A stretch of DNA of 64,000 nt, taken from assembly GCA_002938205.1 (NCBI GenBank), contig PTKZ01000004.1, positions 25,587-89,586 on the forward strand, given 5' to 3'. Each line of letters opens with the position of its first letter. Within the stretch, counting starts at the first letter, position 1. Below the pieces are notes generated by a model, which did not search any database, was not told the DNA's origin, and saw only the letters and a program-made list of their open reading frames with translations. The translations under genes were made by a program, and so were the position numbers. The DNA comes from Alphaproteobacteria bacterium MarineAlpha5_Bin5. GTDB lineage: Bacteria > Pseudomonadota > Alphaproteobacteria > HIMB59 > GCA-002718135. This document shows positions 1 to 64,000 of this stretch, piece by piece.

Positions 1-1
1 T

Positions 2-631
2 AGTCATACTCCGTTTTGGAGAGCAGAAGTGCTTCGTGTATCTCTGTTTGTTGGAAAAGTTGAATTTGAAGATGTAAGGATTTCACGAGATGAATTTATT
101 TATTTAATAAAAACAGGTTTGTTACCTAATGGTAAAAAGGTTCCATTTAATCAATTACCTGTAATAGAAGTTAATGGACAAATAATTGGTCAAACTGGAG
201 GAATAGCAAGATACTGCGGAAAATTATCAAACTTATACCCTGATGATAATATGCATGCAGCAAAAGTGGATCAAATAATAGATTCTGCCACTGAAATTAC
301 TAATTTAATTAGCCCTACTATTAGAGAAAAAGATGTGGTTAAGAAAAATGAAGCAAGAAAGCAATTAACTAATAAATTATTACCAAGATGGTTTCAATAT
401 CTTGAAAATATTTTAGAAGAAGAAAAATCAGAATGGTTTGTTAATAATGAAATGACGATAGCAGATATTGCTATTTGGAGATTACTAGGATGGATTACAT
501 CAGGAATGCTAGATGGAATACCTAAAGACATTGCGAACAATTTTCCTAAATTACAAAACGTATACATAAAAGTACACCAACATCCAAAAATTAATGAGTG
601 GATGTTAAAAACTTATGGAAAAACAATTTAA
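2..631 (+). CDS. glutathione S-transferase family protein, probably 5'-truncated by the window edge
   Basis: The reading frame stays open from base 2, with no stop upstream of the GTG at 29. It shows a thioredoxin-like N-domain (NQLPVIEVNG..GQTGGIARYCG) followed by a helical C-domain, the usual GST layout. Confidence 0.75.
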   Translation, partial: SHTPFWRAEVLRVSLFVGKVEFEDVRISRDEFIYLIKTGLLPNGKKVPFNQLPVIEVNGQIIGQTGGIARYCGKLSNLYPDDNMHAAKVDQIIDSATEITNLISPTIREKDVVKKNEARKQLTNKLLPRWFQYLENILEEEKSEWFVNNEMTIADIAIWRLLGWITSGMLDGIPKDIANNFPKLQNVYIKVHQHPKINEWMLKTYGKTI

Positions 632-636
632 TTTTA

Positions 637-999
637 TTAACTTGAACCGTAAGTTGCCGCTGAATCACTTTCAAATTCATAGCACACACATTCTTCATCA
701 CCAACAACCCAACCATCATGACCCGGAAGAAACACGTATGCGTCACCCGGTCCACATTCAATACTAGAGCCATCGTCATTCACAACATGTATTCTTCCTG
801 ATTGAACCATTCCTACATGTTTTTTTTGACAACTGTCTGTTCCTACAGCGGGCTTAATGCATTCAGACCATTTCCAACCAGGTTGAAATGTTATTTTTGA
901 AACTACTTGATCACCTACTTTTACAATTTCTACTTTAGTTTTCTCTGGAGTTTTAGTTTCGTCAGGTGAATTAAAATTTTTTGAAAAAAGAGTAGTCAT
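637..999 (-). CDS. cupin domain protein
   Basis: 120-aa ORF with a beta-barrel style motif (HVGMVQSGRIHVV..GPGDAYVFLPGHDGW), as in the cupin_2 family. Specific function unknown. Confidence 0.6.
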   Translation of the reverse strand: MTTLFSKNFNSPDETKTPEKTKVEIVKVGDQVVSKITFQPGWKWSECIKPAVGTDSCQKKHVGMVQSGRIHVVNDDGSSIECGPGDAYVFLPGHDGWVVGDEECVCYEFESDSAATYGSS

Positions 1000-1108
1000 A
1001 CTTTTCCTTTCTAAAATCTATTGTTAAATATTTAATCTATTTTATAGTAATTTTTGAGGTTTTTTTAAATTATTCAAAATATATTTAAATTTACTCATTT
1101 TACTCTTA

Positions 1109-1137
1109 TTGAATAAGTGTTATCGATTCCCTATAAT
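1109..1137 (+). promoter_or_regulatory. candidate sigma70-type promoter for pdxJ
   Basis: TTGAAT (1109-1114), a 17-nt spacer, then TATAAT (1132-1137), about 30 nt upstream of the pdxJ ATG. AT-rich background lowers specificity. Confidence 0.4.
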
Positions 1138-1166
1138 TGGAACTATAAAATAAATAATACTGTGGA

Positions 1167-1901
1167 ATGACTGCACTAAGTGTCAATGTTAACAAATTTG
1201 CTTTAATTAGAAATGCGAGAGATGCTGATCATCCAAATTTATTAGAAATAAGTAAAAAATGTATAAATTTTGGTGCCAATGGAATTACTATTCACCCTAG
1301 ACCAGATGAAAGGCATGCAAAATTTTCTGACCTTATGCCTTTAAAACAACTAGTGTCTACATTTGATAATGTAGAATTTAATGTTGAGGGATATCCATCA
1401 GAATCTTTTATAGAAAAAGTAATTGAAGTTTATCCAGATCAAGTAACGTTAGTTCCAGATCCTCCTGATGCTTTAACTTCCTCGTTTGGTTGGGATTGTG
1501 AAATAAATAAAGAATTTTTAAATAATGTAGTAAAAACATTTCAAAACAAAAATATTAGAGTGTCAATCTTCATTAATCCATCAACAAATACTTTAAACAA
1601 TTTAAATTATATTATGCCTAATCGTGTTGAATTATATACCTATGATTATGCAAAAAATTATTCTCAAAATAAAGAAGTTGCAATTGGGCCGTATATAGAG
1701 GTTGTAAATTATTTAAATAAAAATTTTCCTTTCATTGATTTTAATGCTGGCCATGATTTAAATCTCCAAAATCTTGATTATCTACTAAATAAAATAAATA
1801 ATATTAAGGAAGTATCAATTGGACATGCCTTGGTGTGTGATACATTAGAATATGGCCTAGAAACTACTGTAAAAAAATATTTAGAGATAATTAATAAATA
1901 A
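1167..1901 (+). CDS. pdxJ: pyridoxine 5'-phosphate synthase
   Basis: N-terminus LSVNVNKFALIRNAR and GITIHPRPDERH match the recalled PdxJ conserved blocks (LGVNIDH..LRNAR, GIT.H.R.D.RH). The 244-aa length is typical. Confidence 0.85.
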   Translation: MTALSVNVNKFALIRNARDADHPNLLEISKKCINFGANGITIHPRPDERHAKFSDLMPLKQLVSTFDNVEFNVEGYPSESFIEKVIEVYPDQVTLVPDPPDALTSSFGWDCEINKEFLNNVVKTFQNKNIRVSIFINPSTNTLNNLNYIMPNRVELYTYDYAKNYSQNKEVAIGPYIEVVNYLNKNFPFIDFNAGHDLNLQNLDYLLNKINNIKEVSIGHALVCDTLEYGLETTVKKYLEIINK

Positions 1902-2527
1902 TGACGTTTTTCTTTTGGATGCAGTTTGCTGCTGTTTGTGTCATCGGTGCTATGTCTCCCGGTCCGAGCTTAGCATTAATTATAAGAAATAGTATACAAT
2001 TTAATAGATTGGCTGGAATATTATCATCGATTGGGCATGCTATAGGTATTTGTATATATGCTACACTATCAATATTAGGTCTACATTTTATTTTAACAAC
2101 AAACATCTTTTTATTTAATTTAATTGAATTTACAGGAAGTTGTTTTCTTATATTTTTAGGATTTCTATTTCTTAAAGATAATAATAACGACAAATTAGAT
2201 CTTGAAAGTGATCAAAAAAATCTTAACTCTTTTTTTCAAGGCTTTATGATAAGCATACTTAATCCAAAAATATTAATTTGGTTTGCAGCTATTTATTCTC
2301 AATTTATTCAAATAGAATCTACAATATTTACAAGTACAATTTTGATATTAACTGCTTCAGTAATTGATGGAGCTTGGTATGTAATTGTAGCTTTTGCAGT
2401 AACTAGTTATGGATTAAAAGATTTTTTTCTACAAAAAAGAAACAAAATTCAGAAAATATCTGGAGTTGTATTAATATTTATTGCTATTTTATTACTTTAT
2501 AAATTAATTAAAACTAATTTCCTCTAA
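1901..2527 (+). CDS. LysE/RhtB family amino-acid exporter
   Basis: 208-aa polytopic membrane protein with an N-terminal SPGPS motif, typical of LysE-type translocators. Its ATG overlaps the pdxJ stop. Confidence 0.75.
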   Translation: MTFFFWMQFAAVCVIGAMSPGPSLALIIRNSIQFNRLAGILSSIGHAIGICIYATLSILGLHFILTTNIFLFNLIEFTGSCFLIFLGFLFLKDNNNDKLDLESDQKNLNSFFQGFMISILNPKILIWFAAIYSQFIQIESTIFTSTILILTASVIDGAWYVIVAFAVTSYGLKDFFLQKRNKIQKISGVVLIFIAILLLYKLIKTNFL

Positions 2528-3589
2528 AACACGAAGTATATTTTTTCCCATAATTTTTTCTATCTCTAGATTGCTATAACCTCTAATCTCTAGCTGCTCT
2601 GCAATAATCATATGGTCTAAACAATCATTCCAGCTCTTGGGCAAACAATCAAGACCATCATAATCACTACCAATACCAACATAATCAATGCCTATTTTAT
2701 TTATAACGTATTCTATGTGATCAATATAAATATTTATATCTGGGCATATAGGAGCTAATTTTTTCTGAAGAAAATGTTGTTTAGCAATCCACTTATCTGA
2801 TTTGTTTTGAAACTTATTATCAATTTCATTTAGTTCGGATCCTAGCTCTTTTTTGATCTTAGCTTCTCTTGTTTTAAATGTTGGATCAATAAAAAATGGG
2901 TAAGGATTCAGACCTATTAAACCTCTTTTGTCTCTTATTGCTTCTATTTGATCATCTTTTAAATTTCTAAAATGTGGGCATAAATTATAAACACTTGAGT
3001 GAGATGCAATAAAAGGTTTAGTTGTATTTTTATGTATATCCCAAAAACTTTTTTCTCCGATATGAGATACGTCTATTAAAACTTTATTTTTTTCACATTC
3101 TTTTACTACCTGAATACCAAAATTATTTAATCCAATTTGCTTAATATTTGATTTATTATGCGCCTCATCATAACCTGAGCTTACCCAGTCAAGAGAGTTA
3201 TTCCAAGTGGGACCAAAATAAAATAGACCTTTTTCAATAAAATAATGTAAATTTTCTATTTTATTTTCAATCGCTTCTCCTCCTTCCATAGATAGTGGTA
3301 TTGATAATTTTTTATTCTTAAATGATTTAATAATTTGTTCAAAAGTTTTTGGAATTTCTACATTATCTATTAAAGAAAGAGATTCTAATTTTTGATACAT
3401 TTTTTTAGCCAGCTCAAAGTAACCGATCTCAGAATCATGTCCAGACACCCAAATAATTAAAACTTGTAAATCAATAGAAGATTTCTTTAATCTTACTATA
3501 TCTGTGTGTCCTAAAGAAGTTTGTTTCGTAACATCCTCTCCTAACATCATTCTTTGAGTTAGGTCATTGTGCAGATCTGCAACAAACAT
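2504..3589 (-). CDS. membrane dipeptidase (peptidase M19 family)
   Basis: Starts with the DLHNDL motif. Its His/Asp/Glu-rich blocks (VSHIGEKSF, ASHSSV, GIGSDYDG) are typical of renal-dipeptidase-like enzymes. Confidence 0.8.
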   Translation of the reverse strand: MFVADLHNDLTQRMMLGEDVTKQTSLGHTDIVRLKKSSIDLQVLIIWVSGHDSEIGYFELAKKMYQKLESLSLIDNVEIPKTFEQIIKSFKNKKLSIPLSMEGGEAIENKIENLHYFIEKGLFYFGPTWNNSLDWVSSGYDEAHNKSNIKQIGLNNFGIQVVKECEKNKVLIDVSHIGEKSFWDIHKNTTKPFIASHSSVYNLCPHFRNLKDDQIEAIRDKRGLIGLNPYPFFIDPTFKTREAKIKKELGSELNEIDNKFQNKSDKWIAKQHFLQKKLAPICPDINIYIDHIEYVINKIGIDYVGIGSDYDGLDCLPKSWNDCLDHMIIAEQLEIRGYSNLEIEKIMGKNILRVLEEISFN

Positions 3590-3590
3590 T

Positions 3591-4166
3591 TTATTGATTT
3601 ATAATTTCAATTTTAATAATTTTATCAGGATCTGAAGGAGGTTCTCCTTTAGTAATGTTGTCAATAAATTCCATTCCCTCAATTACTTGTGCCCATATTG
3701 AGTATTGCTCATCAAGAAATGAACAATCATTAAAACAAATAAAAAACTGGCTATTGGCACTATTTGGATTTTGAGCTCTGGCCATTGAAACAGTTCCTCT
3801 ACTATGATTTTCTTTTGAGAATTCAGCAGGTATGTCGGGAAGATTTGATCCTCCTGTGCCAGCTCTTTCAATATTATAATTTTCGTTAGTAGAATTGCCA
3901 AATTCTACATCGCCCGTTTGAGCCATAAATCCTTCAATAACTCTATGAAATACAACGCCATTATATTGTCCATCTTTTATAAGTTTTTTAATTTGCTCAA
4001 CGTGTAGTGGCGCAAGATCGGGCCTTGTCTCCATTACAACTACTCCATCTTTTAAAGTCATATGTATAGTATCTCTTGCTTCAGCCATAAGATTTCCCCC
4101 ATAAGTGATTATTGAGATCATCAGGCATAAAATAATTTTAATCATATTTGTTTCCTTTACCTTCAC
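3591..4166 (-). CDS. peptidyl-prolyl cis-trans isomerase, cyclophilin type, secreted
   Basis: Carries the FHRVIEGFMAQTGD cyclophilin signature and SANSQFFI. An N-terminal hydrophobic signal-like segment is present. The true start may be the internal Met at 4145. Confidence 0.85.
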   Translation of the reverse strand: MKVKETNMIKIILCLMISIITYGGNLMAEARDTIHMTLKDGVVVMETRPDLAPLHVEQIKKLIKDGQYNGVVFHRVIEGFMAQTGDVEFGNSTNENYNIERAGTGGSNLPDIPAEFSKENHSRGTVSMARAQNPNSANSQFFICFNDCSFLDEQYSIWAQVIEGMEFIDNITKGEPPSDPDKIIKIEIINQ

Positions 4167-4190
4167 TCAAAATGTTTTATATATAGTTTA

Positions 4191-4655
4191 ATGCACATCT
4201 TTGAAGAAAATATCAAGAACTTAGGATTAATTATTCCTAAATTAGCTGTACCAGTTGCCAATTATGTACCTTTTACAATTATTGATAAAACTATATATAT
4301 ATCAGGACAAGCTCCTGTAAAAGCTGGTGAGCTAATTTATAAAGGAAAAGTTGGAAAAGATATTTCTGTTGAAGAAGGCATTGAAGCTGCTAAACTTTGT
4401 TGTGTGAATATTATAGCTGGATTAAAAAAAGCTATAGAAGGAAATTGGGATAGATTAGAAACGTTTGTTAAACTTGTAGGATATGTAAATTGTAAAGATG
4501 ATTTTACAGATCAACCAAAAATTATAAATGGTGCTTCAGATCTATTAGTAGAAATATTTGGAGAACAAGGACGTCATACTAGAGTGGCTGTTGGATCAAA
4601 TGCCCTACCTTTAGGTATAGCGGTTGAAATTGATGCGATTATAAAATTAAAATAA
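4191..4655 (+). CDS. RidA/YjgF family protein
   Basis: 154 aa with YISGQAPV and a C-terminal R..V....LP.......EIDAI pattern, typical of RidA/L-PSP proteins. Confidence 0.75.
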   Translation: MHIFEENIKNLGLIIPKLAVPVANYVPFTIIDKTIYISGQAPVKAGELIYKGKVGKDISVEEGIEAAKLCCVNIIAGLKKAIEGNWDRLETFVKLVGYVNCKDDFTDQPKIINGASDLLVEIFGEQGRHTRVAVGSNALPLGIAVEIDAIIKLK

Positions 4656-5801
4656 ATGTTATCACCTAAGAGTGATTTTAAATTTGAGAAATCTTTAAAT
4701 AATATTAATAAAAAAGACTGGGATCTATGTTTAAATGATGATCATCCTTTTACGCAATATGAATACTTATCAGCACTAGAAAAAAGTAACAGTGCTTGCA
4801 ATGAAACTGGTTGGCAACCTCACCATTATATCGAATATAAAAACAATAAAGTTGTAGCAATTTGCCCCTTATATATAAAAAATCACTCATTTGGTGAATA
4901 TATTTTTGATCATGCTTGGGCTGAAGCATATCATCGTTATGGTTTAAACTACTATCCTAAACTTCAATCTGCTATTCCATTCACGCCTGTAACCGGAGAA
5001 AGAATATTAATTTCTCAATCTATTAAGGATAAAAATAAAACAAAATCAACTGCTATTGTTAATATTATTGAAGAGGTAAAAAAAATTAACGTTTCATCTT
5101 TACATTTTAATTTTATTAAATCTCCTGATGAATGGGCAAAAAAAAATAATTTAATGATTAGAGAAGGGATTCAATTTCACTGGATGAATAATAATTACAA
5201 ATCATTTAATAATTTTCTTGAAACATTATCATCTAGAAAAAGAAAGCAAATAAAAAAAGAAAGATTGAGCATTAAAAATAATAATTTAGTTATAAAAATT
5301 TTTCAAGGCGAAGATATAAAAGAAGAGCATATGAGTTTTTTTTATGACTGCTATCTTGATACTACTAGTAGAAAGTGGGGCTCAACATATTTAACTAAGG
5401 ATTTTTTCTTTGAAATTTTAAAAACGCTTAATAATAAAATAGTATTAATAATAGCTTTTCAAAATAGAAAAAAAATTGCTTCAGCAATAAATTTTGTAAG
5501 TAACAGTCACTTATATGGACGGTTATGGGGAAGTAAGTACGAAATACCTTACTTGCATTTTGAACTATGTTATTATCAAGCTATAGATTATGCTATTAAA
5601 AACAATATAAACATAGTTGAAGCTGGTGCACAAGGAGAGCATAAATTGCAACGTGGGTACATGCCTAAAAAAATTTGGAGTGCTCACTGGATAAAAGATC
5701 AAAAATTTAGTAGAGCAATAGAAAAATTTTTAAATGATGAAACAAATATTATTAATAAATACAAAAAAAATCTAGAAGATTTTGCTCCATATAAAAATTA
5801 A
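4656..5801 (+). CDS. FemAB-like / GNAT-fold protein of unknown function (COG3146-like)
   Basis: 381 aa. The conserved core (FGEYIFDHAWAEAY, HFELCYYQAIDYAI, GAQGEHKLQRGY) matches my recollection of the DUF482/FemAB_like family. Its start abuts the RidA stop. Confidence 0.55.
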   Translation: MLSPKSDFKFEKSLNNINKKDWDLCLNDDHPFTQYEYLSALEKSNSACNETGWQPHHYIEYKNNKVVAICPLYIKNHSFGEYIFDHAWAEAYHRYGLNYYPKLQSAIPFTPVTGERILISQSIKDKNKTKSTAIVNIIEEVKKINVSSLHFNFIKSPDEWAKKNNLMIREGIQFHWMNNNYKSFNNFLETLSSRKRKQIKKERLSIKNNNLVIKIFQGEDIKEEHMSFFYDCYLDTTSRKWGSTYLTKDFFFEILKTLNNKIVLIIAFQNRKKIASAINFVSNSHLYGRLWGSKYEIPYLHFELCYYQAIDYAIKNNINIVEAGAQGEHKLQRGYMPKKIWSAHWIKDQKFSRAIEKFLNDETNIINKYKKNLEDFAPYKN

Positions 5802-8092
5802 ACTAATTCCTTTTTATTTGTTTCCTTTGATAAAAATTTAAATGAGATTTTTTCATTTTTTAGACTTATTTCAACATGCCCACCTTTAGAAAGTGTGCCA
5901 AATATTAATTCTTCAGCCATTGGTTTTTTTACTTTTTCTTGAATTATTCTTCCTAATTCTCGTGCTCCATAAACCTCATCATATCCTTCATTTGCTAAAC
6001 ATTCTTTTGCTTCACTGTTGATTGATAATGAAACACCTTTATCTTCAAGTTGTGCCTCAATTTCAATAATAAATTTATCAACTATAGATAGAACCGTATC
6101 TTTATTTAAGGAATTAAAATGAATAATAGAATCAATTCTATTTCTAAATTCTGGAGAAAACATTTTGTTAATAGCTTCTGAATTGTCGTCATTTGATCTA
6201 ACAGCATTAAAACCTATTTTTTTCTTTGAAATATCTATTGCACCAGCGTTTGTTGTCATAATTAATATTACATTTCTAAAGTCAACAGCTTTACCATTGT
6301 GATCAGTTAACTTACCATAATCCATTACTTGTAATAAAATATTAAAAAGATCGAAGTGTGCTTTTTCAATCTCATCTAACAATAAAACGCAATGAGGATT
6401 TTGATCAATTCCATCAGTTAATAAACCACCTTGATCAAACCCTACATACCCTGGAGGTGCACCTATTAATCTACTAACTGTATGTCTTTCCATATATTCT
6501 GACATATCAAAACGCAAAAGTTTTACTCCTAAAGTTTTGCTTAGCTGTCTTGCTACTTCTGTTTTTCCTACTCCAGTAGGTCCAGAAAACAAGTATGAGC
6601 CAATAGGTTTACCATCTTCTCTTAATCCAGCTCGAGCTAACTTTACAGATGAAGAAAGTTCTTCTATTGCTTTTTCTTGACCAAAAACAAAATTTTTTAA
6701 ATCACGTTCTAAATTTTTTAGGTTTTCTTTATCGCTCTTATTAACAGATTTTGTAGGTATTTTTGCTATAAGCGCAACAACAGATTCAATATCTTTTGCA
6801 GTTATAACCTTCTTTCTTTTTGAAGCTGGTACTAGATATTGAGATGCACCTGCTTCATCTAACACATCAATTGCTTTGTCTGGTAATTTTCTATCTCCAA
6901 TATGTTTATTTGATAAATCTACTGCAGTTATTATTGCTTCAGAAGAGTATTTAATATTGTGGTGATCTTCATAATAATTTTTTAATCCATTTAAAATTTT
7001 AATAGCTTCATCCTTAGAAGGTTCTTTAATATCAATTTTTTGAAATCTGCGAACAAGAGCTCTGTCTTTTTCAAAATAATTTTTAAATTCTTTATAAGTA
7101 GTTGATCCTATACATCTCAAATTTCCATTGCTTAGAGATGGCTTTAAAATATTTCCAGCATCCATTGAGCCTCCAGAGGTCGCACCAGCGCCAATAACTG
7201 TATGGATTTCATCAATAAAAAGTATGGCTTTTTTTTCTTTTTTTAGATCTTTTAAAACTTCTTTCAATCTTTCTTCAAAATCTCCTCTGTATCTAGTACC
7301 TGCAAGCAAAGCTCCCATATCAAGAGAATATATTGTAGCATCTTGAATAATCTCAGGAACATCCTTCTCTACAATTCTTTTTGCTAAACCTTCAGCTATT
7401 GCAGTTTTGCCCACACCAGCATCTCCAACAAATAAAGGATTGTTTTTTTGTCTCCTGCATAAAATTTGTATAGTTCTTTCAATCTCGGATTTTCTTCCAA
7501 TCAGCTTATCAATCTTTCCATCTTGAGATTTTTTATTTAAATTAACGCAGAATTGTTCAAGAGAGCTTTTTGCGTGTTTTTTTTGACCGCTATGATTAAA
7601 GTCTTCCTCGCTTATTTCTTCTGCTTCTATACCTTCTTCTATTTTAGAAATACCATGCGAAATATATTGTACTGCATCTAGTCGAGTCATGTTTTGTTGA
7701 TGAAGAAAATAAATTGCATTACTTTCTTTTTCAGAAAACATTGCTACGATCATATTGGCCCCTGTTACACTTTCACGACCACTTGATTGCACATGTATAG
7801 CTGCACGTTGTATTACACGTTGAAAACTGTTAGTTAGCTTTGGTTCACCTGAAAAATTGTCTTTTAAATTATATAAATCATTAGATATAAAAATTTCTAA
7901 TTTTTTTTTTAATAAACCAATATCAATTCCACAAGCTTTAAGAACGCTTACAGCATCCTTATCATCTATCAGAGCAAACAATAAATGTTCTAAAGTTACA
8001 TATTCATGTTTTCTATGTTTCGCTAATTGGTATGCTTCACGAAGTGTTTTTTCTAAATTAGATGATAACATTAATTTTTTTCCATTGTGCAC
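5798..8092 (-). CDS. clpA: ATP-dependent Clp protease ATP-binding subunit ClpA
   Basis: 764 aa with a Clp_N repeat at the N-terminus and two AAA+ modules with Walker A motifs (GDAGVGKT and GPTGVGKT). It sits immediately downstream of clpS. Confidence 0.95.
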
Positions 8093-8409
8093 TGTAATGG
8101 ATGTTCATTTTTTTTAGCAAAGTCAATCACAGACTTACATTTTGATTCAGCAACTTCATAAGTAAATGTACCGCAAATGCCCAAACCATTTTTGTGAACA
8201 TGTAGCATAATTTGTGTTGCTTCTTCTTTTTTTTTATTAAATATTTTTTCCAAAACGATTACTACAAACTCCATAGGAGTATAATCATCATTTAATAGTA
8301 TAACATTATACATTGAAGGTTTTTTTGTTTTAGGCTTGGAATCAAGCAATAAACCTCTTTGCAATTCAATATTATTGCTTCCTGAATCTTGATCTGAATT
8401 TGTAGTCAT
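8071..8409 (-). CDS. clpS: ATP-dependent Clp protease adaptor ClpS
   Basis: 112 aa. The core [18 protein letters not shown]...F is the classic ClpS block. It overlaps the clpA start by 22 nt. Confidence 0.9.
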
Positions 8410-8474
8410 CGATCACATATAAATAAGCAATTTTTATTTAATTTAAAGTTATTTTTCTAATTGTTAATATCCAA

Positions 8475-9590
8475 TTGTATATGCTATTGAAAAAAATGGC
8501 TATATTTTTGAAAAAACTAACATTAATAAGTTTCTCCTTTTTAATTTTTGTTTTTTCTTTCAATTTAAATGCAAAAAAAGCAGCAATAGTAATAGACTTT
8601 GACACCAGTGAAGTTTTATTTGAAATTAACGCAGATACTCGAAATTATCCTGCATCCCTCACAAAAATGATGACTATTTACATAATTTTTGATTATTTAA
8701 AAAAAGGGAAATTAAAAAATGAAAGCTTACTATCTGTTTCAAAAAAAGCTGCAAGTAAACAACCAAGTAAGCTTTATTTAGAACCAGGCTCTTTTATTAA
8801 AGTTGAAGATGCTATTTTAGCTTTAATTGTTAAATCAGCAAATGATGTTGCAGCTGTAGTAGCAGAAAATATAAGTGGTACAGAAAAAGCATTTTCTAAA
8901 TTGATGACTAAATATGCTCGAGATTTAGGTATGAACAGTACAACTTTTAGAAATGCATCTGGGTTACATGATAGAGCACAGTTAACGACTGCCAGAGACA
9001 TGTCTACTCTATCACATTCACTAATAAAAAATTTTCCAAACAAATATAAGTTGTTTAGCCGTCAAAAATTTACTTATGCTGGGAAAACATACAAGACACA
9101 TAATAAACTTATGCTAAGTTATGATGGTGCTGATGGAATTAAAACTGGATACATTAAAGCATCTGGATTTCAACTAGCCTTTTCTGCAGTAAGACAAAAC
9201 AAAAGATTGGTAGGTGTTATATTTGGAGGTGATTCAGGTTCACAAAGAAACAAATCTCTAAGAATTATAATGGATAAGGTATTTGCAGACTTAAATATAA
9301 TAAATAAAAGGTCAAATGAAACTATTATAAAAAAGAGTAAAAATTTAAATAATTCATATTCTATAGTTGTTGGTACTTTTAAATACAAGAATAACGCAAA
9401 CAAACAACTTAAGTTAATTAGAAAAAAATATCCAAAGACTACTGATAATAAAATTGAGGAAATAGTCCTAATAAAAAGTGGTGGCAAACAACTGTATGAA
9501 TCTAGATTTAATAATTTTAGTAAAAAAGAAGCTTATCAAGCATGTAAAAGATTAAAAAAATATAAAAGAGATTGTTTTGTTAGATTATAA
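8475..9590 (+). CDS. D-alanyl-D-alanine carboxypeptidase (S11) with a C-terminal SPOR-like domain
   Basis: Signal peptide, SxxK (SLTK), SxN (SAN) and KTG motifs are all present. The C-terminal ~80 aa (YSIVVGTFKYKNNA...) resembles a SPOR peptidoglycan-binding repeat. The start codon is ambiguous. Confidence 0.85.
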   Translation: MYMLLKKMAIFLKKLTLISFSFLIFVFSFNLNAKKAAIVIDFDTSEVLFEINADTRNYPASLTKMMTIYIIFDYLKKGKLKNESLLSVSKKAASKQPSKLYLEPGSFIKVEDAILALIVKSANDVAAVVAENISGTEKAFSKLMTKYARDLGMNSTTFRNASGLHDRAQLTTARDMSTLSHSLIKNFPNKYKLFSRQKFTYAGKTYKTHNKLMLSYDGADGIKTGYIKASGFQLAFSAVRQNKRLVGVIFGGDSGSQRNKSLRIIMDKVFADLNIINKRSNETIIKKSKNLNNSYSIVVGTFKYKNNANKQLKLIRKKYPKTTDNKIEEIVLIKSGGKQLYESRFNNFSKKEAYQACKRLKKYKRDCFVRL

Positions 9591-10995
9591 ACTTATAATT
9601 TACACCGCTTAATATAAGCTGCTCTTCTAAGATTTTTATTAAAAATAACAAACCTTCATGACTTACAGCTTCTGCTCGACAAGTTAATTGATTTTGCGTA
9701 TTACTTGCACGAATTAAAAACCAACCATATTTATTTTCTATTCTTATTCCATCAATATCTATAATTTTAGTTTCAATTTTTTTTAATCTATCTTTAATAT
9801 CTTGAATAATTTTAAATTTTCTAGTTTCATCAACATCAATTCTTATCTCAGGTGTGGAAAAGGTTTTTGGAAATTCTGAAATTAATTCATTTAAAGATTT
9901 ATTACTACTACCTAAAATTCTTAATAATCTTAATGCAACATAAAGTGCGTCGTCATAACCAAAAAAATCATCTGCATAGCATATATGTCCACTCATTTCG
10001 CCAGAAAGCGGTGAATTTAATTCCTTCATTTTTTCCTTTATTGGTGAATGTCCTGTTTTAGACATTATTGGATCGCAATTCATTTTTTTAGCTTCTTCAA
10101 AGAAAACTTTACTACATTTTACATCCATAATAATTTTTGGATGATTGTATAGCTTAGCTATCTCAGAAATTAAGACAAGCATATATTGATCAGCCCATAT
10201 AATACTGCCTTTATTATCTACTACACCCAGTCTATCGCCATCACCATCAAATCCGAAACCTATATCACAATTATATTTAAGTACATTGTCAATAAGTTGT
10301 TCCATATTTTTTTTAACAGTAGGGTCTGGATGATGATTCGGAAAATTTCCATCAACTTCTTCATTAATAATTATATTTTCCGTGTTATGTAATTTAGAAG
10401 CAACTTGATTTATTACAACTCCCATAGCGCCATTAGCTGTATCCCAAGCAATTTTCATTGGTTTATTGATAATTATATTTTTGATATTTCTTAAAATATA
10501 ATTATCAATAATATTTTTATTAATTATTTTTCCTTGAATTATTTTCAATTCATCTTTGTCTATTATAGATTGTAAATTTTTTATTTCTTCAGCAAAAAAA
10601 GAATGTTTATTCAAAACCATTTTAAAACCATTATACTCTGGTGGGTTATGAGATCCTGTAACCATTATTGCTGCATCAGAATGAAGCTTAAAATGAGAAT
10701 AATATATCATTGGGGTTGGGCCCAAACCTACATTAAAAACACAACTTCCAGAATCTTTTAACCCTTCACAAACAGCTTTATGCAATCTTGGTGAGGTAAG
10801 TCTCCCATCATAACCAGTCACTATCTTATTTGAATTTAATTTATTTTTAACTACATATCCAAAAGATCTACCAATAGTATAAGCTGTATTTTCGTTCAGA
10901 TTATAATCAACTAATCCTCTGATATCATATTCCCTTAAAACTTCAGGATCAAAATTTTCAATTAAATAATTATGTTCCAATGCCATAGTATTCAA
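9580..10995 (-). CDS. phosphomannomutase/phosphoglucomutase
   Basis: Active-site loop TGSHNPPEYNGFK and metal loop FGFDGDGDR identify the alpha-D-phosphohexomutase family. The start overlaps the end of ugd, and Met4 at 10986 is an alternative start. Confidence 0.85.
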   Translation of the reverse strand: MNTMALEHNYLIENFDPEVLREYDIRGLVDYNLNENTAYTIGRSFGYVVKNKLNSNKIVTGYDGRLTSPRLHKAVCEGLKDSGSCVFNVGLGPTPMIYYSHFKLHSDAAIMVTGSHNPPEYNGFKMVLNKHSFFAEEIKNLQSIIDKDELKIIQGKIINKNIIDNYILRNIKNIIINKPMKIAWDTANGAMGVVINQVASKLHNTENIIINEEVDGNFPNHHPDPTVKKNMEQLIDNVLKYNCDIGFGFDGDGDRLGVVDNKGSIIWADQYMLVLISEIAKLYNHPKIIMDVKCSKVFFEEAKKMNCDPIMSKTGHSPIKEKMKELNSPLSGEMSGHICYADDFFGYDDALYVALRLLRILGSSNKSLNELISEFPKTFSTPEIRIDVDETRKFKIIQDIKDRLKKIETKIIDIDGIRIENKYGWFLIRASNTQNQLTCRAEAVSHEGLLFLIKILEEQLILSGVNYKFII

Positions 10996-12271
10996 ATCCT
11001 ATGTCTCTTAATTCTTTAGGATTATAGATATTTCTTAAATCATAAATAACTAATTTTTTAGCCTTTTCTTTTATTTTTTTAAAATCAAGAGCGCGAAATT
11101 CATTCCATTCAGTAGCTATAATTACTGCATCAGCAGATTCACATGCTTCATATGCTGTTTTACATTCAATTAATTCATTAATTTCTAATTTGGCATTATT
11201 CATTGCTTTTGGGTCATAGGATTTTATTTTTATACCTTTTTTAATAAGCAATTTAGCAATTTTTAAAGATGTAGAATCCCGAACATCATTTGTATTTGGT
11301 TTGAAGCTAAGTCCTAAAATAGCAATTGTGTTTCCTTTTTTATACTTTTTTGATTCAAGTATCTTTTTTGCAATATTAATTGGTCGAATGGCATTAGAAT
11401 CATTAACAGCATTTAAAATAGAAAAATCAATATTATATTTTTTAGCTGTAGAGACAAATGCTTTGATATCTTTGGGAAAACAAGAACCTCCAAAACCTGG
11501 GCCTGCATGAAGAAATTTTGAGCCAATACGTTTATCCATTCCCATTGCTTTTGCAACATCATTAACATTAGCCCCTACTTTTTCACAGAGATCAGCAATT
11601 TGATTAATAAAACTTATTTTAGTTGCTAAAAAACTGTTTGAAGCATACTTTATCATTTCTGAAGTTTCTATATTAGTAAAAACGATTGGCGTTTCATTTA
11701 AATAAAGAGGACGGTATAACTCTTTCATTATATTTTCTGATTTTTTAGAATTAGTACCAATAACAATTCTATCTGGACGTAGAAAATCATTTATCGCAGA
11801 TCCCTCTCTTAAAAATTCAGGATTAGAAACTACATCAAATTTATCACTTTCTAAATTAGAAGATAGGATATTTTTTAATTCAAGTGTTGTCCCTACCGGA
11901 ACAGTAGATTTGGTTACAACGACAGTATAATTAAAGATTTTTTTGCCAATTTCTTCAGCAACTTCCCATACAGCGCTTAAGTCAGCTTGATTCTCTACTC
12001 TTTTTGTTGGCGTGCCAACTGTAATAAAAATAATATCAGCATCAGCAACAACTTCCGACAAAGAATTTGTAAAACTTAATAGTTTAGTTACAGTTAAATG
12101 CTTTAAAAGTAAATTTTCTAAACCAGGCTCATAAAAAGGGCATTGAGCATTATTTAATTTATTTATACGATCATTATTTTTATCTACACAAATTACATTG
12201 TAACCAAATTCAGCAAAACATGCTCCTGTGATTAAACCAACGTAACCTGTTCCAACTATAACTAACTTCAT
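10970..12271 (-). CDS. ugd: UDP-glucose 6-dehydrogenase
   Basis: N-terminal Rossmann motif GTGYVGL, catalytic GGSCFPKD block, 433 aa. Confidence 0.9.
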   Translation of the reverse strand: MKLVIVGTGYVGLITGACFAEFGYNVICVDKNNDRINKLNNAQCPFYEPGLENLLLKHLTVTKLLSFTNSLSEVVADADIIFITVGTPTKRVENQADLSAVWEVAEEIGKKIFNYTVVVTKSTVPVGTTLELKNILSSNLESDKFDVVSNPEFLREGSAINDFLRPDRIVIGTNSKKSENIMKELYRPLYLNETPIVFTNIETSEMIKYASNSFLATKISFINQIADLCEKVGANVNDVAKAMGMDKRIGSKFLHAGPGFGGSCFPKDIKAFVSTAKKYNIDFSILNAVNDSNAIRPINIAKKILESKKYKKGNTIAILGLSFKPNTNDVRDSTSLKIAKLLIKKGIKIKSYDPKAMNNAKLEINELIECKTAYEACESADAVIIATEWNEFRALDFKKIKEKAKKLVIYDLRNIYNPKELRDIGFEYYGIGT

Positions 12272-12321
12272 TATTGCCTTATATTAGCTTTTAAATATTC
12301 TTCAAATTAAATAGACAGAAA

Positions 12322-13347
12322 TTAAACTCTCTCTATATAATGTACAGTTCCTCTTTCTACAATTTCAGGTTTTGCTATAAACGATCTAGCCTTATAATTT
12401 TTTTTATCCATATCAAGTAGCATTTCAATAGCCTTTAAGCCCAATTCTTTTCTTGGATGAGTGACAGCTGTTAGTGAAGGATTTGTTAAAGCTTCTACAA
12501 CAGGACCATCAAAAGCTATAATTGAAATATTTTTTCCAATTATTTTTCCTAAATCGTTACATGCTTTTATGGCCCCTACACCAGAGTATTCTGTAGAGCA
12601 AATTAAGGCAGTGATTTCTGGATTCTTGATTAACATTTTTTTAATAACATCAGCACTTTGCTGAGGTTCTTCAGTACTTACAGATATATAATAGTTTTTA
12701 TTAAATTTTATGTTGTGTTTTTTTAGAGAACGTAAATACCCCTGTCTCCTTTGAAATGCAAAATTGTAGTTTTCTATAATATTAATGTAAGCAATATTTT
12801 TATGATTATTTTTAATTAAATACTTCATAATTAAATTAACACTTCCTTCATTATCTAAGTCAACCCAAGAATAATTTTTTAAATCTTTAGTTCTGCCCCA
12901 AGTTACAAATTTAATTTTATATTTATTTAACATTTTTATTCTAGGATCATTTCTTTTTAAGTTATGTAAAATAATTTTTTTAACTTTTTCAATATGTATT
13001 AGTTTTTCATAAGCTTGTTTTTCTTCATCAATATTATGAGCGAACATCATAGAAAACTGAATGTTTTCAGAGTGCAATTTATTATTCATGCCTGCAATAA
13101 ATTCAAAAAAAGATGACTGATTCAATGTGTTAGAATTTAATCCATACAATGGCACAACAAAACCAACAGTATTAGATTTTCCAGAAGCTAATCTGCTAGC
13201 ATTTGGATTAGGTGAGTAGTTATATTTTTTTGCAAATTTTTCTACTCGATTTCTAGTTTTATTGCTAACATCGGAATAGCCACCAAGTGCTCGTGATACT
13301 GTGGTTATAGACAACCCAAGTTTTTTAGATAAGTTTCTTATATCCAT
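12322..13347 (-). CDS. LacI family transcriptional regulator
   Basis: N-terminal HTH (LSKKLGLSITTVSRALGG) followed by a periplasmic-binding-protein-like sugar-sensing domain. It is divergent from an ABC sugar operon. Confidence 0.85.
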   Translation of the reverse strand: MDIRNLSKKLGLSITTVSRALGGYSDVSNKTRNRVEKFAKKYNYSPNPNASRLASGKSNTVGFVVPLYGLNSNTLNQSSFFEFIAGMNNKLHSENIQFSMMFAHNIDEEKQAYEKLIHIEKVKKIILHNLKRNDPRIKMLNKYKIKFVTWGRTKDLKNYSWVDLDNEGSVNLIMKYLIKNNHKNIAYINIIENYNFAFQRRQGYLRSLKKHNIKFNKNYYISVSTEEPQQSADVIKKMLIKNPEITALICSTEYSGVGAIKACNDLGKIIGKNISIIAFDGPVVEALTNPSLTAVTHPRKELGLKAIEMLLDMDKKNYKARSFIAKPEIVERGTVHYIERV

Positions 13348-13402
13348 AAATCTTTTTTTTATTAACAGATATAATACTTATGTAAAATATATTAATTGAC
13401 AG

Positions 13403-13416
13403 CCAAAACGTTTTGG
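13403..13416. promoter_or_regulatory. LacI-type operator, perfect 14-bp palindrome CCAAAACGTTTTGG
   Basis: Perfect palindrome with a central CG, as in LacI-family operators. It lies 1 nt downstream of TTGACA (13396-13401), between the divergent lacI-family gene and the SBP gene. Confidence 0.6.
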
Positions 13417-13453
13417 TAAAATATAATATTACAATTATATAATTGGAGGAAAG

Positions 13454-14764
13454 ATGTTAAAATTAATTAAATTAGTTTTGGCAATTTGTGTTAGTTTTGT
13501 TTTTTTTAATACGAGTGCCAATGCTGGTGGTCACTACACTGGTCCTGATTTAAGTGGTCAAAAAATTACTATTTCTGGCCCTTGGTTAGCTCCAGAGGAT
13601 GGCTACATGAGAGAAATAGCTGCAATTTTTGAAAAAGCCACAGGAGCAACAGTAGAATATGGCGGTTCAGATAGTTTTGAGCAACAAATTGTTATTGATA
13701 TTAAAGCAGGAAGTCCTGCAGATATCGCGATATTCCCTCAACCTGGTTTAGCTGCAGATATGGCTGCTATAGGGGGATTGTCTCCATTAAGCAATGATGT
13801 AAAAAAAGCTGTTTTAGATAATTATGCAGCTGGACAATCTTGGGTTGATCTAGCGACTTATCCTGATCAAAATGGCAATGATCAATTTTATGCTATTTTT
13901 TATAAAGTTAATGTTAAAAGTTTAGTTTGGTATTCTCCAGATAATTTCGCAGATAACGGTTATGAAATTCCGGATTCAATGGAGGAATTAATTGCCTTAA
14001 CTAGACAAATGGCAGCAGATGGAAATACTCCATGGTGTATTGGATTAGGTTCAGGTGATGCAACAGGATGGCCAGCAACTGACTGGATGGAAGATATCAT
14101 GCTAAGAACACATGATCCTTCTGTTTACGATATGTGGGTTTCAAATGAAATGCCATTCAATGATCCTAGAGTTTTAGAAGCAATGAACTTTTTTGGTACT
14201 TTTGCTCTAAATGATAAATATGTTAATGGTGGATCTAAAGCTGTTGCAACAACAGATTTTAGAGACTCTCCAAATGGATTATTTACATCTCCAGCTGAGT
14301 GTATGATGCATCGTCAAGCAAGCTTCATACCTGCTTTCTTTCCAGAAGGCGTTGAAGCTGGTGTAGATTATGACTTTTTTTATTTCCCTGCGTATTCAAC
14401 TAAGGATTTAGGGAAACCAGTTCTTGGTGGTGGAACATTATTTGCTGCTACAAATGATAATCAAGCAACTATGGAATTCTTGAAATTTTTACTTCATCCA
14501 GAGCCAAACGAATGGTGGATGGCAAAAGGTGGTTTCTTAACTCCAAACAAAAATGCTGATTTAAGTAAATATTCAAGTGATACCTTTAGGAAGTTAGGAG
14601 AAGTTTTAACGAATGCTACAACTTTCAGGTTTGATGGTTCAGACCTAATGCCAGGTGCTATTGGCGCTGGTAGTTTTTGGACTGGTATGGTTGACTATAC
14701 CAATGGAAAATCTGCAAAAGATGTTGCTGATGCAATCCAAGCTAGTTGGGATGCAATAAAATAA
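13454..14764 (+). CDS. ABC transporter substrate-binding protein, CUT1 sugar type
   Basis: 436 aa with a signal peptide and the family-1 extracellular solute-binding layout. Followed by MalF- and MalG-type permeases. A strong SD (GGAGGAAAG) precedes the ATG. Confidence 0.85.
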   Translation: MLKLIKLVLAICVSFVFFNTSANAGGHYTGPDLSGQKITISGPWLAPEDGYMREIAAIFEKATGATVEYGGSDSFEQQIVIDIKAGSPADIAIFPQPGLAADMAAIGGLSPLSNDVKKAVLDNYAAGQSWVDLATYPDQNGNDQFYAIFYKVNVKSLVWYSPDNFADNGYEIPDSMEELIALTRQMAADGNTPWCIGLGSGDATGWPATDWMEDIMLRTHDPSVYDMWVSNEMPFNDPRVLEAMNFFGTFALNDKYVNGGSKAVATTDFRDSPNGLFTSPAECMMHRQASFIPAFFPEGVEAGVDYDFFYFPAYSTKDLGKPVLGGGTLFAATNDNQATMEFLKFLLHPEPNEWWMAKGGFLTPNKNADLSKYSSDTFRKLGEVLTNATTFRFDGSDLMPGAIGAGSFWTGMVDYTNGKSAKDVADAIQASWDAIK

Positions 14765-14774
14765 TACCTCCATT

Positions 14775-14812
14775 AACAGGCGGACAATTAAACTTGTTCG
14801 CCTGTTTTTTTT
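14775..14812 (+). terminator. intrinsic terminator/attenuator between the SBP and permease genes
   Basis: 13-bp stem (AACAGGCGGACAA / TTGTTCGCCTGTT, one G-U pair), a 6-nt loop, then a run of T residues to 14812. Confidence 0.7.
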
Positions 14813-15800
14813 GTATAATACTTTTCTCGTGACAATTTTCTCAATAATTTTCTATGTTTCAATTGGAATACTACTTTGCATTTTATATTTTCATTTATCT
14901 AATTTATTATTCGATTTTTTTTCAAAAAAATATTCTAATGAATCTTCACTAAGAGCTTTTATATTCATTGCTCCAGCATTTATTATATTATTAATATATA
15001 TTTTATATCCAGTAGTTGAGACGGTAAGATTGAGTTTTTTTGACAAATATGGGAGAGATTTTGTAGGAATTAGCAATTATATTTGGGCTATAAAGGATCC
15101 TGAGTTTAAAAGAGGTATATTAAATAATCTAGGATGGCTTTTAATAGTTCCAACTTTAAGCACTTTTTTTGGATTAGTAATAGCAAATCTTGCCGATAGG
15201 ATATGGTGGGGAACAATTGCAAAATCTATAATATTTATGCCAATGGCAATATCTTTTGTTGGAGCAGGTGTAATTTGGAAATTTGTATATGATTACAGAG
15301 GTCCTGGAGATCAACAAATTGGTTTTTTGAATGCAATAATTGTATCATTAGGTTTTGAGCCTCAGGCATGGATTACTATTCCTATATGGAATAATTTATT
15401 TTTAATGGCAATTATGATTTGGATCCAAACAGGTTTAGCCATGGTAATATTCAGTGCTGCACTGAGGGGAGTTCCTAAAGAAATGTTAGAAGCTGCAAGA
15501 ATTGATGGCGCTAGTGAGTTAAAAATATTTACATCTATTATTATACCCTACCTAAATCAAACAATTTTAGTAATATGGACAATAATAACAATCGTAGTTT
15601 TGAAAATTTTTGACATCATCCTAGCTATGACTAATGGTCAGTGGCAAACTGAAGTTTTAGCAAATCTTATGTTTGATTGGATGTTTAGAGGAGGTGGTGA
15701 TTCTGGTAGAGGAAGTGTTTTTGCTATTGTCATAATGGTAGCAGTTGTCCCTATCATGATTTTAAATATTTATAGACATAAACAAGAAGAAAAAATTTAA
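14811..15800 (+). CDS. ABC sugar transporter permease (MalF-type)
   Basis: Polytopic membrane protein with EAA-loop motif EAARIDGASELKIF..IIIP. The start is uncertain: TTG at 14811 lies inside the terminator T-run, and GTG at 14829 is the alternative. Confidence 0.85.
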   Translation: MYNTFLVTIFSIIFYVSIGILLCILYFHLSNLLFDFFSKKYSNESSLRAFIFIAPAFIILLIYILYPVVETVRLSFFDKYGRDFVGISNYIWAIKDPEFKRGILNNLGWLLIVPTLSTFFGLVIANLADRIWWGTIAKSIIFMPMAISFVGAGVIWKFVYDYRGPGDQQIGFLNAIIVSLGFEPQAWITIPIWNNLFLMAIMIWIQTGLAMVIFSAALRGVPKEMLEAARIDGASELKIFTSIIIPYLNQTILVIWTIITIVVLKIFDIILAMTNGQWQTEVLANLMFDWMFRGGGDSGRGSVFAIVIMVAVVPIMILNIYRHKQEEKI

Positions 15801-16939
15801 TGAAAAAAAATTTATTATCTTCATTTTTAGCTCAATTTCTTTTGTTAGTTTTTGTAATTGTTTGGATTATTCCAACTTTTGGACTTTTTGTAAGTTCATT
15901 TAGAGATAAAGATTTATTGGCGATAAGTGGTTGGTGGACATCTTTAATAACAACACAAGTTAATGAAATTCATAGAACCGTTAATATGGAATCACAAATT
16001 CAAGAAAATAATATTTATATTATTAAAGAAAATATATTTGTTAAAAATTCTAAGAAAAAAATATCAAGTTTTGGTATTACATCAAAAAATATTAATCAAT
16101 TTTTAGTTAAAGAAACCGCTACATTAAAAGATGGCAGCAAACTAACTGTTTATGAAAATGGAGATTATATATGGAAATCTCAAAAACCTTTTAAAAATAA
16201 AAAAGGTAGAAGGATTTTTATTACCGCTTCTAGTCCGCCTAAATTTACTTTTGATAATTATAAAGAAGTTTTATTTAAGGAAGGTGTTGGTCAAGCTTTT
16301 TTAAATACTTTAACCGTAGCTATACCCTCTACAATTATACCTTTAATTATTTGTTCTTTTTTTGCTTATGCATTATCTTGGATGAAATTCTTTGGACGAG
16401 ATACTTTGCTAGCATTAATTATAGCCTCACTTGTAGTACCGCTACAAATGTCATTAATCCCTTTATTAAGTTTTTATAATGATATTGGGGCATTATTTAA
16501 TATTAGTTCAAAATCTTATCCTGGTGTGTGGTTAGCGCATACTGGATTTGGTTTAGCTTCTACAACTTTTCTTTTAAGAAATTTTATTAAATCACTACCT
16601 CATGAAATGATGGAAGCAGCGAAAGTTGATGGAGCGACTCATTATGATATTTTCCTTAAAATCATTTTACCTCTATCTATTCCTGCTTTTGCCTCGATTT
16701 TTATACTCCAATTTTTATGGGTATGGAATGATCTGCTTGTTGGGCTAGTATTTTTAGATCAGGTTCCAAGTGAAATAATTATTACAGCTAAATTAAGAGA
16801 ATTACTTGGATCAAGAGGGGAAAACTGGGAAATATTAACTACAGGAGCTTTTGTATCTATGACTGTGCCATTACTAATTTTCTTTTTACTTCAAAGATAT
16901 TTTATAAGAGGCTTAGTTGCTGGATCTGTCAAAGGTTAA
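15800..16939 (+). CDS. ABC sugar transporter permease (MalG-type) with an enlarged first periplasmic loop
   Basis: EAA loop EAAKVDGATHYDIFLKIILP. At 379 aa it is about 100 aa longer than the MalG-type paralogs at 40636 and 41477, owing to an insertion after TM1. Confidence 0.85.
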   Translation: MKKNLLSSFLAQFLLLVFVIVWIIPTFGLFVSSFRDKDLLAISGWWTSLITTQVNEIHRTVNMESQIQENNIYIIKENIFVKNSKKKISSFGITSKNINQFLVKETATLKDGSKLTVYENGDYIWKSQKPFKNKKGRRIFITASSPPKFTFDNYKEVLFKEGVGQAFLNTLTVAIPSTIIPLIICSFFAYALSWMKFFGRDTLLALIIASLVVPLQMSLIPLLSFYNDIGALFNISSKSYPGVWLAHTGFGLASTTFLLRNFIKSLPHEMMEAAKVDGATHYDIFLKIILPLSIPAFASIFILQFLWVWNDLLVGLVFLDQVPSEIIITAKLRELLGSRGENWEILTTGAFVSMTVPLLIFFLLQRYFIRGLVAGSVKG

Positions 16940-17011
16940 ATAAGAAATATTAATTATAGAATCAAAAAAAATCATATGATATTTTTTCATTATAATTATA
17001 ATTTATAATAA

Positions 17012-18022
17012 ATGAACCAAACAAATAATACTCAAATAGGAATAAATAGCGTCTCTAATCAATGGTTTAAACCTAAAATTGATAAAAAAAAATTGAAAGA
17101 GCTTTCAAAAAGAAGTGATTTTGAAGGATGGAAACATATTATGATATTCACTATATCATTAGTTATCTTGGGATCTTTATGCTCTTACTTTTGGGGGTCT
17201 TTATGGTTCGTTTTATTTTACTTATCTTATTGTACACTTTGGGGAGGAGCAGATGCTATTTGGCATGAATGCGGTCATCGTACTGCATTTAAAACAAGAA
17301 AATTAAATGATTTTTTTTATATTATAGCTAGTTATTTAAATAATTTTGAGCCAGTAAGATGGCGGTGGAGCCATTCTTTGCATCATAGTTACACTGCGTC
17401 AGTTGATCCACATGATTTTGAAGTAGATGAAAGTATTTTTTCAAAACACAACTTATTTACTTTTTTGATTAGATTTATTCCTGGATATTATTTCTTAATA
17501 CTTCATAAATCTTTGCATTTGGAAATTATTAAACATGCGCTTGGCTTTGAAACTAAAGTTATGAAAGAATGCATACCAAAAGAAAAAAAATCTAGTTGCA
17601 TATTAAGTTCAAGAATTTTTGTTTTATTATGGTTATCTATTATAATTTTTTCCATTTTAGTAAAATCATTACTTCCAATTTTTCTTTTATTAATTCCTAA
17701 ATTTTTTATTTCATTAAATATACTGTGGGGATTAACTCAACATATGGGTTTAAAAGAAGATACAAAAGATCACAGGGAATCAACTCGATCAGTTAGATTA
17801 AATCCTATTTTTAGCTTTATATATTGGAAAATGGAATATCATATTGAGCATCATATGTTCCCAATGGTTCCCTCTTACAATCTTCCAAAATTATATGTAA
17901 TAATTAAAGATCAATTGCCAAAACCTCAAAGTTTGTTGGAAGCTTATAAGGAAATCATTCCAGCTGTAATTAAAAAAAATAAAGATCCAGAATATTTTAT
18001 TCCAGTCAAAGTTCCTAAATAA
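17012..18022 (+). CDS. membrane fatty-acid-desaturase-family di-iron enzyme (desaturase/hydroxylase-like)
   Basis: Three His boxes (HECGH, HSLHH, HIEHH) with transmembrane segments between them. Substrate unknown. Confidence 0.75.
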   Translation: MNQTNNTQIGINSVSNQWFKPKIDKKKLKELSKRSDFEGWKHIMIFTISLVILGSLCSYFWGSLWFVLFYLSYCTLWGGADAIWHECGHRTAFKTRKLNDFFYIIASYLNNFEPVRWRWSHSLHHSYTASVDPHDFEVDESIFSKHNLFTFLIRFIPGYYFLILHKSLHLEIIKHALGFETKVMKECIPKEKKSSCILSSRIFVLLWLSIIIFSILVKSLLPIFLLLIPKFFISLNILWGLTQHMGLKEDTKDHRESTRSVRLNPIFSFIYWKMEYHIEHHMFPMVPSYNLPKLYVIIKDQLPKPQSLLEAYKEIIPAVIKKNKDPEYFIPVKVPK

Positions 18023-18085
18023 GTAATTTATTGGCTTGCTTTAATTTTATTTATTATTAAAATTTATAAATATTTTAAAATTACA

Positions 18086-19522
18086 ATGGAAACAAGAAAT
18101 TTTATTAATGGAAAATTCATAAACACAATTTCCAAAAAAAACATTCCAGTTTTAAATCCGGCCAATCAAAAAATAGTTGGGAATATTGATGAAGCTTTAG
18201 ATGATGAAATTGATTTAGCATTTAAAGCAGCAAAGAATGCTTTTGATAAAAGAATTCTTCTAGATATGGATGCAAAAAAGAAATCAAAATTAATGAGGTC
18301 AATGGCTTCAAAATTAAGAGAATATAAGGATGAGGGAGCATCAATTCTAAGTAGAGAAAATGGAAAAACAATAGAGCAATGTAAGGGTGAATTCTTAGGT
18401 GCTGCTAACACTTATGATTACTATGCTGGACTTACAGATAAAATTGAGAACAAAATGATACCTAGTGGTGCCGATACTTTTAATTATGTGGTACTTGAAC
18501 CTTTTGGAGTTACATTGCAGATTGTTCCTTGGAATTACCCTGTTGCAATATTTGCAGCTATGACTGCTCAAAATTTAATAGTTGGAAACACTATGGTAAT
18601 AAAACCACCTGAACTTTGTCCTATTTCATCAAATTTCTTTGGTAAAATTTTTGAAGAAATAGGATTACCAAATGGTGTAATTAATATTGTTCATGGATAT
18701 GGTGAAGTTACTGGACGAAAACTTGTTAAACATAATGATGTTGACTATATTGTATTTACTGGTTCTCCAGAAGTAGCATCAGAAATACTTCATGAAACTG
18801 CGGACAGAATAATACCAACCCATTTTGAATTAGGAGGTAAATCTGCTGCAATAATTTATCCAGATGCAGATATTGATCAAGCTGTAGAAAGTACAGTGAA
18901 TGGTGTTTTTAAACCTAATGCTGGCCAAATTTGTGTAGCTATGTCAAGAGTCATTGTTCATCCAAAAATTAAAGATGAATATATGTCAAAGTTAGTTGAC
19001 AAAGCCAAAAAACTTAAAATTGGACCTGGTAATGATATAAATACTGAAGTTACTCCTCTCATATCAACAAATCAAATTCAAAGAGTTTCTAATTATTGCA
19101 AATCTGGTGTGCAATCGGGAGCAACTCTTACTCTAGGTGGAGAGCCGACTGAAAATAATGAAGGTAATTTTTTCCAACCTACTATTTTTGATAATGTTGA
19201 CACAAATGCTACAATTGCACAAGAGGAGATTTTTGGTCCTGTAACAACTATTTTTGATTTCAATAATGAAGAAGAAGCTATAAAAATTGCAAATTCAACT
19301 AATTATGGACTTGCTTCCGGAGTGTTTACTTCTGATGATCAAAAAGCAAAGTGGACTGCAGAAAGAATTCAAGCAGGTATTATTTGGCATAATGATTGGT
19401 TTGTTGATGGAGTAAATTTACCTGGTGGAGGTTATAAAAGATCAGGCTATGGTCGGGACGGAGGAATAGATGGTGTATATAGTCATGGTCAAACAAAAAG
19501 AATAAGTAAGCGGTTAAATTAA
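18086..19522 (+). CDS. NAD(P)-dependent aldehyde dehydrogenase
   Basis: ELGGKSA glutamate block and catalytic Cys block NAGQICVAMSR, 478 aa. Confidence 0.85.
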   Translation: METRNFINGKFINTISKKNIPVLNPANQKIVGNIDEALDDEIDLAFKAAKNAFDKRILLDMDAKKKSKLMRSMASKLREYKDEGASILSRENGKTIEQCKGEFLGAANTYDYYAGLTDKIENKMIPSGADTFNYVVLEPFGVTLQIVPWNYPVAIFAAMTAQNLIVGNTMVIKPPELCPISSNFFGKIFEEIGLPNGVINIVHGYGEVTGRKLVKHNDVDYIVFTGSPEVASEILHETADRIIPTHFELGGKSAAIIYPDADIDQAVESTVNGVFKPNAGQICVAMSRVIVHPKIKDEYMSKLVDKAKKLKIGPGNDINTEVTPLISTNQIQRVSNYCKSGVQSGATLTLGGEPTENNEGNFFQPTIFDNVDTNATIAQEEIFGPVTTIFDFNNEEEAIKIANSTNYGLASGVFTSDDQKAKWTAERIQAGIIWHNDWFVDGVNLPGGGYKRSGYGRDGGIDGVYSHGQTKRISKRLN

Positions 19523-19532
19523 TAAGATTTAT

Positions 19533-20327
19533 ATGACTAAAAATAAATTAACTGTCAAAGAAATTCTAAATTGCAAAGGATGCAACAAATTAACAGAAGT
19601 ATATACACATAATCCTTTAGAAGCTGAGTCGTGTGAATTAGCAGGAATAGAATTAATAGTATCATCAGAAAGAAATGATATTCAAGGTATTAGACAAGCT
19701 GCAAAAAATACTTTTTTTACTGTAGGATTACAATATGGAAAATATTTAAGTGAATTAGAAATTCTTAATAGATGTTTTGATCTTTATGAAAATGGAGCAG
19801 ATGCTATTTATTGTCCTCAAAGTTATAAATTTATAAAAGCAATTGCAGATGAAGGTATCCCTGTAGTAGGACATACTGGTTTTATACCCTATAAATCAAC
19901 TTTTTATGGAGGTTTTAAAGCTTATGGTAAAAATGCTTTAGAGGCAAAAAAAATTTATGAACAAACACTAAAATTACAAGACGCAGGTGCTTTTGCAGTA
20001 GAAATTGAAATTGTTCCTTATAAAGTTGCAGATTATATTTCCAAAAATGTAGAAGTTTTCATGATTGGTATGGGAAGTGGTGTAGGATGTGATGCTCAAT
20101 ACTTATTTTCGGAAGACGTGCTTGGATATAACAAAGGCCATATTCCTAGACATGCTAAAGTATACTCAAATCTTGCAAAAGATTTTGAAAAAATTAAATT
20201 AAAGTCAATTGAAGCTTATAAAAGCTTTAAAGATGATGTGATCTCAAGTAATTATCCAGAAAAAAAACATGATCTAAATATTCCTAAAGAAGAATATGAA
20301 AAATTTATAAAAAATATAGACTCTTAA
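19533..20327 (+). CDS. PanB-like (ketopantoate hydroxymethyltransferase family / PEP-mutase superfamily) enzyme
   Basis: 264 aa. The blocks VVGHTGFIPY....GGFKAYGK, GAFAVEIEIVP and IGMGSGVGCDAQYL parallel the recalled PanB motifs. The genomic context argues for a non-pantothenate role. Confidence 0.6.
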   Translation: MTKNKLTVKEILNCKGCNKLTEVYTHNPLEAESCELAGIELIVSSERNDIQGIRQAAKNTFFTVGLQYGKYLSELEILNRCFDLYENGADAIYCPQSYKFIKAIADEGIPVVGHTGFIPYKSTFYGGFKAYGKNALEAKKIYEQTLKLQDAGAFAVEIEIVPYKVADYISKNVEVFMIGMGSGVGCDAQYLFSEDVLGYNKGHIPRHAKVYSNLAKDFEKIKLKSIEAYKSFKDDVISSNYPEKKHDLNIPKEEYEKFIKNIDS

Positions 20328-20422
20328 AAACTCTTACATTTTAAATATTTATTGAATTTAGATAGAAAAAACTGTGAATATAATCAATTTTTTCTTAAAA
20401 TTTATTAGTAATTGATTTGACA

Positions 20423-20438
20423 TCCAAAACGTTTTGGA
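20423..20438. promoter_or_regulatory. LacI-type operator, perfect 16-bp palindrome TCCAAAACGTTTTGGA
   Basis: Same core as the operator at 13403. It directly follows TTGACA (20417-20422), and TAAAAT follows at 20441-20446 (18-nt spacer). It sits about 40 nt upstream of the SBP gene at 20478. Confidence 0.6.
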
Positions 20439-20477
20439 ATTAAAATAACTTAAAATTCTTTATTTTAAGGAGGAAAA

Positions 20478-21473
20478 ATGAAACTTAGAAATTTTTTAAT
20501 TTCACTATTATTTATTTTACCATTATCATCATATTCCTTTGCAGCTCCTACGGGACAGGATTTAGGTGATAACTGGTGTTCTGATGTAAAAATGCATTTT
20601 TATGCAGGTGGTCCTGAAGCGGGAGGATTTGCAGGAATTGTTGCTGCAGGAGCAATGAATGCTATTAGAGATACTGGTGCTGATGCTGAAATCATTTATT
20701 CAGAATGGGATTTTGAAAAAATGGTACGTCAATTAAGAGAGTCTGTAGGTTTGGGAGTTGATGCAATAGCAATGATGGGTCACCCTGGTGATGACGCATT
20801 AATGCCGTTAGCAAAACAAGCTGCTGAAAATGGAATACTTATGACTTATCAAAATGTTGATCCTTCAGGAGTTAGAGCAAAATATGGTGGCGGATATGTT
20901 GGTGCTAATCTTGCAACACAAGGTAAAGCTTTAGCAAGAGAAGCTATAAGGCAATATGGTTTCAAAGCTGGTGATCATGCAATTGTAATGGTACCTCTTG
21001 GTGACTATGCAAGAGCGCAAAGAGAAGATGGTGCTAGAATTATATTTGAAGAACATGGTATGACAGTAACTGTTGTAGATGGAGATCCTAAATACGCTTC
21101 AGATCCAAATATGTCTATTCCAATATTTTCTGCTGCTCTAGCTGCAAATCCAGAAACGAAGGTAATAGTTCATTCTGGAAGTGATATAATGAACGTAGCT
21201 GAAGGTATTGCAAAAGCTTCAGGGTATGGTCCCAATGAATTGCTACAAATTGGTTTTGATACCAGTCCGCAAATTATGTCAGCTTTTGAAAAAGGTTATG
21301 TGCATTTAACTTCAGATCAGCAACCTTTCTTACAAGGTTATCTGCCTGTAATTTCTTTGTGTCAAACTGCAGTACTAGGTACTGGTGCTATCAACCAAGA
21401 TACTGGAGCGGGTTTTGTTGATACTAATAACTATCAAGCAGTTAAAGCACTTGCAGATGCTGGTTTAAGATAA
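20478..21473 (+). CDS. ABC transporter substrate-binding protein, RbsB/CUT2 monosaccharide type
   Basis: 331 aa with a signal peptide and a periplasmic-binding-protein type I layout. Followed by a single-domain ATPase and an RbsC-type permease. SD AAGGAGG is present. Confidence 0.8.
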   Translation: MKLRNFLISLLFILPLSSYSFAAPTGQDLGDNWCSDVKMHFYAGGPEAGGFAGIVAAGAMNAIRDTGADAEIIYSEWDFEKMVRQLRESVGLGVDAIAMMGHPGDDALMPLAKQAAENGILMTYQNVDPSGVRAKYGGGYVGANLATQGKALAREAIRQYGFKAGDHAIVMVPLGDYARAQREDGARIIFEEHGMTVTVVDGDPKYASDPNMSIPIFSAALAANPETKVIVHSGSDIMNVAEGIAKASGYGPNELLQIGFDTSPQIMSAFEKGYVHLTSDQQPFLQGYLPVISLCQTAVLGTGAINQDTGAGFVDTNNYQAVKALADAGLR

Positions 21474-21484
21474 TATTACCTTCA

Positions 21485-21514
21485 TTACTGACCCATTTTA
21501 TTATGGGTCAGTAA
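21485..21514 (+). other. intercistronic hairpin (12-bp perfect stem) after the SBP gene
   Basis: TTACTGACCCAT / ATGGGTCAGTAA with a 6-nt loop and no trailing T-run. It probably acts as an mRNA stabiliser or processing element rather than a full terminator. Confidence 0.5.
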
Positions 21515-21522
21515 CTATAATA

Positions 21523-22269
21523 ATGAAAAATATAATTGAACTAAAAAAAGTTACTAAAAGATTTGGTGGCATTACAGCTTTAAATAAAGCATCTTTGCAT
21601 GTTAATGCTGGAGAGGTTGTTGGTCTAATTGGAGATAATGGTGCTGGAAAATCCACGTTAATAAAGACACTTGTAGGAGTATATAATCCAGAAGAAGGTG
21701 AAATATTTATCAGAGGTAAAAAAGTTTCAAGTTGGAATGCATTAAAAGCAAGAGAATCAGGTATAGAAACTGTTTTTCAAGACAGAGCGTTATGTCCTCA
21801 ACAATCAATTGTATGGAATATTTTTATGGGAAAAGAGTTAAGATACCCATTTGGTTTTATTAAAGAAAAAGAACAAATCAATGAAGCAAACAGATTAATT
21901 AGGGAAATAGGTTTTACTTCAAAATTAATTGATGCTGAATCTCCTGTTGGAAATTTGTCCGGTGGTGAAAGGCAAGGTGTTGCAATTGCAAGAGCAATTT
22001 ATAATAATGCTGAATTAATTATATTAGATGAGCCAACAAATGCACTATCATTAAATGAAACTCAAAAAGTGTTTGATTTTGTAGACAATGTGAAAAAATC
22101 TAACCGCTCTGTGTTATTTATAGGACATAATATCTATCACGTTTATGATATATCCGATCGATTTGTAATTTTAGATCGAGGTGAAGTAGTGCACCAGCTT
22201 GATAAAAAAAATATAGGCTCTCCTGAAGAGTTAATGAAAATAATGAGAGACACAATACAAAAACATTAG
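21523..22269 (+). CDS. ABC transporter ATP-binding protein (single ABC domain, FrcA-like)
   Basis: Walker A GDNGAGKST, signature LSGGERQ, Walker B ILDEPT, 248 aa. Confidence 0.9.
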   Translation: MKNIIELKKVTKRFGGITALNKASLHVNAGEVVGLIGDNGAGKSTLIKTLVGVYNPEEGEIFIRGKKVSSWNALKARESGIETVFQDRALCPQQSIVWNIFMGKELRYPFGFIKEKEQINEANRLIREIGFTSKLIDAESPVGNLSGGERQGVAIARAIYNNAELIILDEPTNALSLNETQKVFDFVDNVKKSNRSVLFIGHNIYHVYDISDRFVILDRGEVVHQLDKKNIGSPEELMKIMRDTIQKH

Positions 22270-22274
22270 AAATT

Positions 22275-23249
22275 ATGAATAAAAACAAATCAATAATTGG
22301 AAATATATTTCACAAAAACGGAAGAGCTCTTGGAAGTATGGGTTATTTTGTATTATTGATGCTAGTATTTCTTATTGGCGCTCCAGAAGCATGGATGAGG
22401 CCTAATCTACATCAATCTGTTTTTGTTATGTTACCAACTCTCATTTTTTTAGTAATACCTTTAGTTTTTTTAGTTGCATCTGGTGAAATTGATCTTTCTT
22501 TTGCATCAACTTATGCAGTTGCTGCATATGTTTTTGCTATAATGGTAAAAGCAGGTATAGACCCCGCTCTTGCTATAATAGCTGGCATAATAACAGGAGC
22601 TGCAATCGGTGCTTTGGTTGGAGCTTTAATAGTTATTTTTCGATTATCTTCACTAGTTGCATCATTGGGTATGCTTTTTCTTTTAAGAGGTATTATTTTA
22701 TTATTAACAGAGAGTCGCTCTATTACAATTATGGAGATAGATTCTCATTGGACTTATTCATTTCTAGTAGGTAATTTTTATGGATTTCCTATGCAAATTT
22801 TTTGGGCATCTTTATTTGTAATTTATTGCTATTATTTGTTCAGTAAACATGTTTTTGGAATTCATATTCATCATGTTGGTGATAATTCTGTAAGTGCAGA
22901 ACAGATGGGAATTAATGTTAAAGCAGTAAAAATTAAGGCATTCATGTTTGTTGGTATTGGAGCAGCAATAGGTGGAATTTTTACTACTCTAATAACTTAC
23001 ACTTTTTTTCCTACACAAGGATTTGGTTATTTGTTGTTAGCTCTTGCTGCAGTTTTTGTTGGTGGAACTCCTTATTGGGGAGGATTAGGCACGATTGTTG
23101 GAGCTGTTTTTGGGGTAGGCATAATAGCATATATGGAAATTGGAATTATTGCAATTGGTTGGAGCGGTACTTGGCGACAATTTTTTAATGGTTTAATTAT
23201 TTTATTAGCCTTACTTGGCCATAGATTACATGGTGAAAGAGTTAGATAA
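22275..23249 (+). CDS. ABC sugar transporter permease (RbsC/branched-chain type)
   Basis: 324-aa polytopic membrane protein of the AraH/RbsC style, sitting between an ATPase and a glycosidase in the same operon. Confidence 0.85.
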   Translation: MNKNKSIIGNIFHKNGRALGSMGYFVLLMLVFLIGAPEAWMRPNLHQSVFVMLPTLIFLVIPLVFLVASGEIDLSFASTYAVAAYVFAIMVKAGIDPALAIIAGIITGAAIGALVGALIVIFRLSSLVASLGMLFLLRGIILLLTESRSITIMEIDSHWTYSFLVGNFYGFPMQIFWASLFVIYCYYLFSKHVFGIHIHHVGDNSVSAEQMGINVKAVKIKAFMFVGIGAAIGGIFTTLITYTFFPTQGFGYLLLALAAVFVGGTPYWGGLGTIVGAVFGVGIIAYMEIGIIAIGWSGTWRQFFNGLIILLALLGHRLHGERVR

Positions 23250-24557
23250 ATGAACAAAATTGTTTTAATTGGTGCTGGAAGTGCTAATTTTGGATTAGGA
23301 ACCATAGGTGATATTTTTAAATCAAAAGTTCTTGAAGGTTCTACAATAATTCTTCATGATATAAATGCAAAAGCTTTAGAAAAAACTAAAAATATAGCTA
23401 ATAAATTTAAAGATAAACTTAAGGTAAGTTATAATATTGAAGCTACTACTGACAGAAAACAAGCTCTTAAAGGTGCAGCCTACTGTATCATTTCCATAGA
23501 AATTGGAAATCGTTTTGATTTATGGGATCAAGATTGGAAAATTCCATTACAATACGGTTTTAAACAAATTTATGGAGAAAATGGAGGTCCCGGAGGTTTA
23601 TTTCACTCACTAAGAATTGCGCCCGTAATATTAAGTATATGTGAGGATATCATAAAAATTTGTCCTAATGCTTTTGTATTTAATTATTCAAATCCAATGC
23701 AAAGAATATGTCATGCTGTAACAACAAAATATCCTGAACTTAAGTTTGTTGGATTATGTCATGAAATAGCTTCAATGGAAAGACAGCTTCCATATATAAT
23801 GGAAACTAATTTTTCAAATATTGAAATAAAAGCCGGAGGGTTAAATCACTTAAGCATTTTACTTGAAGCAAAATATAAAGATTCGCAAAAAGATGGGTAT
23901 CCGAAAATAAAAAAAAAATTTAAAAGCTATTATTCAAAATTAACTAGTGAGTATTATCCTTCAAAGCCAGGGGGCGAAAGAGGCGTTTTTTTTGAATTAT
24001 ATAAATTATTTGGATATCTTCCTATAACAACAGACAGTCACTTAGGTGAGTATATTCAATGGGCTTATAGTGTGGCTGATCATGAGGCTATAATGAAATT
24101 TTACGAAAATTATAAAAAACGTTGCTTAACTTTTTATGATGACGAATCTCATTATTCAGAATTTTTTCAATTGCACAATAAAATAAACGAAAGAATCATT
24201 CCAATAATTGAGGCTATTATACAGGATGCTAATATTGAAGAGTCTGCAGTTAATATTCCTAACAAAAACTTTATAAACTGCCTTCCGGATAATATTGTTG
24301 TGGAAGTTCCAGGTTTAATAAGTAAATCAGGAGTGGCTGGAGTAAAACTTAATAATTATCCTGCAAACTTTGGAAATTTATTAAATACTCAAGTAAGTAC
24401 AATTCAATTAACAACTGAGGCTGTAATAAACCAATCTAAAGATAGTGCCTATCTAGCTTTATTATCTGATCCAATCGTAGATAATGTTGAAAATGCTTCA
24501 AAATTACTTGAGACAATGCTTGTTTTCCAAAAAGAATATCTAGGGTACTTAAAATAG
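23250..24557 (+). CDS. glycoside hydrolase family 4 (NAD+/metal-dependent glycosidase)
   Basis: N-terminal Rossmann motif IVLIGAGSANFG, YSNPM block and GLCHE block, typical of GH4 alpha-glucosidase/galactosidase-type enzymes. 435 aa. Confidence 0.8.
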   Translation: MNKIVLIGAGSANFGLGTIGDIFKSKVLEGSTIILHDINAKALEKTKNIANKFKDKLKVSYNIEATTDRKQALKGAAYCIISIEIGNRFDLWDQDWKIPLQYGFKQIYGENGGPGGLFHSLRIAPVILSICEDIIKICPNAFVFNYSNPMQRICHAVTTKYPELKFVGLCHEIASMERQLPYIMETNFSNIEIKAGGLNHLSILLEAKYKDSQKDGYPKIKKKFKSYYSKLTSEYYPSKPGGERGVFFELYKLFGYLPITTDSHLGEYIQWAYSVADHEAIMKFYENYKKRCLTFYDDESHYSEFFQLHNKINERIIPIIEAIIQDANIEESAVNIPNKNFINCLPDNIVVEVPGLISKSGVAGVKLNNYPANFGNLLNTQVSTIQLTTEAVINQSKDSAYLALLSDPIVDNVENASKLLETMLVFQKEYLGYLK

Positions 24558-24629
24558 CTCTTGAACTAAGGTTTTTTTTGGATAATACTATTTAGCTAAC
24601 GCTTGAAAGATCGCTCAAAGGAGGATGAA

Positions 24630-25709
24630 GTGGCAGATATAAATATTAATACAGTAAATAAATATTATGGAGATGTTCATGTAATCAAGGACATTTCTTT
24701 GGATATAAAAAGTCAATCATTTACAGTTCTAGTTGGACCTTCAGGATGTGGAAAATCTACTATGTTGCGAATGATTGCTGGTTTAGAAGATATAAATTCT
24801 GGAACGATATCTATTGATGGAGAAGTTGTAAATGATTTACCTCCAAAACAAAGAAACATTGCAATGGTATTTCAATCATATGCATTGTACCCACACATGA
24901 CTGTTTTTGATAATATGGCATTTGGTTTAAAATTAGAAAAAAGATCAAAAGATGAAATTAATGAAAGGGTTCAGGAAGCAGCTCGCATTCTTCAAATTGA
25001 AGATTATCTACAAAGAAAACCTAAACAACTTTCTGGAGGTCAACGTCAAAGAGTAGCAATTGGTCGAGCAATAACTCGTAAACCAAAAGTTTTTTTATTT
25101 GATGAACCTCTTTCAAATCTTGATGCAGCACTACGTGTTCAAATGAGAGTTGAGCTTGCTAAATTGCATGATCAATTAAATGCTACAATGATCTATGTTA
25201 CTCATGATCAAACTGAAGCGATGACACTGGCTAATGATATAGTTGTTTTAGATGAAGGAATAGTATCTCAAAAAGGATCACCAATGGAATTATATAATAA
25301 TCCGAATAATTTATTTGTAGGAGGTTTCATTGGCTCACCTAAAATGAATTTCATCTCTTCTAAAATACTAAGTAAAAATAATAATACAACCGAAGTAGAT
25401 TTAATGGGATCTGGAAAAATCAAAGTACCAAAAACATCACCATCTGCTTCAGAAGGAGATTCAGTTGAATTAGGTATTCGTCCAGAACACTTAGTTGTTA
25501 ATGAAGATGCTGATGCTTCATGGGAAAGCAAAGTATTCGTCGTTGAAAAATTAGGATCAGGAACATTCCTTTATTTAGAAAAAGATGGCGAACCTTTAGT
25601 TGTGGAAACAGAAGGTGATTCTAATATTAAAGTTGGAGATACAGTTAAAGTTGGGTTCATAGCATCTCGTTGCCATTTATTTGATAGAGCAAGCAAAGCT
25701 TTTGGTTAA
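24630..25709 (+). CDS. MalK/UgpC-type sugar ABC ATPase (orphan, CUT1 type)
   Basis: Walker A GPSGCGKST, LSGGQRQRVAIGRA, Walker B FLFDEPLSNLD, and a C-terminal regulatory (TOBE-like) domain. I prefer the GTG start at 24630, 5 nt after the AAGGAGG SD, over the TTG at 24603 in the ORF track. Confidence 0.9.
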   Translation: MADININTVNKYYGDVHVIKDISLDIKSQSFTVLVGPSGCGKSTMLRMIAGLEDINSGTISIDGEVVNDLPPKQRNIAMVFQSYALYPHMTVFDNMAFGLKLEKRSKDEINERVQEAARILQIEDYLQRKPKQLSGGQRQRVAIGRAITRKPKVFLFDEPLSNLDAALRVQMRVELAKLHDQLNATMIYVTHDQTEAMTLANDIVVLDEGIVSQKGSPMELYNNPNNLFVGGFIGSPKMNFISSKILSKNNNTTEVDLMGSGKIKVPKTSPSASEGDSVELGIRPEHLVVNEDADASWESKVFVVEKLGSGTFLYLEKDGEPLVVETEGDSNIKVGDTVKVGFIASRCHLFDRASKAFG

Positions 25710-25722
25710 TTTAAATTATAGA

Positions 25723-25777
25723 GAATCGGTATATTAAAAATTATTAAAAAACTGTTGGAATATACCGATTCTTTTTT
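25723..25777 (+). terminator. intrinsic terminator after the MalK-type gene
   Basis: Perfect 13-bp stem GAATCGGTATATT / AATATACCGATTC (25723-25735 / 25759-25771), a large 23-nt loop, then T6. Confidence 0.6.
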
Positions 25778-25788
25778 ATATTGTTGTC

Positions 25789-25802
25789 CCAAAACGCTTT
25801 AG
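25789..25802. promoter_or_regulatory. degenerate LacI-type operator CCAAAACGCTTTAG
   Basis: 12 of 14 positions match CCAAAACGTTTTGG. It lies between TTGTTG (25781-25786) and TATAAT (25806-25811), the same module layout as the two perfect sites. Confidence 0.4.
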
Positions 25803-25968
25803 TTATATAATTTATTAGAGCAGAGTGTTTTCATATTATTTCCTCCTAATAAGAAGTATTCCTCTTGTTAACTACTCTGCTCAATTAAAGAAAAAAATTT
25901 TGTTATTGTTTATTTTCATGTGGAAATAAAATATTAGGCAATATAACTAATATGAAAATAAATCTAAA

Positions 25969-26994
25969 ATGGCAAATATTATTATAGTTGGCGCAGGTGC
26001 TATGAGTAGTGCTTTTTCTTTGCCTTGTATAGAAAATAATCATCAGGTATTAATTGTTGGCTCAAAATTTGATGATAATTTAATTAACCAAATCAATGAA
26101 AAAAATAATTATCATCCAAGAATTAATATTAACTTACCAAACACTATTAAATTTATAAAATATAAAAATATATTAAATGCAAAATTTAACAAAACTGACC
26201 TTTTGGTAATAGGAACTAATTCAAAGGGAATTGAGTGGAGCGCTGAAGTATTAGAAAAAATATGTGATGAAAAAAAATTACCTCCTATATTATTATTAAC
26301 CAAAGGTTTAAATGTTTATAATAATAAATTTGAATTACTTATCGATAAACTAGAAAGGATTTTGCTATCTAAAAAATTTGATAACATTAATGTTTCTGCT
26401 ATAGCCGGACCTTGCTTAGCAAATGAATTAGCCACAAAAAATCACAGTAGTGTTGTGGTGACAAATAAAGACTTAAAAACTACTGAATGGATAAAAAAAT
26501 TAATAAGCACAAATTATTACCACGTTTATATGTCAAATGATGTAAAAGGTGTTGAGGTATGTGCTGCAATTAAAAATATATTTTCTATGGTCATTGGTTC
26601 TGCTAAAGGATTAAATAACAATACAAATGAATACTTAAATACTTCTGCAGCATTATTTAGTCAATGTATTTATGAAATGGAGATATTTGTTTCTTTTTTA
26701 AAAGGTAAAAAAGAAAGTGTTAGAGGACTTGCAGGTATTGGGGATCTTCATGTTAGTGCTGCAGGTGGTAGAAATAGTTTAATGGGATCATTTTTAGGTG
26801 AAGGTTATTTATACTCTGAAGTTAAAGAAAAAAAAATGAAAAATATTACAGTGGAGGGTGCAGAATTATCGTTTGTAATATTTGAATTGGTAAAAAAACA
26901 TTTTACTATAAAACAAATACCTTTATTGCTATCAATGATGGAATCAATTGTAGAAAATAAAAAAATGAAAATAAGATGGGAATATTTTAATTAA
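25969..26994 (+). CDS. NAD(P)H-dependent glycerol-3-phosphate dehydrogenase-like protein
   Basis: N-terminal IIIVGAGAMSSAF Rossmann motif and the GVEVCAAIKNI block recalled from GpsA. 341 aa. The sequence is divergent, so substrate is not certain. Confidence 0.65.
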   Translation: MANIIIVGAGAMSSAFSLPCIENNHQVLIVGSKFDDNLINQINEKNNYHPRININLPNTIKFIKYKNILNAKFNKTDLLVIGTNSKGIEWSAEVLEKICDEKKLPPILLLTKGLNVYNNKFELLIDKLERILLSKKFDNINVSAIAGPCLANELATKNHSSVVVTNKDLKTTEWIKKLISTNYYHVYMSNDVKGVEVCAAIKNIFSMVIGSAKGLNNNTNEYLNTSAALFSQCIYEMEIFVSFLKGKKESVRGLAGIGDLHVSAAGGRNSLMGSFLGEGYLYSEVKEKKMKNITVEGAELSFVIFELVKKHFTIKQIPLLLSMMESIVENKKMKIRWEYFN

Positions 26995-27018
26995 TTTTCT
27001 TAAAAAATATATAAAAAA

Positions 27019-27612
27019 TTAGTTTAAGTAAATTCCTACTGCATCTTTTATTTTTTTTGGATTAAGCAAATGAATTGTTTTAAATCCTAAATCTTTAGCT
27101 GCTTTAATATTTTCCAATTTATCATCAATAAAAACAGTTTGATTAGGCCTAAGATTAAATTTTTTAATTGCTAATTCATATATTTTTTTATCAGGTTTTA
27201 TGAGATTACATGCTCCTGAAATCAATATACCGTCAAAATTTTTTAAAAAAGGATAATCTTCTATCATTCCTTCAAACGTTTCAGCAGACCAATTTGATAA
27301 AACATAGCATTCAAATTCTTTACTTTTCAAATCCCTTAATAAATCTATTGATATATTAAATATTCCTTTAATCATTTTACGATGATTTTTGTAATACATT
27401 CTTATTTCATTAATGTATTGAGGATAAATATGAATTAACTCATTTTCAGCTTCAATTATTGCTCTGCCTGAATCTTGCTTTATATTCCATTCATCGTTAC
27501 ATATATTTGATAAAAAATACTCTCTTTCTTTAGTATCCAAAATTATATCCTTAAAAAAATGATTGGGATCCCAGTCAAAAAATACTCCACCTAAATCAAA
27601 AAGAAATTTCAT
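27019..27612 (-). CDS. HAD-superfamily hydrolase (subfamily IA)
   Basis: Motif I FDLGGV, a later SN motif, and a C-terminal FIDDK acid motif. 197 aa. Confidence 0.7.
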   Translation of the reverse strand: MKFLFDLGGVFFDWDPNHFFKDIILDTKEREYFLSNICNDEWNIKQDSGRAIIEAENELIHIYPQYINEIRMYYKNHRKMIKGIFNISIDLLRDLKSKEFECYVLSNWSAETFEGMIEDYPFLKNFDGILISGACNLIKPDKKIYELAIKKFNLRPNQTVFIDDKLENIKAAKDLGFKTIHLLNPKKIKDAVGIYLN

Positions 27613-27667
27613 AAAATGTATTTATAATTTATAGAATAGTTTTTGGAAATAAAGATTAAATTGAATT

Positions 27668-28531
27668 ATGAACAAAGAAATAATTTTAAATATACAAAAG
27701 CAATTCCTTAGCTCAACTAATAAAAGATTGTCTAAAACATATATAAATAATAATATTTTACCTATCATTGAATATATAGCTTTTTCAAAAAAAAATAAAT
27801 TTTTAATAGGAGGTTCTCAGGGAATAGGAAAATCCACCTTGGTAAATATCTTAAAAAAAAATTTACAAATTTTTTATAAAAAAAAAGTATTAGTATTATG
27901 CTTAGATGATTATTATTTAACAAAAAAAGAAAGGGTTTTTCTTTCGAAAAATGTCCATCCTCTGCTAATAACTAGAGGTGTGCCTGGCACACATGATATT
28001 GATAAGTTAATAAATGATATTAAAAGATTTAACAATTCCAAATTCCCTATTCTAATTCCCATATTTGATAAATTAATTGATGATCGATCATCTAGAATAA
28101 AAAAAGAAATTTCAAAAGCTGATATTTTAATTTTAGAAGGCTGGTGTTGTGGAGCGTCAGATATAAAAAGCAGCTATTTATTAAAAAATATAAATAAATT
28201 AGAAAAAAATAGAGATAAAAATACTATTTGGAGAAAATATTATAATAGTAAATTAAAAAATGAATATAGTAAATTATTCAATATTTTTGATAAAACTATA
28301 TTTCTAAAAGCTCCTTCATTTAAATACATATTAAATTGGAGAATTAAGCAAGAAAAAATGAATAAATCAAATGCAAAAATACATAAAAAAATGAATAAAA
28401 AAAATCTTATTAATTTCATAGAACATTATGAAAAAATAACTAAGTACATGCTTAAAGAATTACCTAATCAAGCAAATATGGTTATTAAAGTTGATAAAAA
28501 ACAAAATATTACTTCATTTAGTATTAAGTAA
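27668..28531 (+). CDS. P-loop kinase, D-glycerate 3-kinase (GLYK/COG4240)-like
   Basis: P-loop GGSQGIGKST, then LCLDDYYLT and RGVPGTHDI, paralleling the recalled plant/yeast GLYK blocks (SIDDFYLT, RGNAGSHDL). Confidence 0.55.
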   Translation: MNKEIILNIQKQFLSSTNKRLSKTYINNNILPIIEYIAFSKKNKFLIGGSQGIGKSTLVNILKKNLQIFYKKKVLVLCLDDYYLTKKERVFLSKNVHPLLITRGVPGTHDIDKLINDIKRFNNSKFPILIPIFDKLIDDRSSRIKKEISKADILILEGWCCGASDIKSSYLLKNINKLEKNRDKNTIWRKYYNSKLKNEYSKLFNIFDKTIFLKAPSFKYILNWRIKQEKMNKSNAKIHKKMNKKNLINFIEHYEKITKYMLKELPNQANMVIKVDKKQNITSFSIK

Positions 28532-28536
28532 ATAAG

Positions 28537-29001
28537 TTAAAAAAATAACCATCTTTTAACAGCTTGACAGTATCTTTTATATTCATCCTCAAACTTATTA
28601 TTCAAATAATCTTCTTCAGCTGGTATTACGTAATTATTCATCCAAAAAAATAACCCTAAAGAACTCAGAAAATATAATACATTTTCAAAAGTCAAAAACA
28701 TACTCAAATGAAATAAGACGAAAGCTATGTACATTGGGTTTCTAGCATAAGCAAAAATTCCTGTTTTAATTAAACGTTGCGATTCAGTTTTTGGTCTTGG
28801 GTTTTCATTATATATTGAAAATAAGTTAAATGCTGAAAAGAAAAATATAAAACTTATTATTATTCCTAACAAACCAAATAGATTTAATAAGTAGAATAAA
28901 CTATATTTTGGCAAAATAAATTCTCCAAAAAAATATGAAAAGATTAATAAATAAACAGAGATATATAAAGGATTACCAATGACGTTAGGTCTCATTATCA
29001 A
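28537..29001 (-). CDS. ICMT/PEMT-like membrane methyltransferase family protein
   Basis: 154-aa polytopic protein with the YARNPMY block and a C-terminal EE..L...F...Y..Y pattern, typical of isoprenylcysteine carboxyl methyltransferase-like proteins. Confidence 0.6.
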   Translation of the reverse strand: MIMRPNVIGNPLYISVYLLIFSYFFGEFILPKYSLFYLLNLFGLLGIIISFIFFFSAFNLFSIYNENPRPKTESQRLIKTGIFAYARNPMYIAFVLFHLSMFLTFENVLYFLSSLGLFFWMNNYVIPAEEDYLNNKFEDEYKRYCQAVKRWLFF

Positions 29002-29657
29002 TATCTTTCTATTAACGGCATTAGTTTACTATAAGTATCTATAACTTCACTTGCACCCGCCTCATATAATTCCTTATTGCTTCTCTCTTTATACCAATGA
29101 CCTCCGGCTGTTATTCCGATAACTTTAATATCTGCAGCAACACCAGCTTTCACCCCTACAATACTATCTTCAATTATAACTGTTTCCTTCTTGTTCAATC
29201 CATTTTCATAAATAGCTTTTAAATATATATCAGGATTAGGTTTTGGCATTTTTACCATATCATATGAATATATTTGAGAAGGTTTAAAAAACTCATCTAA
29301 TTTCACTTTTTTCAAACCATCTAAAATTCTAATTTTCAAACTATTTGAGCCAATAAATAAATTAAGATTTGAATCTTGCACAAATTTATATGCTCCTTTT
29401 ACTGTTTCTAATTCATTTAAGTATATATTTGTCGCTATATTCATTATTTCATCATAAAATTTTTTTTCATTTTTTATTGTAAATCTATCAGCTAAAATAG
29501 AAATTACTTGTACTGTTTTAAAACCTGCAAATTTAGAAAATTCTTTTTCCTCAAACGGAAAACCAAAATTATTCATATATTTAGTAAAGGCCCTGGCTAC
29601 AAGAATTTCGCTATCTACTAAGACACCATCAAAATCAAAAATAATGTTATTTATCAT
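28998..29657 (-). CDS. HAD-superfamily hydrolase (beta-phosphoglucomutase-like)
   Basis: Motif I IIFDFDGVLVDSE, motif II GSNS, motif IV EDSIVGVKAG. 219 aa. Confidence 0.8.
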   Translation of the reverse strand: MINNIIFDFDGVLVDSEILVARAFTKYMNNFGFPFEEKEFSKFAGFKTVQVISILADRFTIKNEKKFYDEIMNIATNIYLNELETVKGAYKFVQDSNLNLFIGSNSLKIRILDGLKKVKLDEFFKPSQIYSYDMVKMPKPNPDIYLKAIYENGLNKKETVIIEDSIVGVKAGVAADIKVIGITAGGHWYKERSNKELYEAGASEVIDTYSKLMPLIERY

Positions 29658-29743
29658 TAAATATTAAGTGTCTTTTAAAGAATTTTAACTAATTTTGTTT
29701 TATTTTTTATTAAATATTATTAATATATAATAATAATAATTAA

Positions 29744-29802
29744 GCGATACATAACTCGTCGTGATCATACGGAAGTGGGATAGGTCGCCTTCAAATTGAG
29801 GG
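29744..29802 (+). promoter_or_regulatory. GC-rich structured 5' leader (candidate cis-regulatory RNA) of the LLM operon
   Basis: About 46% GC by my hand count, after a nearly GC-free stretch of ~85 nt. It has a closing helix GCGAU/GUCGC (29744-48 / 29784-88), a core ACGGAAGUGGG, and hairpin CCUUCA-AAU-UGAGGG (29788-29802) covering the SD. Confidence 0.35.
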
Positions 29803-29808
29803 AGTTAA

Positions 29809-30981
29809 ATGAAAATTGGCTATTTCTGTAATGCAACTAACTGGGAAAATAATAAGAGTTACGATCAAATATTACAGGAAGTAAGAGAAATAGCTACATA
29901 CTGCGATGAAAATGAATGGGATTCTATTTGGTTTACAGAACATCACTTTAGTCATGAAGGAATGGAAATCTGCCCTAATCCACTACTTCTAAGTTCTGAT
30001 ATTGCTGCAAGAACTAAAAAAATAAGAATTGGTCAGGCTGCTAGCATTATAACATTCTGGAACCCTATAAGAGTCGCTGAAGATATTGCACTTTTAGATC
30101 AACTATCTAATGGCAGAGTTGAAGCGGGTATTGGTAGAGGAATTTATGGTAGAGAAGCATTAAACATGAATGCTGATGCCGATATGAAAGATCAGGCTAA
30201 AAATTTTAGGCTTTTTGAAGAAACATTAACAATAATGAAAAAAGCTTGGACTGAAAAATTTTTTAATCATAAAGGTGAATTTTATACTTATCCAGCGCCA
30301 AATTTTGAATGGCAACATGATATGAGTCCTCCAAGCTCTGATTTTATGAATATAGAGAAAAGAATATTGGAAAAATTAAGAATTGTACCACAACCAGTTC
30401 AAAAACCACACCCACCTTTGTGGCAAGTAGTAGATAGTCCAAGTTCGATCGAGTGGGCAGCTAAACAAGATATAAATGTTATTATGTGGATACCCCCTGT
30501 GCAATCTTTAAAAAAACGTTTTGAAATCTATCAAAAAGCAAAAGCAGAAAAAGAAAATCGTCATGTTGAATTAGGTGAAGGGATTAGTGTTGTAAGAGAT
30601 ATGTTCGTCGCTAATACTATGGAAGAAGCAAAAGAGAAGGCTGGTGAACAAATGGTTAATTATATGAGATGGGTATGTCACTGGAGAGGATTAGGAACTC
30701 ATATGAATCCTGGAGAAGAACTTCCTAAAACAGATCATAAGTTAGATTTATTATCATATGAATTTTTACATGAAAGAAATATGCTTTTTGGAACTGTTGA
30801 TTATATTATAAATAAAATTGAAGAAATGGAGTCGGTGCTAAATTTAAAAAATTTACAAGTTTGGTCTAATTTTCCTGGTGTTAAACATAATGATTGTATG
30901 AACAGTATAAAGTTATTTACTGAAAAAATTTTACCTCATTTTAAGAATAAAGCTAAAAGCAAAATTAAAGCTGCCTCATAA
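29809..30981 (+). CDS. LLM-class (luciferase-like) flavin-dependent monooxygenase
   Basis: 390 aa with FTEHHF near the N-terminus, LSNGRVEAGIGRG, and a TIM-barrel LLM layout. Confidence 0.8.
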   Translation: MKIGYFCNATNWENNKSYDQILQEVREIATYCDENEWDSIWFTEHHFSHEGMEICPNPLLLSSDIAARTKKIRIGQAASIITFWNPIRVAEDIALLDQLSNGRVEAGIGRGIYGREALNMNADADMKDQAKNFRLFEETLTIMKKAWTEKFFNHKGEFYTYPAPNFEWQHDMSPPSSDFMNIEKRILEKLRIVPQPVQKPHPPLWQVVDSPSSIEWAAKQDINVIMWIPPVQSLKKRFEIYQKAKAEKENRHVELGEGISVVRDMFVANTMEEAKEKAGEQMVNYMRWVCHWRGLGTHMNPGEELPKTDHKLDLLSYEFLHERNMLFGTVDYIINKIEEMESVLNLKNLQVWSNFPGVKHNDCMNSIKLFTEKILPHFKNKAKSKIKAAS

Positions 30982-32675
30982 TGAAAAAAGAAATAAACCG
31001 CCCTATTACGGGAGGTAAGGCTGTTATAGAATGTCTGAAGGCACACAACATTAAGTATGTATTTGGCTTAATTGGTTCTGCCACAATGGAAATTTTTGAT
31101 GCACTATACGACGAAGAGAGTATAAGGTTTATTGATGTGCGAGATGAGCGTACAGGAGCACACATGGCTGATGCATTTGCTAGAGCTTCAGGCAATCATG
31201 GAGTTATCATTGCAGGTCAAAACGGTCCAGGTGCTACAAATCTTGTAACAGGTGTAGCGCAAGCAAAAGCTGCTTTTTCTCCTCTTTTATCAATAGCTGG
31301 AGCAATATCAACAGATCATCAAGGCAAAGATGCTTTTCAAGACATTGATCAACAAAAAATATTTGAACCAATTACAAAAAAAACTTTTTCAATAAATCAC
31401 ACTAAATCCATTGTAGAAGATTTGAACAAAGCTTTATATCTTGCCATGCAAGAAAAATGGGGTCCAGTTCATGTGAATATACCTCGTGATATTCTAGCTG
31501 GTGTTGAAAGTTTTAAATCATATATAATTAAAGACACTATTGAAAATAAAAATGTTGATGAAAAAGATATAGAAAAAATTAGTCTATTAATTGACAGCTC
31601 TTCAAAACCAGTAATTATTTGTGGGGCGGGAATTAAGAACTCTAATTCTCAAAATGAAATAATTTCTCTATCAAAAAAACTAAATATACCTATTGTATCT
31701 TCCGCTGGACACGGAGATGTAATTCCTTCTGATTATGAGTTATATGCTGGGCAAATGGGTCCTAGAGGTAATAAAATTGCCTCATCTCTTGTAAAGAATG
31801 CTGATTTGATATTAGCTATTGGAACGAGACTTGGCTTCAATTCAACTTTTTACTCTTATGATAATATTTCTAAATTTGCTAAAATTGTTCAAGTGGATAT
31901 TGATCCAATTGCTCTAGGTAGATATTTTCCCATTGAAGTTGGTATAAACAATGATGCAAAAATATTTTTAGAAAATTTTATTTCATTTATGAGTAGAAAA
32001 GATTTTAAAAATAATAGTGAAATATGGATAAAAAAATTTTTAAAAGAAAAAGCTATTTACTATAAAAAAAGAGATGAGAATGCTGATGTAGACTCAAAAA
32101 TAATTCAACCTTCTGGATTGTTTAAAGAATTAAGAGATATAATGCCAAAAAATGCTTCAGTAACTCTAGATGCAGGTACATTATGTCTGCAAGCTACTGA
32201 TCAGTTTAATTTTTTTGAAACAAGATCGTTATTCACCCCTTTAGATTTTGGTTTAGTCGGTTTTTCATTTGCTGCAGGTCTGGGTGTTAAACTAGCAAAA
32301 CCAGATTCTCCAGTATTTAGTTTGATGGGTGATGGCGGTTTTGGAATGACCGTATCAGAATTATCTACTGCTGTTCATCATAAAATTAACACCATTACAA
32401 TTATAATGAATAATAAATCATGGGGAGCGGAAAAAGCTTATCAAAGAGATTTTTATGATAAGAGATATATTGCTGTCGATATTAGTAACCCTCCTTTTCA
32501 CGAGCTTGCTGATATATATGGCGCTAAAGGATATCACATAACTCATCTAAAAAATTTAAAAGAAGCTGTTTCTGATGCCTTAGTTTGCAATAAACCAGCT
32601 ATTATAAATGTAGAAGTTGATCCTAATGAACTATATAGTTTTAGAAAAGATTCTTTTACACATAGATCAAAATGA
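30981..32675 (+). CDS. thiamine-diphosphate-dependent enzyme (acetolactate synthase / Xsc-like fold)
   Basis: Three-domain, 564-aa layout with ThDP motif GDGGFGM...NNKSWG. Its ATG overlaps the LLM gene's stop. Confidence 0.85.
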   Translation: MKKEINRPITGGKAVIECLKAHNIKYVFGLIGSATMEIFDALYDEESIRFIDVRDERTGAHMADAFARASGNHGVIIAGQNGPGATNLVTGVAQAKAAFSPLLSIAGAISTDHQGKDAFQDIDQQKIFEPITKKTFSINHTKSIVEDLNKALYLAMQEKWGPVHVNIPRDILAGVESFKSYIIKDTIENKNVDEKDIEKISLLIDSSSKPVIICGAGIKNSNSQNEIISLSKKLNIPIVSSAGHGDVIPSDYELYAGQMGPRGNKIASSLVKNADLILAIGTRLGFNSTFYSYDNISKFAKIVQVDIDPIALGRYFPIEVGINNDAKIFLENFISFMSRKDFKNNSEIWIKKFLKEKAIYYKKRDENADVDSKIIQPSGLFKELRDIMPKNASVTLDAGTLCLQATDQFNFFETRSLFTPLDFGLVGFSFAAGLGVKLAKPDSPVFSLMGDGGFGMTVSELSTAVHHKINTITIIMNNKSWGAEKAYQRDFYDKRYIAVDISNPPFHELADIYGAKGYHITHLKNLKEAVSDALVCNKPAIINVEVDPNELYSFRKDSFTHRSK

Positions 32676-33454
32676 GTTTTAAAGAATATACAGACTCATC
32701 TGGAAATTATTATCAATTAAGTGAGGCAAAAGGATCGCCAATTACTATTTTTGTCCATGGAGTGGGTTTGGATAATACAATGTGGTATCCTCAAAAGAAA
32801 TTTTTTTCCGATAAACCAGTTTTGTTTTATGATCTAATAAATCATGGCCAATCAATTGGAGGTTTTAAGGAGCTAAGTTTTGAAATTTACAGTAATCAAT
32901 TATTAAATTTAATTAATGAATTGCAATTAGAAAAAATAAATCTTGTAGGATTTTCAATTGGCGCACTTATTGCACAACATTTTACTGAAAAGTTTTATAA
33001 AAAAATAAATAAGTTAGTTTTGATTGGTAGTGTATTTAAAAGATCATATGAGCAAATTGAAATTGTTCAAAAAAGATATAATCAAGCTCTTAAAGGTTCT
33101 AACATAACTATTGACTCAATCAACAGATGGTTTTCAGAAAATTATTTAAAAAAAAACCCTCAGGTTTATAATTTTTTTTATAATCTCTTAGAAAAGAAAA
33201 ATGATCAAAATTTTTTACCTGCTTATAAAATATTTGTTGATTCTGATAGATATCCAATAAATTATAGAAACTTTAAAATGCCAACTTTAATTATGACGGG
33301 GGAAAATGAAGTTGGTTCAACACCTCTTATGAGTGAGAGAATGAGTAGAGAGATCAATAATAGTGATTTATATATTATTAAAAATACAAAACATGGAGCA
33401 ACAATAGAACAAGCTGATATTGTTAATAAAAAAATTAATAAATTTTTATTCTAA
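32672..33454 (+). CDS. alpha/beta hydrolase
   Basis: HGVG oxyanion block and nucleophile elbow GFSIGA. 260 aa. It overlaps the upstream gene by 4 nt. Confidence 0.8.
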   Translation: MSFKEYTDSSGNYYQLSEAKGSPITIFVHGVGLDNTMWYPQKKFFSDKPVLFYDLINHGQSIGGFKELSFEIYSNQLLNLINELQLEKINLVGFSIGALIAQHFTEKFYKKINKLVLIGSVFKRSYEQIEIVQKRYNQALKGSNITIDSINRWFSENYLKKNPQVYNFFYNLLEKKNDQNFLPAYKIFVDSDRYPINYRNFKMPTLIMTGENEVGSTPLMSERMSREINNSDLYIIKNTKHGATIEQADIVNKKINKFLF

Positions 33455-33645
33455 TCAATAGAACATGTCATATCTGAACCACAACATAATGGTGATTTAA
33501 TTTTTCCATGTCCATTAGTGCATTTAGAAATTTGTACCTCAGATCCATCATCTTTTTTTAAGATATCATTTTCAAGTGGTTCATTGCATTTAGCGCAAGT
33601 TGCATTGACTGACATACCACAAGCTTTACATTCATAAGTTGCCAT
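33451..33645 (-). CDS. small cysteine-rich (zinc-ribbon-like) protein of unknown function
   Basis: 64 aa with 10 Cys. CxxC-x7-CxxC is followed by C-x3-H ... CC ... C. The SD AAAGGAG lies 6 nt upstream of the ATG. Confidence 0.6.
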   Translation of the reverse strand: MATYECKACGMSVNATCAKCNEPLENDILKKDDGSEVQISKCTNGHGKIKSPLCCGSDMTCSID

Positions 33646-33694
33646 AAAAACTCCTTTATAAAATTATATTTTTATTTTTGATTAAAGTAAACAG

Positions 33695-34798
33695 CTATTT
33701 GAATTCTGAAACTTGATATTCTGCACTATTTATCCAATCAGGATTGATATCTATTCCCCATCCAGGTTTTTCAGATACAGTGACGCAACCATTTTCTACT
33801 AAAAAAGGATTATCCAAAAATAACTTTTGTTGCCAAGGATAATAATCCTCATCTTCAATAGAAAGTTCTAAATATGGACCTGCATTAGGAATAGCTTTAA
33901 GTAAATGCATTGTACAAATTGTAACTAATGATAGATTTGCAGAATGTGGTGTACAAATAAATCCTCCTTCTTCAATTATTTTTGCAACTTGTAGAGTTCT
34001 TGTTAGTCCTCCCAGATACATTACATCAGGTTGAAAAATATTTACTATCTTTCTCTCAACCATATCTCTCCAAATTCTGAGATCACAATCCTGTTCACCT
34101 CCTGCAACATCGATTGAAAGAGCATTTGTAACTTCTTTTGTCTGTTCAGACTCCCAATATGGACAAGGTTCTTCAAAATGTATAACATTATTATCTTCTA
34201 AAAGTTTTCCAATTTCAATCGCTTGTTCTGATGAGAAACAACTATTTGCATCAACTAGCTTTTTTACAGAATTATCTAGAGATATATTAATTGTTTTAAC
34301 AATATCTTCTGTTCTGCCTTCCCATTCATCAACTCCTCTACCGCATTCTGAACCAATTCTATATTTAAAAGCACCTATTCCTTTCTCATGAAATAGTTTG
34401 TTAAATCGATTAGCTTCATCCATAGCAGTAATATCCCTTTTCATTGATGAGCCATATACTTTCAGTGCTCCAGTACTTCCCCCTATTAATAAAGTTACAG
34501 GTTTTTCTTCAAGTTTTCCTCTTAAATCCCATAATGATGTATCAAGACCTGCAATAGCTCTTAATAAATAAGAACCCGGAAATTTATGTTCTTTTTCTAA
34601 AATCCAATTTTCTATATCGCTAAAATCATGCCAAGATTTACCCAATACCCATGGTGCAACTTGTTTATGAAATATTTGTGCAGTAATATCTGCATGATAC
34701 GTAGACATTTGACCATAACCCACAGAACCATCTTCTAATGTTGTTTTAACAAAACTAACATAGGTTTTAGTAAAAGTTTCTAGTTTTTTAATTTTCAT
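33695..34798 (-). CDS. enolase-superfamily enzyme (mandelate racemase/muconate lactonizing family, sugar-acid dehydratase-like)
   Basis: 367 aa. Metal-ligand blocks VDAN, FEEP and GGEQD sit in the expected order and spacing. Confidence 0.8.
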   Translation of the reverse strand: MKIKKLETFTKTYVSFVKTTLEDGSVGYGQMSTYHADITAQIFHKQVAPWVLGKSWHDFSDIENWILEKEHKFPGSYLLRAIAGLDTSLWDLRGKLEEKPVTLLIGGSTGALKVYGSSMKRDITAMDEANRFNKLFHEKGIGAFKYRIGSECGRGVDEWEGRTEDIVKTINISLDNSVKKLVDANSCFSSEQAIEIGKLLEDNNVIHFEEPCPYWESEQTKEVTNALSIDVAGGEQDCDLRIWRDMVERKIVNIFQPDVMYLGGLTRTLQVAKIIEEGGFICTPHSANLSLVTICTMHLLKAIPNAGPYLELSIEDEDYYPWQQKLFLDNPFLVENGCVTVSEKPGWGIDINPDWINSAEYQVSEFK

Positions 34799-36414
34799 TA
34801 ATAGTGTTGTTTTAATTCTTCCAAAATAATTTTACTAGATAAAAGCGCTAACATCATTACAGGAGCATTAATATTTCCTGAAGTAATATTTGGCATAATA
34901 GAGGCATCAATTATCCATAAATTATCAAGACCATGAACTTTTAAATTATGAGATACAACACCTTCACTAATATTCTTGCTCATACGACAAGTGCCACATG
35001 GATGATAAATAGTAGTTGCATTTGATTTAAAATGATCAAGTAAATTGTCATCATTTGATTGTAATGGATCAATATTTACTGGGGATTCTATAATATTATT
35101 TATGTGTTTATTTGCTATAAACTGTCTAATGAAATTAAATGTAGAATACAAATCATGAATATCTCTTTCGTCAGTTAAATAATTTGGATTTATTTTTGGC
35201 AAATATGCATTATTAGATATTTTAAGTTTTACTTCACCAAGACTTTTTGGTCTACAAGAATTAAACCCAATAATAAAACCGTTAAATTTATCAGTTTTAA
35301 GTAATGGCCTTTTATTTTTATAAGATACAGAGTAAGTTAAGGGATTAAAGTATAATTGAATATTGGGATAATGATCTAGAGAATTCCAATTAATATATCC
35401 TCCACCCTGATTAAGACTTAATGAAAAAGGCCCTTTTCTATTATAAAGGTATCTCAAAACTGATTTTATTCTTCCGCTCCAAGTGCCTAAATCATAATTT
35501 AATGTTGGCATATAAGTTTTATATAAATAATCTAAACCTAAATGATCTTGTAAATTTTTACCAACATGAGGGCTGTTTAAAATAACCGGTATATTATAAT
35601 CTTTTAACTCTTCTGCTTTACCTATCCCTGATTTTAATAAAAGATAAGGTGTCATAATTGAGCCACTTGATAAGATTACACCAACCTTAGGCCTCACTGT
35701 AATTATTGTATTTTTATGCTTAATTTCTAAACTTGATATTTTTTTATTTTCATAATTTAATTTTAAAACTTCTGTTTTAGTAAAAAGAGTTAAATTTGGA
35801 TGATTTTTAATTGGTTTTAAAAAAATTTTTGCTGATGAAACTCTAAAACCATTAAATATATTAACATTATAATTTCCTACTTGATTTTCTATTGAACTTT
35901 TTAATTGTTTATTAAAAGTAAATTTAAAATCATCAGCCGCATCAAAAAAATTTTTTAATATAGGATGATGTTGATTGCTAACATCATTCACGGGAATTTT
36001 ATTAGAAGGTATTTTTTTTGTCTTGTCATTAATGGCAAATTCAATTTCCTCGTATGTAGCTTTTATATTTCCCCAAGACCAATTTTTATTAAAATTCCAA
36101 TTCTCAAAATCAGTCCTTAACCCTCGCGCATAAATCATAGCATTAATAGATCCCGAACCACCTAGAACCTTTCCACGAGGATAATAAATTTCTCTATTGT
36201 TTAGATTTTTTTGAGTTTCAGAATAGAAATTCCAATTCATCTTATTGTGATAAAAAGTCATTCCATAACCAAGAGGAACTTGGATGACAGGACTATTATC
36301 GCTAGGTCCTGCCTCTATCAATAACACTTTATAATTAGTATTATTAATGATTTGATTTGTCACAATACAGCCAGCTGAACCAGCGCCGACTATAACTATA
36401 TCAAAATGATCCAA
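34798..36414 (-). CDS. GMC-family FAD oxidoreductase
   Basis: N-terminal DIVIVGAGSAGC, GGSGSINAM, and a C-terminal HPCGTCRM block. 538 aa. Confidence 0.85.
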   Translation of the reverse strand: MDHFDIVIVGAGSAGCIVTNQIINNTNYKVLLIEAGPSDNSPVIQVPLGYGMTFYHNKMNWNFYSETQKNLNNREIYYPRGKVLGGSGSINAMIYARGLRTDFENWNFNKNWSWGNIKATYEEIEFAINDKTKKIPSNKIPVNDVSNQHHPILKNFFDAADDFKFTFNKQLKSSIENQVGNYNVNIFNGFRVSSAKIFLKPIKNHPNLTLFTKTEVLKLNYENKKISSLEIKHKNTIITVRPKVGVILSSGSIMTPYLLLKSGIGKAEELKDYNIPVILNSPHVGKNLQDHLGLDYLYKTYMPTLNYDLGTWSGRIKSVLRYLYNRKGPFSLSLNQGGGYINWNSLDHYPNIQLYFNPLTYSVSYKNKRPLLKTDKFNGFIIGFNSCRPKSLGEVKLKISNNAYLPKINPNYLTDERDIHDLYSTFNFIRQFIANKHINNIIESPVNIDPLQSNDDNLLDHFKSNATTIYHPCGTCRMSKNISEGVVSHNLKVHGLDNLWIIDASIMPNITSGNINAPVMMLALLSSKIILEELKQHY

Positions 36415-36418
36415 AATA

Positions 36419-37441
36419 TTAATAAGTTTGTGTTACTTTTGTTAAATAACGAGGCTTATCAGGATCAAGTCCTTTTTTTTGAGCGTATCTTACAATCCAT
36501 GGATAAAATTTTGACATTAAGACTATTGAATCAAATTCTATAATTTTATTTGATGGAAAGAAGAAATTATTATTTTCTTTGTTTGTTGTAGAAATATTGT
36601 AAACCAATTTTGTATACTTTGAAATTTCATCACTATCTTTTTGAACTGTTAAACCACTTACGTCATTCATGCTTAAAGTAAAAAGTTTAAATGAATCTTG
36701 GATTAGACTTTTAGGCCCATGCATTACTTCCGCACTACTAAAAGGCTCTATCATTTCTTGACATAATTCCTTAAATTTAAGAGAAATCTCGTTGGTAAGC
36801 GCAAAACCAACTCCTCTGCCAATAATAAAACCTGAATTAATACTATTATCTACTAGATCTACATTCCATTGATTATTTTCATCCTGCAAAAGTGTTTCGC
36901 TTAAATATTTTATACTATCATTAATTTTTCTTCTTCCTTCGCATGAAAAAACTAGTTTTTTTAAAATTAATAAAGTTTGTACAAATGATTTAGTAGCAGC
37001 AACACTTTTTTCTTCACCTGCAAACATATTAAAAAAATAATGAGCAGAATTAACCATAGGGCTATTTTCATTATTAGATAATAACAATGTAGTAGCGCCC
37101 ATTTCTTGTGATTGTTTTTCACACTCAATTAAATCACTACTTTTACCCGATTGGCTAATAACTATTACTAAAGCTTCTGAAAAATCAAATTTAGATTTTT
37201 CTAGTGTAATAATTGATGGTGGCATACTATATGAAGGAAGTCCTAAATATTTCGCAAAAATATAAGAACTATATAGTGCTGCACAATCAGAAGTTCCTCT
37301 TGCAACAGTAACTATATACTTTATTTTTTTTTTAATAATTAAATTTGCAATTTCTTGATATTGATTATTATCGATTTGAGAAAACTTATCTATAACCAAT
37401 GGTATACTTAGTGCCTCTTGTAAAACTAAAGAGTTATTCAC
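36419..37441 (-). CDS. SIS-domain amino-sugar-6-phosphate deaminase/isomerase (AgaS/NagB-II/GlmS C-terminal-like)
   Basis: Two SIS repeats (ARGTSDCAA..; ISQSGKSSD) without a glutaminase domain. Adjacent to nagA. Confidence 0.8.
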   Translation of the reverse strand: MNNSLVLQEALSIPLVIDKFSQIDNNQYQEIANLIIKKKIKYIVTVARGTSDCAALYSSYIFAKYLGLPSYSMPPSIITLEKSKFDFSEALVIVISQSGKSSDLIECEKQSQEMGATTLLLSNNENSPMVNSAHYFFNMFAGEEKSVAATKSFVQTLLILKKLVFSCEGRRKINDSIKYLSETLLQDENNQWNVDLVDNSINSGFIIGRGVGFALTNEISLKFKELCQEMIEPFSSAEVMHGPKSLIQDSFKLFTLSMNDVSGLTVQKDSDEISKYTKLVYNISTTNKENNNFFFPSNKIIEFDSIVLMSKFYPWIVRYAQKKGLDPDKPRYLTKVTQTY

Positions 37442-38519
37442 TTACCAATTCACCTTTTAAAAATATTCTTAGTAAATTTAAATTTTTGTCCATAACAATA
37501 AAGTTTGAAAAATTATTTTTTTCCAAAACTCCTAAATTATCTAACTTTAAGTACTTTGATGCATTGTAACTTGTCATTCTAACAGCCTCTTCAAAAGAAA
37601 AGTTCATATCAATTAAATTTTTAAATGTTTCATGCATCGTTATTGCGCTACCTGCAAGTGTATTTGAATCTTGTAAACAAACTTTATTATTTTTCTTTTC
37701 TACAGCAACTCCTGCAAAATTATATATACCATCAGCTAGACCCGTAGCAGATATAGCATCTGTAATAGCATATAGTCTAGGAATAGACTTGTGAGCAATT
37801 TTAATAGCTTCCTGACTTACATGATTTTTATCACATATAATTTCTGCATATTTACCATTTAATAAGGCAGATGATAAAACTCCTGACTCCCTACTAGTGT
37901 GTCCCGACATAGCATTATATAAGTGTGTAAAGCCAATAGGATACTTACTCAAATATTCATTTGACGTTTTAAAGTCAGCCAAAGTATGACCAAATTGCAC
38001 TTGTATTTTTTTGCTTATTAGAAATTTAATAAATTCATTCATTCCTTCTATTTCAGGTGCGAGAGTAATAACTTTAATATTAGCTATCTCAAGAATATTT
38101 TCTATAAATTCATTTGAAGGAAGTTGGGTTAATGCTGGTTGAGCTCCTAATTTATTTGGATTAATAAAAGGACCCTCAAGATGAATTCCTTCAATATTAT
38201 TTGTTGTATCTTCTGCAAGATTATTAAAACCATGAAGGGCTTTTTTAATATGATCAAACTTACTTGTCATCGTAGTTGGCAATAATGTTGTGGTTCCATT
38301 TATTAAATGAAAATGACTCATTTTTTTAATTGAGTCGTATCCTTGCATCGTATCAAAACCTCCTCCTCCATGACAATGAAGGTCTATATAACCGGGCAAG
38401 ATAATAACATTATCTTCAACTTTATCTTCTTTATGAATTTTTTCAATTTTATTGCTAAAAATAATTTCGCCATTAAAGCTTTCATTATAATTTATAATTT
38501 TACCTTTTATTGAATTCAA
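37434..38519 (-). CDS. nagA: N-acetylglucosamine-6-phosphate deacetylase
   Basis: GYIDLHCHGGGGFD motif, later HLEGPF and HLYNAM blocks. 361 aa. Confidence 0.85.
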   Translation of the reverse strand: MNSIKGKIINYNESFNGEIIFSNKIEKIHKEDKVEDNVIILPGYIDLHCHGGGGFDTMQGYDSIKKMSHFHLINGTTTLLPTTMTSKFDHIKKALHGFNNLAEDTTNNIEGIHLEGPFINPNKLGAQPALTQLPSNEFIENILEIANIKVITLAPEIEGMNEFIKFLISKKIQVQFGHTLADFKTSNEYLSKYPIGFTHLYNAMSGHTSRESGVLSSALLNGKYAEIICDKNHVSQEAIKIAHKSIPRLYAITDAISATGLADGIYNFAGVAVEKKNNKVCLQDSNTLAGSAITMHETFKNLIDMNFSFEEAVRMTSYNASKYLKLDNLGVLEKNNFSNFIVMDKNLNLLRIFLKGELVSE

Positions 38520-38577
38520 AACTTTATCCGCATTATTTATTTATTTTTACTAAATTAAATGTATTTATAATCTATAT

Positions 38578-39306
38578 ATGAATATCTCGATAGAAAAATT
38601 CTCAAAAAAAATTAATGAAGTAATAAATAAAATATCAAACAAAGAAAATGGTAAAATTAAAGATGTTGCTAAAATATTATCTAAAAAATACCTAGATGGA
38701 AGTCATTTATATATTTTTGGCACAGGTCATAATCATTGTATTGCTGAGGAAAGCTTGCATAGAGCAGGTGCTTTTGCAGGAGTTACACCTATGCTTGATA
38801 AAAAAATTGATTTTAGTGAAGGAATTACTAAAGCCTCATCTAATGAAAGAGATAAATCTTTAGCAAAGAAAATCTTTGAAAAATTTAAACCTTTAAAAGA
38901 TGACTCAATTATAATCTTTTCTAACAGTGGGATTAATCAACTACCAATTGAAATAAGCAAAATAGCTAAGAAAAAAGGATTATTTGTTATTGCTGTTCTA
39001 TCAATAAAATACGCAAATTCACTCTTACCAAAATCTTTTAAAAACCTAAGTCACTTTTGTGATATTTATATCAATAACTATAGTCCAATTGGAGATACTA
39101 TATTTGAAGAAAAAAATATTGGAATTTCATCATCTTCGACAATTGCAGGAATTTTTATTCTTAATTCTTTATGGGCTGAAATGTATAAATTTTTAAAGAA
39201 TGAAAGACCTTTACCTTTCTATAAAAGCTCAAACCTTCCAAGAAGTAATTTGCATAATAAAAAAATAGAAAATAAATTTAAAAATAAGAATATTTTTTTA
39301 AAATAA
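38578..39306 (+). CDS. SIS-domain protein (UPF0309-like)
   Basis: 242 aa with the FGTGHNH and FSNSGIN blocks typical of the single-SIS UPF0309 group. Divergent from nagA. Confidence 0.65.
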   Translation: MNISIEKFSKKINEVINKISNKENGKIKDVAKILSKKYLDGSHLYIFGTGHNHCIAEESLHRAGAFAGVTPMLDKKIDFSEGITKASSNERDKSLAKKIFEKFKPLKDDSIIIFSNSGINQLPIEISKIAKKKGLFVIAVLSIKYANSLLPKSFKNLSHFCDIYINNYSPIGDTIFEEKNIGISSSSTIAGIFILNSLWAEMYKFLKNERPLPFYKSSNLPRSNLHNKKIENKFKNKNIFLK

Positions 39307-39330
39307 TTCTGGGGCATTCATGCCCCAGAA
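39307..39330. terminator. GC-rich hairpin between convergent genes
   Basis: TTCTGGGGCAT-TC-ATGCCCCAGAA, a perfect 11-bp stem flanked by an A-run. It lies between the SIS gene (+) and the SBP gene (-). Confidence 0.55.
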
Positions 39331-39343
39331 AAAAATAAAAGGT

Positions 39344-40555
39344 TTATTTGTATTCTTCCAACTCTTCAGCTGCTTCTGCAACTAAATCTGCTGCATCACC
39401 CTCTCCAAGAATTGATCCTTGAATCATTGAGTTCATTACAGCTTGGAATGCTTTATAATCAACAAATAGTGGTTCAGGTCCCCCATCACCAATTGCATCA
39501 ATAAACATCATCCAATAATCTTCATTGTATGGTGCTACTTTTCCAATTTGAGGATACTGCATAATTGGAGTCAAACCCCAATCAGTATCTAAGCTGTATT
39601 GAGAATCACCTGATGAAATTATACTTGCTAATTCCATTGCATGATCTTCAACGCCCGTATTATTGAAAACAGCAATACTATCTGTAATTAATAGTGTACC
39701 TTGACTTCCTTGTGGTCCAGCAGGAATTCTAACTGTACTTACATTTAGTCCTTCCTTATGCTGACCTCTTCCCCAAGGGCCATTAATATACATAGCAATT
39801 TTTTCATCATTAAATAGTTCAGTAAGTTGAGATCTCTCCCAAGCTAATGGACCTTCTTGAGCTACGTTAGCAAGTTTTCCATAAAATTCTAGAGCTTGAA
39901 CTGTATTAGATGAATCAAGAGTTATCTCATTAGTTAAGGGATCAATAACTTGTCCTCCATTACTATAAAGATAGTTTAAGAATTGGTGCATTGTATTATC
40001 AAAATCTTTACCTGCTAAACCAATACCAGCAACTCCAGCAACATTATTTGTCACAGCTTCTGCCATTGAATATAATTCATCCCATGTTTGAGGGCCTTCA
40101 CAAGCAACACCTGCTTGCTCTAGCAAACCACAATTCATGAAAAGAGCTTTAGTTGAAAACGCGTGAGGGAAGCCCCAAGTTTTTCCCATATGCGTAACTG
40201 TATTCAAAATACCTGGTTGATACATTGCTTGTTGAGAAGCAGGTATATTTGTTTCTAAAATATGACCATTTTCTGCAAGACCTTTTAAAGTTCTTGAACC
40301 TACATAAGAAAAAGCTACTGGATCTCCTGCTATTGCAAGATTTATTACTTTATCCTGACAAGTACCCCAAGGAACAGCCTCTAAAGTTACGTTAACATCA
40401 GGATTATTTTTCATATACTCATCAGCTATTTCTACATAATTAGGTCTAAGTTCGCTTCCGCAGAATACTCCGTGAACATCAGCAGAAAATGCCTTAAAAC
40501 CAGTTAATGCAAATATAGAGATAGTTAGAAATGAAGATAGTTTTGTAAAATTCAT
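39344..40555 (-). CDS. ABC transporter substrate-binding protein, CUT1 sugar/oligosaccharide type
   Basis: 403 aa with a signal peptide and the family-1 SBP layout. The strong SD GGAGGAAAT precedes the ATG. Downstream of three permease genes. Confidence 0.85.
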   Translation of the reverse strand: MNFTKLSSFLTISIFALTGFKAFSADVHGVFCGSELRPNYVEIADEYMKNNPDVNVTLEAVPWGTCQDKVINLAIAGDPVAFSYVGSRTLKGLAENGHILETNIPASQQAMYQPGILNTVTHMGKTWGFPHAFSTKALFMNCGLLEQAGVACEGPQTWDELYSMAEAVTNNVAGVAGIGLAGKDFDNTMHQFLNYLYSNGGQVIDPLTNEITLDSSNTVQALEFYGKLANVAQEGPLAWERSQLTELFNDEKIAMYINGPWGRGQHKEGLNVSTVRIPAGPQGSQGTLLITDSIAVFNNTGVEDHAMELASIISSGDSQYSLDTDWGLTPIMQYPQIGKVAPYNEDYWMMFIDAIGDGGPEPLFVDYKAFQAVMNSMIQGSILGEGDAADLVAEAAEELEEYK

Positions 40556-40635
40556 ATTTCCTCCATTTTAATTATAATTCACGATAACACTATCTAAAGA
40601 TAAGTAGCAAGAGTCTATTTATAATTTTTTAAGTA

Positions 40636-41475
40636 TTAATTTTTTACAGCTCCTGAAGTTAATCCCTCTACTATGTATTTTTGCAAAAATATGAATAAAA
40701 TCAATACTGGAGCTATTCCTACTAGAGAGGCAGCCATCATTTCATTCCATTTTACCGTGGTATAACCAATAAATTCATACAACCCTGAAGGTATTGGCAT
40801 GTATTCCTTCTTTTGATTAAAAGTGATGGCAAATAGAAATTGTTGAGCATAAGCACCTATGAATGCATAGATCCCAACTACTACCAAACCTGGTGTGCTA
40901 AGTGGAGCGATAATATGACTTAGTATTTGAACACGGGAAGCGCCATCAACAAACGCAGCTTCCTCAAGATCAACAGGAATTTTTTCAAAATAAGATTTTA
41001 ATAACCAAATAGCTGTTGGAATTAAAAAAGCAACACCAGGAACTATCATTGCTTGATATGTATTAAGTAATCCAAAAGTTCTTAAAACTTTATATAGAGG
41101 TATCAGCAGTACTGCTCCTGAAAACATATTAATTGCTAATAAAATATACAAAGAAGAATTTTTTAAAGGAAAACTAAAACGTGCATATGAATAAGCTGCA
41201 GGAATTACAAATAATAGCGTTATTAATGAAGTTGTTGTTGCAAGAAAAAAACTATTAAAAATATACCTTGGAAGCATTGGTACCGTACTCCACATTTCTC
41301 TATAAGCCCAGAATGATAAATCATCAGAAAAGAATTGATAAGGCGATCTAAATAAATGGTCTAATGGTCGAAGTGATGCATAAAACATTTCTATGAAAGG
41401 AAGTAAAATAAAAATTAAAAATATAGTTATTGAAAAATATAGAATTATTTTTTCGTAAAGTTTATATTTATTCAA
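40636..41475 (-). CDS. ABC sugar permease, MalG-type, copy B
   Basis: 279 aa with EAA loop EEAAFVDGASRVQIL.HIIAP. Paralog of the adjacent gene. Confidence 0.85.
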   Translation of the reverse strand: MNKYKLYEKIILYFSITIFLIFILLPFIEMFYASLRPLDHLFRSPYQFFSDDLSFWAYREMWSTVPMLPRYIFNSFFLATTTSLITLLFVIPAAYSYARFSFPLKNSSLYILLAINMFSGAVLLIPLYKVLRTFGLLNTYQAMIVPGVAFLIPTAIWLLKSYFEKIPVDLEEAAFVDGASRVQILSHIIAPLSTPGLVVVGIYAFIGAYAQQFLFAITFNQKKEYMPIPSGLYEFIGYTTVKWNEMMAASLVGIAPVLILFIFLQKYIVEGLTSGAVKN

Positions 41476-41476
41476 T

Positions 41477-42316
41477 TTAGTTTTTAACTGCTCCAGCAGT
41501 TAATCCTTCAACAATGTATTTTTGTAAAAATACAAATAATATTAATACAGGGGCTATTCCTACTAGAGAGGCAGCCATCATTTCATTCCATTTAACACTT
41601 TGGTATCCAATAAATTCATATAAACCTGAGGGTATAGGCATATATTCTTTTTTTTGGTTGAAAGTTATAGCAAATAGGAATTGTTGAGCATAAGCTCCTA
41701 TGAATGCATAGATACCTACAACGACTAATCCTGGCGTGCTCAGAGGTGCAATAATATGACGAAGGATTTGAACTCTTGAAGCTCCATCAACAAACGCAGC
41801 TTCCTCAAGATCAACAGGAATTTTTTCAAAATATGATTTTAATAACCAAATAGCTGTTGGAATTAAAAAAGCAACACCAGGAACTATCATTGCTTGATAA
41901 CTATTCAAAAGTCCAAATGTTCTAAGAACTTTATATAAAGGGATTAGTAAAACAGCTCCAGAAAACATATTTATAGCTAATAAAATATACAAAGAAGAAT
42001 TTTTGAAAGGAAAATTAAATCTTGCATATGAGTAAGCAGCGGGAATAACAAATAGTAAAGTTAAAATTGCTACCGAGGATGCTAAGAAAAAACTGTTAAA
42101 AATATATCGACCTAACATAGGTACTGTATTCCACATTTCTCTGTAAGCCCAAAAAGATAGGTCGTCAGAATAAAATTGATATGGGGATCTAAATAAATGA
42201 TCTAATGGTCGAAGAGATGCATAAAACATTTCAACGAAAGGTAAAAGAATAAACGTCATGAAAATAAAGATTGCTGAATAAATAAAAAGCTTTTCTAAAA
42301 ATGTATATTTATCCAT
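41477..42316 (-). CDS. ABC sugar permease, MalG-type, copy A
   Basis: 279 aa and colinear with copy B. About 30 of 279 residues differ by my manual alignment. Confidence 0.85.
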   Translation of the reverse strand: MDKYTFLEKLFIYSAIFIFMTFILLPFVEMFYASLRPLDHLFRSPYQFYSDDLSFWAYREMWNTVPMLGRYIFNSFFLASSVAILTLLFVIPAAYSYARFNFPFKNSSLYILLAINMFSGAVLLIPLYKVLRTFGLLNSYQAMIVPGVAFLIPTAIWLLKSYFEKIPVDLEEAAFVDGASRVQILRHIIAPLSTPGLVVVGIYAFIGAYAQQFLFAITFNQKKEYMPIPSGLYEFIGYQSVKWNEMMAASLVGIAPVLILFVFLQKYIVEGLTAGAVKN

Positions 42317-43208
42317 GTGAAATCTTCTTATTAATCCTTGCTAGAAGAGCTAAATAACAACCTGCAAATAAAGTTAATAAAATCATTACAACAACTGCTC
42401 TAGCCGCACCTCTTCCAAACTTATAATTACCTAACGCCTGCTTATATGTATCAATAATTAAAGTGGTTGTTGCACCTCTTGGTCCTCCTTCAGTCAATAT
42501 CCAAATTATTTCAAAAGAATTGAAAGTCCAAATTGCTGATAATATAGACATAGTAATTATTACTGGTGTAATTTGAGGAAGTGTAATTTTATAAAATCTG
42601 TCCCATTTAGAAGCACCATCACAATAAGCTGCTTCATATAAATCTTTTGGTACTCCTTGCATTGCTGCTAAGAAAAATACTGTCACCATTGGAGTTCCAA
42701 CCCATACGTCAGCTATAATTGTAGAAATAAAAGCGCTTTGCTTATATGCAAGAAAACCAAAAGGGCCATCCAAAATTCCTGTATGCATTCCAACACCAGC
42801 TATTATACCAAAATAACCATTATATAACCAAAGCCATCCAAGCATGCCTATGGCAATTGGCACTACCCATGGCGGCATAATTAAAACTCTAAACATTGAA
42901 CGTCCTTTTAGATTTGCATTCAATAAAACTGCACCAATTAAACCAATAAATAATTTCAGACTTACTGAAAAAAACATCCAAACAAAAGTTCTGGTAACAA
43001 TTTTATTAAACTTTTTGCTTGAGAGCATTTTTTCATAATTTTCAAAACCAACATAATCTTCTCCAGCCAAGCTAGAATTTGTAAAAGATAGTCTTATTGT
43101 TTCAAGAATTGGGTAAGCAACAATAAACAAAATATAAATTGCAGCAGGTGCTATTAGTGCGTACGCTAAAAATGTAGGAGAATTAAAAGATCTTAATTTT
43201 TTATTCAT
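42309..43208 (-). CDS. ABC sugar permease, MalF-type
   Basis: 299 aa with EAA loop EAAYCDGASKWDRFYKITLP. It overlaps the downstream permease by 8 nt. Confidence 0.85.
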   Translation of the reverse strand: MNKKLRSFNSPTFLAYALIAPAAIYILFIVAYPILETIRLSFTNSSLAGEDYVGFENYEKMLSSKKFNKIVTRTFVWMFFSVSLKLFIGLIGAVLLNANLKGRSMFRVLIMPPWVVPIAIGMLGWLWLYNGYFGIIAGVGMHTGILDGPFGFLAYKQSAFISTIIADVWVGTPMVTVFFLAAMQGVPKDLYEAAYCDGASKWDRFYKITLPQITPVIITMSILSAIWTFNSFEIIWILTEGGPRGATTTLIIDTYKQALGNYKFGRGAARAVVVMILLTLFAGCYLALLARINKKISHG

Positions 43209-43210
43209 TA

Positions 43211-44359
43211 TTACTTTTTCATTTCCTTGTCTAACCTATTCCAACTAGATGTTAAATCAATTATTTTACCTGTCTTTCTTGATTCATCTAGCTTCATAGC
43301 AACAAGGCCAGCTTCTAGACAGTCTTTGACATCTACAGGTAAATTTATTTTATCAGAATTGGTTAAATGCTGGTTAATATCTTTTAGCATAAGATTATCT
43401 GCACCATAATGGCCTTTTATCATTCCAAAAGCTGCTCCATAATCTTCATCTAAAATAATATTATTTTGTTGATCGTGTGCTTTTAAAAATCCGCGAACAA
43501 AGTCTCCTTCTACCATTCCATTTGTTCCTATTACAGCAAAGCGCCTAAACTCATCGGGTACACGCATGTTTGTATGAAAAGCTAAAGTGGCTCCATTTTC
43601 ATATTCTATAATTGCTACTTGATGATCAACAATATCAGCATCACTATCAAATACGTTTTTTTTTGCTTCCCAGCCTTCTAAATTATACCTTGTGTACTCT
43701 TCTAGTGAATCATTTGGCTTATTTTCTGGAATAAATGAATTCCTGCCACCAAAACTTGCAACTTTAATTGGTCTACTTTTTGTAATCATTGAATAAAAAT
43801 CAATATCATGGCAACATTTTTCCAACATAAAGCCTCCAGAATATTTTTCTTTTCTTCTCCAATTACGCATAAAAAAACCTCCATGCCATGGCATAATATG
43901 TTCTGATGCTTCAATTGATATAACTTCACCAATTTTATTTTTATCAATTAACTCTCTAACTGATCTTGCATGTTGTGAGTAACGTAGAACTAAACCTACA
44001 AGAATTTTATCTGGACCAAATTCTCTTATAAGTTTAGCAAGTTCAAAAGTTTGGTGTTCATTAACAACTATAGGTTTTTCAGCAAAAATCTTCAATCCTG
44101 AGTTTAAACCTTCTTTTATATGCTCTAAATGTAAATGATTTGGGGAACCAATCATAAGTAAATCTAATGATTCATTAGAAATCATTTCTTTCAAAGTTTT
44201 ATAATTCATATTTGGAAAAAAATTATTTTTAATAGCATATTCTTTTCCTATTGGCTTTGGGTCTACATAAGCAATCAAATCGACTCCGCTATTTATTTTT
44301 TTCAACTCATGAAAAACATGGGCAATTCTATTACCAAATCCTACTACTCCTATTTTCAA
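43211..44359 (-). CDS. Gfo/Idh/MocA-family NAD(P)-binding oxidoreductase
   Basis: N-terminal MKIGVVGFGNR Rossmann motif, EKP block, 382 aa, no signal peptide. Confidence 0.8.
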   Translation of the reverse strand: MKIGVVGFGNRIAHVFHELKKINSGVDLIAYVDPKPIGKEYAIKNNFFPNMNYKTLKEMISNESLDLLMIGSPNHLHLEHIKEGLNSGLKIFAEKPIVVNEHQTFELAKLIREFGPDKILVGLVLRYSQHARSVRELIDKNKIGEVISIEASEHIMPWHGGFFMRNWRRKEKYSGGFMLEKCCHDIDFYSMITKSRPIKVASFGGRNSFIPENKPNDSLEEYTRYNLEGWEAKKNVFDSDADIVDHQVAIIEYENGATLAFHTNMRVPDEFRRFAVIGTNGMVEGDFVRGFLKAHDQQNNIILDEDYGAAFGMIKGHYGADNLMLKDINQHLTNSDKINLPVDVKDCLEAGLVAMKLDESRKTGKIIDLTSSWNRLDKEMKK

Positions 44360-44388
44360 TATTAGCTCCTTAATTAATAATTATAATA

Positions 44389-46257
44389 CTAAAATTTGTG
44401 AAACTTCCAGCCCATTTTTGATAATAATTCAACACTATTTAATAAAGATGAACGAAATTGTGTCCAATTACGAAAAGATTTTGATCTCCAAGCAATCTCT
44501 GCCAATGTTGCTAATCTTGGATTAATCATTGAATCAAAATATTCTTTTTTAGTTATAGTCTCAGACCATAATTGCCCTTGTATTCCTTTTACATGCTGTT
44601 TTTTGTCTTCAGCAACTCCTTCAATTGGCTTCCATTCATGTATTTCTTTTACTTCTATTGTTGCTGCCCAACAAATACCTCTTTCACTAGTTGAATTATT
44701 GTATGCCATATCAAAATAGGTTTTTTGTCCTGGGCAAATAATTGTTTCAAAACCCTTTTTTAGGGATTCAATAGCTACATCTGGATGTTCCCAAGCAAAA
44801 ATTAAACATGATTTATCTATCTGCCCAGAACTACCTGATGATCCTATGTCATTATGAGGAGATAATGCTGCTTCGTTCCATGCTGCAGTTCTTTTCTTAT
44901 TATTTTTTAAAATTGAAATAATATTATTCATGTAAAAATCTTGCAATTCATCAAAATTTTTAAGATTATTTTTTTTCATAAATTCAATTACTTTTGGAGA
45001 ACCTTCCCAAGACTGTCTTGGTCTTTCGTCAACACCTACATGCACTACTTCAAAAGCAAAAATTTGACTTATTTCATTTAAAATATTCTTAAGAAATATA
45101 CTCGTTTCCTCAACAGACGGATTTATAGTATTATTAGGATAATTTCCAACATCTTCACTTTGAAGATTTTGAGATTGATCTCTTAATTCTGGCTTAATTT
45201 GAAGCAATGTCCAAGAATGGGCAGGTAAATCAATTTCAGGCATTATTTCAATATTAAGTTTTTTTGCGAATTCTATTAATTCTAGAATATTTTTTTTTGA
45301 ATAGTATCCTCCACATTTTGAATAACCACTTCCATAAAATGGAGGTATAAGTTGATTGTATCCTCTAAAAGCACCTATGCTAGTAAGTGAAGGATAACAA
45401 TCGAGTTCAATTCTCCAAGCTTCATTATCAGTTAAATGCCAATGAAATCTGTTCAATTTAAAAAGAGCCATATAACTAAGCAATCTTTTGATTTCATTAA
45501 CAGAGTAAAATTGTCTTGCACAATCAAGATGCATACCACGCCATTTCAAAGTAGGTTTATCTTCAATATTGCAATAAGGTAATTTGTTTTTATAAAAATG
45601 AATTAATTGTATTAAAGAAATTATTGCATAAAATTTGCCTGCATAATTATTATAAAATATTTCAATTGTATTTTCATTTACTTCAATTTTATATTCCTCA
45701 TCCTTAAGTTCTATTTTTGTAAAAATTAAAGGAAAACCTTCTTGTATATTAAAGTTTATATCCAATACTTCAGAGTAAGGTAAAAAAACTTCAAAAAAAT
45801 CTATATTCGCTGAGTTAATTTTAATATTAAGATTTTTTAGATTAATAAATTGATTTTTAAAATTAGCAACTTGAGGCTCAGGAATTATTGGATTAAAATT
45901 ATCAGAATATATATTTTCATAAGAAGGAGGTTTTATTTCATTTTCAAATATTAAAGTTTTTAAAGCTACCTGTAAGTGTTTTTCATTTTTATTAATTATA
46001 AATACACCCTCAGGACCACAAGATAAATTATAGGATTTTATTCTAGTAGGTTGAAGAGTAAGGTATATAGTATTTTGATTTGTGTTTAGCTCATAGTATC
46101 TACCAACTTTTTTCACTATAACGGCTCCCTCTATTGAAATAATTGAATAAACAAGAGAAAAACAAAATTTAAATTCACCATGATTTAAGTTATGGTTAGA
46201 AATATCTATTTTTAATTGGTTATTTTGTGTAAATATAGGCTGCACCTCAGGAATCAT
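44389..46257 (-). CDS. beta-N-acetylhexosaminidase (GH20)
   Basis: RGMHLDCARQF, HWHLTDNEAWR and the HVGVDE catalytic block. I prefer ATG at 46257 (Met18) over the TTG at 46308 in the ORF track. Confidence 0.85.
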   Translation of the reverse strand: MIPEVQPIFTQNNQLKIDISNHNLNHGEFKFCFSLVYSIISIEGAVIVKKVGRYYELNTNQNTIYLTLQPTRIKSYNLSCGPEGVFIINKNEKHLQVALKTLIFENEIKPPSYENIYSDNFNPIIPEPQVANFKNQFINLKNLNIKINSANIDFFEVFLPYSEVLDINFNIQEGFPLIFTKIELKDEEYKIEVNENTIEIFYNNYAGKFYAIISLIQLIHFYKNKLPYCNIEDKPTLKWRGMHLDCARQFYSVNEIKRLLSYMALFKLNRFHWHLTDNEAWRIELDCYPSLTSIGAFRGYNQLIPPFYGSGYSKCGGYYSKKNILELIEFAKKLNIEIMPEIDLPAHSWTLLQIKPELRDQSQNLQSEDVGNYPNNTINPSVEETSIFLKNILNEISQIFAFEVVHVGVDERPRQSWEGSPKVIEFMKKNNLKNFDELQDFYMNNIISILKNNKKRTAAWNEAALSPHNDIGSSGSSGQIDKSCLIFAWEHPDVAIESLKKGFETIICPGQKTYFDMAYNNSTSERGICWAATIEVKEIHEWKPIEGVAEDKKQHVKGIQGQLWSETITKKEYFDSMINPRLATLAEIAWRSKSFRNWTQFRSSLLNSVELLSKMGWKFHKF

Positions 46258-46281
46258 GTAAACATATATATTTTTTTTGAT

Positions 46282-47349
46282 ATGAGTTTTAAAGAAATTT
46301 TTAAACAAAAAGCAACAATAAATAAGAGCGCTAATGCTAGAGTAAATTTAATTGGGGAACATACTGATTATACAGGTGGATTTGTTTTACCTACTTTACT
46401 TAGATTTAAAACAACAATAGAAATATCGACAAATGAACAAAATGAGTTTCAAGTATATTCAGCACATTTTAAAGAAAAAAAAATATTTAATGATTTTATA
46501 AAATCTAAAAACAATGACTGGGTTGACTACGTAAAGGGATGTTTATTTGTTTTTTATGACGAATGTAAGCATATTCCCAATACTCCTTTAAACATATATA
46601 TTTCATCAAATATTCCTATGGAAAGAGGGGTATCTTCATCCTCAGCGTTATGCGTAGGAATAATTAAATCTCTTAATGAATTTTTTCAGTCACAAATGTC
46701 AAATAAACATATCGCAATTTTAGCTCAAAAAGTTGAAAGAGATTATATTGGTGTATCAGGTGGAATAATGGATCAAATGGTTTCATCAATCGGCATTCAT
46801 CGTAAAGCTTTTTTCTTAGATTGTTTGAGTTTAAAATATCAACTTATAAATATTCCTAAAAACTGGAAATTTTATTTAGTAGATTCAGCCGTGCAAAGAA
46901 ATTTAAGAGATAGTTCTTATAATGAAAGATACTCTGAATTAAAAAGTGCAGAAAGAGAGATGGGAGTTGAATATTTAGGATCAGTAAAATTAAAAAACTT
47001 TAATGAAAAAAAAATCTCTAATCCTTTAACCTTAAAAAGAGCTAAACATGTTGTAACTGAAAATGATAGAGTGTTAAAAGCAATAGAGTGCATAAATAAT
47101 AAAAATATTTCAGAATTCGGTAATTTAATGATTCAAAGTCATTTATCATACTCTAATGATTTTGAAGCTTCAACAAAGGATGTTGATCAAATTGTAGAAA
47201 ATTCAATAAAAGCTGGTGCAAATGGTGCAAGATTAACAGGTGGTGGATTTGGCGGTTTTACAGTTTCATTAATAGAAGAAAATAAACTTGATAAATGGTT
47301 GACGCAAATGACTAATAACTATGATATAAATAATATGTTTGAAGTTTAA
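46282..47349 (+). CDS. galactokinase-family GHMP sugar 1-kinase (galactose or N-acetylhexosamine)
   Basis: Galactokinase signature RVNLIGEHTDYTGG, GHMP motif PMERGVSSSSA, and C-terminal GARLTGGGFGG. I prefer ATG at 46282 over the upstream start at 46216. Confidence 0.85.
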   Translation: MSFKEIFKQKATINKSANARVNLIGEHTDYTGGFVLPTLLRFKTTIEISTNEQNEFQVYSAHFKEKKIFNDFIKSKNNDWVDYVKGCLFVFYDECKHIPNTPLNIYISSNIPMERGVSSSSALCVGIIKSLNEFFQSQMSNKHIAILAQKVERDYIGVSGGIMDQMVSSIGIHRKAFFLDCLSLKYQLINIPKNWKFYLVDSAVQRNLRDSSYNERYSELKSAEREMGVEYLGSVKLKNFNEKKISNPLTLKRAKHVVTENDRVLKAIECINNKNISEFGNLMIQSHLSYSNDFEASTKDVDQIVENSIKAGANGARLTGGGFGGFTVSLIEENKLDKWLTQMTNNYDINNMFEV

Positions 47350-48827
47350 TGAAAAAATACAAAAATTATATTAATGGAGAATTTTTAGATTCTAAATCTT
47401 CTAAAACTTTTAAAACATTTAATCCTGCTACCGAAAATGAATTTGCTGAAGTTGCAGAAGCAGGAGAATTTGAAGTTAATCTTGCTGTTGAATCTGCTAC
47501 TAAAGCTTTTCATGGAAAGTGGTCAAAATTATTACCAAAAGAAAGAGCAAAATTCTTACGGGCTATAGGTGATAAATTAATAGAAAATGCTGAACAATTA
47601 GGGACAATAGAGACTCAGAATACAGGAAAATTATTTAAAGAAACTAAATTTCAAGCAAATTATATTGCTGAATTTTATTATTATTATGCTGGTATTGTAG
47701 ATAAAATTGAAGGATCAACACTACCAATTGACAAAGAAGACATGCATGTTTTTACAACGCGTGTACCAGTAGGTGTAGTTGCTGCTGTTATACCATGGAA
47801 TTCACAAATGTTTTTAACAGCAGTTAAACTTGCACCAGCATTGGCAATGGGTAATACTGTTATAATAAAAGCTTCAGAAGTAGCTCCAGCGCCGCTTCTT
47901 GAATTTGCAAAATTAATAGATGAAGTAAAACTTCCTAAAGGTGTGGTTAATATAATCACAGGATTTGCTGAAAATTGTAGCAAAATACTAACAACGCATT
48001 CAAAAGTTGACAGGATAGCATTCACTGGTGGTGTTCAAACAGCAAAACACATCGTAAAAAACTCTGCAGAAAATCTAGCACATGTAACTTTAGAATTAGG
48101 AGGTAAAAGTCCTGTAGTTATTTTTAAAGATGCAAGAAAAGATAATGCAATTAATGGAGTAATGGCTAGTATTTTTGGAGCAAGTGGTCAAAGCTGTATT
48201 GCTGGTTCAAGATTATATTTGCAAGAAGAAATTTATGATGAATATTTACATGAAATAAAAAATAGGGCTCTTCAAATTATAATTGGAGACCCTATGGCTG
48301 CTAATACACAAATAGGCCCTTTAGCTACTTTAAAACAACTAACTAATATTGAAAATAAAATAAGTGAAACTCTTAAACATGGTGGAAGATTAGTAGTTGG
48401 TGGAAAAAAACCTGAAAACAAAGATTTGATTAAAGGTTATTACTTTGAGCCAACAGTGATTGAATGCGATAATCATAATCTTCCTGTTGCAGAAAATGAA
48501 TTATTTGGACCAGTTCTTTCAATTATGAAATTCAAAGATGAAGATCATGCTATTAAATTAATGAATGATAATAACTTTGGATTAGCTGCTGGTATATTTA
48601 CTGAAAACAATGGCATTGCAATGCGTGTTTCAAAAGCAGTTAGAGCAGGAATAATTTTTATAAATACCTACCGGCTTATCTCACCAGTTGCACCATTTGG
48701 TGGTTTTAAAAATAGTGGATTTGGAAGAGAGTCTGGTATGGAAGTAATAAAAGATTACTCTAATATTAAAACTACATGGATTAACACATCAACAAAAACA
48801 CTTGGTGATCCTTTTATAATTAGATAA
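47349..48827 (+). CDS. NAD(P)-dependent aldehyde dehydrogenase
   Basis: ELGGKSP block and catalytic Cys block SGQSCIAGSR. 492 aa. Its start overlaps the kinase gene's stop. Confidence 0.85.
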   Translation: MKKYKNYINGEFLDSKSSKTFKTFNPATENEFAEVAEAGEFEVNLAVESATKAFHGKWSKLLPKERAKFLRAIGDKLIENAEQLGTIETQNTGKLFKETKFQANYIAEFYYYYAGIVDKIEGSTLPIDKEDMHVFTTRVPVGVVAAVIPWNSQMFLTAVKLAPALAMGNTVIIKASEVAPAPLLEFAKLIDEVKLPKGVVNIITGFAENCSKILTTHSKVDRIAFTGGVQTAKHIVKNSAENLAHVTLELGGKSPVVIFKDARKDNAINGVMASIFGASGQSCIAGSRLYLQEEIYDEYLHEIKNRALQIIIGDPMAANTQIGPLATLKQLTNIENKISETLKHGGRLVVGGKKPENKDLIKGYYFEPTVIECDNHNLPVAENELFGPVLSIMKFKDEDHAIKLMNDNNFGLAAGIFTENNGIAMRVSKAVRAGIIFINTYRLISPVAPFGGFKNSGFGRESGMEVIKDYSNIKTTWINTSTKTLGDPFIIR

Positions 48828-48836
48828 AAAATCAAG

Positions 48837-50009
48837 ATGACAGATATAAAAATTCCAAAACGAGGTTTTTCGAAAGATGAATTTGAGAAAAGAGTTTCAA
48901 ATGCTCAAAAAATTATGAATAAACATCAGCTTGATGCAATTTTTGTAACAACACCTCATAATATCCGCTATTTCAGTGGTTTCAACTCTCAGTTTTGGGA
49001 AAGTCCCACAAGACCTTGGTTTCTTGTAATTCCTACAGAAGGTGATCCTATAGCAGTAATTCCAGAGATTGGAGGCCCAGGTATGAAATTAACTTGGATA
49101 GATGATATACGTACTTGGCAAGCTCCAAATCCAAGAGATGATGGAATTTCTCTTTTAAGATCCACTCTTGAAAAAATAACTAAAAGATTCGGTAAAATAG
49201 GAGCAGAGCTTGGGCGTGAAATGTCATTGAGAATGCCTATTTTAGATTTCCTAAAATTAAGAGAAACAATTCAGTCAGAAATCGTGAATGGTTCACCAGC
49301 AATCTGGGAGATGCGAATAGTTAAAACTGAAGCAGAAATAGATCATATAAATTATATCTGCAAAATTGCGAGTGAAGCATATGAAGCACTTCCAAACCAA
49401 CTTTCAATAGGTGATACTGAAAGGGAAGCAGTGTGTAAATTACGAATTGATATTGCAAAAAGAGGTGCGGACTCTACCCCTTTTATGGCTGGAATTTCTG
49501 GTCCCAGTGGAGTTTCACAAATAGTCTGTGGTCCACAAGATCGTATCCTCGAAATAGGTGATATTCTTTTTATTGATACTGGATCAACTTATGATGGATA
49601 TTTTTGTGATTTCGATCGTAACTATGCCTTTGGTAAAGTATCTAGTGAAGTATCAAGAGTGCATGAGGCATTATGGCTTGCTACAGAAGCTGGTATAAAA
49701 GCAGCAGTACCTGGTGCAAAAACCGATGATGTATGGAAAGCCATGAATTCTATTATTGAAAATGCAGGCGCTATAGGTAACAACGTTGGTCGCTTGGGTC
49801 ATGGACTAGGTCTACAATTAACAGAACCGCCATCTCATCGACTAGGAGATAATACAATTATTGCAGAAAATATGGTTTTAACAATTGAACCTGGAATGGA
49901 ATATGCTCCAGGAAAAATGATTGTTCATGAAGAAAATATTGCAATTACAAAAGATGGCTCTAAACTTCTTACTAAACGTGCTCCTAGAGAATTACCTATT
50001 ATAAGCTAA
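48837..50009 (+). CDS. M24-family metallohydrolase (Xaa-Pro peptidase / ectoine-hydrolase-like fold)
   Basis: Creatinase_N-like N-domain plus a pita-bread domain. Candidate metal ligands are retained (IDTG, CDFDRN, GHGLG, TIEPG, HEEN). Confidence 0.8.
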   Translation: MTDIKIPKRGFSKDEFEKRVSNAQKIMNKHQLDAIFVTTPHNIRYFSGFNSQFWESPTRPWFLVIPTEGDPIAVIPEIGGPGMKLTWIDDIRTWQAPNPRDDGISLLRSTLEKITKRFGKIGAELGREMSLRMPILDFLKLRETIQSEIVNGSPAIWEMRIVKTEAEIDHINYICKIASEAYEALPNQLSIGDTEREAVCKLRIDIAKRGADSTPFMAGISGPSGVSQIVCGPQDRILEIGDILFIDTGSTYDGYFCDFDRNYAFGKVSSEVSRVHEALWLATEAGIKAAVPGAKTDDVWKAMNSIIENAGAIGNNVGRLGHGLGLQLTEPPSHRLGDNTIIAENMVLTIEPGMEYAPGKMIVHEENIAITKDGSKLLTKRAPRELPIIS

Positions 50010-50020
50010 TAAAAAAACCA

Positions 50021-51115
50021 CTAATTCATTATTGATTTTAGTCTTCTTAATTTTCCTTCTGTAGAATCATGTTCAAGATAACATCCTTGTAGATGCCTTA
50101 AACCAGTATTAGGATAAAATTTTGTTCTTCCATGAAGCAATCTGTGATTATCAAACATAATTAACATGCCTTTTTCTAATCTAAATTTAATTTGAAAATC
50201 TAAAGAATTGCATAATTCAAAAAAATATTTTCTTGCCTCATAATATTTTGTAAGTAAATCTTTTTCTAACAGCGGTACATAATCAGATCTGCCATTTAAT
50301 CTTATTTGTTTAAAGTTTTCATTTGAATCTAATTCAATAAGCTTACCTTTATTTTCAAGAATTGTGTCTTTATCAATAAATTTAAACAAAATGTCGGTGC
50401 TTGTTAAAATATTAAAAAATAGTTCATTTTTTTTTCTTAAATGCTCGCAAACACTATAACCATCAACTAAAGTTGAGTCTCCGCCTTTGGCTTCATTAGC
50501 TATACAATGTAAAATTTGAATACCTGGAACTGGTTTTCGGTATGGGTTATCTGCATGCACTGACAAACCTAAAGAAGTATAAGCAAGATTATTTGCTTTT
50601 CTTTTTGAAATAACATCAAAAATTTTTCCATAATTTGTTTCTCTAATAGGGCCAATTATTTCTGCAAATCTTAAAATTTCATTTTCTTTTGATTTAAGAT
50701 TATTGATTATCACAAATCCATATTCATAAAATTTTTCTAACATTTTAATAAATAAATTTTCATCATTTTTCAAAACATATGAATCAAATTTCAATATGTG
50801 TAAGTCAATATTAGACCATAATTTTTTTTCTGGAATTAAATCTTTGCCAACAATTTCTTTATGTAAATCAGAAATATTATAATATGATTCTGTTTTATCA
50901 CTAAACTTTACATATAAATTTTTATCACTAATGTTATAATCTACTATAAAAATATTTGTATCTATCAATGAAGGATCATAAAGGCGTTGTAAGTTATTTT
51001 TATCTAAATTGATTGCATCTGTAACACGTTCACGCAACCACATTGCGTGCAGATAATAATCTTTTAGTAGACCTTCTTTAAAATCAATTCCTTTGATATT
51101 TTTGCTCATTAACAA
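50021..51115 (-). CDS. TauD/TfdA-family Fe(II)/2-oxoglutarate dioxygenase, gamma-butyrobetaine-hydroxylase-like
   Basis: 364 aa with a small N-terminal domain followed by HADNPY...PGIQILHC and a C-terminal HGRT block, as recalled for the BBOX/TMLH group. Confidence 0.7.
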   Translation of the reverse strand: MLMSKNIKGIDFKEGLLKDYYLHAMWLRERVTDAINLDKNNLQRLYDPSLIDTNIFIVDYNISDKNLYVKFSDKTESYYNISDLHKEIVGKDLIPEKKLWSNIDLHILKFDSYVLKNDENLFIKMLEKFYEYGFVIINNLKSKENEILRFAEIIGPIRETNYGKIFDVISKRKANNLAYTSLGLSVHADNPYRKPVPGIQILHCIANEAKGGDSTLVDGYSVCEHLRKKNELFFNILTSTDILFKFIDKDTILENKGKLIELDSNENFKQIRLNGRSDYVPLLEKDLLTKYYEARKYFFELCNSLDFQIKFRLEKGMLIMFDNHRLLHGRTKFYPNTGLRHLQGCYLEHDSTEGKLRRLKSIMN

Positions 51116-51180
51116 TAATATTTATTTTATAAATATTATTGAAATATAAAGAGTACAATAAGAATTTTTATTAATTTAAA

Positions 51181-51208
51181 TTGGCACTATGTTTCTACAT
51201 AGTGCCAA
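51181..51208 (-). terminator. hairpin terminator after the GcvT-family gene
   Basis: TTGGCACTATG / CATAGTGCCAA, an 11-bp perfect stem with a 6-nt loop, 5 nt beyond the stop codon. A U-rich tail follows on the minus strand. Confidence 0.55.
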
Positions 51209-51213
51209 AATTA

Positions 51214-52413
51214 CTAAGCTTTGCCTATAGGAATTTGTTTTTTTGGATCCCAAAAAGGCAAATCATCTACAATTGATTCTAATTTACCATAGGGAGAGTT
51301 AATAAAAAATTTAGTCCCTTTTTCAGCATATTCAACGGGGATAAAAGCATAAGCAATATTTTTTTCTAATCTTGGCGAAAAACATTTTGATGTTACATAT
51401 CCAATTTCATCACCTTTTTCGTTATCAACTGGCCAATGGTCGGGCACAAAATAACCTGGAGTATAAGTTGGTGGGACAATTTTAGTAATAGGATCTCCTA
51501 ATATTTCAATTCCTACCAATTTTCTTTTTATGCCTTCTTGTTTAATTTTTTTCAAAGCTTCTTTTCCACAAAAATCTGCCTCCATATCCAAATCGACTAG
51601 TCGATCCATACCTATTTCGTAAGGATTATCAGTAACACGCATATCTTGAAAATATGAAAAAATACCTGCTTCTACTCTTCTTATTTGTGAAGGGCCAGTA
51701 GGTGCAATTTTATATTGCTCTCCAGCTGCCATTATTTTTTCATACAAATCAGCACCACGTTTACCATCTCTCAAGTAAACTTCATAACCGATTTCACCAC
51801 TCCATCCTGTTCTTGATATTACTACTGGTATTTCATCTATTTCAGTCTCTTTGCACCAATAATATTCCAAATCGTTTATCCATGATCCAAACAAGTCAAC
51901 CATAACATTTTTAGATTTTGGTCCTTGAACTTGCAAAGGTGAAACATCAGGTTCACATAAATTGATATCATATTTACCGTTTCCAGCAACTCCCATTGCC
52001 CATAATAATAAATCACTATCTGAAATAGAATACCACCAATGATTTTCACCTAATCTTAATAATATTGGATCGCTTAAAATTCCTCCATCATAGTTAGTAT
52101 TTAAAACATATTTACACTGTGTAACCTGACAATCAGATAGATTTCTAGGTGTTAACATTTGAGTAAATTTAGTTGCATCTGGACCTGTAATTTCAACTTG
52201 TCTTTCAACAGCTACATCCCATAAAGTTACATCATTAACTAAGCTCCAATAATCGTCTTCTGGAGTGTTATAATAAACTGGGAAATACATATGATTATAC
52301 GTTGTATATTCTTTGCAACCCCATTTAAGCGTTGATTCAAAATAAGGTGATTTTCTTACCCTTGTTCCAAATCCTAAATACGGTTTTGGAGGGCTGTTTG
52401 TTGGTTTTGCCAT
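51214..52413 (-). CDS. GcvT-family aminomethyltransferase, DmdA-like THF-dependent demethylase
   Basis: The blocks YTTYNHMYFP, LWDVAVERQVEITGPDA, CEPDVSPLQVQGPKS and SRTGWSGEIGYEVY parallel my recollection of DMSP demethylase DmdA and its paralogs. Family-level call only. Confidence 0.65.
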   Translation of the reverse strand: MAKPTNSPPKPYLGFGTRVRKSPYFESTLKWGCKEYTTYNHMYFPVYYNTPEDDYWSLVNDVTLWDVAVERQVEITGPDATKFTQMLTPRNLSDCQVTQCKYVLNTNYDGGILSDPILLRLGENHWWYSISDSDLLLWAMGVAGNGKYDINLCEPDVSPLQVQGPKSKNVMVDLFGSWINDLEYYWCKETEIDEIPVVISRTGWSGEIGYEVYLRDGKRGADLYEKIMAAGEQYKIAPTGPSQIRRVEAGIFSYFQDMRVTDNPYEIGMDRLVDLDMEADFCGKEALKKIKQEGIKRKLVGIEILGDPITKIVPPTYTPGYFVPDHWPVDNEKGDEIGYVTSKCFSPRLEKNIAYAFIPVEYAEKGTKFFINSPYGKLESIVDDLPFWDPKKQIPIGKA

Positions 52414-52515
52414 AGTAACTCCTTAAAAAAAATTATGAAATATATGATCTTTTTTACTTAATCTGTCTAGAAAATATTTGTTTTAAAAAAAATTTTTTTT
52501 GGATAATTAAGAAAA

Positions 52516-54936
52516 CTAACTTCGTAATTTTTCATTCATAGGGTCATAAGCTGCTTGATTCAATACTAAAGCTTTTCTTTTTATTCCTTGAATTTCTATT
52601 TCAAACTCTTTCTTACTTTTTGCCAAATCTGCATTGACATAGGCAAAGGCTAGGCTTTTGTTTACCCTAAAGCCATAACCTCCTGATGTAACAACGCCTA
52701 CTATTTTGCCATCACTATAAACTGGTTCATTGCCCATAGGATCAGCTTCATCTGTTTTTACTTCTAAATAAATTATTTTTATATCTATTCCTTTATCTAT
52801 TTTTTCTCTTAAAGCCATTGATCCAATAAAATTACTTTTTTTATTTAAATTAAAAAATCTATTCATATCTGCTTCAACTAGAGAGATTTCTCCTGTCAAT
52901 TCACTTCCCCATCCTTTGTAGGCTTTTTCTAATCTTAATGAATTAACAGCGTAATTTCCAAAATTAGCAATATTAAATTCTTTTCCAGATTCCATTAAAT
53001 TGTCATAAAGTTTCTCCATATCATTAAATGAATGGTGTAATTCCCAACCTAATTCACCTAAATAATTTATTCTTAATGCCTTTACTTTAACATCACCCAA
53101 AATAATTTCTTTTCCCTTTAACCAAGTAAAATTTTTATTACTGAGATCTTCAGAAGTTAATTTTGATAAAACATTCCTTGATCTAGGCCCTGCCAAAACC
53201 AGAACTCCATAATCATTAGTTATATTTTTTATGTTAATATCTTCATTTTCCAATTGATTTTGAATAAACCAATCTAAGTCACGCAATTCTGAAGATGTAG
53301 AAGATAAAACATAGAAATTGTTATTACTAAAACGAGTTATGGTTAATTCACTTTGAATTCTTCCTTTTTCGTTAAGCATATGTGTTAGAATAATACTTTC
53401 ATCTTTTTCAGGAATTTTATTTGCACATAATCGTTCTAAAAAATTTTTACTATCTTTTCCAGAAATTTCATATTTTGAAAAAGTACTTAAATCTAATAAA
53501 CCAACATTACTATGAACATTCTCGCATTCTTTTTTTACAAAATTGAAGGAATTATTTCTTTTATAACTATATTCTTCTTTTTCTTTATTAGGCGAAAACC
53601 ACTTTGGTTTTTCCCATCCATAATTATCAATAAATTGAGCTCCATGAGCTCTTAATTTATTATAGATAGGTGTAGTTTTTATTTTCCTAGCAACATTAAT
53701 TTCTTCTCCTGGAAAGGGAGTTGCATACTGTCGAGTATATTCATCAACTGATCTTTTCCAAGCATAATCTTTATCAGCCCAACCTAAATACCTTCTACAA
53801 TCAAATTCCAACATGTTTATGTCAGCATCACCATGCACCATCCATTGTGCCATATATTTTCCAGCACCTCCTCCTTGAGCTATTCCAAAACTAGTACCAC
53901 AAAACATCCAATAATTTTTTAATCCAGGAGCTGGTCCAGCTAAAAAATTTCCATCAGGTACATGGGTAATTGGTCCGCATATTGTTTTTTTAATACCAAC
54001 TTCTTCAAAGAGAGGTATTCTGCCCATACCTTTTACTAAATTATCTTCAATTCTATCTAACTCTGGTTCAAGTAATTCCATGTCAAATCGCCAATCCATC
54101 CCTTCAAGAGCCCAAGCTTTGGCATTTTTTTCATATACACCTACAATTAATCCGTCTGCTTCTTGCCTTAAATAACAATTAGAAAAAGGATCGCGTATAA
54201 CAGGTAACTCTTTATCTCTTTTTTCTATTTCTGGATGATTCTCAGTTACCAAATAATGATGAATCATATTTATACTAGGTATATTGGATAACCCTACCAT
54301 ATTACCTACTTCTACGCCAAAGGAACCTGCGGCATTTACTACATGTTCACAAATTACTTTTCCTTTTTCTGTAGTTAACTCCCATTCAAAATTTGTACAC
54401 TGCTTGATTTCAATAACTCTATTATGTCTATATATTTCTGCTCCTGCCTTTCGTGCTGCAATCGCCATTGCATTAGTTGTGCTGGTTGGATCAGTATAAC
54501 CATCTTCTGGTGTGTGAAGACCACATAAAACATCTTCAACCTTAAGAAAAGGATGTAAGGATTTAATGAGATCTGGAGATATGATTTCAGCTGGACTTCC
54601 AACATTATCAAGTATGCCTTTAACATAATGAAACCAATTTACATCTTCATCTTTCAAGGCTAAACGAATACTTCCACATCCATGCCATCCAGTTGATTGT
54701 CCTGTTTCTGATTCCAATTCTTGATAAAGTTTATTTGAATAATTATGAATTTTTGCTGAATTATAACTTCCAACAAAATGAGGGCATTGACCTGCAGCAT
54801 GCCAGGTAGAGCCTGATGTCAATTCGCCTTTTTCAATTAAAACAACATCTTGCCAGCCTTCTTTTGTCAGGTGATATAATAAACTAACTCCCATTATACC
54901 GCCTCCGATAATTGCTACCTTTGCGTGTGTTTTCAT
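52516..54936 (-). CDS. dimethylglycine/sarcosine dehydrogenase-like enzyme (FAD DAO domain fused to a GcvT domain)
   Basis: 806 aa with N-terminal VAIIGGGIMG FAD motif and a C-terminal aminomethyltransferase-type folate domain. Confidence 0.85.
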   Translation of the reverse strand: MKTHAKVAIIGGGIMGVSLLYHLTKEGWQDVVLIEKGELTSGSTWHAAGQCPHFVGSYNSAKIHNYSNKLYQELESETGQSTGWHGCGSIRLALKDEDVNWFHYVKGILDNVGSPAEIISPDLIKSLHPFLKVEDVLCGLHTPEDGYTDPTSTTNAMAIAARKAGAEIYRHNRVIEIKQCTNFEWELTTEKGKVICEHVVNAAGSFGVEVGNMVGLSNIPSINMIHHYLVTENHPEIEKRDKELPVIRDPFSNCYLRQEADGLIVGVYEKNAKAWALEGMDWRFDMELLEPELDRIEDNLVKGMGRIPLFEEVGIKKTICGPITHVPDGNFLAGPAPGLKNYWMFCGTSFGIAQGGGAGKYMAQWMVHGDADINMLEFDCRRYLGWADKDYAWKRSVDEYTRQYATPFPGEEINVARKIKTTPIYNKLRAHGAQFIDNYGWEKPKWFSPNKEKEEYSYKRNNSFNFVKKECENVHSNVGLLDLSTFSKYEISGKDSKNFLERLCANKIPEKDESIILTHMLNEKGRIQSELTITRFSNNNFYVLSSTSSELRDLDWFIQNQLENEDINIKNITNDYGVLVLAGPRSRNVLSKLTSEDLSNKNFTWLKGKEIILGDVKVKALRINYLGELGWELHHSFNDMEKLYDNLMESGKEFNIANFGNYAVNSLRLEKAYKGWGSELTGEISLVEADMNRFFNLNKKSNFIGSMALREKIDKGIDIKIIYLEVKTDEADPMGNEPVYSDGKIVGVVTSGGYGFRVNKSLAFAYVNADLAKSKKEFEIEIQGIKRKALVLNQAAYDPMNEKLRS

Positions 54937-55892
54937 TTTTTCTTTTTGTAAAGTATTCTACCTATTGTATTTAGTAACAACTGCGCAGCTAGGGTTGATG
55001 TTGAATTTGTAAGATCGTAATCAGGAGCTACTTCTACTAAATCGAGACCTACTACATTTCCTTGTTTAATAATTCCATCTAATAATTCTAAAATTTCATA
55101 ATAATAAAAACCTCCATGACTTGGAGTGCCCGTTCCTGAAGCAATGGAAGGGTCAAATGCATCAATATCAATGGTAATGTAATATCTTTTTTCTTTAGGT
55201 ATTTGCTCTAAAATTTTATCTATACCCATATGTCTCAATTGACGAACAGAAAATATTTTTGATCCTTTTTCTTTTGCATCCACATAACCTTCTTTAGCTG
55301 TTGAAGAAACATTACGAATTCCAATTTGTGTTAATCCTGAAACGTATGTTTTTTCTGAAGCACGACGCATTGGATTTCCATGACCGTATCGGACGCCATG
55401 TCTTTCATCTACAAAATCTAAATGCGCATCTATCTGAATAAGATGAATTGGCTCCTGTTCTTCAAATGCATCAATACACGGAATATTTATTGAATGATCG
55501 CCTCCAAGAACAATGGGTATAGCATTGGCAGATAATATTTTTTTAACTCCAAATTTGATATTTTCATGACTTTTTATAGTATCTGTATGAATTATATCTG
55601 CATCACCTATATCAACTATCTTAGTTTTATCAGAAGATAAGTATGTAACATCATCTTCATAATCATAAGCCCCCCCATGACCAAAAGAGAATAATGTTGA
55701 AGCTTCTCTTATACCTCTTGGACCCATTCTGGCTCCAGAACGAAATTGGCTGCCAAAATCAAAAGGTGCGCCCATTACGGCTATATCTGCATTTATTTTG
55801 TCCCAATTTTCGACATAAGGATATTTACCAAATGTGCATATACCTACAAACGGCAGATTTAATCTTCCTTGATCATATTCATTGTTTGACAT
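54933..55892 (-). CDS. ureohydrolase (agmatinase / guanidino-acid hydrolase family)
   Basis: Arginase-fold Mn-ligand blocks GGDHS, DAHLD and SIDIDAFDP. 319 aa. An ATGA overlap links it to the downstream DMGDH-like gene. Confidence 0.85.
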   Translation of the reverse strand: MSNNEYDQGRLNLPFVGICTFGKYPYVENWDKINADIAVMGAPFDFGSQFRSGARMGPRGIREASTLFSFGHGGAYDYEDDVTYLSSDKTKIVDIGDADIIHTDTIKSHENIKFGVKKILSANAIPIVLGGDHSINIPCIDAFEEQEPIHLIQIDAHLDFVDERHGVRYGHGNPMRRASEKTYVSGLTQIGIRNVSSTAKEGYVDAKEKGSKIFSVRQLRHMGIDKILEQIPKEKRYYITIDIDAFDPSIASGTGTPSHGGFYYYEILELLDGIIKQGNVVGLDLVEVAPDYDLTNSTSTLAAQLLLNTIGRILYKKKK

Positions 55893-55922
55893 AATTTGTT
55901 TGTTATAACTTTAACGATATTA

Positions 55923-56984
55923 ATGGCAAACAAAATTTTTAAAGGATTACCCTCAAAAGCATACACTGATCAAGACTTTTGGAACAAAGAGTGTAAATCA
56001 GTATTTTTAAATAACTGGGTTTTTGTTGGTTTCGCCCATGAGCTAAAAAATATAGGTGATGTAATTCCAGTAACTGTTGCTGACCAACCAATACTTTTGG
56101 TAAAAAATTCAAAACAAAAAATTTTAGCCTATCATAATGTTTGTAGTCATCGTTGCTTAATTTTAGTAGATCAACCAAAAAATATTAAAAAAATAATAAG
56201 CTGCCCTTACCACGCCTGGTCATATGATCTTGATGGCAATTTGTTGGCATCTCCTCATTTCGGCGGCACAAACAATCATAACCCTAATGGTTTTAATAAA
56301 AAAAGAAATGGCCTCAAATCTATTAGAATAAAAATTTGGCATGATTGGATTTTTATTAATATTAACAATAAAGCTTTACCATTTGATAAATATGCAGCTA
56401 CACTAATTAAACAACTAAAAAATATTAATTTAAAAAATATTAAAGCTGTAGCCACACTTGACTTTGGAAATATTTCTACAAACTGGAAATTTCTTATAGA
56501 AAATTTTATTGAACCATATCATGTTCAATTTGTTCATAAAAAAACAACAAGTCAACCTCTGAGAGATCATTATACAATTGTAGATGGAAATTGTTATGGA
56601 AGTGGTGTTGATTTAAAGGAAGAAGATTCTTCTAGTGAATCCCTTTCAGTCAGTTCAAAATATCTTTCTTTATTTCCAAATTTTATAATAGGAACTTATT
56701 TTCCTGGTCAATTAGGTGTTTATCTTAATAATCCTTTGAAACCTGGGATCACATTTCAAAAAAGAATAATTTATACAACTGAAGGTCATAATCTTAATAA
56801 AAATGAAATAAATAATCAAAAAAATCTATGGTGGAAAGTGCACAAAGAAGATCATGAAATTTGTGAAAGACTACAATTGGGCAGATCTTCTCCTGTATCA
56901 AAAAATGGTGGATTATTGTCGCCACATTGGGAAAATAGTGTTCGCGCATTTCATAAAACTATGATTAAATCTATGAAAAAATAA
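55923..56984 (+). CDS. Rieske [2Fe-2S] non-heme-iron oxygenase, alpha-subunit type
   Basis: Rieske motif CSHRC...CPYHAW and mononuclear-iron block ENFIEPYHVQFVH. I prefer ATG at 55923 over TTG at 55896. No reductase or beta subunit lies nearby. Confidence 0.8.
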   Translation: MANKIFKGLPSKAYTDQDFWNKECKSVFLNNWVFVGFAHELKNIGDVIPVTVADQPILLVKNSKQKILAYHNVCSHRCLILVDQPKNIKKIISCPYHAWSYDLDGNLLASPHFGGTNNHNPNGFNKKRNGLKSIRIKIWHDWIFININNKALPFDKYAATLIKQLKNINLKNIKAVATLDFGNISTNWKFLIENFIEPYHVQFVHKKTTSQPLRDHYTIVDGNCYGSGVDLKEEDSSSESLSVSSKYLSLFPNFIIGTYFPGQLGVYLNNPLKPGITFQKRIIYTTEGHNLNKNEINNQKNLWWKVHKEDHEICERLQLGRSSPVSKNGGLLSPHWENSVRAFHKTMIKSMKK

Positions 56985-56991
56985 ATTTAAT

Positions 56992-57414
56992 ATGGGTGAA
57001 AAAAATATTTTTAAAGGATTTAGACTGGCCCATACTATGCTTCGAGTCCTCGATCTTGATAGTTCGTTACAATTTTATTGTGATATTTTGGGAATGAAAG
57101 TTTTACGAAAAACTGACTATCCTGAAGGAAAATTTACAAACACGTTTATTGGTTATGGTCCAGAAGATACATACCCTACTTTAGAATTAACTTATAATTG
57201 GGATCAAAAAGAACCATATGAAAAAGGAAATGGTTGGGGACATATTTGCATTGAAACTCCTGATGTTTATAAAGCTTGTGAAGATTTATCTTCTGCTGGC
57301 ATAAAAATTACAAGACCGCCTGGACCAATGAAACATGGAACGAGAGTTATAGCATTTTGCGAAGATCCTGATGGCTACAAAGTAGAATTAAACGAAAAAA
57401 TTGAATCTTCTTAA
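56992..57414 (+). CDS. gloA: lactoylglutathione lyase (glyoxalase I)
   Basis: HTMLRVLDLDSSLQFY..LGM, LELTYNW and GNGWGHI blocks match the recalled GloA pattern. 140 aa. Confidence 0.85.
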   Translation: MGEKNIFKGFRLAHTMLRVLDLDSSLQFYCDILGMKVLRKTDYPEGKFTNTFIGYGPEDTYPTLELTYNWDQKEPYEKGNGWGHICIETPDVYKACEDLSSAGIKITRPPGPMKHGTRVIAFCEDPDGYKVELNEKIESS

Positions 57415-57430
57415 AGAAAGGAAAAATTTT

Positions 57431-57829
57431 ATGGGTAATAAACCTCAGTTATATAAATTTACGGATATAGAACATCGATTACACACTTTAGAACCTGGTC
57501 AAACCTATATTAAACCTTTTGTTACATCAAAAGTAAGTGATACGATGTGTGGTGGATTAAATTTTCTAAATAAAATTTCTGTTCCATGGGACTTAACATG
57601 TGATGAAATAATATATTGTATGAAAGGAACTTTTAGACTTACATGTGATGGTGAATCTTATATTTGTAATCCTGGTGATGTTTTGTATATTCCTAAAGAC
57701 AATCATATTGCTTATGAATGTGATGAGACTTGCATAATATTTTATGCAGCTTACCCTCATGATTGGAAGAAAAAGGCTGGGTTAACTCATGTTCCTGGAA
57801 TAGATCCTGAAGATATGGGTTTAGAGTAG
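57431..57829 (+). CDS. cupin-fold protein (EutQ-like)
   Basis: About 132 aa from the ATG at 57431, which has an AAAGGA SD. The cupin core is G.F.L..DGE.Y...PGDVLYIPK. Function unknown. Confidence 0.55.
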   Translation: MGNKPQLYKFTDIEHRLHTLEPGQTYIKPFVTSKVSDTMCGGLNFLNKISVPWDLTCDEIIYCMKGTFRLTCDGESYICNPGDVLYIPKDNHIAYECDETCIIFYAAYPHDWKKKAGLTHVPGIDPEDMGLE

Positions 57830-57856
57830 AAAAAATTAATTAGAAGGACTTAATAT

Positions 57857-59272
57857 ATGGAAAAAATTTTTTACGAAAGTTTGAATGAAGCAATAGAAAG
57901 AAATAAACCTCATATTTCCTCAACCAAAAAAAGACTGGAAGATGCGGGTGTGAAATACGTTTTATCTAGTTGGATTGATATGCATGGAATTCCAAAAACT
58001 AAACCAGTGCCTATGAATGATTTTGAGGCTTTATGTATGGGTAAAGGGCCACAATTTGCTGTTCATTCCGTCTCATTTGTTCCTGAGTTAACTCCAGCTG
58101 ATCCTGACCAAATTATGCTTCCTGATCTTAATGCAGTCTATATTTGTTCATGGGATAAATCTCAGGCAATAATATTTGCAGATTTATTTTGGGAAGGCGC
58201 TCCTTATAATGTGTGTCCTAGACAATCCTTAAAAAGAATTATTCAAGAAAATCAAGATGAAGGATTCCAAGGTTTTGCAGGCGTTGAACCTGAATTTATT
58301 GTCATGAAATATAATGAAAAAGGTGAACCTGTGAAAGCTATAGATAATGATCCTCCAAATAGTATCAGACCTAGAAGACAAGCATTTGGGTATGATGTCG
58401 AATATTCATTAGACTCAATGCCTTTTTTGAAAGAAATGATAGACATATTAGGTGAACTTGGATGGGATCTTCATGATGTTGTAGCTGAAGGAGCTTATTC
58501 TCAATTTGAACTGGACTTTCATTATGCAGATTTACTAAAAATGGCTGATAGACTAGTTTTTTTAAAAATACTACTTAAAGAAGTTGCAAAAAAACATGAA
58601 ATGTTTGTAACATTCATGCCTAAGCCAACTATAGGTGATTGGCGTTCAGGTGGTCATATTAATTTTTCACTTAATAACATTAAGCAAAGTTCAAACATCT
58701 TCAAAGATGAAGATAAATGGTCACAAGATGCCATGTATGCTGTAGGTGGGTTGCTTGCAAACTCAGAGGCTATCACTGCTATCACTTGTCCTACTGTAAA
58801 TTCTTATAATGGACTAGTACCAACAGTTGGGGGATTTGAAGGAGGTGTTCATACTTGGGCTCCAGTTAATATTACATATGGCCATAATAACAGATCTGCT
58901 CAATTTAGATTACCTCAAAATCGATATTGTATAGAAAACCGTGCTGCAGATTTAACTATGAATATTTATCTTGCTCTTGGAATGACAATATCTGCTGCTG
59001 TTGATGGAATTCAAAATAAAATTGATCCTGGTAAGCCATCAGATTTTGATCTTTATACTTTAAAAGAAGCAGATATGAAAAAACTTGGTATAAGAAGACT
59101 TCCAAGAAACCTGCTTCAAGCAGTTGAATCATTGAAAAAAAATAAAATTGCTGAAAAAGTACTTGGTAAAGTTATGTTGAACTCATATGTAAATTATAAA
59201 AATGATGAATGGGAAAGATATCATCAAGCAGTTACGGATTGGGAAGTAAAAGAGTACTTACGATTATATTAA
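57857..59272 (+). CDS. glutamine-synthetase-family ligase (GS-like, possible gamma-glutamyl-amine synthetase)
   Basis: 471 aa with the GS beta-grasp N-domain and catalytic domain blocks (GVEPEF, FMPKP..GDWRSGGH, NRSAQFR, ENRAAD). Confidence 0.8.
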   Translation: MEKIFYESLNEAIERNKPHISSTKKRLEDAGVKYVLSSWIDMHGIPKTKPVPMNDFEALCMGKGPQFAVHSVSFVPELTPADPDQIMLPDLNAVYICSWDKSQAIIFADLFWEGAPYNVCPRQSLKRIIQENQDEGFQGFAGVEPEFIVMKYNEKGEPVKAIDNDPPNSIRPRRQAFGYDVEYSLDSMPFLKEMIDILGELGWDLHDVVAEGAYSQFELDFHYADLLKMADRLVFLKILLKEVAKKHEMFVTFMPKPTIGDWRSGGHINFSLNNIKQSSNIFKDEDKWSQDAMYAVGGLLANSEAITAITCPTVNSYNGLVPTVGGFEGGVHTWAPVNITYGHNNRSAQFRLPQNRYCIENRAADLTMNIYLALGMTISAAVDGIQNKIDPGKPSDFDLYTLKEADMKKLGIRRLPRNLLQAVESLKKNKIAEKVLGKVMLNSYVNYKNDEWERYHQAVTDWEVKEYLRLY

Positions 59273-59299
59273 TTAATAAAATATTCTATCAATTGATAA

Positions 59300-60316
59300 A
59301 TGAATAGTATTGATTTTCATACTTATGAACTAGGTGATGTAAAACTTTTATCAGGTGAAACATTATTGTCTGCTAAATTGGCCTATAAAACATATGGCTC
59401 ATTAAATGATAATAAAACTAATGTAATTCTTTTACCAACTTTTTACACTGGCACTCATAAAAGAAATGAAGGTTTTTTTGGTACTCATAGAGCTATTAAT
59501 CCTGAAAAACATTTTATTATTTCTGTCAATTTGTTTGGTAATGGTTTTTCCTCATCACCTAGTAATGCAGAAGACAATCAAAAAGGATCAAAATTTCCAA
59601 CAATAACTTTATTTGATAATATTGCTTGCCAATACAAATTATTAACAGAGCATCTAAATATCAATAAGATAGCATTGGTCGCAGGATGGTCGATGGCGGG
59701 ATGTCAATCATATCAATGGGCTGCTCAGTATCCTGATATGGTTGAAGCTATTTTACCTTTTTGTTCTTCAGCGAAGACTTCAGAACATAATTTTGTTTTT
59801 TTAGAAGGTGTAAAGGCTGCTCTTTGTGCTGATCCTACTTGGAACAATGGTGATTATACTTCACCACCCGTAAGAGGTTTAAAAGCTTTCGGAAGAGTTT
59901 ATGCTGGTTGGGCTTTTTCACAATCTTTCTTTAGAGAAAATGCATATAAAAAATTAGGTTTCCAAAATGTTGAAGAATTGTTAGTTGATTGGGAAAATGA
60001 TCACGTCAACAATTGGGATGCAAATAATCTTTTAACAAAACTATTAACTTGGCAAAAAGCAGACATTTCTCTTGGAGAAAGATATAATGGTAATTTTATA
60101 GAAGCACTAAAAAATATTACGGCTAAGACTATTATTATACCATGTAGCCATGATCTATATTTTCCGCCTAAAGATAATGAATTTGAAGCTAGGCACATTA
60201 AGAATTCTGAACTTAGAACTTACAACTCGATCTGGGGGCATTGTGTTGCCAACCCTGGCAATGATAAAGATTTTGAAATAGCTTTAGATCAGGCAGTAAA
60301 TGATTTATTAAAATAA
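59300..60316 (+). CDS. MetX-like alpha/beta-fold acyltransferase/hydrolase
   Basis: 338 aa with nucleophile elbow GWSMAG and a homoserine-O-acetyltransferase-like layout with a lid insertion. Confidence 0.7.
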   Translation: MNSIDFHTYELGDVKLLSGETLLSAKLAYKTYGSLNDNKTNVILLPTFYTGTHKRNEGFFGTHRAINPEKHFIISVNLFGNGFSSSPSNAEDNQKGSKFPTITLFDNIACQYKLLTEHLNINKIALVAGWSMAGCQSYQWAAQYPDMVEAILPFCSSAKTSEHNFVFLEGVKAALCADPTWNNGDYTSPPVRGLKAFGRVYAGWAFSQSFFRENAYKKLGFQNVEELLVDWENDHVNNWDANNLLTKLLTWQKADISLGERYNGNFIEALKNITAKTIIIPCSHDLYFPPKDNEFEARHIKNSELRTYNSIWGHCVANPGNDKDFEIALDQAVNDLLK

Positions 60317-60318
60317 TA

Positions 60319-60570
60319 ATGAATATAAAATTAATAAAAGAAAAATGGATGAAATTTTATAAAAGAGGTTTTTTAACAGGTATATTAGTTTTGAGTTTTT
60401 TTTGTATTATTGATCAGACCTTACAATCTCCTTTTTACTTTATTAAAATTGAAAGTTTTAATATTTTATTTTTTAATCTTTCTGTTATTTTATTTGGATC
60501 TGTTTTTTGTGGATTGTTAAGTCTTTTTTTACTACTAATACTTTCTTTTATTACTGTACCAAACAATTAA
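60319..60570 (+). CDS. small hydrophobic membrane protein (83 aa)
   Basis: Two predicted TM stretches. It starts 2 nt after the upstream stop. No recognisable family. Confidence 0.4.
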   Translation: MNIKLIKEKWMKFYKRGFLTGILVLSFFCIIDQTLQSPFYFIKIESFNILFFNLSVILFGSVFCGLLSLFLLLILSFITVPNN

Positions 60571-60746
60571 TTTTTTTTATTTTTTCTAAAAAAATCTTTT
60601 TTAAGATAAAAATCATAGTCTTTTTTTGCTAATTTTCTTAATACAATAATCATAAATACTAACCAAAGTATAGCAACTAACATTAAATGTTCACTAATAA
60701 ATTGATAAATATTACTTAAAAAATTTTCTACAATTTTATAATTCAT
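60567..60746 (-). CDS. possible 59-aa single-TM protein (below the ORF-track cutoff)
   Basis: My manual translation gives MNYKIVENFLSNIYQFISEHLMLVAILWLVFMIIVLRKLAKKDYDFYLKKDFFRKNKKN. It has no convincing SD. Its stop shares TTAA with the stop of the convergent 83-aa ORF. Confidence 0.25.
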   Translation of the reverse strand: MNYKIVENFLSNIYQFISEHLMLVAILWLVFMIIVLRKLAKKDYDFYLKKDFFRKNKKN

Positions 60747-60782
60747 TTTTTGAATAGTTTTACCTTAATTTTAAAAATAAAA

Positions 60783-60809
60783 AAAGGGCAGTAAATTAAA
60801 CTGCCCTTT
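60783..60809 (-). terminator. intrinsic terminator of the amt transcription unit
   Basis: AAAGGGCAGT / ACTGCCCTTT, a 10-bp stem with a 7-nt loop. On the minus strand it is followed by a long U-rich tract. Confidence 0.65.
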
Positions 60810-60827
60810 AAATTAGTAAATTAATCT

Positions 60828-61001
60828 TTATTCAGTCTTACCAGATACTTCTGATTCATGTCTAGCAGCGGCAATTATTACCCCTAAGCATATAGCTGCA
60901 GAAACTAAACTGATCAGAACAAGCATACCTGATGAACCCGCCCATGTAAAATAAGCGCCAACACCATCCCAGCTATTTTCTGGTCCAGGCCATGTATTCA
61001 T
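60828..61001 (-). CDS. 57-aa single-TM protein co-transcribed with amt (below the ORF-track cutoff)
   Basis: My manual translation gives MNTWPGPENSWDGVGAYFTWAGSSGMLVLISLVSAAICLGVIIAAARHESEVSGKTE. It starts 20 nt after the amt stop and has a GAAAGGAAC SD-like element. Base composition is coding-like, and the terminator follows directly. Confidence 0.45.
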   Translation of the reverse strand: MNTWPGPENSWDGVGAYFTWAGSSGMLVLISLVSAAICLGVIIAAARHESEVSGKTE

Positions 61002-61021
61002 AATATGTTCCTTTCTCTTTG

Positions 61022-62344
61022 TTAATCGCTATAAGCTTGAAGCCCAAGCTCAGCTTTATCAATACCAGCTTTTTGTATGTGATCAGGAACTCGTAACCAG
61101 CCAGCCATTTTCATTATATATGAAATTACATAACCAGGTACAAATCCAACTAAAGCCATTGTAATGATACCAACTATTTGACCCATTAGGTTTGAAGCTG
61201 GTATATCTCCTGCTGCTGGATAACCAGAAGCAAAAAGACCTACTGCCAACATACCTAAAATTCCACAAACACCATGGATTGAAACTGCACCTACACAGTC
61301 ATCAATTTTAAATGTATTGTGAAGCCAATTGTTTGCTGGAATAATAACAATACCAGCTACAATTCCAAGTATAAATGCAAATCCTGGATACCAGATATCA
61401 AGTCCACCTGCACAAATAAATATTCCTGCAAGTCCTCCTGACATCATCCAAAAAGGATTTCCTTTACTATACCAGAAAGCACCTATCATACCTCCGGCTA
61501 GACCCATCAAAGTATTAAATACAAAAGATGATAAAGTCATTGGAGCGCCATAAATATTTGTCCATCCCTCAACGCCTACCATACTAGCAGTATCGTATAC
61601 CATGACTCCTGGCCAAATTAAACAACCTCCAAGGAATCCAAAGAAACCTACAATCAAGGTTAATAGTCCTACAAAAGATAACACAAGACTATGACCTGCA
61701 AGCTCATTAGCCGTTCCATCATCGTTATATTTTCCTATTCTAGGTCCTAAATTTAATAATACTCCAAATGCAAACAAACCAGCTATTGTATGTACACAAC
61801 CTGCTGCTGCTACATCATGAAATCCCCAGTTAGTAACAAGCCATCCGCCAGCATGCCATCCCCATGAGGCTCCTAAGATCCACACAACTGAACCAAGAAT
61901 TGTTGCTAAAAAAACGAAAGCACTAATCCTTATTCTTTCAATCACTGCACCTGAGAAAATAGAAGCAGTAGTACAGGCAAATAAAGTAAAAGCAGCCCAA
62001 AAAACTCCTGTCTCATGATCTCCGATAAATGGTCCGGAAAATTCATTCCAAGGTAATCCATAACCTGGAATATCTAAACCTGCATCAAAAATTGGTACAA
62101 AGCCACCTGGAAAAGCCCAATAAATCCACCATCCAAATAGCCAAAAAGTTGGTATCATAAATGCAAACGCCAATAAATTTTTAACACCAGAAGAAACGGC
62201 ATTTTTCATTCTTGTAGCACCTACTTCATACATTAAGAAACCAACATGAATAATAATCATAAGCCCTGTACACCACCAATAATAAGCTTCAGCTGAAACT
62301 TTTTGCTGGCCAAGTACAAAAGCTGCTAATTGATCAACAGTCAT
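61022..62344 (-). CDS. amt: ammonium transporter
   Basis: 440-aa polytopic protein with Amt/MEP blocks (FHDVAAAGCVH, DDCVGAVSIHGVCGILG). A strong SD AAGGAGG precedes the ATG. Confidence 0.95.
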   Translation of the reverse strand: MTVDQLAAFVLGQQKVSAEAYYWWCTGLMIIIHVGFLMYEVGATRMKNAVSSGVKNLLAFAFMIPTFWLFGWWIYWAFPGGFVPIFDAGLDIPGYGLPWNEFSGPFIGDHETGVFWAAFTLFACTTASIFSGAVIERIRISAFVFLATILGSVVWILGASWGWHAGGWLVTNWGFHDVAAAGCVHTIAGLFAFGVLLNLGPRIGKYNDDGTANELAGHSLVLSFVGLLTLIVGFFGFLGGCLIWPGVMVYDTASMVGVEGWTNIYGAPMTLSSFVFNTLMGLAGGMIGAFWYSKGNPFWMMSGGLAGIFICAGGLDIWYPGFAFILGIVAGIVIIPANNWLHNTFKIDDCVGAVSIHGVCGILGMLAVGLFASGYPAAGDIPASNLMGQIVGIITMALVGFVPGYVISYIMKMAGWLRVPDHIQKAGIDKAELGLQAYSD

Positions 62345-62423
62345 TTTACCTCCTTACGAGTTCAAGTAATAATCATTTAACTCATCAGTTTAAGAAACAA
62401 TAAAAGGGAAAACAAATGAACTG

Positions 62424-62475
62424 CGTTCCTTCGGTTTTACCCTACTTCCGTCTCACTCAAATAATGAGATGAACG
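62424..62475 (-). promoter_or_regulatory. glutamine riboswitch-like aptamer (glnA RNA motif) in the amt leader
   Basis: The minus-strand RNA reads CGUUCA-UCUCAUUAUUUGAGUGAGA-CGGAAGUAGG-GUAAAA-CCGAAGGAACG. It has P1 CGUUC/GAACG, an internal hairpin, and loop-E-like AGUA/GAA closed by GG/CC. These match my recollection of the glnA motif conserved blocks. It lies 79 nt upstream of the amt ATG. Confidence 0.75.
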
Positions 62476-62579
62476 ATATATAATACTTTCTATCTAGGCT
62501 TTTATTAAGTGATTCAATAGTAATTTCATTCTTTTTAGTGAATCATGGGAGTATTTTTTCCTAGAATTCAGCTATTTTG

Positions 62580-63467
62580 TCAAATTTGTGGTTGATTTTT
62601 TTTATTTTGTCTGAGCTCCATCAGAGTATGAACAAATATAATAAACATTATAACAATCCCACCAATAATTGTTTTTGTAGTTGGTTCCTCATTAATAACC
62701 ATCCATACCCAAATAGGTCCTAATATTGTCTCAAGTACAAAAAATATTTCAACTTCATAAGCTGGAATATATCTTGGGGCAATAGTCATGCAGGCTAAAG
62801 GTATAACTAAAAATAGTCCCATCAGCAAAATAAAATAAAATTGCTGAGAATTAATTGTAAATAACCCAGAAAATGATTGAATAAATAAAATGGGTATTAA
62901 TAGGGTAAATAATTTAGCAATCAAAAGTGCAGGAAGAAAATCAAATGATTTACTATAACGTACTACTACGGCACTACCTCCTATAAAAATAGCAGTAAGC
63001 AATCCAAAAAAATCTCCTAAAAGTCGATTACCTTTATAAGAATCATAAAAAATAAATAGAATAGCAAGAAAACATGCAATAATAGTTAGCCACATTCTTT
63101 TGCTAGGGTATTCTTTTATAAAAATTGCACTAAGCATCCCTGTTGCCAAAGGTGTTAAGGCAATCATAATTAAAGTATTTGCAACATTTGTATTTTGAAT
63201 TGAAATTACAAAAGCAGTATTGCCTAAAGCAACCAATAAAGCATAAAGCAAACCTGAAATACCAACAATGATAAATGAATGTAAAAAAATTTTTTTATAA
63301 TACAGAAGTAAAAAAATGAATAAAAAGAAAAATGGAACCAATCCTCTATAAAAAAGCAATTCCCAAGATGGGAGATTTATTAATCTGATAAATAGAGAAT
63401 CTGGTGTAATTATTAAAACACCTATTAATGATAACGCTATGCCCTTTTGTTTATCAGTAAAATTCAT
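62580..63467 (-). CDS. DMT-superfamily (EamA-like) transporter
   Basis: 295 aa with about 10 TM segments in two EamA-like halves. A TAATG overlap links it to the upstream paralog. Confidence 0.8.
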   Translation of the reverse strand: MNFTDKQKGIALSLIGVLIITPDSLFIRLINLPSWELLFYRGLVPFFFLFIFLLLYYKKIFLHSFIIVGISGLLYALLVALGNTAFVISIQNTNVANTLIMIALTPLATGMLSAIFIKEYPSKRMWLTIIACFLAILFIFYDSYKGNRLLGDFFGLLTAIFIGGSAVVVRYSKSFDFLPALLIAKLFTLLIPILFIQSFSGLFTINSQQFYFILLMGLFLVIPLACMTIAPRYIPAYEVEIFFVLETILGPIWVWMVINEEPTTKTIIGGIVIMFIIFVHTLMELRQNKKNQPQI

Positions 63468-64000
63468 TATTTAGCCAAATTTAAATTTTTTCTATTTTCT
63501 CTTAGCGATATATAAACACCGCTTGATATAATAAAAAATAAACCCAACCATAACCATTTATTTGGAAAATCACCAAAAAAATAATAACCTATTAAAATAT
63601 TATTAATAATTTCAAAATAGCCTAAAGGAGCAAGCTTTGAAGCTTCAGCATAATTTAAAGATAATATTAAACAAAAATGTCCGAAAGTTCCAACTGCAGC
63701 TATTGCAATCATTAATAGCCACTGATTAATATTCGGTGTTGTCCAATAAAAGGGTACTATAAAACTAATAATTATAGCCCCAAATATTCCTGTAAAAATC
63801 AAAGTTAGATAAGGGTTATCAAAAGAAGTTAACCGCCTTGTAGAAATTATGTAAAATGCATATGATATTCCTGTGCCAAGACCAGCCAATGCTGCAAGAT
63901 TAATTGTGATAAAACCTGGTTGTATAACTATTAATGCACCAAAAAAACCAACTACCACAGCACACCAGCGATGAAAACCTACCTTTTCTTTTAAGAGCAA
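63467..64000 (-). CDS. DMT-superfamily (EamA-like) transporter, 5' end outside the window
   Basis: The frame is open to the window edge. The 177 aa visible are a polytopic EamA-type sequence. Confidence 0.8.
   Translation of the reverse strand: MLLKEKVGFHRWCAVVVGFFGALIVIQPGFITINLAALAGLGTGISYAFYIISTRRLTSFDNPYLTLIFTGIFGAIIISFIVPFYWTTPNINQWLLMIAIAAVGTFGHFCLILSLNYAEASKLAPLGYFEIINNILIGYYFFGDFPNKWLWLGLFFIISSGVYISLRENRKNLNLAK

What the first reader, a model, noticed from the sequence alone, without database searches (positions are those of the whole stretch)
29744..29808. GC-rich structured leader sharing an ACGGAAGU-GG core with the amt riboswitch, upstream of an orphan monooxygenase operon
The 150-nt spacer is almost pure A/T until 29744, then jumps to about 46% GC by my hand count. 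The RNA reads GCGAUACAUAACUCGUCGUGAUCAUACGGAAGUGGGAUAGGUCGCCUUCAAAUUGAGGGAGUUAAAUG. It can form a closing helix GCGAU/GUCGC around a 35-nt core, followed immediately by hairpin CCUUCA-AAU-UGAGGG, which occludes the SD. The core ACGGAAGUGGG resembles ACGGAAGUAGGG in the amt leader. However, the CGUUCA and CCGAAGGAACG blocks of the glnA motif are absent. It is therefore either a divergent relative or an unrelated, possibly undescribed, translational riboswitch.
Basis: partly seen in the sequence, partly recalled or inferred. Interest (0 to 1): 0.6.

Follow-up and report, generated by a model that had tools for sequence, protein, structure and literature searches.

The report
New riboswitch-like leader before monooxygenase operon
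A 45-base folded RNA just ahead of a monooxygenase operon is conserved almost letter for letter across the ocean's most abundant bacteria (SAR11 and HIMB59), matches no described RNA family, looks like a sensor for an unknown small molecule, and is also used as a docking site by mobile genetic elements.

Summary
Positions 29744-29808 are 46% G+C, after an 86-nt spacer of 7% G+C. The proposed closing helix and the hairpin over the ribosome-binding site are both there.

The element (29744-29788) lies upstream of every orthologue of the downstream luciferase-like monooxygenase (LLM) that I could fetch: 37 genomes, about 110 metagenome contigs and 3 divergent clades.

- **Structure:** two helices, P1 and P2b, keep pairing through compensatory changes. 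In the protein-anchored set 7 of 13 pairs change on both sides, which 0 of 500 shuffles reach. The internal loop is nearly invariant and the P2 loop varies from 4 to about 30 nt.
- **Known families:** no Rfam 15 family matches, even at E<=10, and I found no paper describing it.
- **Glutamine riboswitch:** the resemblance is superficial. The shared "ACG" is a covarying stem, and neither covariance model finds the other RNA.

Best reading: a new orphan riboswitch candidate acting on translation of an LLM / TPP-enzyme / hydrolase operon. The ligand and the ON/OFF direction are unknown.

Unexpected extra: phage-like elements with a tyrosine integrase integrate into its 3' part and carry their own copy. 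attP, attB, attL and attR junctions were all recovered.

The parts
29726..29731 (+). -10-like hexamer TATAAT, 12 nt upstream of P1 (putative promoter; a start site about 29738-29741 is inferred)
   Evidence: Read from the sequence. In 113 distinct orthologous upstream regions, -10-like hexamers pile up 11-13 nt before P1, and several have good -35 boxes. The simple promoter scan itself found no full -35/-10 match in the window, so this part is inferred.
29744..29748 (+). P1, 5' strand (GCGAU)
   Evidence: Pairs with 29784-29788. Compensatory variants are GGGA/UCCC, GUGA/UCAC, ACGA/UCGU and AAAUCAA/UUGAUUU.
29749..29754 (+). 5' side of the internal loop, ACAUAA (nearly invariant)
   Evidence: Invariant in all 38 protein-anchored leaders. 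Only A49U or C50U occur, in the three divergent clades.
29755..29758 (+). P2a, 5' strand (CUCG); putative, pairs with 29776-29779
   Evidence: CUC/GGG never vary, so the helix is neither supported nor refuted. The fourth pair R58:Y76 is G-U 81, A-C 24, A-U 15, G-C 2 of 122 distinct sequences.
29759..29762 (+). P2b, 5' strand (UCGU)
   Evidence: All four pairs show changes on both sides. RNAalifold predicts the helix independently.
29763..29768 (+). P2 terminal loop (GAUCAU); variable in sequence and length
   Evidence: 4 to about 30 nt across homologues, with no conservation.
29769..29772 (+). P2b, 3' strand (ACGG)
   Evidence: Covaries with 29759-29762.
29773..29775 (+). AAG bulge (invariant)
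   Evidence: Invariant in the protein-anchored set.
29776..29779 (+). P2a, 3' strand (UGGG)
   Evidence: See the P2a 5' strand.
29780..29783 (+). 3' side of the internal loop, AUAG (AUMG in the family)
29784..29788 (+). P1, 3' strand (GUCGC). In SAR11 relatives this is also the crossover core of the integration site.
   Evidence: for pairing. Searches show the att junctions switching sequence at GGGATCGATCG.
29788..29802 (+). Hairpin CCUUCA-AAU-UGAGGG that covers the ribosome-binding site (SD GAGGGAG about 29798-29804). It shares C29788 with P1.
   Evidence: Predicted paired with probability above 0.95. An equivalent anti-SD/SD hairpin occurs in most homologues: 75 of 86 distinct leaders, mean z -1.7. 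Covariation support is only modest.
29809..30981 (+). Luciferase-like (FMN-dependent) monooxygenase, first gene of the controlled operon
   Evidence: PF00296, E 2.5e-44. The closest full-length solved relative is 3,6-diketocamphane monooxygenase.
30981..32675 (+). Thiamine-diphosphate enzyme (acetolactate-synthase / sulfoacetaldehyde-acetyltransferase-like; below every equivalog cut-off)
32672..33454 (+). alpha/beta-fold hydrolase (3-oxoadipate enol-lactonase-like)

Best explanation
29744-29788 encodes the sensor domain of a previously undescribed cis-acting leader RNA, an orphan riboswitch candidate. It sits at the very 5' end of the mRNA for an LLM monooxygenase / TPP enzyme / hydrolase operon. 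The fold is one irregular hairpin. P1 is 5 bp. It closes an asymmetric internal loop (ACAUAA opposite AUMG) next to an invariant CUC/GGG segment and an AAG bulge. P2b is a 4-bp stem topped by a loop that is free to vary. The invariant unpaired nucleotides are the presumed binding pocket for a small molecule linked to the operon's pathway. Directly behind P1, overlapping it by one nucleotide, an anti-SD/SD hairpin hides the ribosome-binding site, so control acts on translation initiation. What is shown: conservation, strand, position, and covariation of P1 and P2b. What is inferred: that the partner is a metabolite rather than a protein, and the direction of switching. My weak preference is an ON switch. 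The hairpin closes the SD by default. Ligand-stabilised P1 takes the shared nucleotide, and in many SAR11 lineages P1 can extend by pairing 5' AAAG with the anti-SD CUUU, which would free the SD. That would suit substrate induction of a catabolic operon. Separately, the DNA of the 3' part of the element serves as the attachment site of phage-like integrative elements, which carry their own complete copy.
For: (1) Ubiquity and position. There is exactly one hit per locus, on the gene's strand, 20-45 nt before the LLM start. This holds in the window, in 37 of 37 genome loci found through the protein alone (64-88% amino-acid identity, HIMB59/MarineAlpha5 and Pelagibacteraceae) and in 3 divergent clades. 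The surrounding spacer is not conserved. (2) Covariation. In set A2, 94.6% of cells are paired and 7 of 13 pairs change on both sides. That is reached by 0 of 500 shuffles, and slid controls give 0-1. Set A1 gives the same picture. RNAalifold finds P1 and P2b on its own. (3) Riboswitch-like anatomy: invariant loop nucleotides together with a P2 loop of 4 to about 30 nt. (4) RNA level and strand. G-U pairs are conserved (U48-G84 in 50 of 60 sequences, U56-G78 in all, G58-U76), and they would be mismatches on the other strand or in a DNA palindrome. (5) A -10 box lies 11-13 nt upstream in many lineages. (6) An SD hairpin is present in 75 of 86 leaders, with compatible variants such as CCAU/AUGG in L058. 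(7) Forcing the aptamer fold raises the modelled SD accessibility from 0.21 to 0.35 (63 leaders up, 24 down). (8) No Rfam family matches.
Against: No ligand is known and none can be tested here. A protein or another RNA could recognise the conserved loop instead. P2a (CUC/GGG) is invariant, so the core fold is not established, and 24 of 122 sequences have A-C at R58:Y76. The window's single-sequence fold is not better than shuffles (z -0.98). Covariation of the SD hairpin is weak: own versus cross complementarity is 7.05 against 6.16. L092 lacks the hairpin altogether. The P1-extension route to an ON switch is not available in the window's own HIMB59-type leader, so the direction is a guess. 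Nearest-neighbour modelling ignores tertiary and ligand energy. The metagenome sequences were collected with a pattern that fixes ACAUAACUC and AAGYGGGAU.G.UC, so invariance there is partly by construction. The protein-anchored sets are free of this bias. The element regulates one operon only, which gives little leverage on the ligand.
Confidence: 0.6

Rival explanations
1. It is a cis-regulatory leader recognised by a protein (or a trans-acting RNA) rather than by a metabolite. For example, an RNA-binding regulator or an operon enzyme binds the conserved internal loop and modulates the adjacent SD hairpin or mRNA stability.
For: All the comparative evidence fits protein recognition equally well. 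The element serves a single operon, as many autoregulatory leaders do. A stable 5'-terminal stem-loop can also protect mRNA.
Against: No candidate RNA-binding protein is encoded in the conserved neighbourhood. The genes are LLM, TPP enzyme, AA_synth, hydrolase, aldehyde dehydrogenase and EamA. SAR11-type genomes have few regulators and use many riboswitches (stated in PMC13198564 and PMC2704228; otherwise my general knowledge). The compact pocket-like loop with a freely variable distal loop is typical of small aptamers.
Confidence: 0.22
2. It is a divergent member of the glutamine riboswitch family (glnA / Downstream-peptide motifs), like the amt leader in the same window.
For: The 8+2-nt identity ACGGAAGU.GG with 62420-62477(-). 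Both are small leaders in the same genome.
Against: RF01739 and RF01704 give no hit at E<=10 on 29600-29900 or on five other representatives, while RF01739 scores 63 bits on the amt leader. Model R1 does not hit the amt leader at E<=10. The 'ACG' is a covarying stem strand, and most relatives read ACGAAAG. The CGUUC/GAACG P1 and the CCGAAGG block are absent. The gene context is not nitrogen assimilation.
Confidence: 0.02
3. It is conserved only as DNA, as an integrase attachment site or an operator for a DNA-binding regulator, with no RNA function.
For: It really is used as an attachment site. attP (L154, L117, L128, L098), attB (L042, L053, L021), attL (L133, L132, L080 copy 1) and attR (L039, L150) were recovered, with an integrase gene next to the site. 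The element also has dyad symmetry.
Against: Attachment sites exploit sequences that are conserved for other reasons. The motif is conserved in all genomes, nearly all of which carry no element. Conserved G-U pairs and compensatory changes are RNA-level and strand-specific signatures. Orientation and distance to the SD and start codon are fixed. The integrating elements bring a full replacement copy, as tRNA-targeting phages do, which suggests the host function must be preserved.
Confidence: 0.04
4. It is a chance G+C-rich patch with a fortuitous hairpin in an A+T-rich spacer.
For: The single-sequence folding z-score is unremarkable.
Against: Near-identity across two bacterial orders in more than 150 loci, while the flanks diverge completely. 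The model E-value is about 1e-13.
Confidence: 0.01

Closest known systems
Glutamine riboswitch (Rfam RF01739 glnA motif; RF01704 Downstream-peptide)
   Same: A small leader RNA in marine bacteria. It shares the literal string ACGGAAGU.GG with the copy at 62420-62477(-) of this window.
   Different: No covariance-model match in either direction. The P1 sequence, core blocks and architecture differ (a single hairpin with an internal loop, against a three-stem fold with an E-loop and pseudoknot; the latter is from my knowledge of published structures). The gene context is a catabolic-looking monooxygenase operon, not nitrogen assimilation.
Small translational riboswitches built as one hairpin with a conserved internal loop (for example the NMT1/xanthine, THF-II/folE and NAD+-II/pnuC motifs; recalled from the literature, and present in Rfam, so covered by cmscan)
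   Same: About 45 nt. A closing P1, a conserved asymmetric internal loop as the presumed pocket, a variable distal stem-loop, and the SD at or just behind the 3' strand of P1.
   Different: No sequence or structure match to any of them at E<=10. Here the SD lies in a separate hairpin that shares only one nucleotide with P1.
Known SAR11 leader RNAs (SAM-V, SAM-II, glycine, TPP; and the rpsB, ffh, pntA, rhtB, bablM and SAR11_0636 motifs of Meyer et al. 2009, PMC2704228)
   Same: A G+C-rich island in an A+T-rich spacer of a streamlined marine alphaproteobacterium, detectable by the same G+C logic.
   Different: It is not among the motifs listed in that paper. 'bablM' is a DNA methylase leader, not the monooxygenase. 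The downstream gene is different and there is no Rfam match.
tRNA-gene attachment sites of temperate pelagiphages (bioRxiv 10.1101/410191; PMC8477408)
   Same: A tyrosine integrase is encoded next to attP. A short common core lies inside a conserved structured-RNA gene. The element carries sequence that rebuilds the target after integration.
   Different: The target is a 5'-leader RNA element, not a tRNA. PMC8477408 states that all temperate pelagiphages known then use tRNA genes. The elements here have a P4-like integrase, a DUF5906/VapE primase, RusA and a gp2.5-like SSB. They match no deposited phage and no IMG/VR contig by pattern.

Membership tests
Glutamine riboswitch (RF01739 / RF01704) | Scores at or near the family covariance model's gathering threshold | tested here: not met
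   No hit at E<=10 on 29600-29900 or at E<=1 on five other representatives. The amt leader scores 63 bits against a threshold of 35.
Glutamine riboswitch (RF01739 / RF01704) | Conserved CGUUC...GAACG closing helix and CCGAAGG block | tested here: not met
   Absent from the window sequence and from all homologues.
Glutamine riboswitch (RF01739 / RF01704) | ACGGAAGUAGG conserved as a core block | tested here: not met
   ACG(R) is the 3' strand of covarying stem P2b. Only RAAGYGGG is conserved.
Glutamine riboswitch (RF01739 / RF01704) | Association with nitrogen-assimilation genes | tested here: not met
   The motif always precedes the LLM operon or sits at integrative-element junctions.
Glutamine riboswitch (RF01739 / RF01704) | Selective binding of L-glutamine | not testable with these tools
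   Needs in-line probing or ITC.
Any family in Rfam 15 (4227 models) | Covariance-model match | tested here: not met
Riboswitch (generic definition) | Conserved structured domain supported by covariation | tested here: met
   P1 and P2b: 7 of 13 pairs change on both sides, reached by 0 of 500 shuffles. Also.
Riboswitch (generic definition) | Located in the 5' untranslated leader of the gene it controls, on the sense strand | tested here: met
   One copy per locus, + strand, 20-45 nt before the LLM start in 41 of 41 loci. -10 boxes lie 11-13 nt upstream. The transcription start itself is inferred, not measured.
Riboswitch (generic definition) | Expression platform whose alternative states gate expression | tested here: inconclusive
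   An SD-covering hairpin is present in most leaders and overlaps P1 by 1 nt. No conserved, covarying alternative pairing was found.
Riboswitch (generic definition) | Direct, selective binding of a small-molecule ligand without protein | not testable with these tools
The ligand is unknown.
Attachment site (attB) of tyrosine-integrase elements | attP, attB, attL and attR sharing a common core, with flanks exchanged as recombination predicts | tested here: met
   L039 is the element's left flank plus motif plus the host LLM leader. L133, L132 and L080 copy 1 are a host left flank plus motif plus the integrase side. The core is about GGGATCGATCG. This holds for SAR11-type relatives, not for the window's own copy.
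Attachment site (attB) of tyrosine-integrase elements | Integrase gene adjacent to attP | tested here: met
   PF00589 plus the Arm-DNA-binding domain and phrog_1, in ORFs starting 110-160 nt after the motif.
Attachment site (attB) of tyrosine-integrase elements | An element integrated at the window's copy | tested here: not met
   The flanks are the usual HIMB59 host genes: HAD hydrolase and PEMT upstream, the LLM operon downstream.

The most novel reading that the evidence does not exclude
[quoted passage not shown] It is also the first non-tRNA attachment site for SAR11 mobile elements. Those elements carry their own aptamer copy directly upstream of their integrase gene, which might even tie integrase expression to the same metabolite (this last step is pure speculation).
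Probability: 0.4. Interest if true: 0.82.

Novelty: new member of a known kind. Interest (0 to 1): 0.68.

Why it matters
SAR11 and HIMB59-type cells dominate ocean surface bacterioplankton, have very few protein regulators and rely heavily on RNA switches.

- **A handle on an unknown pathway.** A new, highly conserved sensor RNA in front of an operon of unknown function points to a metabolite these cells care about and to the pathway that consumes it. The operon resembles Baeyer-Villiger-type oxidation, then ester or lactone hydrolysis, then aldehyde oxidation, plus a C-C-cleaving TPP enzyme. Finding the ligand would assign a function to a widespread set of marine genes. The 45-nt RNA is small enough for direct biochemical screening.
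- **A new integration target.** Integrative elements target this leader and carry a replacement copy. This extends the rule that pelagiphages integrate into tRNA genes to another class of structured-RNA target, and it independently suggests that the element is functionally important to the host.

Tried and rejected
- **Rfam.** cmscan of the whole window at gathering thresholds, of 29600-29900 at E<=10, and of five diverse representatives at E<=1 gave nothing. The one exception was a meaningless snoRNA hit on the opposite strand inside the HAD gene.
- **Kinship with the glutamine riboswitch.** Rejected.
- **A second copy in the window.** None found with model R1, filters off.
- **Long-range helix to the coding region.** ACGRAAGYGG (29769-29778) is complementary to codons 5-7 (UAU UUY UGY, 29820-29829) in all lineages. 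Within the HIMB59 clade, A72 variants keep UUC, so there is no compensation. The apparent G/A versus C/U association follows phylogeny. It stays an unexplained coincidence, not part of the model.
- **AAG bulge pairing with the anti-SD CUUY.** Only 4 bp across a 13-nt loop, not covarying, and broken in L058. Not adopted.
- **P1 extension by the 5' flank as a general ON mechanism.** It works for many SAR11 leaders but not for HIMB59-type leaders, including the window (and reading of the sequences).
- **Formal covariation of the SD hairpin.** Only a modest excess over cross-pairings.
- **Literature.** No description of the motif in Meyer 2009, the 50-genome survey or the pelagiphage integration papers, nor by gene-name or sequence-string searches. 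One search failed on syntax.
- **Nature of the elements.** The IMG/VR pattern scan, and INPHARED searches with the integrase protein and with attP DNA, gave no match. L154 has no terminal repeat.
- **Substrate inference.** From PDB and NCBIfam relatives of the enzymes only generic family assignments emerged.
- **Promoter and terminator scan of the spacer.** Nothing at the tool's thresholds.

Full report
**1. The observation**

It lies in the 151-nt spacer between a divergent HAD-hydrolase gene (28998-29657, minus strand) and an ATG at 29809.

G+C is 46.2% for 29744-29808 and 51% for 29744-29788. The preceding 86 nt have 7% and the whole window 29.9%. Fewer than 1% of 45-nt windows reach 51%.

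GCGAU/GUCGC can close a 35-nt core. CCUUCA-AAU-UGAGGG covers the Shine-Dalgarno (SD) purines, with pairing probability above 0.95 in the ensemble. The window sequence alone does not fold better than shuffles (z = -0.98), so the case rests on comparison with relatives.

**2. What lies downstream**

Three genes follow:
- 29809-30981 is a luciferase-like, FMN-dependent monooxygenase (LLM; PF00296).
- 30981-32675 is a thiamine-diphosphate enzyme of the acetolactate-synthase / sulfoacetaldehyde-acetyltransferase superfamily. It scores below every equivalog cut-off.
- 32672-33454 is an alpha/beta hydrolase resembling 3-oxoadipate enol-lactonase.

The closest full-length solved relative of the LLM is 3,6-diketocamphane monooxygenase, a Baeyer-Villiger-type enzyme. 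The TPP enzyme has only generic relatives.

**3. Relatives**

A protein-based scan of one genome per species returned 38 loci with 64-88% identical LLMs. They come from HIMB59/MarineAlpha5-type alphaproteobacteria (closest to the window) and from Pelagibacteraceae.

Every locus that includes the upstream region carries the same element in the same place, while the rest of the spacer is unalignable between clades.

A pattern taken from the invariant blocks, ACATAACTC N7-37 AAGYGGGAT.G.TC, has no chance matches in the shuffled window. About 110 of them precede an LLM orthologue.

Three more divergent LLM clades were reached through protein searches and contig look-ups, so they are independent of the pattern. 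They carry recognisable but more diverged copies.

A covariance model (R1) finds exactly one copy per locus, always on the gene's strand, in 41 of 41 protein-anchored loci. It finds only one in the 64-kb window, at 66.5 bits and E about 1e-13.

**4. Structure**

The consensus is:

5'-[GCGAU] ACAUAA [CUCR][UCGU]-loop-[ACGR] AAG [YGGG] AUMG [RUCGC]-3'

- **P1 (29744-48 with 29784-88) covaries.** Variants are GGGA/UCCC, GUGA/UCAC, ACGA/UCGU and C-G for U-G at the inner pair. In L159 the helix is entirely rewritten as AAAUCAA/UUGAUUU.
- **P2b (29759-62 with 29769-72) covaries at all four pairs.** Variants are UCAU/AUGA, UCGA/UCGA, UCGC/GCGA, UCAC/GUGA, CUG/CAG and CC/GG. Its loop ranges from 4 to about 30 nt with no conservation.
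- **Pair counts, protein-anchored alignment.** 94.6% of cells pair and 7 of 13 pairs change on both sides. That is reached by 0 of 500 shuffles, and slid controls give 0-1.
- **Pair counts, 60-sequence MAFFT alignment.** 6 pairs change on both sides, reached by 1 of 500 shuffles.
- **Independent predictions.** RNAalifold predicts P1 and P2b on its own. The isolated 45-mer's minimum-free-energy fold is this structure.
- **P2a is unresolved.** The proposed CUC/GGG helix never varies, so it is neither supported nor refuted. Its fourth position is G-U in 81, A-C in 24, A-U in 15 and G-C in 2 of 122 distinct sequences. G-U and protonated A-C wobble pairs are isosteric (general knowledge), but relatedness of the sequences could produce the same pattern. 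I leave this open.
- **The signal is RNA-level.** Conserved G-U pairs (U48-G84, U56-G78, G58-U76, U59-G72 in the window) show that the constraint acts on this strand of RNA, not on duplex DNA.

**5. Position in the transcript and expression platform**

In many lineages a good sigma-70-type promoter ends 10-13 nt before P1. Examples are TTGCAA-17-TAACAT in L017 and TTGAAC-16-TAAAAT in L026. -10-like hexamers are enriched 11-13 nt upstream across 113 distinct leaders.

The window has TATAAT at 29726-29731, 12 nt before P1. The simple scan found no full promoter there, so the start site near 29738-29741 is inferred. The element would then form the extreme 5' end of the mRNA.

Directly after P1, and sharing its last nucleotide (C29788), comes an anti-SD/SD hairpin. 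Its sequence differs by clade: CCUUC/GGAGG, CCUUUAA/UUAAAGG, UCUUUAAA/UUUAAAGG, a 14-bp version, and CCAU/AUGG in L058. In 75 of 86 distinct leaders the minimum-free-energy fold pairs SD nucleotides, with a mean z of -1.7.

Formal support from covariation is modest, and one leader (L092) lacks the hairpin.

**6. Mechanism**

*Shown:* a conserved, covarying, strand-specific RNA fold at the 5' end of one operon, next to a hairpin that occludes the ribosome-binding site.

*Inferred:* the invariant loop binds a small molecule, and P1 formation is coupled to the SD hairpin.

Forcing the aptamer fold in silico raises SD accessibility on average (0.35 against 0.21; 63 leaders up, 24 down). In many SAR11 leaders this is because P1 can extend by pairing a 5' AAAG with the anti-SD CUUU. 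The window's HIMB59-type leader cannot do this; only the one-nucleotide overlap remains.

I therefore lean weakly to an ON switch, meaning substrate induction of a catabolic operon whose SD is closed by default. The direction should be treated as open.

Two other candidate alternative pairings were examined and not adopted:
- AAG with the anti-SD.
- The 10-bp complementarity of 29769-29778 to codons 5-7. Within the HIMB59 clade the A72 variants keep UUC, so there is no compensation.

**7. Gene context and the ligand**

Across loci the operon is LLM, usually the TPP enzyme, often an AA_synth (PF06684) protein, the alpha/beta hydrolase, and in SAR11 an aldehyde dehydrogenase. EamA exporters or a LivK-type binding protein sometimes follow. 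A 2OG-Fe(II) oxygenase can sit before or after the motif; in L059 the order is motif, oxygenase, LLM.

In SAR11 the divergent neighbours are a creatinase/M24-type hydrolase and an Asp/Glu-racemase/Amdase-type protein. They resemble ectoine-degradation DoeA/EutD and EutA by family only (my recollection, not tested).

A Baeyer-Villiger-like monooxygenase, an esterase or lactonase, an aldehyde dehydrogenase and a C-C-cleaving TPP enzyme together suggest catabolism of a ketone or alpha-hydroxy-ketone-type compound. This is inference from family membership. The ligand is unknown.

**8. Comparison with what is known**

No Rfam 15 family matches the window element at E<=10 or five diverse representatives at E<=1. 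The window's only Rfam hit is the glutamine riboswitch at 62420-62477(-), 63 bits, upstream of amt at 61022-62344(-).

The shared ACGGAAGU.GG is coincidental. The ACG is a covarying stem strand and most relatives read ACGAAAG. The glnA-motif blocks are absent, and neither model recognises the other RNA.

The motif is not among the Pelagibacter motifs of Meyer et al. 2009 (PMC2704228). It is not mentioned in the 50-genome survey (PMC11109978). No searched paper links a riboswitch to this operon.

Limits of this check: only open-access text and Rfam were searched. Unpublished or subscription-only descriptions cannot be excluded.

**9. An unexpected second role**

About ten metagenome contigs carry the motif away from the LLM gene.

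- **The element.** In L154, L117, L128 and L098 the motif lies between a replication module and a 474-534-aa P4-like tyrosine integrase that starts 110-160 nt downstream. The module comprises a DUF5906/VapE primase, RusA and a gp2.5-like SSB.
- **attR.** L039 joins the element's left flank and its own version of the motif to the host LLM leader. L150 is the same type.
- **attL.** L133, L080 copy 1 and L132 join a host left flank and a host version of the motif to the integrase side. The first 111 nt of L132 are 94.6% identical to SAR11 genome AAA240-E13 (L021).
- **attB.** L042, L053 and L021 are empty sites.
- **Crossover.** Sequence identity switches within about GGGATCGATCG, the 3' part of the motif.
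- **A possible island.** L080 has two motif copies 9.2 kb apart, bracketing glpK-to-glpD genes. It looks like an island with a decayed integrase.

The elements match no deposited phage and no IMG/VR contig by pattern. Published work reports only tRNA genes as pelagiphage integration sites (10.1101/410191; PMC8477408). The window's own copy has no element next to it.

**10. Verdict**

The glutamine-riboswitch link is rejected. I put about 0.85 on a functional cis-regulatory RNA and about 0.6 on a metabolite-binding riboswitch.

It is a new family of a known kind of element, in ecologically dominant organisms, and it doubles as an integration site for mobile elements.

Noticed in passing
window 62420-62477 (-), with amt at 61022-62344 (-): A bona fide glutamine riboswitch (RF01739, 63 bits against a threshold of 35) lies about 75 nt upstream of an ammonium transporter gene (PF00909).
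   Followed up: yes
L154 12492-12541, L117, L128 6056-6093, L098 2160-2208 (attP); L039, L150 (attR); L133, L132 70-107, L080 copy 1 (attL): Phage-like integrative elements (P4-like tyrosine integrase, DUF5906/VapE primase, RusA, gp2.5-like SSB) carry a full copy of the motif next to their integrase gene. They integrate into the host motif with a crossover near GGGATCGATCG. This would be a non-tRNA attachment site in SAR11. The elements match no deposited phage.
   Followed up: partly
L080 (reverse orientation) 51-98 and 9231-9272: Two motif copies lie 9.2 kb apart. The first is followed by about 200 nt of element sequence, including the start of an integrase gene. Then come glycerol kinase through glycerol-3-phosphate dehydrogenase genes, and then the second copy and the LLM. 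It looks like a genomic island inserted at this site with a decayed integrase.
   Followed up: partly
window 29769-29778 versus 29820-29829: The 3' half of the element (ACGGAAGUGG) is complementary over 10 bp (3 of them G-U) to codons 5-7 (Tyr-Phe-Cys) of the LLM gene. This complementarity exists in all lineages. There is no compensatory change within the HIMB59 clade, so it may be coincidence.
   Followed up: yes
window 29758 and 29776 (R58:Y76), family-wide: This position pair is G-U (81), A-C (24), A-U (15) or G-C (2) in 122 distinct sequences. The G-U / A-C alternation would fit a required wobble geometry, but it may simply follow phylogeny.
   Followed up: partly
L147 1278-1314 and downstream: The motif and its SD hairpin are fused directly to what reads like the last 60 or so codons of the operon's aldehyde dehydrogenase. 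This is apparently a deletion of most of the operon that kept the leader.
   Followed up: no
L092 (leader) and L052 1682-1729 (reverse orientation): L092 has the SD 3 nt after P1 and no anti-SD hairpin. L052 has a motif copy with a long P2 and no LLM gene downstream (a convergent FabI-like gene follows). Both are exceptions to the usual layout.
   Followed up: no
L162 1944-3860 (-), and the equivalent genes in many SAR11 loci: Divergently from the motif-LLM operon, SAR11 loci encode a creatinase/M24-type hydrolase, an Asp/Glu-racemase/Amdase-type protein and an ABC importer. By family these resemble ectoine-degradation genes (DoeA/EutD, EutA). This is a possible hint to the pathway. The arrangement is absent from the window's HIMB59-type locus.
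   Followed up: no
window 33695-36414 (-): Convergent with the operon are an enolase-superfamily (MR/MLE) dehydratase-like gene and a GMC oxidoreductase (choline-dehydrogenase-like). Any relation to the operon is unknown.
   Followed up: no
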